A DNA stretch of 64,000 nucleotides from a virus (lineage: Duplodnaviria; Caudoviricetes): IMG/VR virus record IMGVR_UViG_3300037484_000235, positions 64,001 to 128,000 of that record. One strand, 5' to 3'. Both the position numbers and the translations under genes were made by a program. Positions 1 through 64,000 of this stretch are shown here, piece by piece. Each line of letters begins with the position of its first letter. Within the stretch, counting starts at the first letter, position 1. Under the pieces are notes generated by a model. That model saw nothing but the letters and a program-made list of their open reading frames with translations, was not told the origin of the DNA and ran no database searches.

Positions 1-67
1 CGGACTGCATCCCCAGGGATCTTCCCCCTTGGGGATGAATTTTGATAGGCGAGAGAGGATGAGTACA

Positions 68-316
68 TCAGACATGGGAACCACCGGGTAGGTGTGGAAG
101 GAGTCCGTTCTCTCGAAGCCACGCTTTCTCGTCTTGCTCAAACTTGTCGCTGTCCATTCGAATCAGGTACAGGGCCTGGTCGTACCCATCTTGAGCAGTG
201 ACGACAGATCCATCCCAGCTCACTGGGGATCTCATTGCCCCGATCGCCTTGTTGAGAACCGGGTGATTTCGATTCTCGTTGTAGGCTTCCAGCTTGGAGA
301 GCAGGCCGTCCATCAC
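68..316 (-). CDS. hypothetical protein
   Basis: 82-aa ORF in an ATGA-overlapped minus-strand string. Confidence 0.55.
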   Translation of the reverse strand: MMDGLLSKLEAYNENRNHPVLNKAIGAMRSPVSWDGSVVTAQDGYDQALYLIRMDSDKFEQDEKAWLRENGLLPHLPGGSHV

Positions 317-489
317 CCCTCCTTAAACATCTCGTCGGCCAGCCTTCGAACAGCACTGGCTGAAAGCTCGTAAGCGATTGCGCAGCCGTCATCGAAGTCA
401 CCTTCCGCGTTCTGCCTGGAGGACTTGGCGTCATGCTCCAGCTTGGCAGCGAGAGCTTCGAGCTTCTTCACGGTCTTGAACTTGTCCAT
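313..489 (-). CDS. hypothetical protein (MDKFKTVKKLEAL...)
   Basis: ATG at 489 overlaps the stop of the upstream ORF; helical sequence. Confidence 0.55.
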   Translation of the reverse strand: MDKFKTVKKLEALAAKLEHDAKSSRQNAEGDFDDGCAIAYELSASAVRRLADEMFKEG

Positions 490-908
490 CAGCAGTGCTC
501 CCAATCGTAGGCCACTAGGCGGCCATCCTTGGTTGTCCCGACTTGCCCGCAGTCCACCGACCACGTCCAATCAGCTTTCTCCGACCAACCTACGTGCTTG
601 ACGGACTCCATGCGTAAAATCGGCAATCCGAACCTCGTGGACAGTTCCTGGTCGAACCAAGCACGGGCCCGAGGCTCCCACTGGTTATCACACGTATGTT
701 CCTCGTAGCAGTTGGCATCGATCCCACTCAGGACGGTGGGAACCTTGATTACAGTGTCACCATCACGGAAGACTGCCCGGTGACGACCCACCATAGGCTC
801 TCCAAAGACCTGGGTGAGTGCGGCACGGGCCTGCTCAAAGAGACATGGGTCCGGCTCGATGCACACCTCGACTGGGCGGGGCTTGGGGCGTTGCTTGGGC
901 GGATGCAC
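489..908 (-). CDS. small protein-kinase-like fold protein
   Basis: RAVF..G..VIKVP....G..AN..E, then DCGQVG...DGRLVAYDW; resembles VAIK, alphaC-Glu, catalytic-loop and DFG positions. Confidence 0.5.
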   Translation of the reverse strand: MHPPKQRPKPRPVEVCIEPDPCLFEQARAALTQVFGEPMVGRHRAVFRDGDTVIKVPTVLSGIDANCYEEHTCDNQWEPRARAWFDQELSTRFGLPILRMESVKHVGWSEKADWTWSVDCGQVGTTKDGRLVAYDWEHC

Positions 909-912
909 AGGA

Positions 913-1107
913 TCACTCCTTCAGGGCACGGAGGGCCACGCATGCCATGCGAAGTTCCTCCCGCTCAAGCGACGTGCGGTGCCTCAGGACGACCTTGTTG
1001 CGCCGCGCAGACTTCAGCGTCGAGTAGGTCGGACGGTGGCGAAAGCCCATCGTGACCTTGTACTCGAAGTGCTCGATCGCTTCCAGGGTCTTCTTGGTGG
1101 GGGTCAC
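913..1107 (-). CDS. hypothetical basic protein
   Basis: GTG at 1107 with GAGGAAG SD, downstream of promoter-like GATCGTGTAA (1158-1149). Confidence 0.5.
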   Translation of the reverse strand: MTPTKKTLEAIEHFEYKVTMGFRHRPTYSTLKSARRNKVVLRHRTSLEREELRMACVALRALKE

Positions 1108-1166
1108 GGTGTCTTCCTCGTCTAGATAACGGGTGACCCACCCATAGATTACACGATCGGTAACCC

Positions 1167-1493
1167 CTATTCGTCGTTGGATTCGGATCCGAAGAGTTCG
1201 TCCAGACGAAACTTCAGTGTGCGGGGCATGGCACAGTACTCGACCAACTTCCTGGTTTCTGGCTTGGACTTGAACGCATCCGAACCAGGCAAAGCTCCAC
1301 GCTCCCCACGGAGGTCTACCTCCCAGGTCCAGATGTCTTCCAAAAGCTTTTCCATGAGCTTTGCCCGAGCAAGCTCTTCCGCCAGATTCTCTAGGGTTGG
1401 GAATGTGTTGTCGCTGCGCATTTGGTCTGTCCCTCCATCTAGACAACGGGTGGGGGCCCAGAGTTTATATGCTTGAGGACACCAGACGGTCAT
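1167..1493 (-). CDS. hypothetical protein (alternative start 1421)
   Basis: ORF track; ATGA overlap with the upstream gene. Confidence 0.55.
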   Translation of the reverse strand: MTVWCPQAYKLWAPTRCLDGGTDQMRSDNTFPTLENLAEELARAKLMEKLLEDIWTWEVDLRGERGALPGSDAFKSKPETRKLVEYCAMPRTLKFRLDELFGSESNDE

Positions 1494-1984
1494 TCCTTTG
1501 ATGGATCTGGACCTACACCCAAGTCAACGAGATTCGATCCGGCAAATTGAAGAGATACCCGAGGTGTACCTTCAATTTCCTCGATTGCTGACAACACAGA
1601 TGATCGGACCTCCTTTTTGAGGCCCGATATACGACGCACTATGTTAGGGTGGCACTCGTAAGTGCAGGTCTCCTCAAACAGGGCGCTAAACACCATTGGG
1701 GTGATGGATCTCTTCAAGGCAGCAATGTCGGTTTTTTTGGACACTTGGAGGATGCTTTTTGGGAGAGTCACCATGGCACGGGTCATTCCCGTTCCTTCGA
1801 TGACTACAGTCCCAGGTATCTTGCGCTTGAGCTTAGCCTGGTTGCGTAGCTCGTCTTTCAATGGCACAAGAGCTTCATTTGCACGCTTGATGACATCCCA
1901 AAGGCGTGCCCCCGCTGCAATCCGGACCTCTAGTGGGAGGTTCGGATCTTTAGCAGCAAGCATGTCACGATCAGGATCGTCCAC
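1490..1984 (-). CDS. hypothetical protein
   Basis: 164-aa ORF in an operon-like string. Confidence 0.65.
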   Translation of the reverse strand: MDDPDRDMLAAKDPNLPLEVRIAAGARLWDVIKRANEALVPLKDELRNQAKLKRKIPGTVVIEGTGMTRAMVTLPKSILQVSKKTDIAALKRSITPMVFSALFEETCTYECHPNIVRRISGLKKEVRSSVLSAIEEIEGTPRVSLQFAGSNLVDLGVGPDPSKE

Positions 1985-1988
1985 AGCG

Positions 1989-2876
1989 CTACTTAGACGG
2001 GAAGCTTTCGGCGCGCACTACACCCTCACCAGGGATGTAGTAGCAAGCGTCCCCTTCCTTGATCTGGCTCCCGGATCTTGCACAGATCCCATCGTGTTGA
2101 GCAACCATCTTTTTCCCCTCAGGGGCAGGAGTCACACGTGCGACGGTCTGTGTATCTGAGAGAACAGACCCAATGATCGGCCTCAATTTGTCGATAGCCC
2201 TTTGGTTCTCTTTCGAGGATCCAGATGCAGCGACTGCGGCTATTCTGGCTGAGAGATTCGACAGCCCCTTAGCCAGGGTAGTTCCACACGGACTCGCAAG
2301 GGGGCAGTTAGTACAAGCTGGATCCTTCGAAGACCAGTATCCGTAACAGGGCGTATTGCCCTTGACGAGACTTCGAATGTAAGGATCCTGCATCCAGGCA
2401 GGTGCCCCGGTATCCTCTTGGGGGATTGGGGACCTGACAACAATAGGTTCCAGAGCCACTACAGGAATGGACTCCTTGACGTGTTGTGTGACTGACGGCA
2501 CTTCAGGTGAAACCACTGCCTTGGGCTCCTTCGGTGCCTTGGGCTCCTTCGGTGCCTCAGGTGCAGACTTCAGTCCGTTGAACTTCGTCCAATCCGCGAC
2601 CACTTCCCATCCTAGGGGGGTCAACCTCGTTGCCGTTGGACCGGGACCTGTGATGAGTCCCTTCTTGCGGAGGTGTGAAACCGCGTTGCTCATCGGGATG
2701 AGGACCGCAGGTCGCTTGTCCTTGAGACCCATGCAGTCACGCGTGAGTCCTAGATTGGCTAGTGCAAGATCCGAGAATACCGGGTAAGGATGACACGCAT
2801 CTTTGTCATCCTTACCGAGGGCGGCCAGAGCGTTGCAGATCGGTTTGTGCAGTTCGGAACCAGAAACGTTGGTCAT
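1989..2876 (-). CDS. Mrr_N-like winged-helix protein with APKEPK linker and two Cys-rich C-terminal motifs
   Basis: N-terminal KPIC.AL..L...SNA.S.LRKKGLI...LT.LGW is shared with 2956-3492 and 33138-34418; CYG..CTNCPLASPC and AQHDGICARSGSQI motifs. Confidence 0.65.
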   Translation of the reverse strand: MTNVSGSELHKPICNALAALGKDDKDACHPYPVFSDLALANLGLTRDCMGLKDKRPAVLIPMSNAVSHLRKKGLITGPGPTATRLTPLGWEVVADWTKFNGLKSAPEAPKEPKAPKEPKAVVSPEVPSVTQHVKESIPVVALEPIVVRSPIPQEDTGAPAWMQDPYIRSLVKGNTPCYGYWSSKDPACTNCPLASPCGTTLAKGLSNLSARIAAVAASGSSKENQRAIDKLRPIIGSVLSDTQTVARVTPAPEGKKMVAQHDGICARSGSQIKEGDACYYIPGEGVVRAESFPSK

Positions 2877-2955
2877 TGTGTGCGCGGTTCATCCCCATTT
2901 GCACAGGGAATACCTTTCTGGTTCTGTAACTCTTGGGATCGCCCTGTTTTCACGA

Positions 2956-3492
2956 TCAGATCGTCGGAACAGTCGGTTCCGCGGATTCCTCAGCTACCAC
3001 AGGGGCGACAGCCTTGGGCGCCTTCGGTGCCTTGGGCGCCTTGGGGGCCTTCGGTGCCTTGGGGGCCTTCGGTGCCTTGGGGGCCTTCGGTGCCTTGGGG
3101 GCCTTCGGTGCCTTGGGTGCCTTGGGTGCCTTGGGTGCCTTGGGCTCCTTCGGTGCCTTCGGTGCCTTGACAGGCATCTTCGGGAGTTCCGCACGTCCCT
3201 CTGCCACATCCCATCCAAGTGAAGTCAACTTGGACTTGCGACCATCGGATACGATGACACCACGCTGACGGAGGCTGAAAAGTGCGTTGCTCATCGGGAT
3301 GAGAACCGCAGCTCTCTTGTCCTTGAGACCCATGCAATCGAGCGTGAGGTTCAGGGACGCCAGTGCGTGATTTGCGAAGTCCATGAACTGGTGCCAGGAA
3401 TCCCTGTCGGCCTTGCCGAGTTCGGCTAGGGAGGCGTAGATTGGCTTGATGAGATCGCCCTGCGAAACCGTCTTTGTCGTTGTATTCGTCAT
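2956..3492 (-). CDS. winged-helix protein with (PKA)n tail, histone H1-like architecture
   Basis: same N-terminal domain as its paralogs, followed by about 17 PKA/PKE triplets. Confidence 0.7.
   Translation of the reverse strand: MTNTTTKTVSQGDLIKPIYASLAELGKADRDSWHQFMDFANHALASLNLTLDCMGLKDKRAAVLIPMSNALFSLRQRGVIVSDGRKSKLTSLGWDVAEGRAELPKMPVKAPKAPKEPKAPKAPKAPKAPKAPKAPKAPKAPKAPKAPKAPKAPKAPKAPKAVAPVVAEESAEPTVPTI
3011..3169. repeat. 9-bp tandem coding repeat (GCCTTGGGN/GCCTTCGGT) encoding PKA
   Basis: directly visible; an 18-bp sub-block also appears twice at about 2517-2556 in the paralog. Confidence 0.95.
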
Positions 3493-3555
3493 GATATTTC
3501 TCCGGATCTGAACACGAACTGTTTGGTGTTTACTGCATTGATTATGACAGGCCGC

Positions 3556-4743
3556 TCACCAACCATCGGTTAGTGGTCTGTCAGAAATGTGAGAGGTGTC
3601 CCCCTCATTGACCAGGCCCCCCTTGATATGTGGGTCCATGATCCTCTTGACGTTCTCCCTAGTGTCAGCATCTGGCATTCCGTCGAGAACGACCCGGGCG
3701 GCACGTTTGAGAAGTACCTCAAGCGCTACTGTACGTGGTAGGATCTCCAGAAGATCCTCAGCCGCACTTGCCCACGAGCAGACTGTACGGTGGCTCCACT
3801 CACAGTAGACTTCTTCCTTCTCTACACCTTCACGTACTGCAAATGTAGCACGCATCATAGTGCTGATTGCATTCGGAGCACGTTCCGCGAGCAGGGGGAA
3901 CTTTGCTTTCGCGATTGGCTCTTCGTCACGTAGATCCATTGAGTGGAACTGAATCTTACGCTCGAAGCGATCCAAAATGGATGCATCAATTGGATTTGAT
4001 GAGATGCATCGTCCCGTAGTGTCTCCGGCACCCGATGAATTTGCGGTGGCTACGATGGTTGTACCAGGAAACACCGGATAGATTTCACCGGTTGGCCCGC
4101 TGATGCGACCCTGGATTGAATCCAGTATCTGACGAAGCTCCTCCGCTTGTTGGCGTGTGGCCCGATCAAAATCTGAGAGGATAATCAGGTAAGGTACGCG
4201 CCTTCCACTACCGGTCAAGTAACCGTCTCGGAGAGCCTTGAGAAGAACTCCCTCTTCCCACTTCGTTCCTTGGGCGTCAAAGCTTCGTGTGAACTTCCAG
4301 GATTGGAGATCAGCACCCTGGACGACAGAAAAGAGAAGCGAGGGACGCCTGGTCATAGCACAGAGTGCCGACACGGCTGCGTCTTTGCCAACTCCAGGGG
4401 CGCCCCACACCCAAATCGAACGGCATTTCTTGACTGCTACAGCTACGTCCTGTACATCCCTGGCGAGAGGGCCGTGGGTTGGAACAGTGTAATGTGCTGG
4501 CATTGGCAAACAGGCGGATGCAGGAACCTCTATGTCAACTGGAAATGTCACCCCCGCGAACTTCAGAGAGAGCCCCTCTACAGTAGCTTCTTTCCGCTTC
4601 CCTGTGGTGGCCTCCGGGTACTGCACTAGGTACCCATCGAGTGACAGATCGTGTTCGTTGACGAGGTGATCCCCAAGCCAATGGGCTTCTATGCCACAGA
4701 TACGGCACTTGGCGAGACCAGATTGGGTAGCGATCATGTTCAT
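3556..4743 (-). CDS. MoxR/CobS-like AAA+ ATPase with N-terminal C2H2 zinc finger
   Basis: CRICG..HWLGDHLVNEH; Walker A WGAPGVGKD; Walker B IILSDFDR; VATANS; DASILDRF. Confidence 0.85.
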   Translation of the reverse strand: MNMIATQSGLAKCRICGIEAHWLGDHLVNEHDLSLDGYLVQYPEATTGKRKEATVEGLSLKFAGVTFPVDIEVPASACLPMPAHYTVPTHGPLARDVQDVAVAVKKCRSIWVWGAPGVGKDAAVSALCAMTRRPSLLFSVVQGADLQSWKFTRSFDAQGTKWEEGVLLKALRDGYLTGSGRRVPYLIILSDFDRATRQQAEELRQILDSIQGRISGPTGEIYPVFPGTTIVATANSSGAGDTTGRCISSNPIDASILDRFERKIQFHSMDLRDEEPIAKAKFPLLAERAPNAISTMMRATFAVREGVEKEEVYCEWSHRTVCSWASAAEDLLEILPRTVALEVLLKRAARVVLDGMPDADTRENVKRIMDPHIKGGLVNEGDTSHISDRPLTDGW

Positions 4744-4969
4744 TTGAGGACTAGATTGAGCGGCAGCCAATCACTGATTGATTCCTTACGCTTTCCAAAC
4801 GAACGAGGCGACTCATCTTACACGTTATGGGCAATCTTTCTCATAACCAATCGAAATTGCTGCATATTTTATTTCAACACACAGCTACCAATTGGGGACA
4901 GTACCCGGTAGGATTGCTGGATCGTGAAAAACTACTTTACCCAAACGTTGGGTGTGTAAGAAGGAGAAG

Positions 4970-7042
4970 ATGACCTCTACTACAGGTAAGGACATGATGG
5001 CAGGTTCGATTTCAGGGGCACGGGTGCGCTCGGGTCATCGGGCAAGCCTGTTTGGGATCTTGGGCAGAAAGATGATCCCCATCCACAGCAGTGGAACCGG
5101 ATTCATGATGCGGGGGCACTTCCCGTTCCGCCAGGTGCTCCAGAAGATAGTTGCGCACTCTAAAATCTCGGTTGACCCCCCCACTGATCTTATCTTCCGC
5201 AAGTGGGCCAGTCAAATCTCCAAGGACTCGAAGGTCAAACCGAGTATCCAAATCGCAGAGACAGGGGACCTGCTCACACGTCGTGAGTACATGGCACTGA
5301 TCGGAGGAGCGAATCATGAGGGGTGGCATCATCTCTACACTGCTCAGGGACCTGTGACAGGGGAAGAGTTGTCTCAATCTATCCTACCTGGCTATAGGGT
5401 CGGTGTACCGTACCACTTGTACCCCGATCTGTTGAGTGCATCCCAAAATGTCTTTGAGGACATCCACATTGAAAGGATTGGATGCGCGGAGTTTCCTGGT
5501 GCCTACACGAAGATGGCGGATCTGGCAGATTTCATTCTGGACCAGGAATCCAAAGCTCTCAAATCGAATCCTGAAACGAAAGAGTCTGCGGCTGGTACTG
5601 CGTTGTGTTTGATCCGTGAAGTTGGTTTCGGCTACAACACGGTGAAAACCAGAGCAGCGATGGATCACTATCGCTCGACGCACCCGGAAATCGTTGATCT
5701 TGTACTCAACGGTGCACTTTCGCCAGTCCTACGTGAGGCCATTCCGGATGTGTCCACACCGGCTGCAATCCTTCAAGCCAAAGAAAACAAGGGATTGTCT
5801 ACAACTCTTGCCCTTCGGTTTATTGCGCTGCTTCACGAACTGGTCGTGGCCCCACCTACCCCACCTGAACCGGAAAATCAAGGGGAGACACAACAGAACG
5901 ATCCAGAACAGGATCCAGAACAGGATGATCTGAAAGATCCGGAATCGAGTAATGGAGACCCGGTAGACCTCAGCAAGGAAGAAAGACCTGGAGGCACCTC
6001 CCCGGACGGTTCTGGTGAGGCTGCGGCGGCGATTCTCCAGTCTATACCCGATGGCGTGTTAGATTATGCGAGTGCTCTAGAGCAGGCTGTCTCAAATGCA
6101 CTCAAAGCGGAGGACAAGACCCAGGAAGCTGGCGAGATGCCCTACCGACCCTACACCACAACTCAAGATCAGACACTCAAACCTACGGAAAATGAGCCTG
6201 AAGCTCGTCTTCTAATCAAGAAGGTCATTGCCGGAACCAAGAGGGAGACATCGTTCCTTCGATCCAAGCTTCGACTCATGTTTCGTGCACTAGAGGATGG
6301 TGCCAGGTTCCATGGTGTTCGAAAAGGGACTGGGCTCTCTGAACGATTTCTGGTGGACACATTGGCTTCAATCCAAGATGGAAAGGACCCCTCTCGGGCT
6401 TTCTACGAGGACTCCACGTCGATGGACACATCGATAGCTGTTTGCATCGTAGTGGATGAGAGTTCCTCAATGTCTAGAAAGCTCAAAGACACAAGCGCAA
6501 TCCTCTACACCCTGTGTCAGTCCCTAGATTCGATTGAGGCTAACTTCTCTGTAGTGGGATTCCGTGACAGAGATATTGGCTATGTTCAGGGGGCGAAGAC
6601 CAATGTCGTTTACCACCGTCACGGTCCTATCACATACGACATTTTCAAGAGTTTTGAAGAAAAGTTCCGTAGCGTTTCATGGCGACTTGGGAACATCAAA
6701 GCAACCGGAGGCACTCCAATGGCCGATGGTATCGAGTTCGCCCTCAACGCTCTTTCAACACGACGGGAGGGGCACCGAATCCTTTTTGTAGTCACTGACG
6801 GTCAACCAAATCCAAACCACAGGCCAATCATTAAGGGTCAAATTCGCCGCGCCCAAGCGGCTGGTATTCTTGTCATCGGTGTGGGACTTGGAAAAGACGC
6901 CAGGTACGTTCAAACAACCTTCCCAGACAACGTGTGGGCCATGACCCTATCGAGTATCCCTGCTCTCCTTGTTGCCAAACTTCACGAAATGGTCAGAAAG
7001 ATTGGTACCTCTAAGCGAGGGATTCGAGTCAAGTCTGTCTGA
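4970..7042 (+). CDS. CobT-like vWA domain protein
   Basis: MIDAS motif VVDESSSM, ATGGTPM, VVTDGQP, VIGVGLG; acidic linker; AAGGAG SD. Confidence 0.85.
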   Translation: MTSTTGKDMMAGSISGARVRSGHRASLFGILGRKMIPIHSSGTGFMMRGHFPFRQVLQKIVAHSKISVDPPTDLIFRKWASQISKDSKVKPSIQIAETGDLLTRREYMALIGGANHEGWHHLYTAQGPVTGEELSQSILPGYRVGVPYHLYPDLLSASQNVFEDIHIERIGCAEFPGAYTKMADLADFILDQESKALKSNPETKESAAGTALCLIREVGFGYNTVKTRAAMDHYRSTHPEIVDLVLNGALSPVLREAIPDVSTPAAILQAKENKGLSTTLALRFIALLHELVVAPPTPPEPENQGETQQNDPEQDPEQDDLKDPESSNGDPVDLSKEERPGGTSPDGSGEAAAAILQSIPDGVLDYASALEQAVSNALKAEDKTQEAGEMPYRPYTTTQDQTLKPTENEPEARLLIKKVIAGTKRETSFLRSKLRLMFRALEDGARFHGVRKGTGLSERFLVDTLASIQDGKDPSRAFYEDSTSMDTSIAVCIVVDESSSMSRKLKDTSAILYTLCQSLDSIEANFSVVGFRDRDIGYVQGAKTNVVYHRHGPITYDIFKSFEEKFRSVSWRLGNIKATGGTPMADGIEFALNALSTRREGHRILFVVTDGQPNPNHRPIIKGQIRRAQAAGILVIGVGLGKDARYVQTTFPDNVWAMTLSSIPALLVAKLHEMVRKIGTSKRGIRVKSV

Positions 7043-7046
7043 GCAC

Positions 7047-7553
7047 GTGGTAGAGTCCAGGGTGCGTGCATGTCCCGATTGCGGTCTTTCCTACCAAGAC
7101 CCAAAAACAGTCTCCGAGAAGAACGCTCCGTTCGTATGCCCTGCATGTCTACGAAAGGCCGCACCGCGCCCCCCTGGGGGTTGGCCCATCGAACCCAGAT
7201 GGGTGAATGATTCCCGAGGAAGGGGCGTATTTGCCTCCCGTGACATCCTCAAGGGGGAAACGGTCGAACGCTGTTGGGTGATGCCACTCCCGGTCGAAGA
7301 GTCCAAGATGACTCTCACCATTCCCACAATCAATCGCTATCTGTTTCCATGGTCGGATGGTCAGCGAGCAATGCTTTCGGGTGAGGGACTACTCTACAAC
7401 TTTGACTCATTGGAGGCCACCAGACGCCAGCCCAACATGGAGTGTGTCCTGCGCAGAGGGATTGCCGCCATCGAGTTCCGGGCGATTCGGGACATCCGAG
7501 AAAACGAAGAGTTGACTTGGAATTACAAACGGGCGGTGTCTCGCAGGGAGTAA
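7047..7553 (+). CDS. Zn-ribbon plus SET domain protein (putative lysine methyltransferase)
   Basis: CPDC/CPAC; RGRGVFASRDI.KGE.VE; LYN...PN; FRAIRDIRENEELTWNY. Confidence 0.85.
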   Translation: MVESRVRACPDCGLSYQDPKTVSEKNAPFVCPACLRKAAPRPPGGWPIEPRWVNDSRGRGVFASRDILKGETVERCWVMPLPVEESKMTLTIPTINRYLFPWSDGQRAMLSGEGLLYNFDSLEATRRQPNMECVLRRGIAAIEFRAIRDIRENEELTWNYKRAVSRRE

Positions 7554-7563
7554 GTCCCCTGAT

Positions 7564-8034
7564 ATGGCACCACCCATCTCCAAGTTCTCTGGGCGGTACC
7601 GATTTCTGTCCAACTTCTTCCCAGCCCCGATTGTCATGAGCTTCGTCCATGAGGGCAAGAGATACAGATTCCTCATGCCCACCGTCGAGAATGCTTTTCA
7701 GGCTGCAAAGGTGGACACTCACATCATTGGACGTGTGGCTCGCATCCGGGCCTTTGTGGACCTCACGGCTGGGGAGGCAAAGAGGGCCGGTCGAAAAGTT
7801 GCCCTCCGATCTGATTGGGAGGGGATCAAATTATCAATCATGCACGCTCTTCTGGTCCAGAAGTTCTCCCATGCGGATCTTCGGGCCAGGCTCCTTGCAA
7901 CGGGGGACACTGAGCTGATCGAGGGAAATACTTGGGGGGATACTTGGTGGGGTGTTGATTTGCGAACAGGTGAAGGCGAAAATCATCTTGGGAAGACGCT
8001 AATGCGGGTTCGAGCCGAGATTCAGAGCGCCTAA
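7564..8034 (+). CDS. NADAR/YbiA family protein
   Basis: FLSNFFP; PTVENAFQAAK; AKRAGR; RSDWE; KF; LLATG..ELIEGN.WGD.WWG; GENHLGK.LM.VR. Confidence 0.9.
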   Translation: MAPPISKFSGRYRFLSNFFPAPIVMSFVHEGKRYRFLMPTVENAFQAAKVDTHIIGRVARIRAFVDLTAGEAKRAGRKVALRSDWEGIKLSIMHALLVQKFSHADLRARLLATGDTELIEGNTWGDTWWGVDLRTGEGENHLGKTLMRVRAEIQSA

Positions 8035-8057
8035 TCCATCTATTGGCCCCTAGAAGC

Positions 8058-8744
8058 ATGTCGAACCTTCGTTCTGGCCTCATCCGCCTCGCTCATAGCA
8101 AGCCAGAGTTTCGGCCTGCGATCCTGCCTCTGCTCAAGGAAGCCGGTTGTGAGAAACTCCCCGAAGGGGGTATGAGGGACAATTGCGAAAAGAAGGTCGA
8201 AGAGGGCAAGAAGGCATCCTCCTACCTCACTGAAGAGCAGTTTCGAGACAACAACCACACGCGCAACATGCGTTATCTAAACACGGCTCTTAAAGCGTTG
8301 TTGACGATTTCACGTTCTGTGAAATCCATTTACACCTCGGATGAGGGGGCACAACCGACGCGAGAGCAGTCGGCAGAGATGCTGATGACGGCTCAAGCCA
8401 TTGCGCTCAATGCTGGGGACATCGTCAAACTGGTGGGGCGTTCATCACGGACCACTAGAAGTAGGTCTTTCACCGCGAGTGCACGCCAAGAACTATTGTC
8501 CAAAACAGCCGCTTCGGAGATCCCTTTTTCGGAACTCCCAGAGCCTCAGATGGAACTCGTGAAGATCGTAGATCTGTCCCCGGTTACCATTTGGGATGGA
8601 GTCCACGGGTACATTGTGTCGTTCAAGAGCAGCTCACAAAGTGGGGCTCGGTTAGAGCGGGACACGCTCAAGAAGATTGTCGACCACAAGGACTTCCGTT
8701 GGATCTCCCCCTCTGGTAGGGGTAGCTTCTACATCGGGATGTGA
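8058..8744 (+). CDS. putative virion cargo protein with LRSxLIxLAHxxP motif
   Basis: begins MSNLRSGLIRLAHSKPEFRPAILPLLKEA; contains KxA junctions. Confidence 0.6.
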   Translation: MSNLRSGLIRLAHSKPEFRPAILPLLKEAGCEKLPEGGMRDNCEKKVEEGKKASSYLTEEQFRDNNHTRNMRYLNTALKALLTISRSVKSIYTSDEGAQPTREQSAEMLMTAQAIALNAGDIVKLVGRSSRTTRSRSFTASARQELLSKTAASEIPFSELPEPQMELVKIVDLSPVTIWDGVHGYIVSFKSSSQSGARLERDTLKKIVDHKDFRWISPSGRGSFYIGM

Positions 8745-8755
8745 GGACACCAATC

Positions 8756-9217
8756 ATGGAACCCAAGAGTCAATCCAATCAGTCAAGTCTTGCTCAGCTA
8801 CTTGCCGTTCTCAGGGCAATCCACTGGAGTCATTGGACGGCTCACTGGCAAGTCAAGGGGACACCATCGTATAGCGATCACATCCTCTTCGATAGCCTAT
8901 ACACGGGGATCCCGGCTGAGATAGATGCTCTGGCCGAGAAGATGGTTGCCTATTTTGGCGCGGAGGCAGTTGCACCAATACCCAGCATGGCCCTCTCGCA
9001 GCAATTCCTTGCGACCCATAGCAGTGAGCCCAACGTGTACCGGCGCGCGTTGAAGATGGAACTCCAACTTCAACGGACGCTTAAGCAGGTATACGAGTCA
9101 ATTGAAGACTCCAATGAAATGAGCCTTGGGCTTGACGACTTTCTCATGGCTGTTTCAAACACCCATGAGACCTCAATCTATCTCCTCCGCCAGAGGTTGC
9201 GACCGTCAGCCGTCTGA
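8756..9217 (+). CDS. ferritin/Dps-like four-helix protein
   Basis: HW.AHWQVKG..SY.DH.LF..LY...EID.LAE; final helix HE...YLL. Confidence 0.8.
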   Translation: MEPKSQSNQSSLAQLLAVLRAIHWSHWTAHWQVKGTPSYSDHILFDSLYTGIPAEIDALAEKMVAYFGAEAVAPIPSMALSQQFLATHSSEPNVYRRALKMELQLQRTLKQVYESIEDSNEMSLGLDDFLMAVSNTHETSIYLLRQRLRPSAV

Positions 9218-9853
9218 GTCCGGAGTAGATTCTTCCGCAGGACCGTTGATACCAGACATCTGCGATGCAGTGTCAGCGAGTGCTCTGGGTAGTAACTCCC
9301 CGTACTGCTCAACGGGGAGCAAGAACTTGCCGTCCTTTGTCTTCCCTGAGGCATCAAGTCCCTTGAGGAATTCCCCCATGACCGTGTAGAGGAAGTGCCA
9401 GACCTCGGGATTGCCCTGGGCGACAGGGTCCCCCTTCGCTGCCCAGACGAACTTCTTGGCGCGATTGACCAAGGCGAACATCTCCCGGGGCTTCAGGGAA
9501 CACCACAGGATGGTTCGGGTGCCCGAGGGGGATAGCTGATTCGTCGTGGCATCAAGGTGTGCTTCCAGCACGCGCTTGAAGAGTGCGGTGCGGGTGACGG
9601 TCTTCCCCTCATAGATCTCCGGGAACGCAGGGCTCCACACCCCCTGCTCGTAGGAGGACAGGAGGAAGTTCGATCCGTGAATCAGCCAGAACTCGTAGCC
9701 CGTCTGCGGATTCAAGGTGAAGTGTTCCAGGGAGTGCTTCTTCTTCTCCCGAAACTTGGTGGCTTCGCGGGCCTTTTCGATTTGTCGGTCTTTGGACCTG
9801 GCACTTGCCTTTTTTGCTCGTGTGCCTGCCTTCTGTGCTTTGTTCTTTGACAT
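9206..9853 (-). CDS. hypothetical protein with basic N-terminus
   Basis: 215-aa ORF; GGTGTAAGG motif just upstream. Confidence 0.7.
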   Translation of the reverse strand: MSKNKAQKAGTRAKKASARSKDRQIEKAREATKFREKKKHSLEHFTLNPQTGYEFWLIHGSNFLLSSYEQGVWSPAFPEIYEGKTVTRTALFKRVLEAHLDATTNQLSPSGTRTILWCSLKPREMFALVNRAKKFVWAAKGDPVAQGNPEVWHFLYTVMGEFLKGLDASGKTKDGKFLLPVEQYGELLPRALADTASQMSGINGPAEESTPDSDG

Positions 9854-9888
9854 TCCCACACCTTACACCCGGCGTAACGTACAACGTG

Positions 9889-11466
9889 ATGAATCCTGTT
9901 CTTGATCAGCAGAGGGCGTGGGAGCTTCTTTCGAGTGGCGCCCATGAAGTTGCACGCGTCGTGTCCAAGACCTTCGGCCCTGCGGGCGGCAAGGTCATGA
10001 TAGAGAAGGCAGGGTCGGTCCTTGTAACGACTGATGGGGCCGCACTCACACGCGAGACTCAGCTTGACGGTGCGAAGAGACTGGGTGCGACCCTCATCCG
10101 ATCTGCCGCAATCAAGACCGATGAGCAAGTTGGAGATGGGACTTCCACAACGGTGATCTTGGCGGACGCTCTCATCCGGGAGATTGGAAAGAGGGCTTGT
10201 GTGCACGGCTGGGATCCGGTGTGCACGGTAGCTCAAATCCGAGAAGCTCATCTGGAGGCAGAGGGTCAGATTCAGCATATGTCCCGCCTCGCAGATCGTG
10301 AGTGTTTGGATCGGATAGCCCTCATGGCTTCCCATGAAGACCCACTCATTGCCGAGAAGGTAGTTGAGGCGGTGCTTGCAGTAGGCGAGGGCGGGTCCGT
10401 GGTGATCTCGCCCTACGAGGGGACGGGGATTGTCCTTGAGCAGAAGGCCGGACTTTATCTCAATCAAGGGTGGACCTCCTTCGATATGGCACCGGCAGAC
10501 GGATCCACCGAGCGGGAGATGGATGGGCCTCTCGTGGCCGTGTTCCGCCAAGGACTTCGACGGGTGGGTGACATTGCGACTGCGATGGAGCAAGCGAGTC
10601 AGTGGCCGGGTCGTGGTCTCGTGGTGTTTGCGCCCAGTATCCAGGGGGATGCCCTCAAGACCCTCTTGGTCAATGACAAGAAGGGCGTGCTCTCGTGTGT
10701 GGGTGTCGAGTACTCGGGGTCATCTGCGGACCTGGACGACTGGCTTGAGGACATCTCGGCAGTCACCAATTCGATGATCGTGGATACAGGGACAGGGATG
10801 TCCCCTGAGAAGTTCGAGGGGTCGTGGTTGGGTTCCGCTCGAAGAGTGACCCTGACTCGGGAACACACACTCGTCGTCTCCTACCTGGATGGGGATATTC
10901 CCCAGAAGATTGATCTGAGAGTTGCCCAGCTTCGGGCGCGAGCCGAGGTCTCCCCCTACCCCTACGAGAAGGCCAAGCTCACGGAGCGTGCTTCGGCGAT
11001 CGATGGGGGCCTCTGTACGCTGCGGATCGGTGGACTCACCAAGCAGGAGGGTCAGGACCGTCGCTCACGGGTCGAGGATGCCCTCAAGGCTGTGCAGACG
11101 TGTCTGAGGGGCGGCGTGGTTCCTGGAGCGGGCTACGCGCTGTTCAGGGCCTGTGTGTGGCTCCCTCAGACCGAGGGCGGCGTGATACTGGACAGGGCTC
11201 TCATGTCGGTCCTGGGCACGCTGGCGAGCCGGGCGGGGGCAGAGCCTCAGACCGTTTTTCGGGAGGGCATGGAGGTCACTCTGTACGATCCCGATGGGTG
11301 GTACGGGTGGGATCCACTGCTTGGGGATTGGCGAGACTTCTGGGTGACGGCCCCACGAATCGTAGACCCCACTGAAGTCGTGTTGGCAGCTCTTAGGAAT
11401 GCCGTATCCGTTGCTTGTCAGATCGCTTTGTGCGGGGTGGTCCTTGGAGTGCACCCAAAACGATAA
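9889..11466 (+). CDS. groEL: GroEL-like chaperonin (divergent)
   Basis: KTFGP.G; TTDG; VGDGTSTT; LRIGG.T; RVEDAL.A; GGVVPGAG; IVDPTEV...AL.NA.SVA. Confidence 0.9.
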   Translation: MNPVLDQQRAWELLSSGAHEVARVVSKTFGPAGGKVMIEKAGSVLVTTDGAALTRETQLDGAKRLGATLIRSAAIKTDEQVGDGTSTTVILADALIREIGKRACVHGWDPVCTVAQIREAHLEAEGQIQHMSRLADRECLDRIALMASHEDPLIAEKVVEAVLAVGEGGSVVISPYEGTGIVLEQKAGLYLNQGWTSFDMAPADGSTEREMDGPLVAVFRQGLRRVGDIATAMEQASQWPGRGLVVFAPSIQGDALKTLLVNDKKGVLSCVGVEYSGSSADLDDWLEDISAVTNSMIVDTGTGMSPEKFEGSWLGSARRVTLTREHTLVVSYLDGDIPQKIDLRVAQLRARAEVSPYPYEKAKLTERASAIDGGLCTLRIGGLTKQEGQDRRSRVEDALKAVQTCLRGGVVPGAGYALFRACVWLPQTEGGVILDRALMSVLGTLASRAGAEPQTVFREGMEVTLYDPDGWYGWDPLLGDWRDFWVTAPRIVDPTEVVLAALRNAVSVACQIALCGVVLGVHPKR

Positions 11467-11498
11467 ACACCCTATCACCTAGACAAGGTGACGGGATT

Positions 11499-12737
11499 AT
11501 GCCCACCCCAAGAAATCTGTATGCTGCAATCGGGGGGACTCAGGAGAGTGCCCGTTCCGCAATCGGGGCGCTGGGTGAGGTCCAATCTGGAAACTCGTTG
11601 TATGTGGACTCCGTCTACGGTTCAAATGACACAGCGGCTCGGGGGCGCATTGACAAACCCTACCTGGCAGTTGCAGCGGCATTGGCCGCAGCCCAAGCAG
11701 GGGATGTTGTCCACGTTCGACCTGGAACATACCCCGTCACACCGTTCACAATTCCTGCCAATGTTTCCCTCGTTGGTGACATTAAACGGAGGACGCATCT
11801 GACATATACGGCTACGGGAAATGCCGCCATGATCACGATGGGTGTAGGGTCCAGCCTTAGGGAGATTACTATCGAGTTGTCGAGCGTTGGCCACCACACC
11901 CTCACTGGTGTTTGGTTTGACGACGCTACGGTTCAAACCGCGTATCTCAGGTCCGTTCATGTCCATGTGGACAACGCAGGGGCTGGTGCAGGTGCCAGCG
12001 ATGTTACTGGGGTTTTGGTCCAGTCTCTAGGAACCCAGGTGGTGGACAGCATCATGTTTGAGTCCACAATCACCGTGGATACGGTTGGGACGGGCCGTAA
12101 AAGATGCTTCCTAATGGACACATCGGTAGCGGATGCCAATCTGCAACACGTAGATATGCTGCTGAGTGCGCCTGCGTCCATCGATGCAATCGGGGCAGAG
12201 ATCAATATTGCGGGGGGTACGCTCCGCTATCTATCTGGTTTGGTGTCTGTCATTGCGGCGGTGTCCCCCACGACAAATGCCGACATATCTCAAACGGCGG
12301 GATTCCTACGGATGGGGGCGGTGACGCTTCTAGACAGTAGTTGTAAGGGTTTGGCATTTACAACCGTGGGGCAGAACTCCCCTGTCATCTTTGGGGATCC
12401 TGGGGGCATCACAGGCAACTTGTTCCTGCGTCCAGGTGGTGGATCAGGCAGTATCACGGAAGCTGACAATCAGCTGTATGTGGCCACGAGGTCCATCATT
12501 CAGGCGTTGTCAGCTCACGCAAATACTGGTCCAGGCGGGGTACTAACTTGCGTAGTCACTGTGCGCGTCAACGGGGTTCCCACCACATTGACGCTGACAC
12601 TTACGGGTGTGCAAACCAGCGGGACTGACCTGGTGCACGCTGTTGAAGTGCCTGCCGGTTCCCTTGTCTCCGTGCACGCGGCGGACGCTGGTGCAACTAC
12701 TGATCTCAATGTGTCCTTCCTAATCTCAGGCTGGTAA
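11499..12737 (+). CDS. beta-helix/pectin-lyase-like structural protein (tail spike-like)
   Basis: LYVDSVYGSNDT..G....PY.....AL..A..GD.V.V.PGTY; Gly/Thr/Ala-rich. Confidence 0.7.
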   Translation: MPTPRNLYAAIGGTQESARSAIGALGEVQSGNSLYVDSVYGSNDTAARGRIDKPYLAVAAALAAAQAGDVVHVRPGTYPVTPFTIPANVSLVGDIKRRTHLTYTATGNAAMITMGVGSSLREITIELSSVGHHTLTGVWFDDATVQTAYLRSVHVHVDNAGAGAGASDVTGVLVQSLGTQVVDSIMFESTITVDTVGTGRKRCFLMDTSVADANLQHVDMLLSAPASIDAIGAEINIAGGTLRYLSGLVSVIAAVSPTTNADISQTAGFLRMGAVTLLDSSCKGLAFTTVGQNSPVIFGDPGGITGNLFLRPGGGSGSITEADNQLYVATRSIIQALSAHANTGPGGVLTCVVTVRVNGVPTTLTLTLTGVQTSGTDLVHAVEVPAGSLVSVHAADAGATTDLNVSFLISGW

Positions 12738-12747
12738 AAGGATCCCA

Positions 12748-13416
12748 ATGGCTGTTACTTTTCTTGACCTGACGGGGGAATCCCGAAACCCACCACCACC
12801 CAAGACGGCGTCAGATGGCTCCAAGAATCCTATCTGTCGGCTTAAGAACAGCAAAGTTCTCGTTCGAGACCCTAAGACCATCACTGGCATTGGCATCCAC
12901 CAGACCGCTTGTGTCTTTGGACCAGCGGACAACTTGATCAAGAGGCATCGCAGAGCGTTCGACGTGCCATCCCACGCTCTGGCCTTTAGGGATGGTGTGG
13001 TGGCTACCGCGTTCCCGATGCTCTGGTACATGTACCACGGACACCGACTTAACGCCTTCACCTACGGCCTGGAAATCGAGGGACAGTACCCAGGTCTTCT
13101 CGATGACCCAGCGACTCCACAGCGTGAGGACATTCAGACTGCTTGGAAGGGCATCACCCCACTCGATGATCTCACGATTGAGACAGCACGAGCCGCACTC
13201 AAATACCTCTATGAAGAGGGGTTGAAGCTCGGGTCGCCTGTCCAGTATGTATGGGCGCACCGGCAGTCCAACGACAAGAAGATTCACGACCCTGGGGCTG
13301 GGATTTGGAAGCATGTTGTTCTGGACTACGCAGTGGCTGTCCTGGGGCTCAAGGTCGAACCCAACAGGAAGTGGAACGATGGTAATCCTATCCCCGCCGC
13401 ATGGGGAAAGCCATGA
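12748..13416 (+). CDS. N-acetylmuramoyl-L-alanine amidase (Amidase_2) endolysin
   Basis: GIGIHQT; SH; HG..LN....GLEIEG; AHRQ; DPG zinc-ligand pattern. Confidence 0.8.
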   Translation: MAVTFLDLTGESRNPPPPKTASDGSKNPICRLKNSKVLVRDPKTITGIGIHQTACVFGPADNLIKRHRRAFDVPSHALAFRDGVVATAFPMLWYMYHGHRLNAFTYGLEIEGQYPGLLDDPATPQREDIQTAWKGITPLDDLTIETARAALKYLYEEGLKLGSPVQYVWAHRQSNDKKIHDPGAGIWKHVVLDYAVAVLGLKVEPNRKWNDGNPIPAAWGKP

Positions 13417-14180
13417 CCGTAAAGATCGCACGAGCCAACGTTCGCCCCCAACGCCAGCCAAATCAGTACTCATGCTGTACCACAAGTTTAAGTATGAGCC
13501 TGGAGGCTTTGGGTCTCCCGTTGTCAGAGGTGGGTGTAGAGCAGGTGAACAAGGTGCTCGGAGCCCAGCCTCTTCAGGGCGCAAGTTGGGACCAGGTTGC
13601 GGGCGCGGCTTCGCACTTCGGTTGTAGGGCGACGCTCGTGGTCCCGTCCACTTTGGCCCAGGTACGGGCTTGGACAGATGCGGGAACCCCCGTTCTAATC
13701 GGTTGGAACACGGGTAGCGAGTGGAGCCACGCAAGTCTGATTTTCGACGTGACGGACACCCACGTTTACATTGCGGACCCCAACATCACCAATCCGGAAC
13801 GGACCACACACGTTCTGCCTCACGATGAGTTCTACGAGAAGTGGTACGAGAAGGCGGCACCCGGATATAAGATCCGACGCTCAGCCATGGCAATCGAGCG
13901 TGAGATCACACCAGACGGGAGACAGGTCATGGCCAGTTCTATTCACTCAAAGTTGGCATCCAAGGTTGCAACCCGATTCGTCGCCGGCAAGAAGCTCCCT
14001 GAAGTGTGGGCTGTGATGATGCCCAAGAACACATCGGAACTGGAAGACATTTGGTTCAATGCGGGGGAGTTCATTCAGTCTCAGTTCCAGGACCATGGGG
14101 GTGTTGTTCACCTCTTCGACAATCGTATGCAAGCTAGAGACGTAGCGAAGTTGCTTTTGAAGACTCTTCCGAGAGTCTAA
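13413..14180 (+). CDS. C39-like cysteine peptidase with C-terminal KVATRF module
   Basis: QRQPNQYSCC; WSHASLI; VYIADP. Confidence 0.8.
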   Translation: MTVKIARANVRPQRQPNQYSCCTTSLSMSLEALGLPLSEVGVEQVNKVLGAQPLQGASWDQVAGAASHFGCRATLVVPSTLAQVRAWTDAGTPVLIGWNTGSEWSHASLIFDVTDTHVYIADPNITNPERTTHVLPHDEFYEKWYEKAAPGYKIRRSAMAIEREITPDGRQVMASSIHSKLASKVATRFVAGKKLPEVWAVMMPKNTSELEDIWFNAGEFIQSQFQDHGGVVHLFDNRMQARDVAKLLLKTLPRV

Positions 14181-14217
14181 GTTAGACCCCCTATAATCCC
14201 CCGGTGGGAGAACCCAT

Positions 14218-17200
14218 ATGCCCACCGCCGGAAAGCGCGAACGTCGTCAGATGAAGGACCGGGAAATGTCCCGGACCATCAAGTATGGTCCTCCGAGTCA
14301 TGAGGGACCTAGCGAAGATCAGTCTGCCATTTCAGGGGTCGGCTGGCGTGAACGTAAAGAACAAGGGCAAGCTGGGATGGCGGGTGCCGGACGAGGAGGT
14401 CGACACAAGTCTCCTCTTGACTACCAGCGCAATCCCAAGCACCGGGACCAAGCCGAAGAGCGCTACGCGGATGTGGGGAGCCCACTCTCAACCCGTCGGG
14501 ACTATGGGGAGAAGACAGCTCGGGCGCCTAAGACCATGGAAGACTTCGCAGGACACATTAGTGTCCTTGTGGGGGGCATCAAGGACTTACAGCGTGCAAC
14601 GAAGCGCCTCAAGCCTCAGTTGCTTGAGCTGAGTCAGTCCGTGGATTTTCTGCCAGACATGCTGGGGTCTGCCCCCACGATGTCTGGGGACATGTTCGGG
14701 AAGGAACTCGACCTCATCTCGCGGTCCACCGAGGAGATTGAGAACTTCATCGACGAGGCACAGCGGTCGGCCGCGCTCTTGGAGCGCGTGTTGACCTCTG
14801 ACCGAAATCTTCGATTGGCTGCGACCGAAGTACCTCCCGGCCTAAAGAAGGGTGACTACATCGAAGTCATCGTATGGGATCGGAAAGACGCGGATGCTGA
14901 TCGGGCGGGAAACGTTCACAGCACTTACCGTGTGGTTCGCATTGAGGGTCCGAAGATCCTTGGTGTGGATTTTGAAGGACACAAAGCCTTCATTGATGTG
15001 GGCGACCGAAACGTAAAGTCTGTTCACGTACTAGATGACGATGCTGTTCACAAATTCGGGGGGGCTGCGACCCTTACAATCGTAGACGGACACCTGGAGA
15101 AGCTCATGATCACTGCCTCTGATTTCGAAGACGCGCTCAAAGAGTCCAAGTTCGAGGAAGGCAAGCCAGCCGACCCCACGAAGAACATGAGTAAGGAAGA
15201 CGCCGCTGAATGGAAGCGTCAGACCGAAGAGCACAAGGATGAGTTTAAGACGGCCGGGGTGCCCGAGGACCATCAGTTGAAGATCCTCAAGGACACCGTG
15301 AAGAACCCAATGAAGGGGAAGTTCCTGGGAGGGCCCTCTGCGGAAGAGGCTGAGAAAACTCTGCGCGAGAAGTTTCACTTCACGGATAAGCAGATTACTA
15401 CTCTGAAGAAGGCGTCCGTTGGCAAGATCGCAAGTGTAACCGTAGGTGCCATTGCTAGCTTGGTGGCAGAGGAACTAGGTGCTTTCTCGTCAGCTATCAA
15501 GAAGACCGAGGATACTCTTGAGACCATCAAGGACAGCGACACAGATTGGAAGATCTGGGGCAAGAATTCTGAGGGAGAAGACTTTGAAGCTACTCTCACA
15601 GTCACTGGAAATGGCTACTACAGCCTCTATGTCTCTACTCAACTTGGGTCTCGAATGGGATTTTACATCATAGGCCCGCACGAGAGAGACCCATCGAAGA
15701 TCAACGGGGCCCTACGTGGGTACACTGATCTTACTTGGGACATGCAGGGGTCGACACGGCCTCGCTTGGCATCGATTAAGGACTACGAGGTTGCCCTGCG
15801 CGTTGCTTCCCCAGGGGACAGCAAGGAGTCCAAGTTTGAAGAGGGCAAGCCAGCGGATCCAACCGAGAACATGTCCAAGGAAGATGCTGCCGAGTGGAAG
15901 CGTCAGAATGAAGAGCACAAGGACGAGTTTAAGACCGCCAAGGCAACCTATGTAGACCCCTCCATCGTTGGGGCGAAGCGAGTTGTCGATGAAGCTCGTA
16001 AAGAACTTGATCTTCTTTGGAGTAAGGGGCCTATTGTGTCTGGGTCGCCGGAGGCAAATAAGGCTAAGGACGCGTACAGGAAGTTTGAGGAGGCCAGTAG
16101 GGATCTCATGGATACCTACAAGTCTCTCCAAAATTGGAGATCAGCAACTCTGTCGGTAGACGACTACGCTGAGAGCTTGCGCGAAGCGAAGTTCCCCAAG
16201 GACAAGTCCATGACCGTGGACGAGGTGTCCGAGGTTGTGGGCCCTGAATTCAAAGAGATGAACGAGGACCCCCCGGAGTCTGTCAAGAAGCTTCAGAAGG
16301 AAATGCAGGGCAAGTCTGCTAGTGAGAAGATTGCGTTCCACTCCAAGCCTGCAATCAAGGCCATCCGCGATTATTACCTCGAAGCCATGTCTAAGCCCCT
16401 TCAGGAGTCTCTGGGTAAGGCGCTCTCAGAGCTGTACTCAGGACCGGGGTCCGCTGGTGATGACGAGGACGGCTGGACCTACAGCAAGGCCCTACGCGAC
16501 CTAGGGCGTTGGTGGGACTCCGTGGGGACCACGCTCTACTACGACACCCAGAGTGGCTTGGTGGAAGAGAGCCTACCCACAGCCTATCAGGATGGCGATG
16601 AGATGGTTGAACCCATGCTTGAGGACTACATGGAGTTCTCCGAGCGTGATGGTGCAAAAGCAATCTTTGGAGCGCTGATCACCGATGGTGGGATGCGTCT
16701 GGGGTCTCAGAAGGCCTCCAGGTCATCCGATGTTTCGAAGCGGGAGTGGCAGCGTGCCCTCAAGACCGATGAGGACATGCTCGTGAGTCTCAATGCCAAC
16801 ATCAAGAAATTGGAGTCCGGGGAGACGGTCGAAAACCTCACCCTGGAAAACGCGAAGCTGATCAAGGGTGGCCTTGAGCAGGTCATTGAGAACAAGAAGA
16901 ACCTCATCAAGAAGTTCGCGAACCTGTCGGACGAGACCACAGACAAGACTGCCGAGTGGAAGGGCTGGGACGAGGACATGCCTGTCCAGGTCGCGTCTGA
17001 ACACGGCAGTGAGGTCTTCGAGAACCTTGCGGATGCTCGTCGCAAGTACCCCGAACTTGACCCTAAGAAGGGTGGTGGAGGCTTTCACTGGGCTATGCGT
17101 GGTGAGGTGAAGGGTCGCCCTGCCATCCGATTTGAGAGCCACGGCCTATACAGGGCCATCTCGCGTGATGCCTCAGTGCATGAGGCGGCGGCTGGCCTCT

Positions 17201-18000
17201 ACGGTTTCACGAAGGAAGCTGAACGGGTCTGTGGGTCGGCCACGAACAAGCTCGCCAAGTTCACGGCGAAGCTCGCCAAGGACATCTACTCGAAGGACGC
17301 CGAGACCCCAGGCTTTCTAGAGGAACACACGACACGCACTGCGTCCAAGGCCGCTCGGATGCTCCGTGCATCCATGGCTGACATCGGCCCAGGCAAACCC
17401 TCCAAGACCGCAGCCTACAATCCGTGGATCAAAGAGCTAGGTGGGACTACAGACTTTTCCTCCATCGAGGTAGGCAAGTCATTTTCGTTCCCCAAGAGCG
17501 AAGAGGTTCTCACGAAGATTAGCCCTCGGAAATACAGGGACTCCTCAGGCCACTCCTTTGCAACGGGTTCTGGAACATCCGTTGTCCAGATTAAGACCGC
17601 AGCCAAGAGCGGCAAGGGGCGCTATGGGTTCTCTGCGAAGACCGCCAAGCTAGCCCTTGAGGCTTGCCACGAAGTAGAGCACCAGGCGGGTGTGGTCGCA
17701 AGTGACCTGCACACGCGCATGGGTGCAAAGCACGCCAGCATCACGGGCTTCCTTAACAAGCACGCGAAGCGCGCTAAGTGTGGTTGGAGCGACATGATCC
17801 TCGAAGCGTATCCGACTCCGGATGAGGCTGAGGTTCTGGCTTCGAAGTCTGCATCCCTAGAGAGCTACAAGATCCACCCAACGGTGGATGAGATTCTCTC
17901 GTGGGACGGTAAGGGTGGACGCCTGGCCGCTTCGTTCCTTGCTTCTGAGGAAGAGGGGTCCGAGGATAAGCCTGAGAACGAGGATGACAATCTAGCCTGA
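14218..18000 (+). CDS. large modular putative inner-head protein with many K/R-x-A junctions
   Basis: 1260 aa, charged; internal 39-aa duplication; about 20 KTA/RLA/KIA/KSA junctions. Confidence 0.7.
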   Translation: MPTAGKRERRQMKDREMSRTIKYGPPSHEGPSEDQSAISGVGWRERKEQGQAGMAGAGRGGRHKSPLDYQRNPKHRDQAEERYADVGSPLSTRRDYGEKTARAPKTMEDFAGHISVLVGGIKDLQRATKRLKPQLLELSQSVDFLPDMLGSAPTMSGDMFGKELDLISRSTEEIENFIDEAQRSAALLERVLTSDRNLRLAATEVPPGLKKGDYIEVIVWDRKDADADRAGNVHSTYRVVRIEGPKILGVDFEGHKAFIDVGDRNVKSVHVLDDDAVHKFGGAATLTIVDGHLEKLMITASDFEDALKESKFEEGKPADPTKNMSKEDAAEWKRQTEEHKDEFKTAGVPEDHQLKILKDTVKNPMKGKFLGGPSAEEAEKTLREKFHFTDKQITTLKKASVGKIASVTVGAIASLVAEELGAFSSAIKKTEDTLETIKDSDTDWKIWGKNSEGEDFEATLTVTGNGYYSLYVSTQLGSRMGFYIIGPHERDPSKINGALRGYTDLTWDMQGSTRPRLASIKDYEVALRVASPGDSKESKFEEGKPADPTENMSKEDAAEWKRQNEEHKDEFKTAKATYVDPSIVGAKRVVDEARKELDLLWSKGPIVSGSPEANKAKDAYRKFEEASRDLMDTYKSLQNWRSATLSVDDYAESLREAKFPKDKSMTVDEVSEVVGPEFKEMNEDPPESVKKLQKEMQGKSASEKIAFHSKPAIKAIRDYYLEAMSKPLQESLGKALSELYSGPGSAGDDEDGWTYSKALRDLGRWWDSVGTTLYYDTQSGLVEESLPTAYQDGDEMVEPMLEDYMEFSERDGAKAIFGALITDGGMRLGSQKASRSSDVSKREWQRALKTDEDMLVSLNANIKKLESGETVENLTLENAKLIKGGLEQVIENKKNLIKKFANLSDETTDKTAEWKGWDEDMPVQVASEHGSEVFENLADARRKYPELDPKKGGGGFHWAMRGEVKGRPAIRFESHGLYRAISRDASVHEAAAGLYGFTKEAERVCGSATNKLAKFTAKLAKDIYSKDAETPGFLEEHTTRTASKAARMLRASMADIGPGKPSKTAAYNPWIKELGGTTDFSSIEVGKSFSFPKSEEVLTKISPRKYRDSSGHSFATGSGTSVVQIKTAAKSGKGRYGFSAKTAKLALEACHEVEHQAGVVASDLHTRMGAKHASITGFLNKHAKRAKCGWSDMILEAYPTPDEAEVLASKSASLESYKIHPTVDEILSWDGKGGRLAASFLASEEEGSEDKPENEDDNLA
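15139..15939 (+). repeat. two copies of the KESKFEEGKPADPT.NMSKEDAAEWKRQ.EEHKDEFKTA module (15139-15255, 15823-15939)
   Basis: near-identical protein, synonymous DNA differences. Confidence 0.9.
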
Positions 18001-18408
18001 TCCGTCAGGTTTATTGTTCTCGTCCGTGTGCTTCTTGATTGCTGCTAGCACGACCTTCCTCAGGTCGGGCCCGGAACGCAGGTGGCAGTTGCACTTTTGT
18101 CCCCCGCGGGTGCCACACCATTCTCCGTGCGGCACCCCCTCACGAGCCGCCGCAAAGACGGCCCGTGCTATAGCCATCTCGTAACGCAGAGGCAGCTCTG
18201 GCTTCTCGGGCTTGGGGGGAAGCATCGGCGTATCCCTCGTGTCCAGATTGATCTCCCGAAGCCGATCGAAGAAGATCACGAGAGACTGGGCTAGGGTATG
18301 CCTCAAGTCCATGGGGGTGTTAGGATCAAATCCTCCCCCCATCTCCATACGATGCATGACCTTGCGGTACGTCTTGTCGCCCTTGTAAGTCATGATCTCT
18401 TTGCTCAC
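17992..18408 (-). CDS. hypothetical protein
   Basis: 138-aa ORF with a Cys cluster. Confidence 0.6.
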   Translation of the reverse strand: MSKEIMTYKGDKTYRKVMHRMEMGGGFDPNTPMDLRHTLAQSLVIFFDRLREINLDTRDTPMLPPKPEKPELPLRYEMAIARAVFAAAREGVPHGEWCGTRGGQKCNCHLRSGPDLRKVVLAAIKKHTDENNKPDGSG

Positions 18409-18450
18409 CTTGGTAACGGGTGGGCAAAGAGAGATTACATGATTTGCTTC

Positions 18451-19137
18451 TTACAAGGAATTGGGGTGCTGGGCGTTGTACGTCTCACTCTCCAGCTTCG
18501 AGATGCGTGCCCGATTCATCTCGGAGTTGATTCCCCCGCCGTACCAGGTATCGAGGAACTTGTAGAGGTACGTGAAGCCCTTGTCCTCTCGTTCGTCCCC
18601 CGAATAGAACGGGATGAGCTTGAGGCCCGCCGCCTTTGCCTTGATGATCTCGTCGAGGCGTGCGAGGCGCTCTTCCATCGAGTTCTTGTTGCTCTTGAGG
18701 AACGCGATGACCTTGGCCCGCTCGTCCTTGCGCTTCTTGATTCCGGCCTGTCGATCCGCTTCGGCCTTCTCACGGGCTTTGTGCTCCACTCGGATCTCCT
18801 GCTCCATGGAATCGGGGTCGATTCCTGCGGCTAGGATCAGGTTGTGGATGAGGGCGTGGAAGGAACGCGCTGTGCCCTTGTCTCCGAAGAGGGGGTAGCT
18901 CCACGCCTGGCTTCCGAAGAATGGACGCCGGAGGCGTCTCTCTGCTGTATCCCCCTTCTGGATCCACTGGTTCTTGCGACCAGCCTTCATGAACTCCTTC
19001 GTCAGTCCCTCAGTGGCGAGCCCGCAGTCGGGCACCCACGCGAGAAGCGCACGGGCCGCCTTGCGTGTCTCATTGTGGCAGGCATGACTGACCACGTCAC
19101 CGCAGTCCGGACAGATTACACGTACGCCGTTGCTCAT
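18451..19137 (-). CDS. hypothetical protein (CPDC knuckle, coiled coil)
   Basis: ATG 19137 with GGAGAAG SD, ATGA overlap. Confidence 0.65.
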   Translation of the reverse strand: MSNGVRVICPDCGDVVSHACHNETRKAARALLAWVPDCGLATEGLTKEFMKAGRKNQWIQKGDTAERRLRRPFFGSQAWSYPLFGDKGTARSFHALIHNLILAAGIDPDSMEQEIRVEHKAREKAEADRQAGIKKRKDERAKVIAFLKSNKNSMEERLARLDEIIKAKAAGLKLIPFYSGDEREDKGFTYLYKFLDTWYGGGINSEMNRARISKLESETYNAQHPNSL

Positions 19138-19787
19138 CGCTTCTTCTCCTTGAACTTGTACTTGGTCAGGGTGACCTTGTGGATGCTGATAGTTCGGTTC
19201 TTTTCCGACCATTTGAGTACGGCCGACGCGTCCTTGCCCCTCTTGGGCAAGAGAACCCCCAACTCACTTTCCCCCGGGTCATTCCAGAAGATGCAAGTGT
19301 CCCCTACAGGTTCATCGAGCGTGAAAGAGGAAACTCCGTCCACCGAGTAGTACCCCTCACCCAGTTCCTTGACCCGGACCCAGACAAGATCCGTCTTCGG
19401 GAGTGCCTTGAGCTGACCCACGGTCATCACTCGTCCGCACGAGGAATAGGGCTCCCCTTCGACGAAGTACTGATTGATGTTGGGGGATGGGACGCGATGG
19501 TAGAGCCGTCGGAACCCACGCCACTGCCCAAGCCACTTCTCGGCTTCGCTTGCTTGCTCGTAGCGGCGTGACGTGTCCACCTCACACACTGGCTTACCCA
19601 TTCGCACGAGAGTCACCGTGAGCTTGAGCCCATTGCGACCCTTGCCGGGCCAGCGCAGGCGTGATCCTGAGATGTCAGAATCAGTGTTCGACCAACTCGA
19701 CTTGACCTCAGCCCGAAGGCCGAGTTCAGGGTGTGCGTTGATGTCCGCTGCAATGGCCTTAAGGGAGCGTTTTGTGGTGGCCAGCAT
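19134..19787 (-). CDS. hypothetical protein
   Basis: 217-aa ORF in string. Confidence 0.65.
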   Translation of the reverse strand: MLATTKRSLKAIAADINAHPELGLRAEVKSSWSNTDSDISGSRLRWPGKGRNGLKLTVTLVRMGKPVCEVDTSRRYEQASEAEKWLGQWRGFRRLYHRVPSPNINQYFVEGEPYSSCGRVMTVGQLKALPKTDLVWVRVKELGEGYYSVDGVSSFTLDEPVGDTCIFWNDPGESELGVLLPKRGKDASAVLKWSEKNRTISIHKVTLTKYKFKEKKR

Positions 19788-19788
19788 C

Positions 19789-20124
19789 CTAGAGCCCCTT
19801 CCGAGAAATCCCGAATCGCCAGGTAGGCCAGAACAGGTCGAAATTGGGGAGCGCCTCCACTAGCTCGTGGTGAATCTTGAGCGCCTTGACACGATCTCGA
19901 CTGGTTCCCTTCAGGAACGCCGTAGCCCGCCGAAGGAGCTTCTCGGTTGTGCTGCCTGTCGGCTTACACTTCTGCCGAGCTAGCTTCTCGATTATCTCGG
20001 CCTCTTCCGCGTTCAGCTGATCTCGCTTCATTTTGAGGAGATCCAGATCCGTCTTCAGTTCCAGACGCCTACGACACCGGTCACACACGCCACAGGAATG
20101 GGTCTTTGCCGTCTTGGTCGTCAT
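19789..20124 (-). CDS. hypothetical protein (CxxCxxC, coiled coil)
   Basis: ATG at 20124 within track ORF 19789-20277. Confidence 0.55.
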   Translation of the reverse strand: MTTKTAKTHSCGVCDRCRRRLELKTDLDLLKMKRDQLNAEEAEIIEKLARQKCKPTGSTTEKLLRRATAFLKGTSRDRVKALKIHHELVEALPNFDLFWPTWRFGISRKGL

Positions 20125-20137
20125 CAGAGGGCTTCCT

Positions 20138-20404
20138 TCAGGCAACCACACCGGATATGGTGGTGAAACACTCGGTCGATGGCACGAATCGAGATCGCGC
20201 GTGGGACAGCGTAGGTCGTACCCACTGAAAACCATCTGGTCGGACTTCCTGAAGTCCAACGTGTCCAGCGGGTTCACTGACGAGTCGTGCCTCTTCGATG
20301 ACCGGATCTCCGTTCTCGATTCGGGTCACGCAGTAGTTCCGACGGTCGTGCCCTGCAAAGAGGTGTCCTACCAGACTGGGGATCTTGTTGGTGATGGGTG
20401 CCAT
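20138..20404 (-). CDS. hypothetical protein
   Basis: 88-aa ORF; GGTGTAA motif upstream. Confidence 0.55.
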   Translation of the reverse strand: MAPITNKIPSLVGHLFAGHDRRNYCVTRIENGDPVIEEARLVSEPAGHVGLQEVRPDGFQWVRPTLSHARSRFVPSTECFTTISGVVA

Positions 20405-20464
20405 TTTGGTATCAGCCTTCTGCTGGTGTAACGGGTGAATCCAGGAGGATTACACCATTGGGGA

Positions 20465-20626
20465 TCAACTTTTCCAGAAAGGATCCATGGCCGCATAGTC
20501 TGCCGCCTTCTTCGCGGCTCGTGCCCGGCACATCTTCAAGTCCTTGCAGAGGATGCGCGCACCCACATAGAACTTGACCTTGCGGGCATCGAAGTGGGTG
20601 TACCCACACAGGTAGCAGCGGTTCAT
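20465..20626 (-). CDS. small Cys-rich protein MNRCYLCG... (53 aa, not in ORF track)
   Basis: hand-translated; ATGA overlap with the methyltransferase stop. Confidence 0.5.
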   Translation of the reverse strand: MNRCYLCGYTHFDARKVKFYVGARILCKDLKMCRARAAKKAADYAAMDPFWKS

Positions 20627-21249
20627 CGACGGCTCCGCGCCCAGGGGTCCCTCTTCTCACGAGCCTTATGGTACTCGCACTGAGAACGAGACCAGCTACC
20701 CTTCCAGTTTGCACGACGTCCAAACCGACGGCTGAGGGTCTTCATCTCCGCGAGATTGTCAGTGCAAATGTTATCCCAAATGTCGAACCAAGCCGTGTCC
20801 CACTTCTCCCCCTTGGGTGGGGTCCACGAGAGAATGTCCGCCTGGATGATCGTGACCCGGCCCGGGAACTTCTCCGTGAGCCAAGGGCCCGTCAGTGCGA
20901 TCACATCGCTCGAAAGCTCGATGATCGTGACGTGGGTGACCTCTGGCTTGTTGAGCATCGCCTGAGCAACCATGCCGATTCCGAGTCCCGCCACGAGACA
21001 GCGACCCCGGGCCTGACGGATGGCTTCCCGGTGGTCTCGAATCTCGTCCGGAGTATCACTCATGACCGTGGTGCCACCCCGCGAGAGCATCGTGTAGGTG
21101 CCCTCCGGCACCCCACGCCCGCCCCCACCGAAGACAGCCCGAAGGCGTTCCATCTCTGCGTCCTTGGGGGAAACGGTGAAGCGCTGGATGCTCCACGGAC
21201 CGGACTTGCCTTCCGGAACGTCGACTTGGTATCTGCTTGCTGTGTTCAT
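20623..21249 (-). CDS. class I SAM-dependent methyltransferase (spermidine-synthase-like fold)
   Basis: LVAGLGIGM; VTIIE.S.DVI; IIQADI; WD..WFDIW. Confidence 0.8.
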   Translation of the reverse strand: MNTASRYQVDVPEGKSGPWSIQRFTVSPKDAEMERLRAVFGGGGRGVPEGTYTMLSRGGTTVMSDTPDEIRDHREAIRQARGRCLVAGLGIGMVAQAMLNKPEVTHVTIIELSSDVIALTGPWLTEKFPGRVTIIQADILSWTPPKGEKWDTAWFDIWDNICTDNLAEMKTLSRRFGRRANWKGSWSRSQCEYHKAREKRDPWARSRR

Positions 21250-21287
21250 TGGTCTTCCTCACTTTTGAAACGAATGGGACCCCAAGG

Positions 21288-21323
21288 TTTACACGATCGG
21301 GCGTAACAATCGGATCGTGTAAA
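21288..21323. promoter_or_regulatory. divergent pair of GATCGTGTAAA motifs (11-bp inverted repeat)
   Basis: TTTACACGATC...GATCGTGTAAA, each about 40 nt upstream of a divergent start. Confidence 0.65.
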
Positions 21324-21362
21324 TGGTGGAGGGTCACTCGTTATACTAGTGAGAAATCGACC

Positions 21363-21641
21363 ATGGACCCCAAGAACACCGCCAAGCATGAATCCCAGCA
21401 CGCCAAGCAGATTGCTCTTCGTGAGCTGAAGGCTGCGAAGAACATACTCGGCACGGGCTGGAACCACGTCTCGGATGACGTTCGGTGGGGCCTTCTCTGT
21501 GCTGGCATCCTGGGCGTGATCGTCGGGCAGCATGCCATCGACAATGAAAATGCAACTCCCGGAGAGCTTGCTGCTGTGGCCATCTACGCGCACGAGCTTT
21601 GGAAGGCTGCCTACACCATTCGCGAAAACGGGTGGCGGTGA
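21363..21641 (+). CDS. hypothetical protein
   Basis: ATG 21363 after promoter motif. Confidence 0.6.
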   Translation: MDPKNTAKHESQHAKQIALRELKAAKNILGTGWNHVSDDVRWGLLCAGILGVIVGQHAIDNENATPGELAAVAIYAHELWKAAYTIRENGWR

Positions 21642-22078
21642 TGAGCCGCTTTGGGGAAGTCCGACGGAGTCATTACGCGGACGCTAGCGGGAAGCCCGTG
21701 TGTGCACCTGTCTTAGAGGGTCCCCACGCATGCGTTTCAGACCCGGTGTTGGTGAACTGCGCCCACTGCAAGCGTTGGCTGAAGGGGTACAAGGGTCCGG
21801 GGTGCATTGCAACCGTCGAGTCCGATGAGGGAGTCCCCAGCTACAGCATGCAGCGCATTCGAGTCACCCGTGCGAAGCGCTGTGACCGGAAGGCCACCAA
21901 GAAGATCGGTCACCTGGACCTGTGCACGGTCCACGCGAGAATGGCGCGTGAGGGATTCGTAGACGAGTTGGGCGGGGTGTCCTCGTCCAGTGACATCGCA
22001 AATGCCCGGAAGTACCCCAGGAATTTCCCCGGTGGGTTCAACAACTGGCACACCAAGTACCCGGAAAAGGACGACTGA
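21641..22078 (+). CDS. hypothetical Cys-rich protein
   Basis: ATG overlaps upstream TGA. Confidence 0.6.
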   Translation: MSRFGEVRRSHYADASGKPVCAPVLEGPHACVSDPVLVNCAHCKRWLKGYKGPGCIATVESDEGVPSYSMQRIRVTRAKRCDRKATKKIGHLDLCTVHARMAREGFVDELGGVSSSSDIANARKYPRNFPGGFNNWHTKYPEKDD

Positions 22079-22450
22079 ATGGCCAAGACCAAGATCTACA
22101 CCGTCCGCAAGCTGAATCCACAACTTCTGGCACTTGCCGTCGAAGCGTACCGCCTCGCCGTCCAGTACGACCGTAGAAACGAACTCAAGTGGGAGACCCG
22201 TGGTGCCGAACTGCGAAAGGCAGACGAGTTCTCGCGCGTGCGGTGCGCGTGGGAGAACTCGTCTTTCTTGGGTGAGCGGATAGTGGCCAGGGCTTCGGAC
22301 GTGCTCCTGGCCATCGTTCGAGCTGACCGGATCCTGCCGGGACAGAATCCGTTTGATCTCCAGTTCTTCGACAAGAGCAAAGACAGAGACTTCCTGCGTG
22401 CACGCAAGGCTGTCGACGCGACCGTTTTAGCCTTCGGAGGGTTGCGATGA
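22079..22450 (+). CDS. hypothetical protein
   Basis: adjacent ORF in string. Confidence 0.6.
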   Translation: MAKTKIYTVRKLNPQLLALAVEAYRLAVQYDRRNELKWETRGAELRKADEFSRVRCAWENSSFLGERIVARASDVLLAIVRADRILPGQNPFDLQFFDKSKDRDFLRARKAVDATVLAFGGLR

Positions 22451-22767
22451 GTGGTTGCCTCTGGTGTGACGATCCTACCGAAGGCCACAAGCTCTGCGAA
22501 CCCTGCCGGGCAGTCAATGAGCACCCCCCGTTTCACTGCCACAAGCCCCAGCATGCCGTGCCAACTCTAGGACCGTCTTGTGCCCAGTGTGACTCGGAGA
22601 AGGCCCGGGAAGAGGCTCGTAGAGAGCGGAACGCACCCATGATAGCTCAGCTTCTCCAGATTCGAGCGGGTCTGATCCAGGACTGGAACAAGCCGTGGCC
22701 CGGGATGAACTTCGCGAAGGGAATGCTTGGTCAAAGCATCGACGCGGTTCTGGCTGAACTGAGTTAG
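22447..22767 (+). CDS. hypothetical Zn-finger protein
   Basis: three CxxC/CxC pairs; ATGA overlap. Confidence 0.6.
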   Translation: MSGCLWCDDPTEGHKLCEPCRAVNEHPPFHCHKPQHAVPTLGPSCAQCDSEKAREEARRERNAPMIAQLLQIRAGLIQDWNKPWPGMNFAKGMLGQSIDAVLAELS

Positions 22768-22985
22768 GCTTTGACGACGCCTGTTGTGACCATCCACCAA
22801 TGAAACGCAAGAGCCTGACGGGAAGGGAGCAAGACTCTCATTTCCGTCGAGCGCTTGTTGCCTGAGGTGCGAAACGCGAGGACAACAAGCTCTTTTCTGT
22901 TTGGGTCAAAGTTAGTGGTCTCTGTTGGCGTGTCCATGTTCATGGACACGTTACGCTTATCGGCTGGTGGAATCCAGTGCGACAT
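22764..22985 (-). CDS. hypothetical protein
   Basis: 73-aa ORF. Confidence 0.45.
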   Translation of the reverse strand: MSHWIPPADKRNVSMNMDTPTETTNFDPNRKELVVLAFRTSGNKRSTEMRVLLPSRQALAFHWWMVTTGVVKA

Positions 22986-23138
22986 ATCACCTAGGGTAAC
23001 CTAGGATCTGCCGCAGCGCTAGTGGTGCCTCATCTGTTGTCACGCGTATTGGCCACCACCCATGATACATTTGGATGTTGTGATGAACAACACCCCCTCG
23101 GTGAGGCCCATCGATGCTGGCACCTTCTGGTGTTACGG

Positions 23139-23321
23139 TCAGTCCTCGTCTTCTGGTTCCATCGCCAGGTTTTTCTTCCACCATCCTGGACGCCCATTGT
23201 CTCTGAGCCTGCCACACGCCTCGTCCAACATGCCTACAGAACCGTGCTCCCATTGGCGGACCACCTCTGCGGCGTCTTCCAGAAGGGACTCGTAATTGGC
23301 CTTCAAGTTGTCGCTGGTCAC
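23139..23321 (-). CDS. hypothetical protein
   Basis: GTG start overlapping upstream stop. Confidence 0.5.
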   Translation of the reverse strand: MTSDNLKANYESLLEDAAEVVRQWEHGSVGMLDEACGRLRDNGRPGWWKKNLAMEPEDED

Positions 23322-23764
23322 GGATCCTCGCTAAGCAAGAGAGATTCCATAGCCTCATCCATAGCCTTATCGAAAGCCATCTCGTAACGCCTGTGGATTA
23401 CTAAGTCCTCAGCATCCATCTCTGCAAGCGTGTCTACACCACCATCCAACAGCGTACCGACAAGAGAGTCTATGGTAGTCTTGATTTCCTCAAGGGTTAA
23501 TGCTGTTTTAACGGTGGACACTGGAGAGCTTGTACCATGTTTTGCTTCCCACTCCAAGACGTATCCCAGACACTTGGGGCAGTTGGGGCGCCTCTTGGTG
23601 AGCCCCCGCTTGAAGTTCGCCCAGATTGTGCAGAGTGTCCACGCACCCCCATCTAGAAGTGAGGGGGGTGGTGAAAACTGACCTTGTATCAGGTGCCAAA
23701 CGTCCCCAACAAGGACGCAGTGGTACCCATCGCTGAAGAGCTTCTTCGGTGGGTCAGTAGCCAT
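23318..23764 (-). CDS. hypothetical protein
   Basis: ATG 23764. Confidence 0.55.
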   Translation of the reverse strand: MATDPPKKLFSDGYHCVLVGDVWHLIQGQFSPPPSLLDGGAWTLCTIWANFKRGLTKRRPNCPKCLGYVLEWEAKHGTSSPVSTVKTALTLEEIKTTIDSLVGTLLDGGVDTLAEMDAEDLVIHRRYEMAFDKAMDEAMESLLLSEDP

Positions 23765-23936
23765 CTTTGAACCATCCCCCACCCCTGAGAACGAATGACG
23801 GGGCCCCTGAGATCAGGCGGCGCACCTCTCCCTTGCACCCCTTCTTCCGGCACTTCTTCAGCGGGGGGTCTGAGATTTTCTGGTCTGCCTCAAAGGTCTT
23901 TTTGCACTTCGAGCACGCATAATCATAGAGAGGCAC
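23754..23936 (-). CDS. FmdB-family zinc-ribbon protein
   Basis: PLYDYAC.KC...FE..QKISDPPL..C...C.G.V.RLIS...F.L.G.GWF.DGY. Confidence 0.85.
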   Translation of the reverse strand: MPLYDYACSKCKKTFEADQKISDPPLKKCRKKGCKGEVRRLISGAPSFVLRGGGWFKDGY

Positions 23937-24216
23937 TAGTTCGCTCCGCCTTATCCACCCACCAGCGAATGTTCTGTTCGGCCTCAACCCTAGAAACACT
24001 CCTAGCACACCACGGCAGTGAGAGCTGGGAGTCTTCCGGAAGGCTCTTGCCCCGAGTGGCATCTACCACCAAAGCGTGAATCCCGTCGTGTGGGTCTTGG
24101 GACCACTCGCTCGGATGATCCTCCGCCCAGTACTCAGCATCCTTTGAGCTTTTCGCGACTACAAAAACCCGATAGTTGATCTCGACTTCGTAGAGCTTGT
24201 GGCCGTTGTCTTCCAT
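23923..24216 (-). CDS. hypothetical protein
   Basis: ATG 24216. Confidence 0.55.
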   Translation of the reverse strand: MEDNGHKLYEVEINYRVFVVAKSSKDAEYWAEDHPSEWSQDPHDGIHALVVDATRGKSLPEDSQLSLPWCARSVSRVEAEQNIRWWVDKAERTSASL

Positions 24217-24230
24217 TTGGACCCCAGCTC

Positions 24231-24515
24231 TCAGTTCAGGTTCTCGATGCGAACGGACTCTACCGCTTCCTGAACGCACTTCTCCAGATACTCAATGGCG
24301 CCGATCTCAGGCCAACCGCCTTCAAGAGCACGGTGCATACTTGCAGTGTAGTTCACTCGTCCATCCCACTTTTGACCACGAATCTGGTCCTTCATGTAAG
24401 CAACTAGCTTCTCACGTTCCTCAAAGCCAATGCTCACGTCAAGAAGCTTTCTCTTCTGACCGAGTTTCTGAGTCCTAAGCTTGAGCTTTCCGTCTTCAAT
24501 GTAGGCGTAGAGCAT
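24231..24515 (-). CDS. hypothetical protein
   Basis: 94-aa ORF. Confidence 0.55.
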   Translation of the reverse strand: MLYAYIEDGKLKLRTQKLGQKRKLLDVSIGFEEREKLVAYMKDQIRGQKWDGRVNYTASMHRALEGGWPEIGAIEYLEKCVQEAVESVRIENLN

Positions 24516-24589
24516 GGTGCGTCAACCTCCCATACACTGTGCGGGGTATGCCACCATCATCGCGGGACACGGCCGAAAGTTGCTTTTCA

Positions 24590-25420
24590 TCAGATGGCAA
24601 TTGGGAAGGAAATCGCCGGATGGGGGTCATACCCCACGAGCTTGGAATCGTCGTGCTTCCATAGAAAGATGGAGTTCGACGGCGCTACTGTCTCCAATGT
24701 CGGGAGCTGAAGCGATTCCCTAGAGAGCTGTTCTACAGCCCCCTCCATCTGATTGACGTAGATATGGGTGTCAGCCAGGAAGCCAATGAGCTTCCCCTCT
24801 AAAAGGCCACAGTGTCTCGCGATGAGGTGCAGCAAAAGAGCATACGACGCGATGTTGAACGGTAGGCCAAGCATGGTGTCGACAGATCGCTGAGACCACA
24901 GCAGGTCCAGTTTTCCATTGTTCACCAGAAGCTGGAACGCGAAGTGACATGGTGGTAGGGCCATTGCCGGTATGTCCGTTGGATTCCATGCAGAACAGAT
25001 GAGCCTGCGGTTCTTCGGATCGTCCTGGCAAAGGCGCAGGATGTTTGCAAGCTGGTCAATCCCGTTGAAGCTGCGCCACTGTGCACCATAAATGGGGCCC
25101 AGGTCTGGTTCGTTGCGCATCGCAAGGAAGGACTCCGAAGAGTGACCGTAAGGCACTTTGGCGGGGGAGCACCACTCGTCCCAGATGGTACACTTGCGCT
25201 CCTGATACCATCTCTTGTCTGTGACCCCGTTGATGAAACCCTCAAGCTCAACTTTTACGGATCGGAACGGGACCCTCTTCGTAGTCAACAGGGGGAATCC
25301 GTTCCCCATGTCGTGCTCAAAGAGAACCCCAGACAGCGAGCGGGTGTCAACCCCCGTGCGGTTGGGTTTTAGTTGCCCCTCACGGATGATGCGCCGCACT
25401 ATGGTCTGATAGGAATGCAT
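24590..25420 (-). CDS. thyA: thymidylate synthase
   Basis: RTGVDT; FPLLTTK; DLGPIYGAQWR; MALPPCH; QRSVD..LGLPFNIASY; DTHIY. Confidence 0.97.
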   Translation of the reverse strand: MHSYQTIVRRIIREGQLKPNRTGVDTRSLSGVLFEHDMGNGFPLLTTKRVPFRSVKVELEGFINGVTDKRWYQERKCTIWDEWCSPAKVPYGHSSESFLAMRNEPDLGPIYGAQWRSFNGIDQLANILRLCQDDPKNRRLICSAWNPTDIPAMALPPCHFAFQLLVNNGKLDLLWSQRSVDTMLGLPFNIASYALLLHLIARHCGLLEGKLIGFLADTHIYVNQMEGAVEQLSRESLQLPTLETVAPSNSIFLWKHDDSKLVGYDPHPAISFPIAI

Positions 25421-25439
25421 GATCCTCTGTATTTCTCTC

Positions 25440-25943
25440 TTATAACTTCAAACCCATCGCACGCATCTTGAGGAGTGCCTCAGCATTCCCCCGGGCATCA
25501 TCCAGAGGGTCATGCGTGTGCTTGGTTCCTCGAAGGTGCTTAAAGTTCTGACGGGTGTCATTCACCATCCCCTTGTAGAGGGATCCAAGATTTGTTGAGC
25601 TGAAACCAAATGGGCAGTGCCCCAAGAAGTGGTGAAAGTACCAGCAGACAAATTGCCAGTCAAATCCATTGTTGTCCGAGATGAACATCGGTCGGGGGAT
25701 TGTGGAGAGCCACTGGGAGAATGCCTCCATCCCATCTGTGGCAAATGGGAACTCAAGCGTCTCTTCCCTGGAATGTCCGCTGATGGCTAGTGCCTCGGGA
25801 ATCCACCTTTCGGAGATTGGTCGGAACCGAGCGGCAAAGGTCCGGTTGAGACCAGGCTCCACTACGATGGCCCCAAGGGAAATCATAGAGAAGTCCCCGG
25901 GGATCGGCCCATCGGTTTCCACGTCCACCATAACGTACGTCAT
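25440..25943 (-). CDS. DEDDh 3'-5' exonuclease
   Basis: VDVETDGP; DNNGFDWQF; HTHDPLDDA. Confidence 0.85.
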   Translation of the reverse strand: MTYVMVDVETDGPIPGDFSMISLGAIVVEPGLNRTFAARFRPISERWIPEALAISGHSREETLEFPFATDGMEAFSQWLSTIPRPMFISDNNGFDWQFVCWYFHHFLGHCPFGFSSTNLGSLYKGMVNDTRQNFKHLRGTKHTHDPLDDARGNAEALLKMRAMGLKL

Positions 25944-26134
25944 GGTGCCACCCACAGGTCGTGTGCCATTGCGTTAGCCCCACAGCGGGAACAGCTTGCA
26001 CTGTCCGAAAGGTCAGTCGATTGGGTAGGTCCATCCCAGACGTGCTCGCATGTACCCTCCGGGCACTTGCACTGGCAAGTTCTTGAAGATGGCCCACAGA
26101 AGAACAATGAAATGGCAGACTCAGTGGTGTTCAC
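25940..26134 (-). CDS. small Cys-rich protein
   Basis: GTG 26134; C.C.C...C.H.W and CSRCG. Confidence 0.5.
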   Translation of the reverse strand: MNTTESAISLFFCGPSSRTCQCKCPEGTCEHVWDGPTQSTDLSDSASCSRCGANAMAHDLWVAP

Positions 26135-26388
26135 TTGCGGCCTTTTTTCTCTGTGATGATAGTGATTGGAACCACCGTCTCGCACTCGATCTCACGGATG
26201 ATCCGACCAAGAGCCCGTCGAAGTTCCTTGGCATCCTCAACAGAGATGTGGGCGACCCCAGTTTTCTCATTGGATGAAGCCAGAATCTTGACCAACCCCT
26301 TACCATTTCCTGAATGGCCGATTTCCGCAATACCCTCTTGCCAGGCAGATACTATCCTCACAGACCACCTCCGCGCTCGGTCCTTCAC
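26131..26388 (-). CDS. hypothetical protein
   Basis: 85-aa ORF, overlapping start/stop. Confidence 0.55.
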   Translation of the reverse strand: MKDRARRWSVRIVSAWQEGIAEIGHSGNGKGLVKILASSNEKTGVAHISVEDAKELRRALGRIIREIECETVVPITIITEKKGRK

Positions 26389-27005
26389 TTGGACCCACCT
26401 GTCAGGGAGTCACCTGTGTGGAACAACGGCCAGCGAGATTCCCACCCGTAGTGATTGGACACCACCCGGTAGGCGTCCTTGAAGAGGATCACAAGCTCAG
26501 AGATTCTCGTGTCCATCTGAGGGCCCTCTGCGGCCAAGACGACTTCAAGCGCTGCATCTGAGTAGCCACGGATGGCCTTGAGACCCCATTTTGGTGGAGC
26601 GAGGAACAGGTCGAGGACATTTGATGTCTTGTCGGCGATCTTGATCGCCTGACCCTCGATGCCCATGCTTCGCATCTTGCCGAGCTGGAAGATGTGCTTC
26701 GCTTCCCGGTCTTTCTTGACGTCATCCGGAAGTGTGAGGTCGTGGACCAGCCCCGCTACGTGGACACCGAACTTGGTGTTGATCTGTTCGATTGTGACTC
26801 TGGTGTCCTCTACTGTGTCGTGTAGAAGAGCGGCAATCAATGTGCTCGGGTCATTGAATCCAGCCTGGGAGACCCGACTGGATACATCGAAGCAGTGATT
26901 GACGTATGGGGTCCGAATCTCCCCACCACGGACCTGATCGAGGTGTGCGTTTGTTGCGAACTTCACAGCTTCCATGAGCTGTGGTACTAGGATTTCTGGT
27001 TTCAT
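26385..27005 (-). CDS. HD-domain protein, SpoT/Mesh1-like (p)ppGpp hydrolase
   Basis: FA..AH..Q.R....PY..H; AALLHD.VED; IK.ADK..N. Confidence 0.85.
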   Translation of the reverse strand: MKPEILVPQLMEAVKFATNAHLDQVRGGEIRTPYVNHCFDVSSRVSQAGFNDPSTLIAALLHDTVEDTRVTIEQINTKFGVHVAGLVHDLTLPDDVKKDREAKHIFQLGKMRSMGIEGQAIKIADKTSNVLDLFLAPPKWGLKAIRGYSDAALEVVLAAEGPQMDTRISELVILFKDAYRVVSNHYGWESRWPLFHTGDSLTGGSK

Positions 27006-27016
27006 TTTGGAACCAC

Positions 27017-27304
27017 TTACGCCTTTTTGCCGGACTCCAAGTAAATCTCCGCCAGAGTCTTATTGGGCAGGGTGGGGTCTTGGATATCCCGTGCGAGCAT
27101 GTCTAGCTCGGCTGCGAACTTCTTGCGATTGGCACCGCGCATCAGATCCGCTAGGGTACTGACCATCCCTGCGCAACGGTTGCGTTCCGTCCTTTGGGCT
27201 TCTCGAACAAGGTCTTCATCCCGGGGGTCTAGGCGCTTGAGGTTCATCACATTGGCCCGCTCTTTCTGAACTGATCTTCGCAACACCACGTTCCGGTCGC
27301 CCAT
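27017..27304 (-). CDS. hypothetical protein
   Basis: 95-aa ORF. Confidence 0.55.
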   Translation of the reverse strand: MGDRNVVLRRSVQKERANVMNLKRLDPRDEDLVREAQRTERNRCAGMVSTLADLMRGANRKKFAAELDMLARDIQDPTLPNKTLAEIYLESGKKA

Positions 27305-27630
27305 TCAGTAAGGGGGAGAATTCGCCCCTGACAGAACGGGCAGGGCTTTACGATCCTGAGACCAGAGCTGGCTAGATCCAGAGTGGCCTGCACCTTGGCC
27401 GTCACGAGTCCGTACCACTCTCCGCCAGGTAGAGCGTTGCAAGCGGGGCAGAGGATGTCCCCGTGGTCCAAGTCAATCTTGAAGTCAGGGGCAGGTACAA
27501 TCACCCGACGGAATTCAAATGGGGCACCACCACATTTGGGATGCGAAAGATGTGGGTCGAAGACGCTGAGCCAGTGCCACACCCGATCGAAACCACGTGC
27601 CGCGAATCGCTTCTCTGGTTTGTCGCTCAT
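27247..27630 (-). CDS. hypothetical Zn-binding protein
   Basis: ATG 27630; CxxC pairs. Confidence 0.5.
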   Translation of the reverse strand: MSDKPEKRFAARGFDRVWHWLSVFDPHLSHPKCGGAPFEFRRVIVPAPDFKIDLDHGDILCPACNALPGGEWYGLVTAKVQATLDLASSGLRIVKPCPFCQGRILPLTEWATGTWCCEDQFRKSGPM

Positions 27631-27635
27631 GATAC

Positions 27636-27863
27636 TCAACTCTCTTGAAAGACACCCAGATTGGTCACGGGCTGGCAGGTTGCACTGCATGTCAGGCACC
27701 ACATTCCCTTCCGTACGTAGTCCCCAACCAACATTGCACAAAGATCCTTGGATACACGGTACCTACCCGTGGAAATGTGTCCGATGTGACCGCATTCAAG
27801 AGTCACGCGGATCTCACGGGGAGCTTTCTTTCTGGTTGCCACGCCGCCCCTAACCCTCTTCAT
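27636..27863 (-). CDS. hypothetical protein
   Basis: ATG 27863; LECGH and CLTC. Confidence 0.45.
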   Translation of the reverse strand: MKRVRGGVATRKKAPREIRVTLECGHIGHISTGRYRVSKDLCAMLVGDYVRKGMWCLTCSATCQPVTNLGVFQES

Positions 27864-28035
27864 TGGCGAGGAAGCGGACTGCAACCCGCGACACGCGACG
27901 GGTCTCACGAGCGTTGGCCTTCTTGGCATCCGACTTACGCCCCCGCACACAGCAAGAGCAGTTGAGCCCACCGGGTCCGTGCACCGAGTGTGTGTGGCAG
28001 ACACGACGAACACTACTACGGAGAGGGAGATACAT
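27850..28035 (-). CDS. small basic Cys/His protein
   Basis: ATG 28035. Confidence 0.4.
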   Translation of the reverse strand: MYLPLRSSVRRVCHTHSVHGPGGLNCSCCVRGRKSDAKKANARETRRVSRVAVRFLANEEG

Positions 28036-28046
28036 TTGCAGTCCTT

Positions 28047-28337
28047 TCAGTTCCACTCCAGAAGGATCCAGATTCCTCCCTGACGAAGGTCTACGACTCG
28101 CGAGAAGTAGTACAGGTTACCCGATCGAATGACCCAGTCGTGCCCGAAGTCTTCGAGGAACGCTGTATGAAGGTGGATCGGCATGAAGGGGAGAGTGGGG
28201 GACTTGCTTTCATCCGTAAAGAACTGGAGCGTCCAGACTCGGTTTGGGCGTCCGGGAAGAGTCGGCCCACCAGCGAAGGGCACATGTCCTCGCGCAGTTT
28301 CACTCTTGGGCATCCAGACCAGTTCTTGACGGGGCAT
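28047..28337 (-). CDS. hypothetical protein
   Basis: ATG with GAGG SD. Confidence 0.5.
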   Translation of the reverse strand: MPRQELVWMPKSETARGHVPFAGGPTLPGRPNRVWTLQFFTDESKSPTLPFMPIHLHTAFLEDFGHDWVIRSGNLYYFSRVVDLRQGGIWILLEWN

Positions 28338-28562
28338 GACGTGTTCCTCTTGGTGCCGGGTCAGGGAATTGAACCCTCAGATTTTAACCTGCCCCCAACC
28401 CTTGCGGGCCACCGCCTGGTGCTTCGAGGGGGTACCGACGTTGTGCTCTCTACACCCTAGTAACGGCAGGTAGGAGGATCATTACACGGTTCCCAGTCGA
28501 TTTTTCACTCGACGAATCGTGTAAAGAACCTTCCACCATACGTTACACAGGCGAGGATGCAC

Positions 28563-29348
28563 ATGACCACCAATGCAAAGTCGGTTCTGGTAGCGGGATG
28601 CCTGGCGGAGATGGTTGAGGACGCTGGGGGTTCCCCTCGCTTCATCAGCTTCGCAACCCGCCTTTCGGGGGAAGTCCGTGGCTCGGGGGCCAACCGGATG
28701 CGTCGTGGAGATCACGTCATGGAATACACGCTCCTGACGGGATTTAGCTACATGAACATGGTCCGGAGGTCCGCACGCATGTTGCAAGAAGCCCTGCTCA
28801 GCCCATACTTTGTGGGCGAGGTGGTTGCCCTTCTGGCAGAGACCGTCGATGAACAGACCGGAGAGCCCATCAACGACACCGACGTACTGGACGCCATCTT
28901 TGGTACTGAACGGGGGCGCAAGGGTTTGCTTACGGCCTACAGTGAAACCCTGGCTGAGTCCAACACCTCCAGCAACGACCACGTTTACGAGCCCCTCATG
29001 GTGGATGGGGAGGAAGTCTCTGGGTGCAAGGTCTACACGGGCGAGGGTGACCCCACGGACCCGAAGGCGCCGGTTCCGGGCACCATGTACCTGAAGGGTG
29101 TCGAGATCTCCAGCCGGTGCGTCGAGAAGAGCCCCAATGGGGACAAGATCCTGAGCAAGCGGGGCGCCGTGGCCCTCGCCAAGGACTTCATCGAAGCCCG
29201 TCTCGCTCTTCCTGCAAGCACCTACCGCACGTTCCGCCTGTTGCCTGGAGAGGCCCTGAGCCTCAAGTGCGGTGGGGTCTCTCTCCACGCCGCAGAGGGT
29301 GAAGAGGCGCAGCCGGGGGCTGCTCGGATCGGGACGTTGATCGCCTGA
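28563..29348 (+). CDS. hypothetical protein
   Basis: 261 aa with strong codon bias; CGTGTAAA motif upstream. Confidence 0.75.
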   Translation: MTTNAKSVLVAGCLAEMVEDAGGSPRFISFATRLSGEVRGSGANRMRRGDHVMEYTLLTGFSYMNMVRRSARMLQEALLSPYFVGEVVALLAETVDEQTGEPINDTDVLDAIFGTERGRKGLLTAYSETLAESNTSSNDHVYEPLMVDGEEVSGCKVYTGEGDPTDPKAPVPGTMYLKGVEISSRCVEKSPNGDKILSKRGAVALAKDFIEARLALPASTYRTFRLLPGEALSLKCGGVSLHAAEGEEAQPGAARIGTLIA

Positions 29349-29411
29349 CCGCGCATTTTGGTCTATATCTTCGGGTCTACGTCAGGAAATTTCTCCCTGC
29401 ACAGGCCCATC

Positions 29412-29966
29412 ATGAGTAATCCACGACAAGCCATCAATCTCCCGAAAGACGTAGAACGCTACGTCGAAGAGGGAAAAGACCAGGGTCTTACCGAAGACGT
29501 GGCCTGGCCAGTTGCTTGGAGTAGGTACTGCAAAAAGAATCCTGGCAGTGACCACTGCCACAAGTCCAAGGATGAGTATTTTCCTGGGCGAAAGGCTGAG
29601 GACGTGAGTTTAGCAAAGCGTGTGGCACAGCGGTATGCAACGCTCCAGAGCAACTCTGTTGTGGGTAGTCCAATTCGCCAGAGGATCAACTCTGAACTCA
29701 TCCGAGAGGGGATGGACGGTAACACCCGGTTCAAGTCTCCCGGAATGGCGTTGGCGAAAATCAACAGTGTGCTCCAGAAATTCAAGATTGAGTGGGATGA
29801 AGTCATCGATTCTTGGCGATTAAAGCAATCCAAAGGTCAAATGATGGTGACCTTGGCTACGCAGACAGCAGACCCTTTCTCCCCTGTTTCAATCGAGAAC
29901 ACAGCACTGTCGTTCCACTGGGACACACTTGAGTCTGGCATTGAAGTCATTGCCTATCTAGGATGA
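29412..29966 (+). CDS. putative virion protein with RVAQRY motif
   Basis: ATG 29412; motif shared with other cargo-like ORFs. Confidence 0.6.
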   Translation: MSNPRQAINLPKDVERYVEEGKDQGLTEDVAWPVAWSRYCKKNPGSDHCHKSKDEYFPGRKAEDVSLAKRVAQRYATLQSNSVVGSPIRQRINSELIREGMDGNTRFKSPGMALAKINSVLQKFKIEWDEVIDSWRLKQSKGQMMVTLATQTADPFSPVSIENTALSFHWDTLESGIEVIAYLG

Positions 29967-29968
29967 TC

Positions 29969-31072
29969 ATGTCAAATCTTCGATCTAAGCTCATCCGGCT
30001 TGCCCACGCCAACCCAGAGTTGCGTGCAGATCTCCTGCCCCTCTTGAAGAAGATCGCAGGGGAAGAGGATCCGAGAGTTCAAGGTCTCAGCTCAGCAGAT
30101 CGAAAGGTCTACGATCGGTGGCTCTCCGAGGGGGAACCCGAGCTTGCGGACCGTTGGCTCAACAGGGTCTCCCCCATCGAGGATTCTAGCTCTGTGCTGT
30201 GGGACAAGATTGACGCCATCGTGAAGAGTGCACGAGAACGCTCAATGAAAGAGGGAAAGACTGTCTGGAAAGATAACACACCCCAGCACCTTCCCCTGTT
30301 CCGGAAGTACCTTGAAGAGGGCCTGAAAAAGGTCTTCCCTGGGGTGTCTATCAAGCGACAGATTGACCACGTTGTTCATGACCCGCAGGATAGATTCAAG
30401 ACACGCATGGATATCACGGACTACCTCCACAGGTATCTGCAAGGTAACCCAGCGAAGTTCGCAAGTGACAAAGAGGCGGGCCTTCCCCGTTCGACCTACC
30501 TACCGAAGGACAACGACACCCTCACTGAGCGCATCAATACTCCAGAAGGCCTGGACATCTGGACTTGGGAGATGCCAATTAGAGGAAACCCAGCCTATAG
30601 TGCCATCGCTTTCGCTGGCAAAGCTGACAAGCCTCTTTGGCAGTTCAACTACTCAGATTTCTCACGACGAGAGCGCCAGATTCAAGACACCATCAAGAAC
30701 TACGAGGCCGGTGCTGAGGCCAAGCGCAAGCGCCAGGAAGAGCGCAAGCAGTTCCAGCACGGACTCCAAGTAGGGGACATTCTTGTGGCCTCGTGGGGCT
30801 ATGACCAAACAAATGTCAACTGGTACGCCGTAGTCGGGGTGCCTACCGTAAAGATGGTTCTGGTACGAGAGATTGGATCCAAGATCATCTCTTCCGATGG
30901 GTCTGGATCAGACAGAGTTGTCCCAGACCCCAGTAGGCCCATTGGCAGTGTTCTGAGACGCATTCCAGGAGGCACCGCAGGAAATCCCAGGGTCAAGATT
31001 GAAGACAGCATAGTGGCCCACAAGTGGGAGGGGAGGCCTGAGCGTGCAACTTCTAGTGGTTGGGGGCACTGA
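29969..31072 (+). CDS. putative virion cargo protein with LRSKLIRLAHANP motif
   Basis: N-terminus matches the 8058 ORF; KIA/KFA/KEA junctions. Confidence 0.65.
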   Translation: MSNLRSKLIRLAHANPELRADLLPLLKKIAGEEDPRVQGLSSADRKVYDRWLSEGEPELADRWLNRVSPIEDSSSVLWDKIDAIVKSARERSMKEGKTVWKDNTPQHLPLFRKYLEEGLKKVFPGVSIKRQIDHVVHDPQDRFKTRMDITDYLHRYLQGNPAKFASDKEAGLPRSTYLPKDNDTLTERINTPEGLDIWTWEMPIRGNPAYSAIAFAGKADKPLWQFNYSDFSRRERQIQDTIKNYEAGAEAKRKRQEERKQFQHGLQVGDILVASWGYDQTNVNWYAVVGVPTVKMVLVREIGSKIISSDGSGSDRVVPDPSRPIGSVLRRIPGGTAGNPRVKIEDSIVAHKWEGRPERATSSGWGH

Positions 31073-32307
31073 TGACATACAACGAAGCTGTGGCCCTCCA
31101 GGAGGCCCTCCTAAAAGAGCTTCGCAAGGAGGCTGTTAGGAAGGATAGATACGAGCCAGTCCTGTCCACTCCACGCAAGATTCCATTCAAACCCAAGAAG
31201 TACTTGAGTGGTGGAGATCTGGTCCTGCGTCGAATAGCACTCTCGGCTAAGCGAGATGCAAGACATCAGAATGAGACTCGGGCTATGGACCTGCCATTAC
31301 CCGAACGGTACACCAACGAGATCAACCATGCCCTCGGATACAGCACCCTTCCATCGGAGCGCCAAGAGATTCTTGTGGAAGCCACTCGTGTGTACAACGA
31401 GAAGTTCAACTCAGTGATCCAGGAAGAGGCCCAGATGAAGACCGCAGCAGAAGTCACCAAGTCCACCGTCAAGTCCTGGATGAAGAAGAACGTGGCCGAC
31501 CACGTTGATCCCAAGACTGACGAAGTCAATGCCACAGGTCTTGCTGAGGCAGCTGCCCAGGAGTTCGACAAGAAGGATCTTGGGGGATGGCTCGACGACG
31601 AGAGTCATTGGGTTTGGGAGATAGCATCAGACGTGGCTGAGGCCCATGAGAAGTCCTCGAAGAAGGCAGGCAGACTTCGCTCTGGTCTGATCCATCTCGC
31701 ACACGCTAATCCTGATCTGCGCCCACACCTACTTCCGCTTTTGGTGCGAAAGGAGTCGAACTTCGTCCAACCCATCCTTGAAGGGATGACACTCACGATC
31801 CTTGGAAAGCCACACAAGGTGATGGGGGTGACTCGCGGGACGGAGTGGGATCTGTACTCATTTGATGATGGGTTCAGCTTCAGAAACATCAAAAGCAATA
31901 GGGAAGACCCTGGATCCAAAGTGGGGGGTGACCTCTACAAGAATGGCAAGCCAGTAGGAAAGCACCTGTCCCCCATAGAAGTGAAGAGGATTCTCCAAGA
32001 GGCAGAGCCCCTGGGAAAGACTGCGGCGAAGGAAATGGATGACGCGGAGTTCCAGAAGCTCATCAAGAAGATCGCGAAGTTGACAGACGAGAATGCCCAC
32101 ATGGAAGCACTACAAATTCTCGCCGAGTCGTTCTTCTCGAAGAAGTTGGTGGGTGCCATGGATGCAATCAAGACCCTCCACGATTTCTTCGGGGACATTC
32201 CCTCAGGACTTCGCAAGGTTATCAATGAGCTGACCGATGGTATGTGGAGTGATCTAAAGCTCCGGCTTCCACCGGAACAGTATGCAGCTCTCCACGGAGT
32301 GTTCTGA
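31072..32307 (+). CDS. putative virion cargo protein with internal LRSGLIHLAHANP motif
   Basis: motif at 31672-31743; KTA junctions. Confidence 0.65.
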   Translation: MTYNEAVALQEALLKELRKEAVRKDRYEPVLSTPRKIPFKPKKYLSGGDLVLRRIALSAKRDARHQNETRAMDLPLPERYTNEINHALGYSTLPSERQEILVEATRVYNEKFNSVIQEEAQMKTAAEVTKSTVKSWMKKNVADHVDPKTDEVNATGLAEAAAQEFDKKDLGGWLDDESHWVWEIASDVAEAHEKSSKKAGRLRSGLIHLAHANPDLRPHLLPLLVRKESNFVQPILEGMTLTILGKPHKVMGVTRGTEWDLYSFDDGFSFRNIKSNREDPGSKVGGDLYKNGKPVGKHLSPIEVKRILQEAEPLGKTAAKEMDDAEFQKLIKKIAKLTDENAHMEALQILAESFFSKKLVGAMDAIKTLHDFFGDIPSGLRKVINELTDGMWSDLKLRLPPEQYAALHGVF

Positions 32308-32308
32308 G

Positions 32309-33184
32309 ATGAAAGTCGACCTGAGCAAGCTGGTCAGGGATTTTGTCCAAGACGGTATCTTCCCTGCGGACGTGAATCTACCGGCTTCCAGACAGAGATT
32401 GGGACTCTCGGTTGACTTCGTCAATTCGGAGTCAGAGCTTCGAAAAGAGCTGTTCAACTCTGACGGATCAACCAATTTCGTTGGGATTTGGACGTTTCCA
32501 GATCACATGGACAAGAACAGTGGTGGAGGGATAACTACTGATGATTGGTCCAGATCCCTCATCAACAAGTTCCTGAGGAGATTCCCTGGAACAGAAACGC
32601 TATTGGCTAAGGAGTTCACTGAGAAAGTGCGCCAACAGTGGGGCTTTCACATTCAGCACGAGGTTGAGGATTGGTTCAGGACTCAAACAGAGAAGCCGTT
32701 CAGTCAACTGGTGGGTTATCGGGAGTCCCAGGAATGGATCCCTACCACTCTCGTTAGAGTCTTGTCCTCAATCGTCGGTGACAACCCCTCATGGACCAGG
32801 AACAACGGCCTGGTGATGCCTTTCCGTGTGAAGGCCATAATCCAGGCCACCAAGAAGAAGCCAGTGGGCCACTCTGTCGGGCCATTTTCCAACATGTCTG
32901 ATCAGGAGTTGAATGTGTGGATCCTCGTGTGGAAAGAGGATGCTCCAGAGAACTTCTGGATGGACGGAGAGCTTCGTTTGACACTGAACCATGCCATTGC
33001 ATTCTACCGGAAACAGTGGCGTGCGAAGACTCCCAGAGAGCAGACAAACCTTCTAGAGTCACTCATGTCGTCGGGTCACCGTGTGGCGTCCCCCAAGAGA
33101 GTCGCCACACGGTTTGAGACAACGCGGGAGCCGGGGGTCAGTCGATCACATCTTCCTTACGAAGGAACTCTCGGATCTTCGTGA
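32309..33184 (+). CDS. putative virion protein with C-terminal RVATRF motif
   Basis: ATG 32309. Confidence 0.6.
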   Translation: MKVDLSKLVRDFVQDGIFPADVNLPASRQRLGLSVDFVNSESELRKELFNSDGSTNFVGIWTFPDHMDKNSGGGITTDDWSRSLINKFLRRFPGTETLLAKEFTEKVRQQWGFHIQHEVEDWFRTQTEKPFSQLVGYRESQEWIPTTLVRVLSSIVGDNPSWTRNNGLVMPFRVKAIIQATKKKPVGHSVGPFSNMSDQELNVWILVWKEDAPENFWMDGELRLTLNHAIAFYRKQWRAKTPREQTNLLESLMSSGHRVASPKRVATRFETTREPGVSRSHLPYEGTLGSS

Positions 33185-34418
33185 GCATCACGGCCATCTG
33201 ACTGCGGGATACCCCAGCCTGAGCCGCCAGACCAGTCCGCTTCTCCCCGTCAAGGGCAGCATCGAACAGGGCCATATATTTGGCCCCATTTCCCATCTTG
33301 CGGAGAATCAGACTGCGAGCATTCTCGATGGTTTCGGCGGAGATGATCTTGTCTTCCGCACTCTGGAGATTGGGATTGTAGAGTTCACCCACGAATTCGC
33401 CATCCTCGATCTCGTACCGACGCTCGATGACGCTGTCCACCGAGTGAATGACCACCGTGGGGAGCTTCCCTGCGTCAGCCATACGATCGCGATTGGTCTT
33501 GGCACCTCGTGAGGTTCGCAGACTAGCGTCCACACCCCAGCTACGCATCTCAGTGCAGGCAGAGTGATATGCCCAAACACGGAGCACGCCAATCTGGACC
33601 TTCTTGCCAGCCATCAGGTAGGGGGCGAGAGTGTCCCGCTCGATGAGCCGAAGGAGAAACACCTGAACGTGGTCCTTGATCACTCCCATTCGACGTGACA
33701 TTTCAAGCTTGCAGATCAGGTGCTGGACCAGGATGGGACCCAGATCATGGTGTTCGGCGATCCACCTGGAGGTAAGGTTTCTACGGTCGATTGCCTTGAA
33801 GACTGCCTTCCCCAAGTCACTCTGCACGTACTTGCTCAGGCCGTAGCCCTCGTCAGAAAATCCAGCGAGAAACTCTTGATCCTCCCGGAGGAAATCCGTA
33901 AGAGCCGATCGAACTGTGACCTCAGGATCCTTTGGATCCACCACGATTGCAGTGGTGGGAAGGGACATCTCAGGAACGACAGGTGCCGTTTCAGCCTGAA
34001 TGGGGGTGGGGGCGGTGACAGTCTTGGTGACCTTGGGCTCCCGAGGTGCCTTGGGGGCAGCCTTCCGTGTTCCCTTCAGGGCTGGGAACTTCGTCTCCCA
34101 ATCTGTCAGGGTGTCCCACCCAAGAGCCGTCAGCTTCGTTGCTGGGCTACCGACGAGAATCCCCATCTTTCGGAGATCTTGGGCGGCATTGCTCACCGCG
34201 TGAAGCACAGAGGGACGCCCGTTTCGGGTGCCCATGCAATCGATCGAGAGACCCTCAGCGGCTAGCACGCGCGCTGAGTACACTGCGTAGAGATGAACAG
34301 CCTCCTTGTCTCCCTTGCTGAGTTCCGCCAGAGCGGTACAGATTGGCCTGAGCAGGTCTGCGCTCAGGACTGTCTTCGTTACGACCCCCGAAAATGAGGA
34401 ATTCCCACGCTGTGACAT
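33138..34418 (-). CDS. winged-helix plus sigma70-like (region 2 and region 4) fusion protein
   Basis: N-terminal domain paralogous to 1989/2956 ORFs; RVWAYHSACTEMR; C-terminal HTH GEKRTGLAAQAGVSRSQM. Confidence 0.55.
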   Translation of the reverse strand: MSQRGNSSFSGVVTKTVLSADLLRPICTALAELSKGDKEAVHLYAVYSARVLAAEGLSIDCMGTRNGRPSVLHAVSNAAQDLRKMGILVGSPATKLTALGWDTLTDWETKFPALKGTRKAAPKAPREPKVTKTVTAPTPIQAETAPVVPEMSLPTTAIVVDPKDPEVTVRSALTDFLREDQEFLAGFSDEGYGLSKYVQSDLGKAVFKAIDRRNLTSRWIAEHHDLGPILVQHLICKLEMSRRMGVIKDHVQVFLLRLIERDTLAPYLMAGKKVQIGVLRVWAYHSACTEMRSWGVDASLRTSRGAKTNRDRMADAGKLPTVVIHSVDSVIERRYEIEDGEFVGELYNPNLQSAEDKIISAETIENARSLILRKMGNGAKYMALFDAALDGEKRTGLAAQAGVSRSQMAVMLTKIREFLRKEDVID

Positions 34419-34587
34419 TTTGAATCTCCGGTTTGGACCCTGAAGTCGAAGACTTACGGGTTAGGTTGGTGACCCACTCGCGTGGGCTGCCGGATGTATA
34501 CACGAGCCCCCAGGGGGAAGTAAAGGAGAAAGTTCGCCCCCCATGTCGATTTTTTTCACCCTATGAACCCAACACTTTCGGAACCCC

Positions 34588-36228
34588 ATGATGCACAATC
34601 TGAAAATCGCCGGTACCTGGGACGAGATGGACGTTGTGGCTCGGGCACAATTCTTCGAAGGCTACCTGCATGTACGCCCATTTGGCCTGATTCGAGGCGC
34701 CAAGGGCAAGACCCAGCTCCTGAGGATGATTGAGAAGTCGCTTCAAGAGGTGGGTGGGACCCCCAATCCGGAGTGGACCTCCAAGCTCGACACCAAGTTG
34801 TACAGGGCCGTGTTCAACTCCGTCAATAAGGTCATCCGGTCTCAGGGCGGAGAACGCTCAATGGAGTCGACGGACGTCCTTCAGAACATGATGGGCCTGA
34901 GCGGTTGGGAGGACGAAGAAGGTGAGACGATTGAGATGGGTGGCAAGTCTCCCTTCTGGCTGGCTGGGAAGTACATCTCGGAGCACAGCCCTGAGAATCT
35001 CTTGTCCGGGAAGATGACACCTAATGATGCGGCTGGTCTTGCGATCAAGATTGCATACCGTCGGGCATTGGATGTGGTCCGTCAAGAATCGGACCGCACT
35101 AAGAAGCGTCAGGAGAATGAGGAGACGATCCTCGATGAGACTACTGGCCTTTCGGATTCGGATGATGATGACTGGAGTCAGGTCGTCAATGCCATCTTTG
35201 CAAATCCGGACAATCAGATTTCCAAGCGCTTCTTCACTTGGCTCACGAACAAAATTTCAGTGATCATGCGTCGGGGTGAAGGTGCACGACTCATCACTCA
35301 GTACCTTGAGCTATTGAAGGCTGGGGTCGTGAAGACGGATACCGAAGCCGCAGAGGCCCTGGGGACATCTTCGTCTGGGATTTCCAACACCAAGAAGGTG
35401 TTCACCGAATCCATGATGGTGTACCTCAAGAACAATCCACAGGCTCGGGAAGAGCTAGAAGATATGTTCTCGGATGCGCAGTTCTTCAGTAAGCTCTTCC
35501 GTGGAGATGTTGGGTACAATCCAGCCAACTCCGCTCGAAGGTTCGAGCATCGGATGGCCAAGAAGATTGCAGCCAGGTATATGGCGCAGCTTGCTGAAAA
35601 GACCGCAGCGGACAGCTTCGAGCTGGTGTACTCAACCGGCGGCCATGGGGGTCCCTACCACAGTGAGAAGGAAGCCAAGGACCGAGCCGAGAAACTCCTT
35701 AAGGGTGGCCAGGACCGATGGATTGCGGTAGTCCCAGCAGCGCAAGTCACGAACTTGACCAAGGCCAAGGCGGCGTGGATTCTCTATCGTGACAAGGGAT
35801 GGAAGAAGGGCCCAGATCAACTTCCAAATGTGTCCTCACGGGACCACAACCGAGAGCAGGATTTGAAGTCGGCTTCCCAGAATTTCACACAGCACACAGG
35901 GAAGGTCTACAAGTTCAATAGGGATGTCAGACTCAAGGATACATCTACCATCCCCAAGGGCTGGGAAGTCACTGTCGAGTATGATGGTCGTTCGACAGAC
36001 ATTGCTTTGGTCTCAACTGTGGTCCCTTTCCTGGCGTCTCCCGTGAGGATGAAGATCACCACGCTCTCTAAGGTGCTCGATGGGTATCCAAAGATGCCAA
36101 GCGTATCTGCGTTGGAGAAGATGTCCATGAAGGGAACGGCAACGACCCCCTCAGGAAAGCGCACGGATCCGGATGGATTTGCGGACGACGGCTCGCCCAG
36201 CTGGCTTCTCGTTGCTGGCGTAATCTGA
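34588..36228 (+). CDS. sigma-factor-like protein fused to KxA-delimited modules
   Basis: IKIAYRRALDVVR (region 2-like); DTEAAEALGTSSSGIS (HTH); MAKKIAARY; EKTAA. Confidence 0.5.
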   Translation: MMHNLKIAGTWDEMDVVARAQFFEGYLHVRPFGLIRGAKGKTQLLRMIEKSLQEVGGTPNPEWTSKLDTKLYRAVFNSVNKVIRSQGGERSMESTDVLQNMMGLSGWEDEEGETIEMGGKSPFWLAGKYISEHSPENLLSGKMTPNDAAGLAIKIAYRRALDVVRQESDRTKKRQENEETILDETTGLSDSDDDDWSQVVNAIFANPDNQISKRFFTWLTNKISVIMRRGEGARLITQYLELLKAGVVKTDTEAAEALGTSSSGISNTKKVFTESMMVYLKNNPQAREELEDMFSDAQFFSKLFRGDVGYNPANSARRFEHRMAKKIAARYMAQLAEKTAADSFELVYSTGGHGGPYHSEKEAKDRAEKLLKGGQDRWIAVVPAAQVTNLTKAKAAWILYRDKGWKKGPDQLPNVSSRDHNREQDLKSASQNFTQHTGKVYKFNRDVRLKDTSTIPKGWEVTVEYDGRSTDIALVSTVVPFLASPVRMKITTLSKVLDGYPKMPSVSALEKMSMKGTATTPSGKRTDPDGFADDGSPSWLLVAGVI

Positions 36229-36233
36229 TCCGT

Positions 36234-36704
36234 ATGCAGCCAAGTGCACGGCGCGTAGCAGCCCGTCACCTGGCTGCTGAGGCAGAGGATGCGGAGCAGT
36301 TCCTGGAGGGATTTCTCCGTAGGCACCCTGTGATGCGCACCCTTGTGCCAAAGAGGGTACGGAACAAGATGCCAACATCGAGCCATCATCACCCAGAAGC
36401 GTCTCAGGAGGGTTTGGAGATCTGGCTCTTCCCGAAGTTCTGGGCCCTGGACAAATCCACCAGAGACTTCGTGATGGCCCATGAAATAGGCCACTTTGTC
36501 CTTTCTGAAAGAGGCGGCCTCATCAAGTTGGTCCCAACAGGGGCCGACCTCGGTCTAGATCTGTGGGACACGTCATCCCTTCCATTTGGTCAGGAAAACA
36601 TGGAAGAGGCATTTGCAGACTCTTTCGCGACGTACTACCTAGCTCGACAGGAACTCGCGCGGCGGTACCCTTTGTGGGTGAAACTCATTGAGGCCACGGT
36701 CTGA
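36234..36704 (+). CDS. zincin-like metallopeptidase with RVAARH N-terminus
   Basis: MAHEIGH; EEAFADSFA. Confidence 0.75.
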   Translation: MQPSARRVAARHLAAEAEDAEQFLEGFLRRHPVMRTLVPKRVRNKMPTSSHHHPEASQEGLEIWLFPKFWALDKSTRDFVMAHEIGHFVLSERGGLIKLVPTGADLGLDLWDTSSLPFGQENMEEAFADSFATYYLARQELARRYPLWVKLIEATV

Positions 36705-37459
36705 GGATGCCCCCGGCTGCTCGTAAGGCACCCAGATAGGCGGTCAGACGAGCTTGGACCACCAAGCAGTACCCATACGGATCGTCTACGGTTCTGGAGG
36801 CCCCTAGGGGCTCAGACGAATTTCGCACAAATTTCTGGACAGGTGCCGAAAGCTCCCGTATACAGGCATCGGTTCTCTCACCTGACTTCGCCCAACAGGG
36901 GGTTGCCAGGTAGCGAAATTCCCTCCCGGCTGGATCTTCCCCTTGATTTATCAAGGAAACGAATAGCCCGGGGTCAGATGAGCACCCTTCCAACAGGGAC
37001 TCTATGGGGTTCGGACCCGAAAGGGTTGCAGAGGTCAGTACCAATCCTGACCAGGGCGCTGCCGATAGAGCTTCCCGTCTGAGAAATCGTTCTCCAGGGG
37101 ATCACCACAAAGGACCCGTGACGAGATGGCCTACGTAAGAGGCCCTCAGAGGTAGTCCCTCTGGTTCTTCGGGACAGACCTGTCGCAGCTGTCAACCTCC
37201 CACTCCTGTTGGTGGTCCAACTCCCCTGAAAAGGAGAACAGACCAGAAGGAAAAGGGTCTTACCGTAAGGAAGACCCAGAAGGGAAGAAAGGTAGATAGT
37301 TGATCGTGTTAAGCCACTATGTGAATCCTGATTCGAATCCACATACCTACTCATATACCTCTTCCTCTTGTAGTAGCCACACACGCAACACGCCTTCAAC
37401 AAGCTGCATTCATCACACGTGGGATTCGAATAGCCTGTTAGTAGAGTCCTGTTAGCAGA

Positions 37460-37786
37460 ATGAGCCCTTACCGGTCGAACATCTCGTTTCTCAGACTGGC
37501 TACAGACTGCTGGGAGATCCTGCAAGAGAACAGGGAAGCCTCATTTCCTCATGGGAGTCGAGCAGCACCCTCACGAGTGGTCTTCGTGTTTCCCAGATTT
37601 GACATGGGGTACCCATGGGATTTCTGGGATCAAGTGATCGTACCAGTCCTCACGGCGCTGAAAGCGGATACACCTCCCTACTTGGGTGGGTGGGGTAACC
37701 CAGACAGTAAGACCCTCGTGGAAGCCGCACTCCTGTCAGCGATCGATTCTTCGACCTGGTCTGCCAAGGTAGACCGCACTTCTTGA
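37460..37786 (+). CDS. hypothetical protein
   Basis: 108-aa ORF. Confidence 0.45.
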   Translation: MSPYRSNISFLRLATDCWEILQENREASFPHGSRAAPSRVVFVFPRFDMGYPWDFWDQVIVPVLTALKADTPPYLGGWGNPDSKTLVEAALLSAIDSSTWSAKVDRTS

Positions 37787-37975
37787 GGTTTTTCAGAAAT
37801 CGTAGAGCAGATCGTGAAAGGGTACGGACCTCGTCCGTTAGCTAAATGAAGGAGAGAAGTAGCCCACTTTTACGAGGGGTGCACTTTTTCTCGAATAGTT
37901 CGGACAGAAGAGTGTAAGGTAGATGCGGGTCGAATCCCCCGCGAGAATCCACGGGCCGAAAAAAGATCGCACCTC

Positions 37976-38188
37976 ATGTCGATTTTTCTGGACAGCCCTC
38001 AAGAAGTCATCCAAGCTCCCATCCAGGTCAGAACAGCTACCGCAGCAGACGCCATGAAACCATCGTTCCAAATAAAGCCCACGCATTCGTATCCAGCGAC
38101 CTCGCTGAATACAATGGTGTGGTGCGCCTTGTCCGCAGAAGGATTCTCAGATAGCATTGAGAACCTCCGTCAGGGTACCACCGGGTGA
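37976..38188 (+). CDS. hypothetical protein
   Basis: 70-aa ORF after GTGTAAGG motif. Confidence 0.4.
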   Translation: MSIFLDSPQEVIQAPIQVRTATAADAMKPSFQIKPTHSYPATSLNTMVWCALSAEGFSDSIENLRQGTTG

Positions 38189-38219
38189 ACTAGAACTACA
38201 TCTACCATAGATGAGAACT

Positions 38220-38251
38220 AGGCCACCCAGCGGAAGCAGGGTGGCCTTTTT
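38220..38251 (+). terminator. intrinsic terminator
   Basis: AGGCCACCC/GGGTGGCCT stem followed by T-run. Confidence 0.75.
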
Positions 38252-38285
38252 CGTTCCATGGGTCGAAAATCAAATCTCTCCGAAT

Positions 38286-38293
38286 CGTGTAAA
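38286..38293 (+). promoter_or_regulatory. CGTGTAAA promoter-like motif heading the tRNA array
   Basis: recurrent motif about 43 nt upstream of the first tRNA. Confidence 0.55.
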
Positions 38294-38335
38294 GGGTCTA
38301 CAGCCAATCGTTACCAAGCAGAAGTTCAACTCCAT

Positions 38336-38420
38336 GGATCAGACGTAGCACTGGGAGCTACACCGGCCTGTAACACCGGCGCCTTCGGGCAAGTAGGTTC
38401 GATTCCTACCTGATCCACCA
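38336..38420 (+). tRNA. tRNA-Tyr(GTA)
   Basis: loop CT-GTA-AC, long V arm, T loop, CCA. Confidence 0.9.
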
Positions 38421-38506
38421 ACCACTACAACCCACGTTCCCTACAGAAATACGAGGCATCGATGATCAGCGACATTCCAAAAACCAGCGGTTCCGTGTTT
38501 CTATAC

Positions 38507-38581
38507 GGGATCGTAGCTCAGCGGTAGAGCAGACGGCTTTTAACCGTACGGTCGAGGGTTCAATCCCCTCCGATCCCACCA
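38507..38581 (+). tRNA. tRNA-Lys(TTT)
   Basis: loop CT-TTT-AA, CCA. Confidence 0.92.
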
Positions 38582-38604
38582 GGAGATGTCAGGTTCACGT
38601 TCAT

Positions 38605-38680
38605 GCTGCGGTAGCTCAGCTGGAAGAGCATTCGGCCCTTACCCGAAACGTCATGGGTTCGACCCCCATCCGCAGCACCA
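38605..38680 (+). tRNA. tRNA-Lys(CTT), C33 variant
   Basis: loop CC-CTT-AC, CCA. Confidence 0.8.
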
Positions 38681-38706
38681 AGCTCTAGTTCGGTTCGTGT
38701 TTCGAT

Positions 38707-38777
38707 TCGGGAATCGTCCAATGGCAGGACAGCGGCCTCTGACGCCGTGAATAGGAGTTCGACTCTCTTTTCCCGAA
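38707..38777 (+). tRNA. tRNA-Gln(CTG)
   Basis: loop CT-CTG-AC; no encoded CCA. Confidence 0.85.
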
Positions 38778-38904
38778 CTGCTGACTGGGTCTCTGACAAC
38801 TGAATAGGATTCCTTCAGGCGGTCCACCGAGGCCGCAGGATCAGGACTCGTCCGAGCGTTCAAGCCATCTTCATGGCGCGCTCGGACGAGGGCCTGTCCA
38901 CTTT

Positions 38905-38980
38905 TCCAGGGTAGCTCAGTGGAAGTAGCGTCCGGCTGTTAACCGGATGGTCGCAGGTTCGATCCCTGCCCCTGGAGCCA
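38905..38980 (+). tRNA. tRNA-Asn(GTT)
   Basis: loop CT-GTT-AA, CCA. Confidence 0.92.
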
Positions 38981-39047
38981 AGACGAATGCTCGGTCGGGA
39001 GTACATCAATCTTCGATACCCCCTCTCGGCCACTAAAATTGTCGTCT
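38981..39047 (+). ncRNA. minimal Y-RNA-like hairpin
   Basis: outer stem AGACGA/TCGTCT; GACGAATG; inner stem GGTCGGGAG/CTCTCGGCC; UACAU loop. Confidence 0.6.
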
Positions 39048-39053
39048 GTCTTT

Positions 39054-39125
39054 AGGTCGGATGCCGTGGCGGCAAACGAGATTCCAACACTCGTGGACAG
39101 GGTTCGATTCCTTGCCGACCTGCCG
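39054..39125 (+). tRNA. atypical tRNA-Trp(CCA), short D arm
   Basis: A1-U72, G73, loop centred on CCA, canonical T arm, ends GCCG. Confidence 0.6.
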
Positions 39126-39170
39126 CGTGGTGACCGAAAGGGACTCTTACCGGGGTCTCGGCTTTGGTTG

Positions 39171-39235
39171 CTCGTAGGGCGAATGCCGCTGAGAACTACA
39201 TTCTCCAAATCAGAAGGGCTTGCCGGAAGGCTGGC
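39171..39235 (+). ncRNA. minimal Y-RNA-like element
   Basis: GGCGAATG at 39178-85; CTGA/TCAG helix; ACTACAT loop. Confidence 0.45.
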
Positions 39236-39286
39236 TCGGGTCGTCGCAAGACGGCCACTGTTTTCAGCACTCTTGTCGCTCGAAAT

Positions 39287-39360
39287 GCCTCATGATGCGC
39301 TTGGAGCGCAGCCTCTCTGTCTAAGAGGTGAAGCCGGTTCGATTCCGACATGGGGCGCCA
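39287..39360 (+). tRNA. atypical tRNA-Asp(GTC), U37
   Basis: loop CT-GTC-TA, G73, CCA, odd D arm. Confidence 0.7.
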
Positions 39361-39516
39361 AGATTTCGTCGGACGCCAATCCGATTGGGCCTTAGACCAC
39401 GACCCTTGGCGGGGTGAAACAGCACGCAGGGCTCACTGCCCTGTTGTCCGAGATGGTCGCTCGGTGGTTGGGTGTAACAGCCCGCGCCATGATGTAAAGG
39501 GCCCGAGATCTTGACT

Positions 39517-39592
39517 GCCATCCAAGCTAATCTGGTGAAAGCGCCGGTCTGAAGAATCGGAGAGCCTGGATCAAAACCAGGGGATGGCACCA
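39517..39592 (+). tRNA. tRNA-Phe(GAA), variant T loop ATCAAAA
   Basis: loop CT-GAA-GA, ACCA. Confidence 0.8.
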
Positions 39593-39593
39593 T

Positions 39594-39679
39594 GCGTTGG
39601 TCGTCTAAATGCCGTAAAGACGCTAGGCACTGATCCGGATCGGTGCCTGGAAATGCAGTCTCGCAAACTGCACGACGCA
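39594..39679 (+). ncRNA. anticodon-less cloverleaf RNA
   Basis: acceptor, D arm, 12-bp arm with CCGG loop, T-like arm with 9-nt loop. Confidence 0.5.
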
Positions 39680-39685
39680 GAAAAT

Positions 39686-39760
39686 GTCCTGTTCGGCTAA
39701 CGGAAGGCCCTCTGACCCTCAATCAGATGACGGTGGGTTCAACTCCCCCATGGGACGCCA
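39686..39760 (+). tRNA. tRNA-Glu(CTC), C33 variant
   Basis: loop CC-CTC-AA, GCCA. Confidence 0.85.
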
Positions 39761-39762
39761 AT

Positions 39763-39837
39763 GCACTCGTAGCTCAGTGGAAGAGCTTCCGGCTTCGAAC
39801 CGGATGGCCGGGGGTTCAAATCCCTCCGGGTGCGCCA
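39763..39837 (+). tRNA. tRNA-Arg(TCG)
   Basis: loop CT-TCG-AA, CCA. Confidence 0.9.
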
Positions 39838-39849
39838 GTAGTGATCGAT

Positions 39850-39922
39850 GTCTTTGTAGCTCAGTGGATAGAGCAGGCGTTTCCTAAACGCAAGATCGGA
39901 GGTTCGATCCCTCCCAAAGACG
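39850..39922 (+). tRNA. tRNA-Arg(CCT)
   Basis: loop TT-CCT-AA; ends GCTA. Confidence 0.9.
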
Positions 39923-39925
39923 CTA

Positions 39926-40057
39926 GGGCAGATGCGGTGAGGACTACATAACAGGAACTCGGGGTCGCTGGTTCAAGTCCAGCCTGCCATCCTGGATGGC
40001 AGTAGCTCAGTCTGGTAGAGCACGAGTAAAAACCAATCTTCGCTAACCTTGCTGCCC
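39926..40057 (+). ncRNA. yrlA: YrlA-type Y RNA (circularly permuted class I tRNA module)
   Basis: order AC-3' strand, V loop GGGTC, T arm, loop-closed acceptor, D arm, AC-5' strand; outer GGGCAG/CTGCCC. Confidence 0.85.
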
Positions 40058-40066
40058 GAACTTTAT

Positions 40067-40142
40067 GGTGGCTGTAGCACAACGGTAGTGCGCCCGGCTG
40101 TGAACCGGGTTACGGAGGGTTCAACTCCCCCCAGTCACCCCA
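40067..40142 (+). tRNA. tRNA-His(GTG) with G-1
   Basis: loop CT-GTG-AA, C73, CCA. Confidence 0.92.
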
Positions 40143-40149
40143 GATGTAT

Positions 40150-40224
40150 TGGCTCGTAGCTCAACGGGAGAGCACCCGGCTGATAACCGGGAGGTCGTGG
40201 GTTCGACTCCCACTGGGCCAACCA
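40150..40224 (+). tRNA. tRNA-Ile(GAT)
   Basis: loop CT-GAT-AA, CCA. Confidence 0.92.
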
Positions 40225-40233
40225 GTTCGTTTG

Positions 40234-40306
40234 TGCGATGCGGCGGGGACGCCGTCCAGGCCTCATAAGCCAGGAATGCCAGGTTCAACTCCTGGGATCG
40301 CAACCA
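40234..40306 (+). tRNA. atypical tRNA(CAT), Met or Ile2
   Basis: loop CT-CAT-AA, short D loop, ACCA. Confidence 0.65.
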
Positions 40307-40312
40307 AGTGAT

Positions 40313-40387
40313 TGCCCTGTAGCTCAACGGAAGAGCGCTGTCTCGACAAGGCAGAGGCCGTGGGTTCAACTCCCACTAGGGCAACCA
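40313..40387 (+). tRNA. tRNA-Val(GAC), C33 variant
   Basis: loop TC-GAC-AA, ACCA. Confidence 0.85.
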
Positions 40388-40391
40388 ACGA

Positions 40392-40462
40392 TGTTCTGTC
40401 TAGTTGGAAGGGGGCCCTAATCGCGAGGGGCCGCGCAGGTTCAAGTCCTGCCAGAGCAGCCA
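40392..40462 (+). ncRNA. tRNA-like RNA without a valid anticodon loop
   Basis: acceptor TGTTCTG/CAGAGCA, canonical T arm, GCCA; D arm degenerate, loop AATCGCG. Confidence 0.55.
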
Positions 40463-40528
40463 AGCTCGCCTACCATGTGTGGGTGGAGTAACGGGGTCGT
40501 GTCCTCACGGGGACGGCCCCAGCTTTAT

Positions 40529-40603
40529 CGCGGGATGGAGAAGTGGTATCTCGTCGGGCTCATAACCCGGAGAACGCCGGTTCAAATCCGGCTCCCGCAA
40601 CCA
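40529..40603 (+). tRNA. initiator tRNA-fMet(CAT)
   Basis: C1:A72 mismatch, three G-C pairs in the anticodon stem, CCA. Confidence 0.92.
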
Positions 40604-40606
40604 AAT

Positions 40607-40683
40607 GGGGTCGTAGCTCAGTTGGGAGAAGCGCCTGCATCGCAAGCAGGAGGTCGTGAGTTCAAATCTCACCGATTCCACCA
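40607..40683 (+). tRNA. tRNA-Ala(CGC)
   Basis: G3-U70, loop AT-CGC-AA, ACCA. Confidence 0.9.
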
Positions 40684-40740
40684 TGTTTTAATAGTGGTTG
40701 ACTTACCATACTGAATGGTTCAACCTTCACCGTATCCACC

Positions 40741-41322
40741 ATGCTAGACACAGATCACCCTGAGGAAATTGTTTCCTCATCTTGGGATGGCCGTCCTCGA
40801 AGACTTGTTGCCAATCTTTGTGGTCATTGTCATGGCAGGTTCTTTGCCCCGAGACACACAACTGCAAAGTTCTGTTCTAAGACATGCTCCGACGAGTCAC
40901 AGAAGAACAAGACCGTTCTTGTTTGTGCCCAATGTAAAAGGTCTTTTGAGCGTGTTCCCAGTACCTTGAAGAACTCCCGGAGTGGGGTGAGATTCTGTCA
41001 GAGATCCTGTAAGGATGAGGCTCAAAGACTTGAGGGTCTCAAGGCCATACACCCTTCTCACTACGGGAGTGACATCACCCACAAGAAAGCTCTGATTAGG
41101 GATAGGGGACACAAGTGCGAGGTGTGTGGTTTCTCTCGGTGGCAAGGCAAGCCAATATCTCTGCACGTCGATCATGTCGACGGAAACCCTTATGACCACT
41201 CCCTAAGCAACCTTCGATTGATCTGTCCAAACTGTCATACCCAGACGCCAACTTATGGCGGCAGGAATAGAGGAAGGGGGAGAAAGTCGCGAAAGCTTCC
41301 GGATTGGAGTGACGTGAGGTGA
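40741..41322 (+). CDS. HNH endonuclease with N-terminal treble-clef Zn motifs
   Basis: CEVCG..W.G..ISLHVDHVDG...D....NLRLICPNCH.QT.TY. Confidence 0.9.
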   Translation: MLDTDHPEEIVSSSWDGRPRRLVANLCGHCHGRFFAPRHTTAKFCSKTCSDESQKNKTVLVCAQCKRSFERVPSTLKNSRSGVRFCQRSCKDEAQRLEGLKAIHPSHYGSDITHKKALIRDRGHKCEVCGFSRWQGKPISLHVDHVDGNPYDHSLSNLRLICPNCHTQTPTYGGRNRGRGRKSRKLPDWSDVR

Positions 41323-41334
41323 TGGGGTGTTTTT

Positions 41335-41407
41335 CGGGGTGTAGCTCAAATGGGAGAGCTTTGGCGAACAGCCAAAGATCAGGGTTCGAATCCCTGCTAC
41401 CCGGCCA
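41335..41407 (+). ncRNA. tRNA-like RNA with 5-nt anticodon loop (GAACA)
   Basis: canonical D and T arms, GCCA end, two acceptor mismatches. Confidence 0.6.
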
Positions 41408-41541
41408 GTGTTGTGGAAATACTCGATGGGGATTACATTACCTGCTAAGTAATCGATCTGGGTTCGACTCCCAGGCGCTCCCGTAAGGGGGCGAGCCAGG
41501 GGCTAGAAAAACATCTCTGTCATCACTTGTTTCACAGCACT
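41407..41541 (+). ncRNA. permuted tRNA-mimic Y-like RNA retaining a GCU anticodon arm
   Basis: 12-bp outer stem; GATTACAT; AC arm, T arm, GTAA-closed acceptor, D-like hairpin. Confidence 0.7.
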
Positions 41542-41551
41542 ACTTCTTTTC

Positions 41552-41692
41552 GTGGTGAATACCGCAGTGACTACATGGAAAACGGTTGCCGAAAGGCGTG
41601 TGGGCTTCGATACCCACCTCAGCCTCGCAAGGGCTGAGTGGCGGAATGGCAGACGCGACTGCAAATGTCACTGTGACCCCTCTTGTCACCAC
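41552..41692 (+). ncRNA. permuted tRNA-Leu-like (class II) Y-like RNA
   Basis: V arm GCCGAAAGGC, T arm, closed acceptor, Leu D arm; outer stems of 9 and 7 bp; GACTACAT. Confidence 0.8.
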
Positions 41693-41833
41693 ACTAACTT
41701 CGCATGGGCCCTACGGGGTCCATGTGCAGACGGGTCTCGTAGGTCGCGCCAGGCCCTACGAGCTGGAAGATAGGGGACGCCACCCGCGAAAGCGATCAGC
41801 GGCCCCGAGTCCTGTCCGTGTTCCTGGTATTCT

Positions 41834-41906
41834 GGGGCTGTAGCTCAGTTGGGAGAGCGTCTCCATGGCATGGAGAAGGTCAAGGGTTCGATTCCCTTCA
41901 GCTCCA
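41834..41906 (+). tRNA. tRNA-Ala(GGC)
   Basis: loop AT-GGC-AT; ends ACCG. Confidence 0.9.
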
Positions 41907-41907
41907 C

Positions 41908-42053
41908 CGTAAGGGTAGTTCAAGTTGCGGTCGCGTACCGCACGGGGACGTAGGACAACCACAAGTCTGTGCACAGGTCGGTGGGAAGATCACGCGACGT
42001 GAGAGCTGCCTTCCAATAGAAGGTGAACGCAGGCGGAAACCCTGCCCCTTACG
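41908..42053 (+). ncRNA. expanded tRNA-like RNA
   Basis: 8-bp closing stem CGTAAGGG/CCCTTACG; T-like arm GCAGG-CGGAAAC-CCTGC. Confidence 0.4.
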
Positions 42054-42067
42054 ACAATTTCAAACAT

Positions 42068-42143
42068 GGGGACGTAGCTCAGCTGGGAGAGCGCGGGCTT
42101 TGCAAGCCTGAGGTCGCAGGTTCAATCCCTGTCGTCTCCACCA
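42068..42143 (+). tRNA. tRNA-Ala(TGC)
   Basis: loop TT-TGC-AA, ACCA. Confidence 0.92.
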
Positions 42144-42144
42144 A

Positions 42145-42240
42145 GGTGTAGGATTGCTAATCGGTAGGCAGGGAGGCTACAGGCTGACGAGCCTGGTACG
42201 GCCACCCGTATTGCAGGTTCAACTCCTGCCCAGCACCCCG
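42145..42240 (+). ncRNA. tRNA-like RNA with elongated anticodon arm capped by GACG
   Basis: 8-bp acceptor with one mismatch, D arm, canonical T arm. Confidence 0.55.
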
Positions 42241-42243
42241 TGT

Positions 42244-42318
42244 GCCCTCGTAGCTCAGTGGGAGAGCACCACATTGGTAATGTGGGGGTCGCCGGTTCAA
42301 TCCCGGCCGAGGGCTCCA
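42244..42318 (+). tRNA. tRNA-Thr(GGT)
   Basis: loop TT-GGT-AA, TCCA. Confidence 0.92.
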
Positions 42319-42328
42319 AGTTCGTTTT

Positions 42329-42399
42329 GCGGGCATGGTCAAGTGGCTTGGCCCTAGGCTTCCAACCTAGAGACGCGAGTTCGATTCTCGCTGCCCGCT
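42329..42399 (+). tRNA. tRNA-Gly(TCC)
   Basis: loop CT-TCC-AA, U73, no CCA. Confidence 0.88.
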
Positions 42400-42406
42400 C
42401 AAATGT

Positions 42407-42509
42407 TCGTTCCGTTCGGAGGTGGTTTGATCAGGCCAAGTGACGCAAGACTAGCTCCGGGGCTATGATCTCGGTGCGTTACCGATTGAGCTACCTCCGA
42501 ACGGAACGA
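42407..42509 (+). ncRNA. long-hairpin RNA with 26-bp closing stem
   Basis: 42407-42432 pairs fully (with G-U) to 42484-42509; inner helices. Confidence 0.6.
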
Positions 42510-42514
42510 CGAGT

Positions 42515-42589
42515 GCGGGTGTGGCGCAGTGGTAGCGCATCAGCTTCCCATGCTGAATGTCGCGGGTTCGACTCCCGCCACCCGCTCCA
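42515..42589 (+). tRNA. tRNA-Gly(CCC)
   Basis: loop TT-CCC-AT, TCCA. Confidence 0.92.
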
Positions 42590-42643
42590 GGTTGAATGCC
42601 ACGTCGGGAGTACATCCCTATACGATAAACCCTCTCGACAACC
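42590..42643 (+). ncRNA. minimal Y-RNA-like hairpin (paralog of 38981-39047)
   Basis: GTTGAATGC..GTCGGGAGTACATC..CGATA..CTCTCGAC. Confidence 0.6.
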
Positions 42644-42680
42644 GTGCAGACTAGTGCTGCACACCTTGTCAACCTTTCAC

Positions 42681-42755
42681 GACGCGGTCCTTCTGGCGGA
42701 AGGCAGCAGATTGCAACCCTGCTTGAGGTGAGTTCGATTCTCACCCGCGTCTCCA
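42681..42755 (+). tRNA. tRNA-Cys(GCA)
   Basis: loop TT-GCA-AC, U73, CCA. Confidence 0.88.
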
Positions 42756-42760
42756 CCAAT

Positions 42761-42837
42761 GCGGCAATAGCTTAGTGGGAGAGCTACCCTGTCCTGAATA
42801 GGCGAGGGTGACATGGGTTCGATCCCCGTTTGCTGCA
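42761..42837 (+). ncRNA. tRNA-Phe(GAA)-like with 8-bp bulged anticodon stem
   Basis: canonical acceptor, D and T arms; arm ACCCTGTC-CTGAATA-GGCGAGGGT. Confidence 0.55.
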
Positions 42838-43246
42838 TCGGTTTCAACTATGGGGGCAGGGAGACCTGCTACCCTAGACACCGCCCTTAACTGGGCCAGC
42901 CTAGTTAGCAACTAGGTGGTGGTGTATGCTGGACGGTTGTGGGAGTACTAGTCCAGGGGAGAGCATGAACCCAACGAAGAGGATCGGGTAGACTCTGGTC
43001 CGCACAAGTTTGTATGGCGTGCGTCTCGGGGAACACCCAGGCAGATGCCTCCTGGCACGGTGATACACACCCTAGACGTGCCATCTAACGCCGTTCCCCT
43101 TCGGGGGTTCATGGAACCGAGTCCGTCTTCGGGCGGCTTGGGTGCGAGCGGATTCGCATAGGAAAAGATTCGAAGCGCCGCTGCTGTCGAAGACACAGGT
43201 CGGGGTGTCGACCGAGCCCTGACACGTAGCTAAAGAGTCGGTCTAT

Positions 43247-43321
43247 GCACTCGTAGTTCAGGGGAAGAACTCCCGTCTTCTAAGCGGGTTGTCGGGGGTT
43301 CGAATCCTCCCGGGTGCGCCA
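43247..43321 (+). tRNA. tRNA-Arg(TCT)
   Basis: loop CT-TCT-AA, CCA. Confidence 0.92.
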
Positions 43322-43331
43322 CAAGGTCAAT

Positions 43332-43407
43332 GTCCGTATAGTGAAACTGGATATCACGCATCTCTACGAAAGATGTATTGCAGGTTCGAATCCTGCTATG
43401 GGCGCCA
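43332..43407 (+). tRNA. tRNA-Arg(ACG)
   Basis: loop CT-ACG-AA, CCA. Confidence 0.9.
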
Positions 43408-43409
43408 AT

Positions 43410-43485
43410 GTCTCTGTAGTGAAACGGATCATCACGCGGGCCTCCGAAGCCCTTATTGCTGGTTCGAATCCAGCCAGAGACGCCA
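43410..43485 (+). tRNA. tRNA-Arg(CCG)
   Basis: loop CT-CCG-AA, CCA. Confidence 0.9.
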
Positions 43486-43493
43486 AGTACAAT

Positions 43494-43568
43494 CCCTCCG
43501 TCCAGCGGGTCTGGGGACGCGCTTCATAAGCGTGCTTGCGAGCGGTTCGAGTCCGCCCGGTGGGACCA
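43494..43568 (+). tRNA. atypical tRNA(CAT)
   Basis: loop TT-CAT-AA, ACCA, irregular D arm. Confidence 0.65.
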
Positions 43569-43903
43569 TTCTCTGTGCAGAGCCGCTGACGACACGTCAG
43601 CATGGCGCAGTACAAGTCTGCATAGACGGGTGTGGAACTCGGACTGGTCGGATGCTGGTGAGAAGACCAGCTAAGCGCAGAGGATGAACACGTTTGAGTG
43701 CGTCTTGACTGATTCAAGTTCAAGACAGCCTGCCAGCAATCAGTTGCTGACTGTCAACCTGCCGATCTCATACAAGGGACACCTAGTGTCGGCCTTCAGA
43801 TGCGTCGCTTTGCGGCTCCTCTGACTGGAAGCGTACTAGGGCGGTCACACAGTGACCGGGTGAGTGTTGTCTCAATCTATCCTAGATCATTCTCGGGATC
43901 TTT

Positions 43904-43978
43904 CGGGGTGTAGCGCAGTGGTAGCGCGTCTGTTTCGGGAACAGAAAGTCGTCGGTTCGATCCCGGCCACCCCGACCA
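43904..43978 (+). tRNA. tRNA-Pro(CGG)
   Basis: loop TT-CGG-GA, ACCA. Confidence 0.92.
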
Positions 43979-44077
43979 CAACATCGTCAGCCACTTCAGC
44001 GCCCCTCGGGGAAGTCTGTTGCGTGTTGATGATGGGTCACCCCCTGGGCGCGTCCGGGCTAGGGTGACTGTGTTTCT

Positions 44078-44152
44078 CTGGGTGTAGCGAAGTGGTATCG
44101 CGCTCGGTTTGGGGCCGAGAAATCGCTGGTTCGATCCCAGCCACTCAGACCA
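44078..44152 (+). tRNA. tRNA-Pro(TGG)
   Basis: loop TT-TGG-GG, ACCA. Confidence 0.9.
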
Positions 44153-44179
44153 CAACATCGCTCTCACCTCGGTTTGGGC

Positions 44180-44249
44180 GGTGGGCTTCACCTCTGTGTC
44201 GGCCGCACGGGGTGGGCTTCACCTCTGTGTCGGCCGCACGGGGTGGGCT
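44180..44249. repeat. 31-bp tandem repeat (2 copies plus 8 nt)
   Basis: GGTGGGCTTCACCTCTGTGTCGGCCGCACGG x2. Confidence 0.9.
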
Positions 44250-44259
44250 GTGATTTTCT

Positions 44260-44334
44260 CGGGGCGTGGCGAAGTGGTATCGCGCTCGGCTGGGGGTCGA
44301 GAGATCGCAGGTTCGATCCCTGTCGCCCCGACCA
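44260..44334 (+). tRNA. tRNA-Pro(GGG)
   Basis: loop CT-GGG-GG, ACCA. Confidence 0.9.
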
Positions 44335-44585
44335 CTCTGGTTCGATTGGATCCTCGACCAGAGCCCAACCCTGTCAGGAGTCTGCCGTTAGGAGACGGCA
44401 CAGAACAAGCCGGGACATAGTGTACGGCAACACAATCCGGCAAGTCCGGATAAAAGCGATTCAATTCCGCGCGTCTCGGGGAAGTCTGAGGTGTGTGCTA
44501 CACACCTGACGGGGAAGGGAACTTTTTGCTGGTGAATCATGTAATCTCCCGGGGGTCATCCGTTACACTGGTGAAGGAAGCAACC

Positions 44586-44747
44586 ATGAAGCCCTACGAC
44601 ATCGACCGAAAGCGCCACGAGACTTGCCGCTACGGGTGCTGCACGAACCCTCAGGGCAGCAAGAAGCACCTCGCGACACGTCGCCGTCAGAAGCGGTCTT
44701 CCAGGGCGCATGGGCGCCAGGAGATCCGGGAGACCACGGCGTCATGA
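44586..44747 (+). CDS. small Arg-rich protein (CRYGCC)
   Basis: ATG after AAGGAAG; strong codon bias. Confidence 0.6.
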   Translation: MKPYDIDRKRHETCRYGCCTNPQGSKKHLATRRRQKRSSRAHGRQEIRETTAS

Positions 44748-45073
44748 ACAACGACCGACCCACGACACTTGCAGAGTGGCTCGTTTCCGAAGAGAAGGCG
44801 CCTGACCAAAGTAAGCTGGCTGCGTGGCTCGTCTCTGACGAGGACGAGACGCCTGACCAAAGCAAGCACGCGTTCCACATGGGGTGGGTCCGGGCAGGTT
44901 GCTTGAAGAAGCATGGCATCACAGCAGCCACCCGGCGCCAGGCCCGTAAGGCTGCGGCCCGGTGCGAGGCAACGGACTTCATGGCCGGATGGTACGTCCG
45001 GCAGCTCGCTGACTTCCTGGGATGCTGGGGACCAATCTCCCAACTCGATGTACGGGGCGTGAACCGCTCCTGA
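44744..45073 (+). CDS. hypothetical protein with duplicated LA.WLVS.E...PDQSK unit
   Basis: ATGA overlap. Confidence 0.6.
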   Translation: MNNDRPTTLAEWLVSEEKAPDQSKLAAWLVSDEDETPDQSKHAFHMGWVRAGCLKKHGITAATRRQARKAAARCEATDFMAGWYVRQLADFLGCWGPISQLDVRGVNRS

Positions 45074-45102
45074 ACCGCTCCTGACGTGTTCGGATGTTCC
45101 AT

Positions 45103-45326
45103 ACCTCTGTAGCGCAACGGAAGCGCGTCGGAAAAACGAAGCCGATATCGTAAAAGACGCCGTACCACCTGCTACCCTGAATCCAAATGGGATAGGGGGT
45201 GTGGGGAACCCCCAAAGGTTGCAGAAGCACCGAATGGCTTGGAGACAGGTCACTAGGGAAGCGCGGTTTCCTAAGAAGGGGGTTTGGGTGTGGATGAAGT
45301 GGGTTCGACTCCCACCAGGGGTGCTA
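45103..45326 (+). ncRNA. about 220-nt expanded tRNA-like RNA
   Basis: acceptor ACCTCTG/CAGGGGT, canonical D arm and T arm, about 170-nt insert. Confidence 0.6.
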
Positions 45327-45330
45327 AAAA

Positions 45331-45406
45331 CCGCTCTTAGTTCAATCGGACTCAGAACCCCCGTCTCATAAACGGGTATGTCTCGGTTCGAATCCGGGAG
45401 AGCGGA
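45331..45406 (+). tRNA. tRNA(CAT), Met or Ile2
   Basis: loop CT-CAT-AA; no CCA. Confidence 0.85.
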
Positions 45407-45419
45407 CAAATAGGGTGCT

Positions 45420-45614
45420 GTGATGATCGACTTCAATGCAGAGTACAGGCATCGACGGAAGGGTTTCCGTGTGATCGTAGGGGAGCCCGCTTGGTGGGAC
45501 ACCATGGAAGCTAACCGGGTTGTGGTCTACAAGTTGGGGGCCATGTCTGGACCTCTGCACTGGGTGATGAAACGATCGTCGTTCGAGCGGTTGTACGAAG
45601 TCATGCGCGCGTAA
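45420..45614 (+). CDS. DUF1653-like small protein
   Basis: YRH.RKG.RV; VVVYK; WV.KRSSF. Confidence 0.6.
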   Translation: MMIDFNAEYRHRRKGFRVIVGEPAWWDTMEANRVVVYKLGAMSGPLHWVMKRSSFERLYEVMRA

Positions 45615-45679
45615 CTCAGTGGAAGAGTGTCTCCTTTACACGGAGAATGTCGGGGGTTCGATCCCCTCCGCGCGTACCA
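45605..45679 (+). tRNA. tRNA-Val(TAC)
   Basis: loop TT-TAC-AC, ACCA. Confidence 0.92.
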
Positions 45680-45764
45680 AAAGACCACCCTTTGGTGGCA
45701 AAGTACCGGACGGGAGGTAGGTCTCCGGGGAATACCTCGGGGACTCCTTCCGATCTTGGAACAT

Positions 45765-45849
45765 GTGAGAGTGGTGGAATGGCAGTCACGCTGGGCTAAG
45801 GACCCAGTGCCCCCAACGGGGCGTGCGGGTTCGACTCCCGCCTTTCACA
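45765..45849 (+). tRNA. tRNA-Leu(AAG)
   Basis: stem CTGGG/CCCAG, loop CT-AAG-GA, long V arm, A73. Confidence 0.88.
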
Positions 45850-45867
45850 CAAAGTGCAGTGCAACAT

Positions 45868-45955
45868 GCTGGGGTGGCGAAATGGCAGACGCACCAGGTT
45901 CAGAACCTGGCGGGGTTTAAACCTCATGGGGGTTCAAGTCCCCCCCTCAGCACCA
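45868..45955 (+). tRNA. tRNA-Leu(CAG)
   Basis: loop TT-CAG-AA, V arm, ACCA. Confidence 0.92.
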
Positions 45956-45967
45956 AAGAGTACACAT

Positions 45968-46052
45968 GCAAGATTGGCGAAACTGGCAGACGCTACGGGC
46001 TGAGAGTCCGTCGGGTAATACCGTGAGGGTTCGACTCCCTCATCTTGCACCA
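45968..46052 (+). tRNA. tRNA-Leu(GAG)
   Basis: loop CT-GAG-AG, V arm, ACCA. Confidence 0.92.
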
Positions 46053-46059
46053 GTAGTGA

Positions 46060-46135
46060 GGGAGCGTAGCCCAACGGCAGAGGCAGTGCATTTAGGGTGC
46101 ACTCAGTGTGGGTTCGAATCCCACCGTTCCTACCA
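46060..46135 (+). tRNA. tRNA-Leu(TAG), short variable loop
   Basis: loop TT-TAG-GG, 5-nt V loop, ACCA. Confidence 0.88.
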
Positions 46136-46138
46136 AAT

Positions 46139-46223
46139 GCCCCGGTGGCGAAACGGCAAACGCGGTGGATTTAAAATCCGCTGCCGAAAGGTGTTGCGGG
46201 TTCGACTCCCGCTCGGGGCACCA
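46139..46223 (+). tRNA. tRNA-Leu(TAA)
   Basis: loop TT-TAA-AA, V arm, ACCA. Confidence 0.92.
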
Positions 46224-46231
46224 AGATGTAT

Positions 46232-53692: not shown

Positions 53693-54340
53693 ATGAATCA
53701 GCACGGGGGTTCTTCAGCCATCTTGTTTCACGGCCCTGGGGCCGAGAGCGCGGCTCACACCGCAGCTAAACTACATGGCCTCGTGGTGCCCTTTGGGGCC
53801 TCTGGAGAGGCTTTGAAGAAGGATGACGCCCGAGAGCTGGTTGCATTGCTTACGCAGACTCCAGTGGGGTCTAGGGCCTGGGCAGTGGCCGTTGGGCCCT
53901 TGGACGAGATTTCCCCGGCAGTAGCTGATGTGCTTCTCAAGACGCTTGAGGACTTCAACCCAGCTGGTATTCGTCCATTCCTGTGGGCTTGGGACTTGGG
54001 TGGGGTCATTCCCACGATTCGATCCAGGTGCTTGCAGGAGTTTGTGCCTGGTGAGGATGAACGCATTGTATCCAGTCGGACCCAAGCTGAAAAGCTCGTC
54101 TCGGCATACATCCAGAAAAACTGGACTGACCTGGTGACTGAGCTGAAGGAATCCAAGGGGGACGAGGAATTCGTGCTGCTGGCCACCGTGGAAGTCCTCC
54201 AATCCAGACTGGGGGAAGAGCCCATCAAGGAAGATCTCCTTCGTCTTTGGGGATCCCTCCGCAATGTCTTCATGACGCGGGAAGCCCCATTCACACCCGC
54301 TCGTGTGCTGTCTGCGTTCATGGTGGGACTCAAAACATGA
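53693..54340 (+). CDS. holB: DNA polymerase III delta-prime-like clamp-loader subunit
   Basis: AILFHGP; DEIS....DVLLKTLED; IPTIRSRC. Confidence 0.75.
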   Translation: MNQHGGSSAILFHGPGAESAAHTAAKLHGLVVPFGASGEALKKDDARELVALLTQTPVGSRAWAVAVGPLDEISPAVADVLLKTLEDFNPAGIRPFLWAWDLGGVIPTIRSRCLQEFVPGEDERIVSSRTQAEKLVSAYIQKNWTDLVTELKESKGDEEFVLLATVEVLQSRLGEEPIKEDLLRLWGSLRNVFMTREAPFTPARVLSAFMVGLKT

Positions 54341-55299
54341 GCGAGGAGAACACCACACCCGTTCTTCTCGTGGGCGGTTCCGATGAGTATCAGCGTCGAA
54401 GGCTGGTCAACAAGGTCGTAAGCACTCGGCGTGGCGAGGGGTGGAGCGTCATGCCTGTCGACGGCAAGGAAGAGGGGGCGTTGAACCCCGTGTTCGCCAT
54501 GTCTTCGATGTTCGAGGGGTCGACCTTGTGTGTGGTGAGCAATCCAGAGAAGCTTCCGGTGGCCGTTGTAGCCGACCACATACAGTCCCCGGATCCTAAG
54601 GTGGTGTTGCTCCTGGTGGCTGAGGGCGACAAGCTTTCCGGACCCATCTTTGATCTGGTGCCCAAGGGGTGTGTGAAGACCTTTGCCCTTCCCCCGTTCT
54701 ACAAGCTCGACGAACATGCTGCGGCCTTCGTGCAGAACGAGGTAAAGGCCCGGGGGAGCAAGATCGAATCGGGGCTGGCTTCCTCCTGGGTTCGACGCGT
54801 CGGGAATGACCTTGGGGTGTTGTCGTTTGAGGTGCAGAAGGCCGTGCTGTTTGCGGGTGATGGGGTTGAACTAACTGCTTCCCACCTGAGAGAGACCCTC
54901 GCGGCTCTTTCAGAGACGGATGGATCTGCGGTCTTGGAAGCTCTTGGAAGGAAAGATTCTAAGCACCTATCCATGGAGATGCAGAAGTACCGTCAGTCCA
55001 GGGGCGGGGACCCTACGATCGAGCTGTGTGGACGTACTTTGACTCCGTCCCTTACTCGTTGGCTTCAAGCTGCACACCTTGCCCAAGCCGGAATGTCCTC
55101 GGCAGCAGCAGCTGGAAGTGTGGGGGCAAACCCTTGGTACTGGGAGCACAAGATTCTTCCTTACGCAATGCGTTCTGGGGTCGTTGGGTGTGCTCGCATG
55201 CTCGGTATCGTGGCAGACGCACAGACCCTGGTCTTCCGTGGCGGGATCAATCCGTTTGCCTATCTGGAAGCCTCTTTTCTGGCCTTTTTTCAGGGGTGA
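54337..55299 (+). CDS. holA: DNA polymerase III delta-like clamp-loader subunit
   Basis: LL.GG.DEY; SMF; G.DLG.L..E.QK; adjacent to the holB-like gene. Confidence 0.7.
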   Translation: MSEENTTPVLLVGGSDEYQRRRLVNKVVSTRRGEGWSVMPVDGKEEGALNPVFAMSSMFEGSTLCVVSNPEKLPVAVVADHIQSPDPKVVLLLVAEGDKLSGPIFDLVPKGCVKTFALPPFYKLDEHAAAFVQNEVKARGSKIESGLASSWVRRVGNDLGVLSFEVQKAVLFAGDGVELTASHLRETLAALSETDGSAVLEALGRKDSKHLSMEMQKYRQSRGGDPTIELCGRTLTPSLTRWLQAAHLAQAGMSSAAAAGSVGANPWYWEHKILPYAMRSGVVGCARMLGIVADAQTLVFRGGINPFAYLEASFLAFFQG

Positions 55300-55459
55300 C
55301 GGTTCTCCCTCTCATTTTCCTATAGACCTCCCTTCTTACGAACCCAGTGCCGAGTTCGGGGTGTCAGCCTGGTGCAGTTCTCTTGGAGTGGCGGAGAGAA
55401 CTGCGGCTGAGATTCAGATGACAACGCCACGATTCCGCATCCGCACAAATGGAGCCCCC

Positions 55460-57445
55460 ATGAGCGACGCAGGTTCTCTTTTCCCTAATCTCCAAATCGC
55501 AAACGGGGTTCACATGAAGAGCGATGGTGCGTTTTCGTTTCCCAATCTCTTGAGTGAGTTTGTCTACACTCGAACGTATGCACGATGGATGGAGTCGGAA
55601 AAGAGGCGGGAGAATTGGCCCGAGACGGTGGACCGCTACGTCGATTGGATCTTCCGGGGAAAGAACGTTCCCAGCTACCTTCCAGAGCGGGTGCGTCACG
55701 CGATCTTGAACCTCGATGTGCTCCCCTCGATGAGAGCTTTGTGGTGTGCTGGAGAGGCGATGGAGCGAGACAACACCTGCGGGTACAACTGCTCATTCCT
55801 TCCAATCGACAATCTCAAGGCATTCAGTGAGGCACTCTACATTCTCATGCAGGGTACAGGGATTGGCTACTCTGTCGAGAGCACTTTCATCGACAATCTC
55901 CCAGTGATATCGGAGTCCACTGGGGAGTCCGTCGACTACATGATCGGGGACTCCACTGAGGGTTGGGCGGATTCAGTGTACTTCGGTATCACTGCTTTCC
56001 ATCGTGGTCAGGACGTCAAGTTCCATTACGACAAGATCCGACCCAAGGGCTCACGTCTCAAGATCAAGGGCGGCCGTGCATCGGGCCCTGAGCCCCTTAA
56101 GAGGGTTCTCGATTTCGCGAAGGCTACGATTCAGGGTGCTGCGGGCCGTCACCTCAAGCCAATCGAAGCACATGACATCATGTGCATGATTGCAGAGATC
56201 GTGATGGTTGGTGGATTCCGTCGTGCAAGTCTGATCTCGTTCTCGGATCCAGATGATACCGAGATGCGTCATGCGAAGGATTGGAGCCTTGGGCAGTTCC
56301 CAGAGATTCGCTACATGGCGAACAACTCCGCTCTCTACACGGAGAAGCCCACCCGAGAGCAGTACGACCGGGATTGGAAGGCTCTTGCAGAGAGTGGTAG
56401 TGGCGAGCGCGGGTTCTACATCGCTTCGGAGGAAAAACGCCAGAAGCGGGGTGGTGATTTCCGGAGCAATCCATGTGGTGAGATCCTTCTCCGCTTCAAG
56501 CGTGCCAATGACCCCTGGACCGGTGAGGGTGGTGGGGGCCAGTTCTGCAACCTGGCAGCTACGGTTATGCGTGCCCACGACACGTTGGAGACCATGGCCG
56601 AGAAGGTCAAGCTTGCGACTTGGATTGGCGCAGTCCAGTCGAGCTACACACACTTCCCGTACCTTCGCCCTGCTTGGGCGGATCTGTGCAACGAGGACCG
56701 CCTCCTTGGTGTAGATATCACGGGCCAGTGTGATAACCCGGCCCTCTCTGGCGACGAAGAGGCGATGAGCTACCTGAACGCCACGGCGCGTGCTACAGCG
56801 ATCATCGCTGCGGATGCCCTTGGCATCAATCGTCCTGCGGCAGTTTCGTGTGGTAAGCCCAGCGGCAACAGCTCCCAGTTCGTGGACTGTGCGAGTGGGT
56901 TCCACTCTCGCTACTCGAAGTTTTATCATCGGCACGTTCGGATCTCAGCAAAGGATCCTCTCTTCCATCTCATCCGTGACGCGGGTGTGCCCGTCTTCAA
57001 GGAAAACGGTCAGGCTCATTTGGAGGATCACGAGGTCGATGTCTGGGTGGCTAGATTCCCTGTGAAGGCCCCTGAATCGGCCATGACTCGGAATGACGAG
57101 AAGACCCTGGAACAGCTCGAACGCTACCTGAAGATCATGCGTTCGTGGTGTGGTGACAAAGGTCACAACCAGTCCGCTACAATCTACGTCCGTGAAGGCG
57201 AGTGGGAAGCGGTTGGGGAGTGGCTGTGGGAGCACTTCGATGAGGTGACGGGCCTGTCGTTCCTTCCGTATGATGGCGGAAATTACACTCTCGCTCCCTA
57301 CGAGGAACTCACAGAAGCTGAGTACCTCCAGTCGGTTTCGGAGATGCCCAATCTCAACTTCAAGAAGCTAGCTCGATACGAGGCAATGGACTTGGGCGAA
57401 GGTGCTCAGGAGCCCGCGTGCATGGGTGGAGCTTGTCTAATCTAG
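55460..57445 (+). CDS. nrdJ: class II (adenosylcobalamin) ribonucleotide reductase
   Basis: RTYARW; PSMRALW; YNCSF; GTGIGYS; GGFRRAS; NPCGEI; FCNL; RLLGV; KPSGN; C-terminal CMGGAC. Confidence 0.92.
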   Translation: MSDAGSLFPNLQIANGVHMKSDGAFSFPNLLSEFVYTRTYARWMESEKRRENWPETVDRYVDWIFRGKNVPSYLPERVRHAILNLDVLPSMRALWCAGEAMERDNTCGYNCSFLPIDNLKAFSEALYILMQGTGIGYSVESTFIDNLPVISESTGESVDYMIGDSTEGWADSVYFGITAFHRGQDVKFHYDKIRPKGSRLKIKGGRASGPEPLKRVLDFAKATIQGAAGRHLKPIEAHDIMCMIAEIVMVGGFRRASLISFSDPDDTEMRHAKDWSLGQFPEIRYMANNSALYTEKPTREQYDRDWKALAESGSGERGFYIASEEKRQKRGGDFRSNPCGEILLRFKRANDPWTGEGGGGQFCNLAATVMRAHDTLETMAEKVKLATWIGAVQSSYTHFPYLRPAWADLCNEDRLLGVDITGQCDNPALSGDEEAMSYLNATARATAIIAADALGINRPAAVSCGKPSGNSSQFVDCASGFHSRYSKFYHRHVRISAKDPLFHLIRDAGVPVFKENGQAHLEDHEVDVWVARFPVKAPESAMTRNDEKTLEQLERYLKIMRSWCGDKGHNQSATIYVREGEWEAVGEWLWEHFDEVTGLSFLPYDGGNYTLAPYEELTEAEYLQSVSEMPNLNFKKLARYEAMDLGEGAQEPACMGGACLI

Positions 57446-57502
57446 TCACGTGACTGAGGAACGACCAAGAGGGTCCGGCTATCAGTCGGATCCCTCTTCT
57501 CG

Positions 57503-58846
57503 TCAGGACCACTTTGTCTCTGCAATCTCAAGAAGCATATTTTCCCTCTCCCCATATGGGTCCCCAACGCTTCTTATTTTGCTCTCCAGTTTTGCCAAAC
57601 TCTTGATTGGAATGGCGTCCTGGGTCAACCAGGCATAGTCATCCTTCTGTTCAACATGTGGGGTTCCCTCCAACTCCAATGTGTCACCGTAGCCAGAACC
57701 TACATACAGCTTTTCCCCTTCATCTTTGGCCATCTGCAAAGCAATCAGATTTACCTGCTGTTGGTAGGATCTCTCGTAGTCTATCCGGTAGAGGAATAGC
57801 CCCACGTGTGGGTTGTCCCGGAAGAATCCGTATCCAAGGATGTACTTCTCATCCGGATCGTTGAGGAACTCGGATTTGTAGACTACAAATACGGAATCCT
57901 TGGCATACAGAAGAGTCTTGTCCCCATTCATTGGCTTCGGAGTCTCCAATGGGGTCTCAACTGGTTTGGTTCCTCTCAATCCGGAGAGGATTTCTTTGAC
58001 TTGATTTGTGGTGAGTCTCTTTTGACGGATCAATTCGGAATACCATCCGCGTGATAGGAACTCCCGAACTCGGTCTTCCCATAGACGAATGGCGTTTCTC
58101 TCTCCACTTTGAGTGAATCCTCCAGAGGTGAAGGATGGGTTCAATTCGTACCAGGTTCGTCCAATCACTTGCCCGAGTCCGAGCTTCCGGTACTCCTGAG
58201 CTACAGTGAGAAGGGTGGCGCCCCACTCGTTGGTGGCTCTGGCTACGATCTCTCCAAGAGGGTTGAGTATCGCGATGGCCACGCCAGCATCCTGAGTGGG
58301 GGTACCTTCCGATCTGATTTGGAGTGGGCTCCCCTTGATCAGGATGTTTTGCAAAAGGTGGTTGTAGGTTTTTCTGTTGTAGTCAGCTATCTTGCTCACT
58401 AGCGGGACATACTCACCAATGTATTTGACCAGTTTCGATTTCTTGATCTCTTCGGGACTCTTTCCCTTTGTGTACTCCCAGATGATCCGGCTCTTGATTT
58501 GGTCCAGTCGTATCTTGCTGGTGTAGTAAATTACCCCGTTGGATATCACAGCTACTGGGGTATCCTCTTGTTCAATGACCTTCCCATCACTGGTCGGGGA
58601 GGCCAGGACCCGGTATTTGTACCCGTCTATGGTGAACGAGTTGGTGATAGGATACAGGCTCGGATTCAATCCAACCAATGTGTAGTCGTAGGACTCATTG
58701 GGGTGGTGCTTATCCTTTGGGTTCCTGAACTTGAGGAAGATCTCTTTGGTCATCAGCCCTGTTTCATTTGCAGGAAACGACTTGGGCAGAGGGGTTGTAA
58801 CAGCCTCTATAAATCTTTGGGACACTCTGATTGCACTTGGAACCAT
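57503..58846 (-). CDS. RVSQRF-motif protein with GNAT-like segment
   Basis: V..EYRKLGLG..I..W..SGGFT..G; opposite strand, AT-richer than neighbours. Confidence 0.55.
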   Translation of the reverse strand: MVPSAIRVSQRFIEAVTTPLPKSFPANETGLMTKEIFLKFRNPKDKHHPNESYDYTLVGLNPSLYPITNSFTIDGYKYRVLASPTSDGKVIEQEDTPVAVISNGVIYYTSKIRLDQIKSRIIWEYTKGKSPEEIKKSKLVKYIGEYVPLVSKIADYNRKTYNHLLQNILIKGSPLQIRSEGTPTQDAGVAIAILNPLGEIVARATNEWGATLLTVAQEYRKLGLGQVIGRTWYELNPSFTSGGFTQSGERNAIRLWEDRVREFLSRGWYSELIRQKRLTTNQVKEILSGLRGTKPVETPLETPKPMNGDKTLLYAKDSVFVVYKSEFLNDPDEKYILGYGFFRDNPHVGLFLYRIDYERSYQQQVNLIALQMAKDEGEKLYVGSGYGDTLELEGTPHVEQKDDYAWLTQDAIPIKSLAKLESKIRSVGDPYGERENMLLEIAETKWS

Positions 58847-58920
58847 ATCTGTGGTTCTCGATAGTCGGATTCTTGTGTTGTCTCATAAGGCGTAAGGTAC
58901 TTCTGGGCACCTGAATAGCT

Positions 58921-61305
58921 ATGATTCTAGACGACTCCAATTACTTCTCCGGTCGGGTTCACAGCATTGTTTTCGAGAACGAGTCCAAGGCATTCTACAT
59001 CCTAAGGCTCATTTTGGACGGCGGACTTGAGGCACCGGAACTCGATGGCATAGATAAGAATGGGGCCGTCACGGTCCGTGGAGATGTCCCTGGTCTCCCT
59101 ATTGATGTTGGGACATGGTTCGGGTTTGAGGGTAGCTGGGTTACCAATCCTAAGTATGGGAGACAGATTCAGATCACTCGTGCTCCCGTCATGAAGAAGG
59201 ATTGGGATGCTGATACCGCAGAGAAGATCCTTCTGTCCAATGGCATCGGGCTGACCATTGCAGCAAAGCTCAAGGCGCACTTTGGAGAAGACCTTACTGC
59301 TGCTCTTATGGATCCGGAGAAGATTCGTTCCGTTCCAGGAATGACTGAGTTCACTGCCCTTCACGTTCACAACAAATGGCAGGCAGCCAGAGCCCACTTC
59401 CTAGCCTTAGAATTTCTGAATGACCTTGGACTCCCACAGGGTCGTGTTCGTCAGATATGGTCTACGTTCGGAGACCAGGCCCAGGAGATCTTGTCAGTCA
59501 ATCCGTGGGCTCTAGTACGTATTGAAGGTGTGACGTTTCGCGATGCGGACGTGGTGGCCCAGAGGCTTCACCTAGACACGTCGGCTACAAACATGGCTCG
59601 TATCGAGGGGGCGGTACTTCACGCTTGTCGATCGGGTAGGGGCTTCGGGCATCTCTACTCTTCAAGTGGCGAGATGCTGGGGGCAGTTCGTGCAATCGAC
59701 TTTGACTTCTTGGACAAAGATGTGGCTACAGCGGTCAGGAATCTTGCGGACCAGGATTTACTCATTGTGGACCGTTCTGTCCAACATGGGACCACTGCGA
59801 TTTATGATCCTTGGTCATTCAAGATTGAGTCAGAGTCAGCGGAGATCTTGCTGGAACGGCAGACACAGGCTCGTATCACACCAGACAATTGGAAGATCTA
59901 CTCCCGTAATCTCTCCAGCGGTGAAGGCGAGGGGTCGCTTCTGAATGCTGTGAATCTTGCCCTTAGTCGTTTGAGTACGTCTGGGACAATAACGCTTTCT
60001 TCGGCGCAGTCCCAGGGTGTTCGTAATGCTCTGTGTGAGCCCATATCAATCATCTCTGGTCTACCTGGTACGGGAAAGACCAGGAGCCTTCGTGTGGCTG
60101 TAGATATGCTCAGAGACGCAGAGATCCCGTTTCTTCTTGTGGCACCGACCGGCATTGCGGCTAAACGGGCGTCTTCCGTAACTGGAGAACCAGCATTCAC
60201 GATCCACAGGGCATTCAAGGCCAAGGGCAGCTCCGACAACGATCGAGAGTCCACCTATGCTGGGATCGTCGGGGACAGTGATGGACTCTCTGGGTTGGAT
60301 GGGGCGTCAGAGATGTGGGGTTACTCAGAAGCGAATCCACATCCTGCTGAGGTCATCATTTGTGATGAGAGTTCGATGGTGGATCAGCACCTCCTCTACA
60401 GGATCCTGACCTGTACCCGGAAGGATGCCAGGCTCGTGTTTGTAGGGGACGCAGCCCAGCTCCCCTCTGTTGGCCCAGGCAATGTGCTCAGGGACCTGAT
60501 TGCCTCTAAGTTGTTTCCGACGGTGTCCCTGACAGAGATCTACCGTCAGGCAGACACGTCTCCCATTGTCCATGCGGCACACGCTATTCATCGGGGGGAT
60601 ACGCCCGACGCCCCAGCGGGAAGTGACTTCTCTCTTATCGAGGTTTCCGATGAGGAAAAGGTCGCTGCGGTAGTCATCTCAGCTGCGACCAAGCTATTCA
60701 AGTCACACGACAAAACCTTTCAGGTGTTGTCCCCACGTCATTCAGGGAATGTCGGTGTGACTGCACTCAACGCTAAACTCAGGGAGATCCTCAATCCGAA
60801 AAAGGCTTCTCTTCACGAGATGAGGATTGGGTCGGAGGTTCTTCGAGAGGACGACCGCATCATGGTTGTCCGCAATGACTACAAATTGGGCGTCTTCAAC
60901 GGAGACGTTGGTAAGGTAGCCACAATTGACAAGAGGAACAAAGAGGTGGAGATCAAAATTCACGGCCCCCCGGTCATGAACTTTAGGATCCCATTCGCCA
61001 AGGCCCCCGCACTTCTTCGGCTCGCATACGCAGTTACCGTGCACAAATCACAGGGGCAAGAATTCGATGTGATTGTGATGCCTATTGTCAACTCGTTCAG
61101 TCATCAGCTACAGAGAAACCTTCTCTACACAGCGATTACACGTGCTCGTAAGAAGGTGATTCTGATCGGTACCAGATCTGCTTTGGTTCGAGCTGTAGCC
61201 AATGAGAGGGAGAGTTCCAGAAACACGCTCCTCAAACAGAGGTTGCTTGAGGAGTCTGCATCGGAAGGCGTAGTACATACCGAGGCCGACCATGAGCAAC
61301 GATGA
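58921..61305 (+). CDS. recD2: RecD2-like SF1B helicase
   Basis: N-terminal OB/HhH; SGLPGTGKT; DESSM; GDAAQLPSVGPG; IYRQ; AYAVTVHKSQGQE. Confidence 0.93.
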   Translation: MILDDSNYFSGRVHSIVFENESKAFYILRLILDGGLEAPELDGIDKNGAVTVRGDVPGLPIDVGTWFGFEGSWVTNPKYGRQIQITRAPVMKKDWDADTAEKILLSNGIGLTIAAKLKAHFGEDLTAALMDPEKIRSVPGMTEFTALHVHNKWQAARAHFLALEFLNDLGLPQGRVRQIWSTFGDQAQEILSVNPWALVRIEGVTFRDADVVAQRLHLDTSATNMARIEGAVLHACRSGRGFGHLYSSSGEMLGAVRAIDFDFLDKDVATAVRNLADQDLLIVDRSVQHGTTAIYDPWSFKIESESAEILLERQTQARITPDNWKIYSRNLSSGEGEGSLLNAVNLALSRLSTSGTITLSSAQSQGVRNALCEPISIISGLPGTGKTRSLRVAVDMLRDAEIPFLLVAPTGIAAKRASSVTGEPAFTIHRAFKAKGSSDNDRESTYAGIVGDSDGLSGLDGASEMWGYSEANPHPAEVIICDESSMVDQHLLYRILTCTRKDARLVFVGDAAQLPSVGPGNVLRDLIASKLFPTVSLTEIYRQADTSPIVHAAHAIHRGDTPDAPAGSDFSLIEVSDEEKVAAVVISAATKLFKSHDKTFQVLSPRHSGNVGVTALNAKLREILNPKKASLHEMRIGSEVLREDDRIMVVRNDYKLGVFNGDVGKVATIDKRNKEVEIKIHGPPVMNFRIPFAKAPALLRLAYAVTVHKSQGQEFDVIVMPIVNSFSHQLQRNLLYTAITRARKKVILIGTRSALVRAVANERESSRNTLLKQRLLEESASEGVVHTEADHEQR

Positions 61306-61693
61306 GATCCGTGATTTGGTGAAACGGGTTAGGGCCGGTTTGAGAATCACAAAGGTGGTTGCAACCCGTTCTGTAAAGGGCAAGAATGGGGACACGTTCG
61401 TTGGGTTCTCCGCCGCCTGGGATACAGTGCAGGAAGACTCAGGGCATGACCTGCTGCCAACATCTGACGTGGATGACTCTCACAACATGGGAACCATGAC
61501 CATGAGGGAGGCCATTGTGGCTTCCTGCCTATTGGCGCGAGAAGCTGATTTGGCGGCCTATCGAAATGCTATGGCTGGTGGCAACATCAGTCCACAGCAC
61601 TGCGTAGACGCTACTGCGGCCATCAAATCTAACTACTCCAAGCTCATCGTAGAGGCCCTTTCTGAGGGTGGGCCTGACAAGGCTAGGGAATGA
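61292..61693 (+). CDS. hypothetical protein
   Basis: 133-aa ORF in the replication operon. Confidence 0.65.
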   Translation: MSNDEIRDLVKRVRAGLRITKVVATRSVKGKNGDTFVGFSAAWDTVQEDSGHDLLPTSDVDDSHNMGTMTMREAIVASCLLAREADLAAYRNAMAGGNISPQHCVDATAAIKSNYSKLIVEALSEGGPDKARE

Positions 61694-61706
61694 GGTATTG
61701 TAAACC

Positions 61707-62498
61707 ATGAGTGACGCCCCCTCAGTAGAACCATCTCGCATCGAGAGGTTCTATCAGGAACTCGCGGATATGCAGGTAGTGCTTGACGCAGACCCGCTTG
61801 CGCTTGGTCCAAAACGGATGAACGCAAAGACGGCGGAATGCCGGGCTCTGCTTTCGCGCACAGAGCGAATCTTTCTGGAGGTCTCCCAAGATCTGTACTG
61901 GTATAAACGGGAGCATCGCCGGGCTCTTGCTGACTTCGAGCTAGCGGTTAAGGACTTGCTGTCTAATGACCCCGTGGTTCGGTCCAACAGGAGCGCTACT
62001 GATCGAGAGGCCGTGTGCCATACAAAGCTTCGTACAGACAAGGAGAAGATCAGCACCCTCCAGTTTGCATGCGAGGATTTGGAAGCGGTTCTGTCGGTTG
62101 TGAAGACGAAACGAAACGACTTGAAAGACATTGCATCACGATTGCGAGACCAGCTCAAAATCTGTCAGGAGGAGATTGGACTCGGGGCCAGGTGGAGTCG
62201 TGGTAAGTCCAGAGATACAGAATCCCATGGTTCTGAATCCACACCCAACTCTTCTACAGATAGTGTGGTGGCTGCCATGGATGAGATTCTTGCTAGGATG
62301 GACACATCTGTGACTACGGAAGAACTTGAAGCCTCCGACGATGAGGGGTCAGATCCTATACCTCCTGTCACAACCCAGAGTGACCAGGAGATTGACTCTT
62401 TTCTGGGTAACATTACTGACAGCATTCAGGAGCCTGATATTGTGGTACCAAAAATCGACCTTCACCTAGACGAATTACTGGACCTTTTTGACTCTTGA
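61707..62498 (+). CDS. coiled-coil protein with acidic tail (possibly a recombination mediator)
   Basis: helical N-terminal half, D/E-rich C-terminus. Confidence 0.6.
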   Translation: MSDAPSVEPSRIERFYQELADMQVVLDADPLALGPKRMNAKTAECRALLSRTERIFLEVSQDLYWYKREHRRALADFELAVKDLLSNDPVVRSNRSATDREAVCHTKLRTDKEKISTLQFACEDLEAVLSVVKTKRNDLKDIASRLRDQLKICQEEIGLGARWSRGKSRDTESHGSESTPNSSTDSVVAAMDEILARMDTSVTTEELEASDDEGSDPIPPVTTQSDQEIDSFLGNITDSIQEPDIVVPKIDLHLDELLDLFDS

Positions 62499-62595
62499 AG
62501 GTGTAAGGAATACCATCCTCACTCACACGGGGATCCACACACTGTCTGTCACTCGTTAGAGACGACCATCACATCAACATTAGGAGACGGCGACC

Positions 62596-63333
62596 ATGAG
62601 CAATAACATGCAAGAGTTCGGGTTTGGAGACGGCGACGAGAAGGTTGGTGCCAAGAGCAAGCGCTTCAAGGCCAAGGAAGGCGAGAAGTATCGCGTCTCT
62701 TTCGTTTGGTGGCCGGAGGTTGATGGAAAACCCAACATGGACGCGCCTACTCCCAAGTTCATTGGTTGTAAGCGCCTGTACCTTCAGGGTGTGGGTTACT
62801 TCATCGACAAGGGCGCAGAGTTTACGAAGCTCGCTGGTGCACAATCAAAGATGTATGCCGCGACTCTGATTTGCCTGTGGCCTGTTGACCAGAATGGCGA
62901 GCTTGACAAGGGTCGTTTCCAGAGTGGTGAGTTCCACGTTGTTCCCTGGGTCATGTCCATCGACAAGTACAGGACTATCGAGCAAAACCACAATGAGTTT
63001 CCTCTTGGGACGCATGATCTCAAGCTCACTTGCACGGATACCACGTACCAGAAGCTCACCATGTCCCCAGCCCGTGAGAATCTTCTTCGGAGGCTTTACG
63101 AGAGTGAGAAGCCTGCGACGAAGGAGATCGTTGCCGCAATCCTTGCAGCAACCAAGGAAGGCATCTCTGAGATTGGTGGCGAGCTAGCTCAGGATCTGAC
63201 CATCGAGGAGATTCGAGAGCGCCTTGGTCGTCAGGCGGGCGGCGCAGGTGGACATGGACCCGGGCCTGGGAGTGCTGTCACCCAATCGGATAACAAGCAG
63301 TTCGACTCAATGCTGGACGATATTCTCGGATGA
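62596..63333 (+). CDS. putative single-stranded DNA-binding protein
   Basis: beta-rich core, Gly-rich linker, acidic-hydrophobic tail FDSMLDDILG; replication context. Confidence 0.55.
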   Translation: MSNNMQEFGFGDGDEKVGAKSKRFKAKEGEKYRVSFVWWPEVDGKPNMDAPTPKFIGCKRLYLQGVGYFIDKGAEFTKLAGAQSKMYAATLICLWPVDQNGELDKGRFQSGEFHVVPWVMSIDKYRTIEQNHNEFPLGTHDLKLTCTDTTYQKLTMSPARENLLRRLYESEKPATKEIVAAILAATKEGISEIGGELAQDLTIEEIRERLGRQAGGAGGHGPGPGSAVTQSDNKQFDSMLDDILG

Positions 63334-63460
63334 TCCTCGTCTCCCGTTGCGGTCTGCAACGGACTCGGATACGAGTGAAGAGGGCGCCCCCTCAACAGAC
63401 CAATCTTGTGGTACCCAATTCTCTAGATCGGGTACCTCGCCCGCCATCTGAGGTGACCTC

Positions 63461-64000: not shown

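What the first reader, a model, noticed from the sequence alone, without database searches (positions are those of the whole stretch)
41552..41692. Permuted tRNA mimic built from a class II (Leu) tRNA with a long variable arm
Arm order: CGGTT, V arm GCC-GAAA-GGC, T arm GTGGG-CTTCGATA-CCCAC, closed acceptor CTCAGCC-TCGCAAG-GGCTGAG, D arm TGGCGGAATGGCAGACGC, GACTG. The D arm is identical to that of tRNA-Leu(CAA) at 46239-46256 and the V arm matches tRNA-Leu(TAA), suggesting recent origin from the phage's own Leu tRNAs. Outer stems are CGCAGTGAC/GTCACTGTG and GTGGTGA/TCACCAC, with GACTACAT in between. The YrlA modules I know are class I-like, so a Leu-type effector may be new and could engage LeuRS or Leu-tRNA-specific enzymes.
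Basis: partly seen in the sequence, partly recalled or inferred. Interest (0 to 1): 0.85.

Follow-up and report, generated by a model that had tools for sequence, protein, structure and literature searches.

The report
Phage Y RNA mimicking leucine tRNA
This 141-base stretch of a giant phage is a Y RNA, a small RNA partner of the Ro60 protein, whose built-in tRNA look-alike copies a leucine tRNA with its extra arm; the same type recurs in other phages and in bacterial RNA-repair loci, but the public YrlA model misses it.

Summary

The RNA at 41552-41692 (+) belongs to the YrlA family of Y RNAs. Its Ro60-type stem carries GAAUAC, GACUACAU and CUUGUC. That stem encloses a circularly permuted, anticodon-less tRNA body in this order: V hairpin, T arm, closed acceptor, tRNA-Leu-type D arm. 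A Ro60 gene lies 8 kb downstream on the same strand.

It is not a one-off. I found the same Leu-type design in at least 11 other IMG/VR phage contigs and in the rsr (Ro60) loci of Verrucomicrobiota, Acidobacteriota and Gammaproteobacteria, beside canonical YrlA genes. A covariance model built from 14 such members, without the window, scores the candidate 137.8 bits. The window's canonical YrlA scores 46.6.

Rfam YrlA gives the candidate no hit and gives its relatives 28-45 bits against a cut-off of 69.

- "Recent origin from the phage's own Leu tRNAs" is not supported. The same D arm occurs in distant phages and in bacteria.
- LeuRS charging is unlikely, because there is no free 3' end and no A73.

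Published work has already noted class II-like long variable loops in YrlA RNAs.

Verdict: a real new member of a little-described Leu-type YrlA variant. Its function is inferred, not shown.

The parts
41552..41562 (+). Outer stem 5' strand GUGGUGA (41552-41558) plus the AUAC bulge. GGUGAAUAC is the variant of the GNCGAAN0-1G Ro60-binding motif.
   Evidence: It pairs with 41686-41692 in the MFE. In helix 1, 6 of 7 pairs covary.
41563..41582 (+). Inner stem 5' strand CGCAGUGAC, then the conserved (GA)CUACAU and an A-rich linker. This holds the YUAY motif of YrlA.
   Evidence: GACUACAU is invariant in the window's YrlA, the Mx1 YrlA and the candidate. In helix 2, 7 of 9 pairs covary.
41583..41586 (+). 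3' strand (CGGU) of the 4-bp helix that stands for the top of the anticodon stem. It pairs with ACUG at 41658-41661.
   Evidence: (helix 3: 3 of 4 pairs covary).
41587..41599 (+). Class II-type variable arm U-GCC-GAAA-GGC-G, then U48, the Levitt partner of A15.
   Evidence: All 3 modelled pairs of the V stem covary. U48 is conserved in the family consensus.
41600..41617 (+). T arm GUGGG-CUUCGAUA-CCCAC. The loop has 8 nt, one extra C before U54.
   Evidence: the extra C is treated as an insertion relative to 14 relatives. In helix 5, 3 of 5 pairs covary.
41618..41638 (+). Acceptor stem closed into a hairpin, CUCAGCC-UCGCAAG-GGCUGAG. There is no CCA and no free end.
   Evidence: All 7 pairs covary. 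The nearest relative, L178, has the same loop UCGCAAG on a wholly different stem.
41639..41657 (+). U8-G9, then the tRNA-Leu-type D arm GCG-GAAUGGCAGA-CGC (3-bp stem), then G26.
   Evidence: identical to tRNA-Leu(CAA) at 46239-46256; best match tRNA-Leu 22, against <=13 for any other identity. GUGGCGGAAUGGuAGACGC is the family consensus.
41658..41666 (+). ACUG, the 5' strand of the anticodon-stem stub, plus the CAAAU linker. No anticodon loop exists.
41667..41692 (+). Inner stem 3' strand GUCACUGUG, the ACCCCUCUUG internal loop (CUUGUC motif) and the outer stem 3' strand UCACCAC.
49692..51359 (+). Ro60 (TROVE + Ro60 vWA) gene, the presumed protein partner.
   Evidence: PF25045 7.7e-18; PF05731 2.1e-07; 45% identical to Myxococcus phage Mx1 Ro60.
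39925..40061 (+). Canonical class I-type YrlA paralog of the same phage.
   Evidence: Rfam YrlA 59 bits, E 2e-13, below the cut-off of 69. R2 gives it 46.6 bits.
41410..41538 (+). Third Y-like RNA, directly upstream. It has a Y stem, T arm, closed acceptor and a degenerate D hairpin.
   Evidence: R2 40.8 bits. Orthologs at L012:2515-2638 and L024:9310-9432.

Best explanation
Window 41552-41692 (+) encodes a non-coding Y RNA of the YrlA family. It belongs to a conserved subfamily whose tRNA-like module copies tRNA-Leu, a class II tRNA.

Shown from sequence and comparison:
- The 5' and 3' ends pair into a two-part stem carrying the family's Ro60-site motifs.
- The stem encloses a circularly permuted tRNA body: a 4-bp anticodon-stem stub, a V hairpin, a T arm, an acceptor closed by a loop, and a Leu-type D arm with U8, A14, A15:U48 and G18G19.
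- There is no anticodon loop and no 3' end.
- The design covaries across phages and bacteria and sits in Ro60 loci beside canonical YrlA.

Inferred:
- It is cut out of the polycistronic tRNA/Y-RNA transcript.
- Its stem binds the phage Ro60 encoded 8 kb downstream.
- Its L-shaped body with the protruding V arm engages a factor that reads the body of tRNA-Leu (elbow, D arm, V arm) rather than its anticodon or 3' end. It would either tether that factor to Ro60 or compete with tRNA-Leu for it. Candidates are an exoribonuclease such as PNPase, a tRNA-processing or repair enzyme, or a tRNA-cleaving nuclease.
- Because it keeps tRNA-Leu identity next to a generic YrlA in the same loci, it probably serves class II tRNA-specific surveillance or protection.
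For: Family membership:
- It shares the Y stem motifs GAAUrC, GACUACAU, CAAA and UUGUC with the window's canonical YrlA and with the Mx1 YrlA.
- R1, built from the candidate alone, finds Y RNAs in Ro60-encoding relatives.
- R2, built from 14 Leu-type members without the window, scores it 137.8 bits. The canonical YrlA scores 46.6 and tandem tRNA-Leu junctions score 40.

Structure:
- 95.5% of cells pair and 30 of 38 pairs change on both sides. Slid controls reach at most 51%.
- ARAGORN draws a class II cloverleaf after de-permutation.

Leu identity:
- The D-arm region scores 22 against tRNA-Leu and at most 13 against any other identity. Canonical YrlAs match many class I tRNAs about equally.

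Context:
- A Ro60 gene lies on the same strand.
- Ro60 is present in 6 of 10 phage records that carry a Leu-type Y RNA, including 3 of the 4 near-complete ones.
- Bacterial members lie inside rsr loci next to canonical YrlAs and to rtcB/rtcA or rtcR/RlaP.
- No local promoter or terminator was found, which fits array transcription.

Literature:
- YrlA binds Rsr, is handled by tRNA enzymes and folds like tRNA (PMC4201824; 10.1101/312249).
- A phage Ro60 with its Y RNAs binds host PNPase (PMC12135203).
- YrlA has been proposed as a competitive inhibitor of an anticodon nuclease (PMC7790460).
Against: - There is no expression or binding data, and no sequencing run holds the stretch.
- The T loop has one extra nucleotide, unique among 14+ members, which could weaken the elbow.
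- The 5' motif is GGUGAAUA rather than GNCGAAN0-1G.
- The gene lies 8 kb from Ro60, beyond the 4-kb rule of Chen et al. 2014.
- The five closest relatives lack a Leu-type member, so it is dispensable in that clade.
- One near-complete phage (G012, L202) has a Leu-type module but no detectable Ro60.
- The covariation counts come from an alignment fitted to the model.
- The effector is unknown.
Confidence: 0.72

Rival explanations
1. It is a decaying or non-functional copy. On this reading a Leu-type Y RNA gene was acquired or duplicated, its T loop has since been damaged by a 1-nt insertion, and the RNA no longer folds or acts.
For: - The 8-nt T loop is unique among all relatives.
- The five nearest relatives lack the gene.
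- Rfam YrlA gives no hit at all, while relatives get 28-45 bits.
Against: - Every helix is intact: 7 + 9 + 4 + 4 + 5 + 7 + 3 bp.
- The D arm is perfect.
- It scores 137.8 bits against a family model built without it.
- The single extra base could also be an assembly error.
Confidence: 0.1
2. It is a precursor of a chargeable tRNA-Leu-like RNA. RNase P would cut the closed acceptor loop and CCA would be added, as reported for M. smegmatis YrlA. The RNA could then be bound or charged by LeuRS, or used by L/F-transferase.
For: [quoted passage not shown]
- The phage record encodes a CCA-adding-type nucleotidyltransferase.
- The tertiary elements A15:U48, U8:A14 and G18G19, known from E. coli LeuRS recognition (my own knowledge), are present.
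Against: - The base after the acceptor 3' strand is U here and varies among relatives (U, C, G), so A73 is not kept.
- The acceptor loops are short and varied, with no encoded CCA.
- Nothing here tests cleavage.
Confidence: 0.08
3. It is a free decoy that works without Ro60. The tRNA-Leu body alone would soak up a host tRNA-Leu-directed nuclease or other defence factor, and the Y stem would serve only as a stabilising clamp.
For: - A near-complete phage (G012, L202) has a Leu-type module without typical Y-stem motifs and without detectable Ro60.
- The decoy idea for YrlA is published (PMC7790460).
Against: - The Ro60-site motifs of the stem are conserved in the candidate and in most members.
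- Most members co-occur with Ro60, and in bacteria they lie inside rsr loci.
Confidence: 0.08
4. It is a chance product or false positive: the junction of two tandem or degraded tRNA-Leu genes, with the T arm from the first and the D arm from the second. Chen et al. 2014 warned about this artefact.
For: - The models also hit real tandem tRNA-Leu junctions at 46171-46266 and 45807-45894, but at only about 40 bits.
- The V arm resembles tRNA-Leu(TAA) and the D arm resembles the adjacent tRNA-Leu(CAA).
Against: - ARAGORN finds no tRNA here.
- The two acceptor halves are complementary to each other and joined by a 7-nt loop with no CCA or spacer.
- No anticodon loops flank the module.
- The Y-stem motifs and their covariation are present.
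- The score is about 98 bits above real junctions.
Confidence: 0.02

Closest known systems
YrlA (Rfam RF02553; Chen et al. 2014, RNA 20:1715, PMC4201824; structure in Wang et al. 2018, 10.1101/312249)
   Same: - A 5'/3' stem with a Ro60 (Rsr) site and the YUAY motif.
- A permuted tRNA-like module in the order T arm, closed acceptor, D arm, with no anticodon loop.
- Encoded on the same strand as a Ro60 gene.
- Occurs in phages as well as bacteria.
- Long variable loops 'characteristic of class II tRNAs' are already noted for many YrlAs.
   Different: - The D arm is tRNA-Leu-type (U8-G9, 3-bp GCG/CGC stem, 10-nt loop). The near-invariant YrlA arm has UA and GCUC/GAGC.
- It has a discrete V hairpin with a GAAA loop next to the T arm.
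- The Rfam model gives no hit here and 28-45 bits for relatives, against a cut-off of 69.
- It lies 8 kb rather than under 4 kb from Ro60.
- The T loop has 8 nt.
Leu-type Y RNAs found here. Phage examples: L178:2067-2206, L042:6033-6182, L041:2332-2482, L036:3822-3973, L056:6409-6559, L032, L033. Bacterial examples: Haloferula L293:2096-2235, Acidobacteriota L315:5173-5313, Gammaproteobacteria L282:3899-4037.
   Same: - The whole architecture and the D-arm sequence.
- L178 even shares the acceptor loop UCGCAAG on a fully covaried stem.
- The family model scores the candidate 137.8 bits.
   Different: - Many relatives carry an extra GNRA hairpin between the D arm side and the inner stem, which the candidate lacks.
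- All relatives have a 7-nt T loop.
- In four phages the gene starts 0-2 nt after a tRNA-Leu gene. Here it follows another Y-like RNA.
Class II tRNA-Leu, including the phage's own six genes at 45765-46317
   Same: The D arm is 18 of 18 identical to tRNA-Leu(CAA). The V hairpin, the T arm, the 7-bp acceptor helix, A15:U48 and G18G19 are all present.
   Different: The order is circularly permuted. The anticodon loop and lower anticodon stem are absent. The acceptor is closed, with no CCA and no A73. It cannot decode.
Thermus phage phiLo Yrl1/Yrl2 with phage Ro60 (PMC12135203)
   Same: Phage-encoded Y-like RNAs lie upstream of a phage Ro60. That study showed Ro60 binding and ternary complexes with host PNPase.
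   Different: As far as the text I read shows, those RNAs are described as stem-bulge-stem Y RNAs with a CGAA motif, and a tRNA-Leu-like module is not mentioned. The window's Ro60 is only about 24.5% identical to the phiLo protein.

Membership tests
YrlA (Chen et al. 2014 / Rfam RF02553) | The 5' and 3' ends pair into a stem that carries the Ro60-site motif GNCGAAN0-1G near the 5' end. | tested here: inconclusive
   The stem forms and covaries. The motif reads GGUGAAUA: C is replaced by U, with a compensating A on the 3' strand, and the trailing G is replaced by A. The GAAUAC variant recurs in other Y RNAs of this phage clade. Binding itself was not tested.
YrlA (Chen et al. 2014 / Rfam RF02553) | A conserved YUAY lies between the stem and the tRNA-like module. 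| tested here: met
   CUAC lies within GACUACAU at 41569-41576, which is invariant in alignment A1.
YrlA (Chen et al. 2014 / Rfam RF02553) | A tRNA-like module in the order T arm, closed acceptor stem-loop, D arm, with no anticodon loop. | tested here: met
YrlA (Chen et al. 2014 / Rfam RF02553) | Near-invariant D and T stem sequences and the UA linker (GUAGCUCA..GGUAGAGC). | tested here: not met
   The D arm is UG-GCG-GAAUGGCAGA-CGC, which is tRNA-Leu-type. The T loop has 8 nt.
YrlA (Chen et al. 2014 / Rfam RF02553) | Scores at or above the Rfam gathering threshold of 69 bits. | tested here: not met
   There is no YrlA hit at E<=10 in 1.4-kb and 191-nt searches. Relatives score 28-45 bits.
YrlA (Chen et al. 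2014 / Rfam RF02553) | Encoded within about 4 kb of the Ro60 gene on the same strand. | tested here: not met
   It is on the same strand, but its 3' end is 8.0 kb upstream of the Ro60 start at 49692, inside the same tRNA island.
YrlA (Chen et al. 2014 / Rfam RF02553) | Bound by Ro60/Rsr in vivo or in vitro. | not testable with these tools
   This needs EMSA or RIP.
Leu-type Y RNA subfamily (defined here by model R2) | Y stem, 4-bp stub, V hairpin, T arm, closed acceptor and a D arm of the form GUGGYGRAAYGGYAGACRC, scored by a covariance model built without the candidate. | tested here: met
   137.8 bits, E 1.3e-38, full length 1-140. It is the only such copy in the 252-kb record.
Functional class II tRNA-Leu | An anticodon arm with a Leu anticodon, a free acceptor end with A73-CCA, and normal 5'-to-3' arm order. 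| tested here: not met
   ARAGORN and Rfam tRNA find nothing here. The acceptor is closed and the arm order is permuted.
Permuted tRNA genes (the kind processed through a circular intermediate, as in red algae; my own knowledge) | The 3' half lies upstream of the 5' half, and both halves together hold a complete tRNA including the anticodon loop. | tested here: not met
   No anticodon loop exists. The stub continues into the Y stem.

The most novel reading that the evidence does not exclude
Y RNAs may come in tRNA-identity-specific forms. On this reading the Leu-type form is an old, separately conserved paralog. It sits beside the generic YrlA in rsr-rtcBA RNA-repair loci of several bacterial phyla and in jumbo-phage tRNA islands. 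It has gone unannotated because it scores below the Rfam cut-off. It would act as a tRNA-Leu/class II-specific tether or decoy, for example against nucleases or sensors that read the body of class II tRNAs. A Tyr-like module at L022:11753-11896 hints at further forms.
Probability: 0.4. Interest if true: 0.65.

Novelty: new variant of a known kind. Interest (0 to 1): 0.5.

Why it matters
The tRNA-like module of YrlA is thought to be the effector-binding part of bacterial Ro60 RNPs, yet the effector is still unknown. [quoted passage not shown]

A second, conserved module type keeps tRNA-Leu identity and co-occurs with the generic YrlA in the same loci. That suggests at least two distinct partners or targets, and it gives a natural swap experiment: a Leu-type module against a generic one on the same stem.

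For phages, it adds a specific element to the link between large tRNA arrays, Ro60, and defence against or repair of tRNA damage.

In practice, current Rfam-based annotation misses this subfamily, so censuses of Y RNAs undercount them.

Tried and rejected
- Nucleotide searches of the region against GenBank phages found nothing, in both near and distant modes.
- Rfam at gathering and at permissive thresholds gave no YrlA hit for the candidate.
- nhmmer and blastn of the candidate against related loci mostly picked up D arms of Leu tRNAs. Only the Mx1 YrlA was informative.
- MAFFT alignments A4 and A5 put the acceptor 5' strand and the candidate's T stem out of register, so I did not use them for pair counts. 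I used model-guided alignments instead, and these lean towards the model.
They did show that the D arm GUGGUGUAAYGGYAGCAC of L034, L037b and L038 is Gln-like, not Leu-like, so I removed those from the Leu-type set.
- The genome-wide pattern scan gave 53 stretches, of which only 6 were real by the covariance model.
- No sequencing run holds the stretch; the best share was 0.18. I therefore laid no reads, have no expression evidence, and could not check the extra C in the T loop.
- The supplements of Chen et al. 2014 and the two Sim/Wolin reviews are not held. I could not check whether individual Leu-type members were already listed there.
- I looked for RNA-repair genes beside the island. There is no RtcB in the 252-kb record, and the neighbouring ORFs are replication or nucleotide-metabolism genes or have no family.
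- A protein-coding reading of the overlapping ORFs 41552-41773 and 41586-41843 was rejected. There is no family evidence, and the RNA model explains the whole stretch.

Full report
**Setting**

The window is part of a 252.5-kb IMG/VR virus record. It holds a + strand island of 46 tRNA genes between 38.3 and 53 kb. Inside the island, ORF 49692-51359 (+) is a Ro60 protein, with a Ro60 vWA hit at 7.7e-18 and a TROVE hit at 2.1e-07. Its nearest named relative is the Ro60 of Myxococcus phage Mx1, at 45% identity. Rfam finds a canonical YrlA at 39925-40061, scoring 59 bits with E 2e-13, which is below the curated cut-off of 69.

The D arm TGGCGGAATGGCAGACGC is identical to 46239-46256 of tRNA-Leu(CAA). 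TGCCGAAAGG is shared with tRNA-Leu(TAA). The MFE fold gives both outer stems and the V, T and acceptor hairpins, although the z-score is only -2.0.

When the two halves are put back in tRNA order with a borrowed anticodon loop, ARAGORN draws a class II cloverleaf with a 4-bp V arm. In place, neither ARAGORN nor Rfam tRNA calls a tRNA here.

One deviation is worth noting. The T loop has 8 nt (CUUCGAUA), while every relative found has 7 nt.

**It is a Y RNA of the YrlA family**

The candidate, the window's canonical YrlA and a YrlA I found in phage Mx1 (L001:3256-3380) share the stem signature. That signature is GAAUrC after the outer stem, an invariant GACUACAU, then CAAA and UUGUC on the 3' side.

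A covariance model of the candidate alone (R1) recovered Y-like RNAs in most Ro60-encoding relatives. It also recovered a third Y-like RNA just upstream, at 41410-41538. The Rfam YrlA model itself gives the candidate no hit, even at E<=10 in a 191-nt search.

**The Leu-type module is a recurrent, conserved design**

Pattern scans of IMG/VR, filtered with R1, found the same architecture in eleven phage loci:
- L178:2067-2206
- L042:6033-6182
- L041:2332-2482
- L033:7561-7715
- L032:8376-8530
- L036:3822-3973
- L037:167-317
- L056:6409-6559
- L207:2490-2614
- L202:4540-4662
- L161 (about 2381-2475)

That architecture is a Y stem, a 4-bp stub, a V hairpin, a T arm, a closed acceptor and a D arm of the form GUGGYGRAAYGGYAGACRC. 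These contigs span 37-68% GC and reach 424 kb.

L178 is the closest. It scores 86.9 bits with R1 and has the same acceptor loop UCGCAAG on a completely different, still complementary stem.

A scan of one genome per prokaryotic species found the design in six bacterial genomes:
- Haloferula sp. (L293:2096-2235)
- an Akkermansiaceae MAG (L289)
- a Verrucomicrobiaceae MAG (L300)
- an Acidobacteriota MAG (L315:5173-5313)
- a Pyrinomonadaceae MAG (L326)
- a Gammaproteobacteria MAG (L282:3899-4037)

They lie inside Ro60 loci next to canonical YrlA genes:
- L293: rsr, six Y RNAs, DUF6714, rtcB, rtcA.
- L282: rtcR, then rsr, YrlA, YrlA, the Leu-type RNA, and RlaP further on.
- L315: several Y RNAs, then rsr.

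In those loci Rfam gives the canonical copies 69-79 bits and the Leu-type copies only 28-45 bits.

**Tests of structure and membership**

On 13 Leu-type sequences, 95.5% of cells form standard pairs, against 66.7% in shuffles. Thirty of 38 pairs change on both sides. Sliding the partners by 1-3 columns drops pairing to 37-51%.

By helix, the numbers of covarying pairs are:

| Helix | Pairs that covary |
|---|---|
| Outer stem | 6 of 7 |
| Inner stem | 7 of 9 |
| Anticodon-stem stub | 3 of 4 |
| V stem | 3 of 3 |
| T stem | 3 of 5 |
| Acceptor | 7 of 7 |

The alignment was fitted to the model, so these numbers lean towards the structure. The acceptor and V-stem changes are nonetheless plain by eye.

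A second model, R2, was built from 14 Leu-type members and excluded the window. It scores the candidate 137.8 bits (E 1e-38). The same model gives 46.6 bits to the window's canonical YrlA, 40.8 to the upstream Y-like RNA, and about 40 to real tandem tRNA-Leu junctions.

The D-arm region matches tRNA-Leu with a score of 22, against at most 13 for any other identity. Canonical YrlAs match many class I tRNAs about equally. The family consensus keeps U8, A14, A15, G18G19 and U48.

- The identity with the phage's own tRNA-Leu(CAA) D arm is not specific. The same 18-mer is present in Leu tRNAs and in Leu-type Y RNAs of distant phages, and near-identical arms occur in bacteria. The five nearest relatives (Ro60 71-83% identical) have no Leu-type member in their records; their best R2 score is 59.7 bits, from class I YrlAs. 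The distribution is patchy, and I cannot tell gain, loss or module exchange apart. The candidate's inner stem is almost the same as that of the class I-like Mx1 YrlA, which hints at module exchange.
- The class II likeness is not wholly new. Wang et al. 2018 state that many YrlAs have long variable loops characteristic of class II tRNAs and superimposed a class II tRNA on the YrlA structure. In the texts I could read, nobody describes a tRNA-Leu-type D arm. It departs from the 'nearly invariant' YrlA D stem and UA linker.
- LeuRS charging is unlikely. The acceptor is closed, there is no CCA, and the position after the acceptor 3' strand is U here and varies among relatives.

**Likely working**

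Shown: the RNA's architecture, its conservation, and its linkage with Ro60. Ro60 is present in 6 of 10 phage records that carry the design, including 3 of the 4 near-complete ones.

Inferred:
- It is released from the array transcript. No local promoter or terminator was found. In relatives the gene starts 0-5 nt after a tRNA, and in four phages that tRNA is a tRNA-Leu.
- Ro60 binds it through the stem.
- A tRNA-Leu-shaped body is presented to a factor that reads the elbow, D arm and V arm.

Published precedents bear on the possible partner. YrlA is handled by tRNA enzymes (PMC4201824). Y RNAs tether Ro60 to PNPase, including in a phage system (PMC12135203). YrlA has been suggested to compete with an anticodon nuclease (PMC7790460). 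Which of these applies here is open.

The phage record has no RtcB but does have a CCA-adding-type enzyme.

**Verdict**

It is a new member of a conserved Leu-type variant of YrlA that current annotation misses. It is neither unique to this phage nor recently derived from its tRNAs. Earlier notes of this scan on the same genome had listed several Y-like RNAs in the island. I confirmed the three that carry a tRNA-like module.

Noticed in passing
window 41410-41538 (+): A third Y-like RNA lies directly upstream of the candidate. It has the Y stem motifs AAAUAC and GAUUACAU, a T arm, a GNRA-closed acceptor and only a small D-like hairpin. Orthologs are at L012:2515-2638 and L024:9310-9432.
   Followed up: partly
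window 39925-40061 (+): The phage's canonical YrlA scores 59 bits, below the Rfam cut-off of 69. All phage YrlAs seen here fell below that cut-off, so gathering-threshold annotation misses them.
   Followed up: yes
L022:11753-11896 (+): This Y RNA has a long V hairpin and a D loop reading CGAGCGGCCAAAG. From memory, that resembles bacterial tRNA-Tyr, which is also class II. It may be a second identity-specific module type.
   Followed up: partly
L293:935-2235 (Haloferula sp. BvORR071): Six tandem Y RNAs lie between rsr and rtcB/rtcA in a bacterial chromosome. Three score at or above the Rfam cut-off. The last one is the Leu-type.
   Followed up: partly
L036:3738-3973, L037:2695-2914, L041:2332-2568, L042:6033-6270: In four phages a Y RNA starts 0-2 nt after a tRNA-Leu gene. 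Three of these Y RNAs are Leu-type and the L037 one is the Gln-like type. In L178, L056 and L207 the Leu-type Y RNA starts 0-5 nt after tRNA-Gly, tRNA-Pro or tRNA-Asp. This suggests that tRNA 3' processing makes the Y RNA 5' end.
   Followed up: partly
L034:10151-10224 (-): ARAGORN calls a 'tRNA-Ile(gat)' inside a permuted Y RNA (10088-10227). Permuted modules can therefore produce false tRNA calls.
   Followed up: no
L202:4540-4662 (record G012, 244.7 kb, 96% complete): A Leu-type permuted module occurs in a 37% GC phage. It lacks the usual Y-stem motifs, and no Ro60 homolog was detected at E<=1e-5.
   Followed up: partly
window 40741-41322, 46417-46947, 47580-47966 (+): Three HNH endonuclease ORFs are interspersed in the tRNA island.
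   Followed up: partly
window 47260-47343, 48992-49076, 42145-42237, 49200-49300 (+): Weak sub-threshold Rfam hits to tRNA-Sec and tmRNA fall in spacers of the island where ARAGORN calls no tRNA. These may be further odd tRNA-like RNAs.
   Followed up: no
window 41693-41833 (+): The GC-rich spacer between the candidate and tRNA-Ala(GGC) folds into several hairpins (-60 kcal/mol, z -1.9). It matches no family.
   Followed up: partly
G009:39002-40648 and G010:112785-114206: The Ro60 matches in two jumbo-phage records are read through one in-frame stop each, TAG in one and TGA in the other. I did not examine whether this is a boundary effect, a break or recoding.
   Followed up: no
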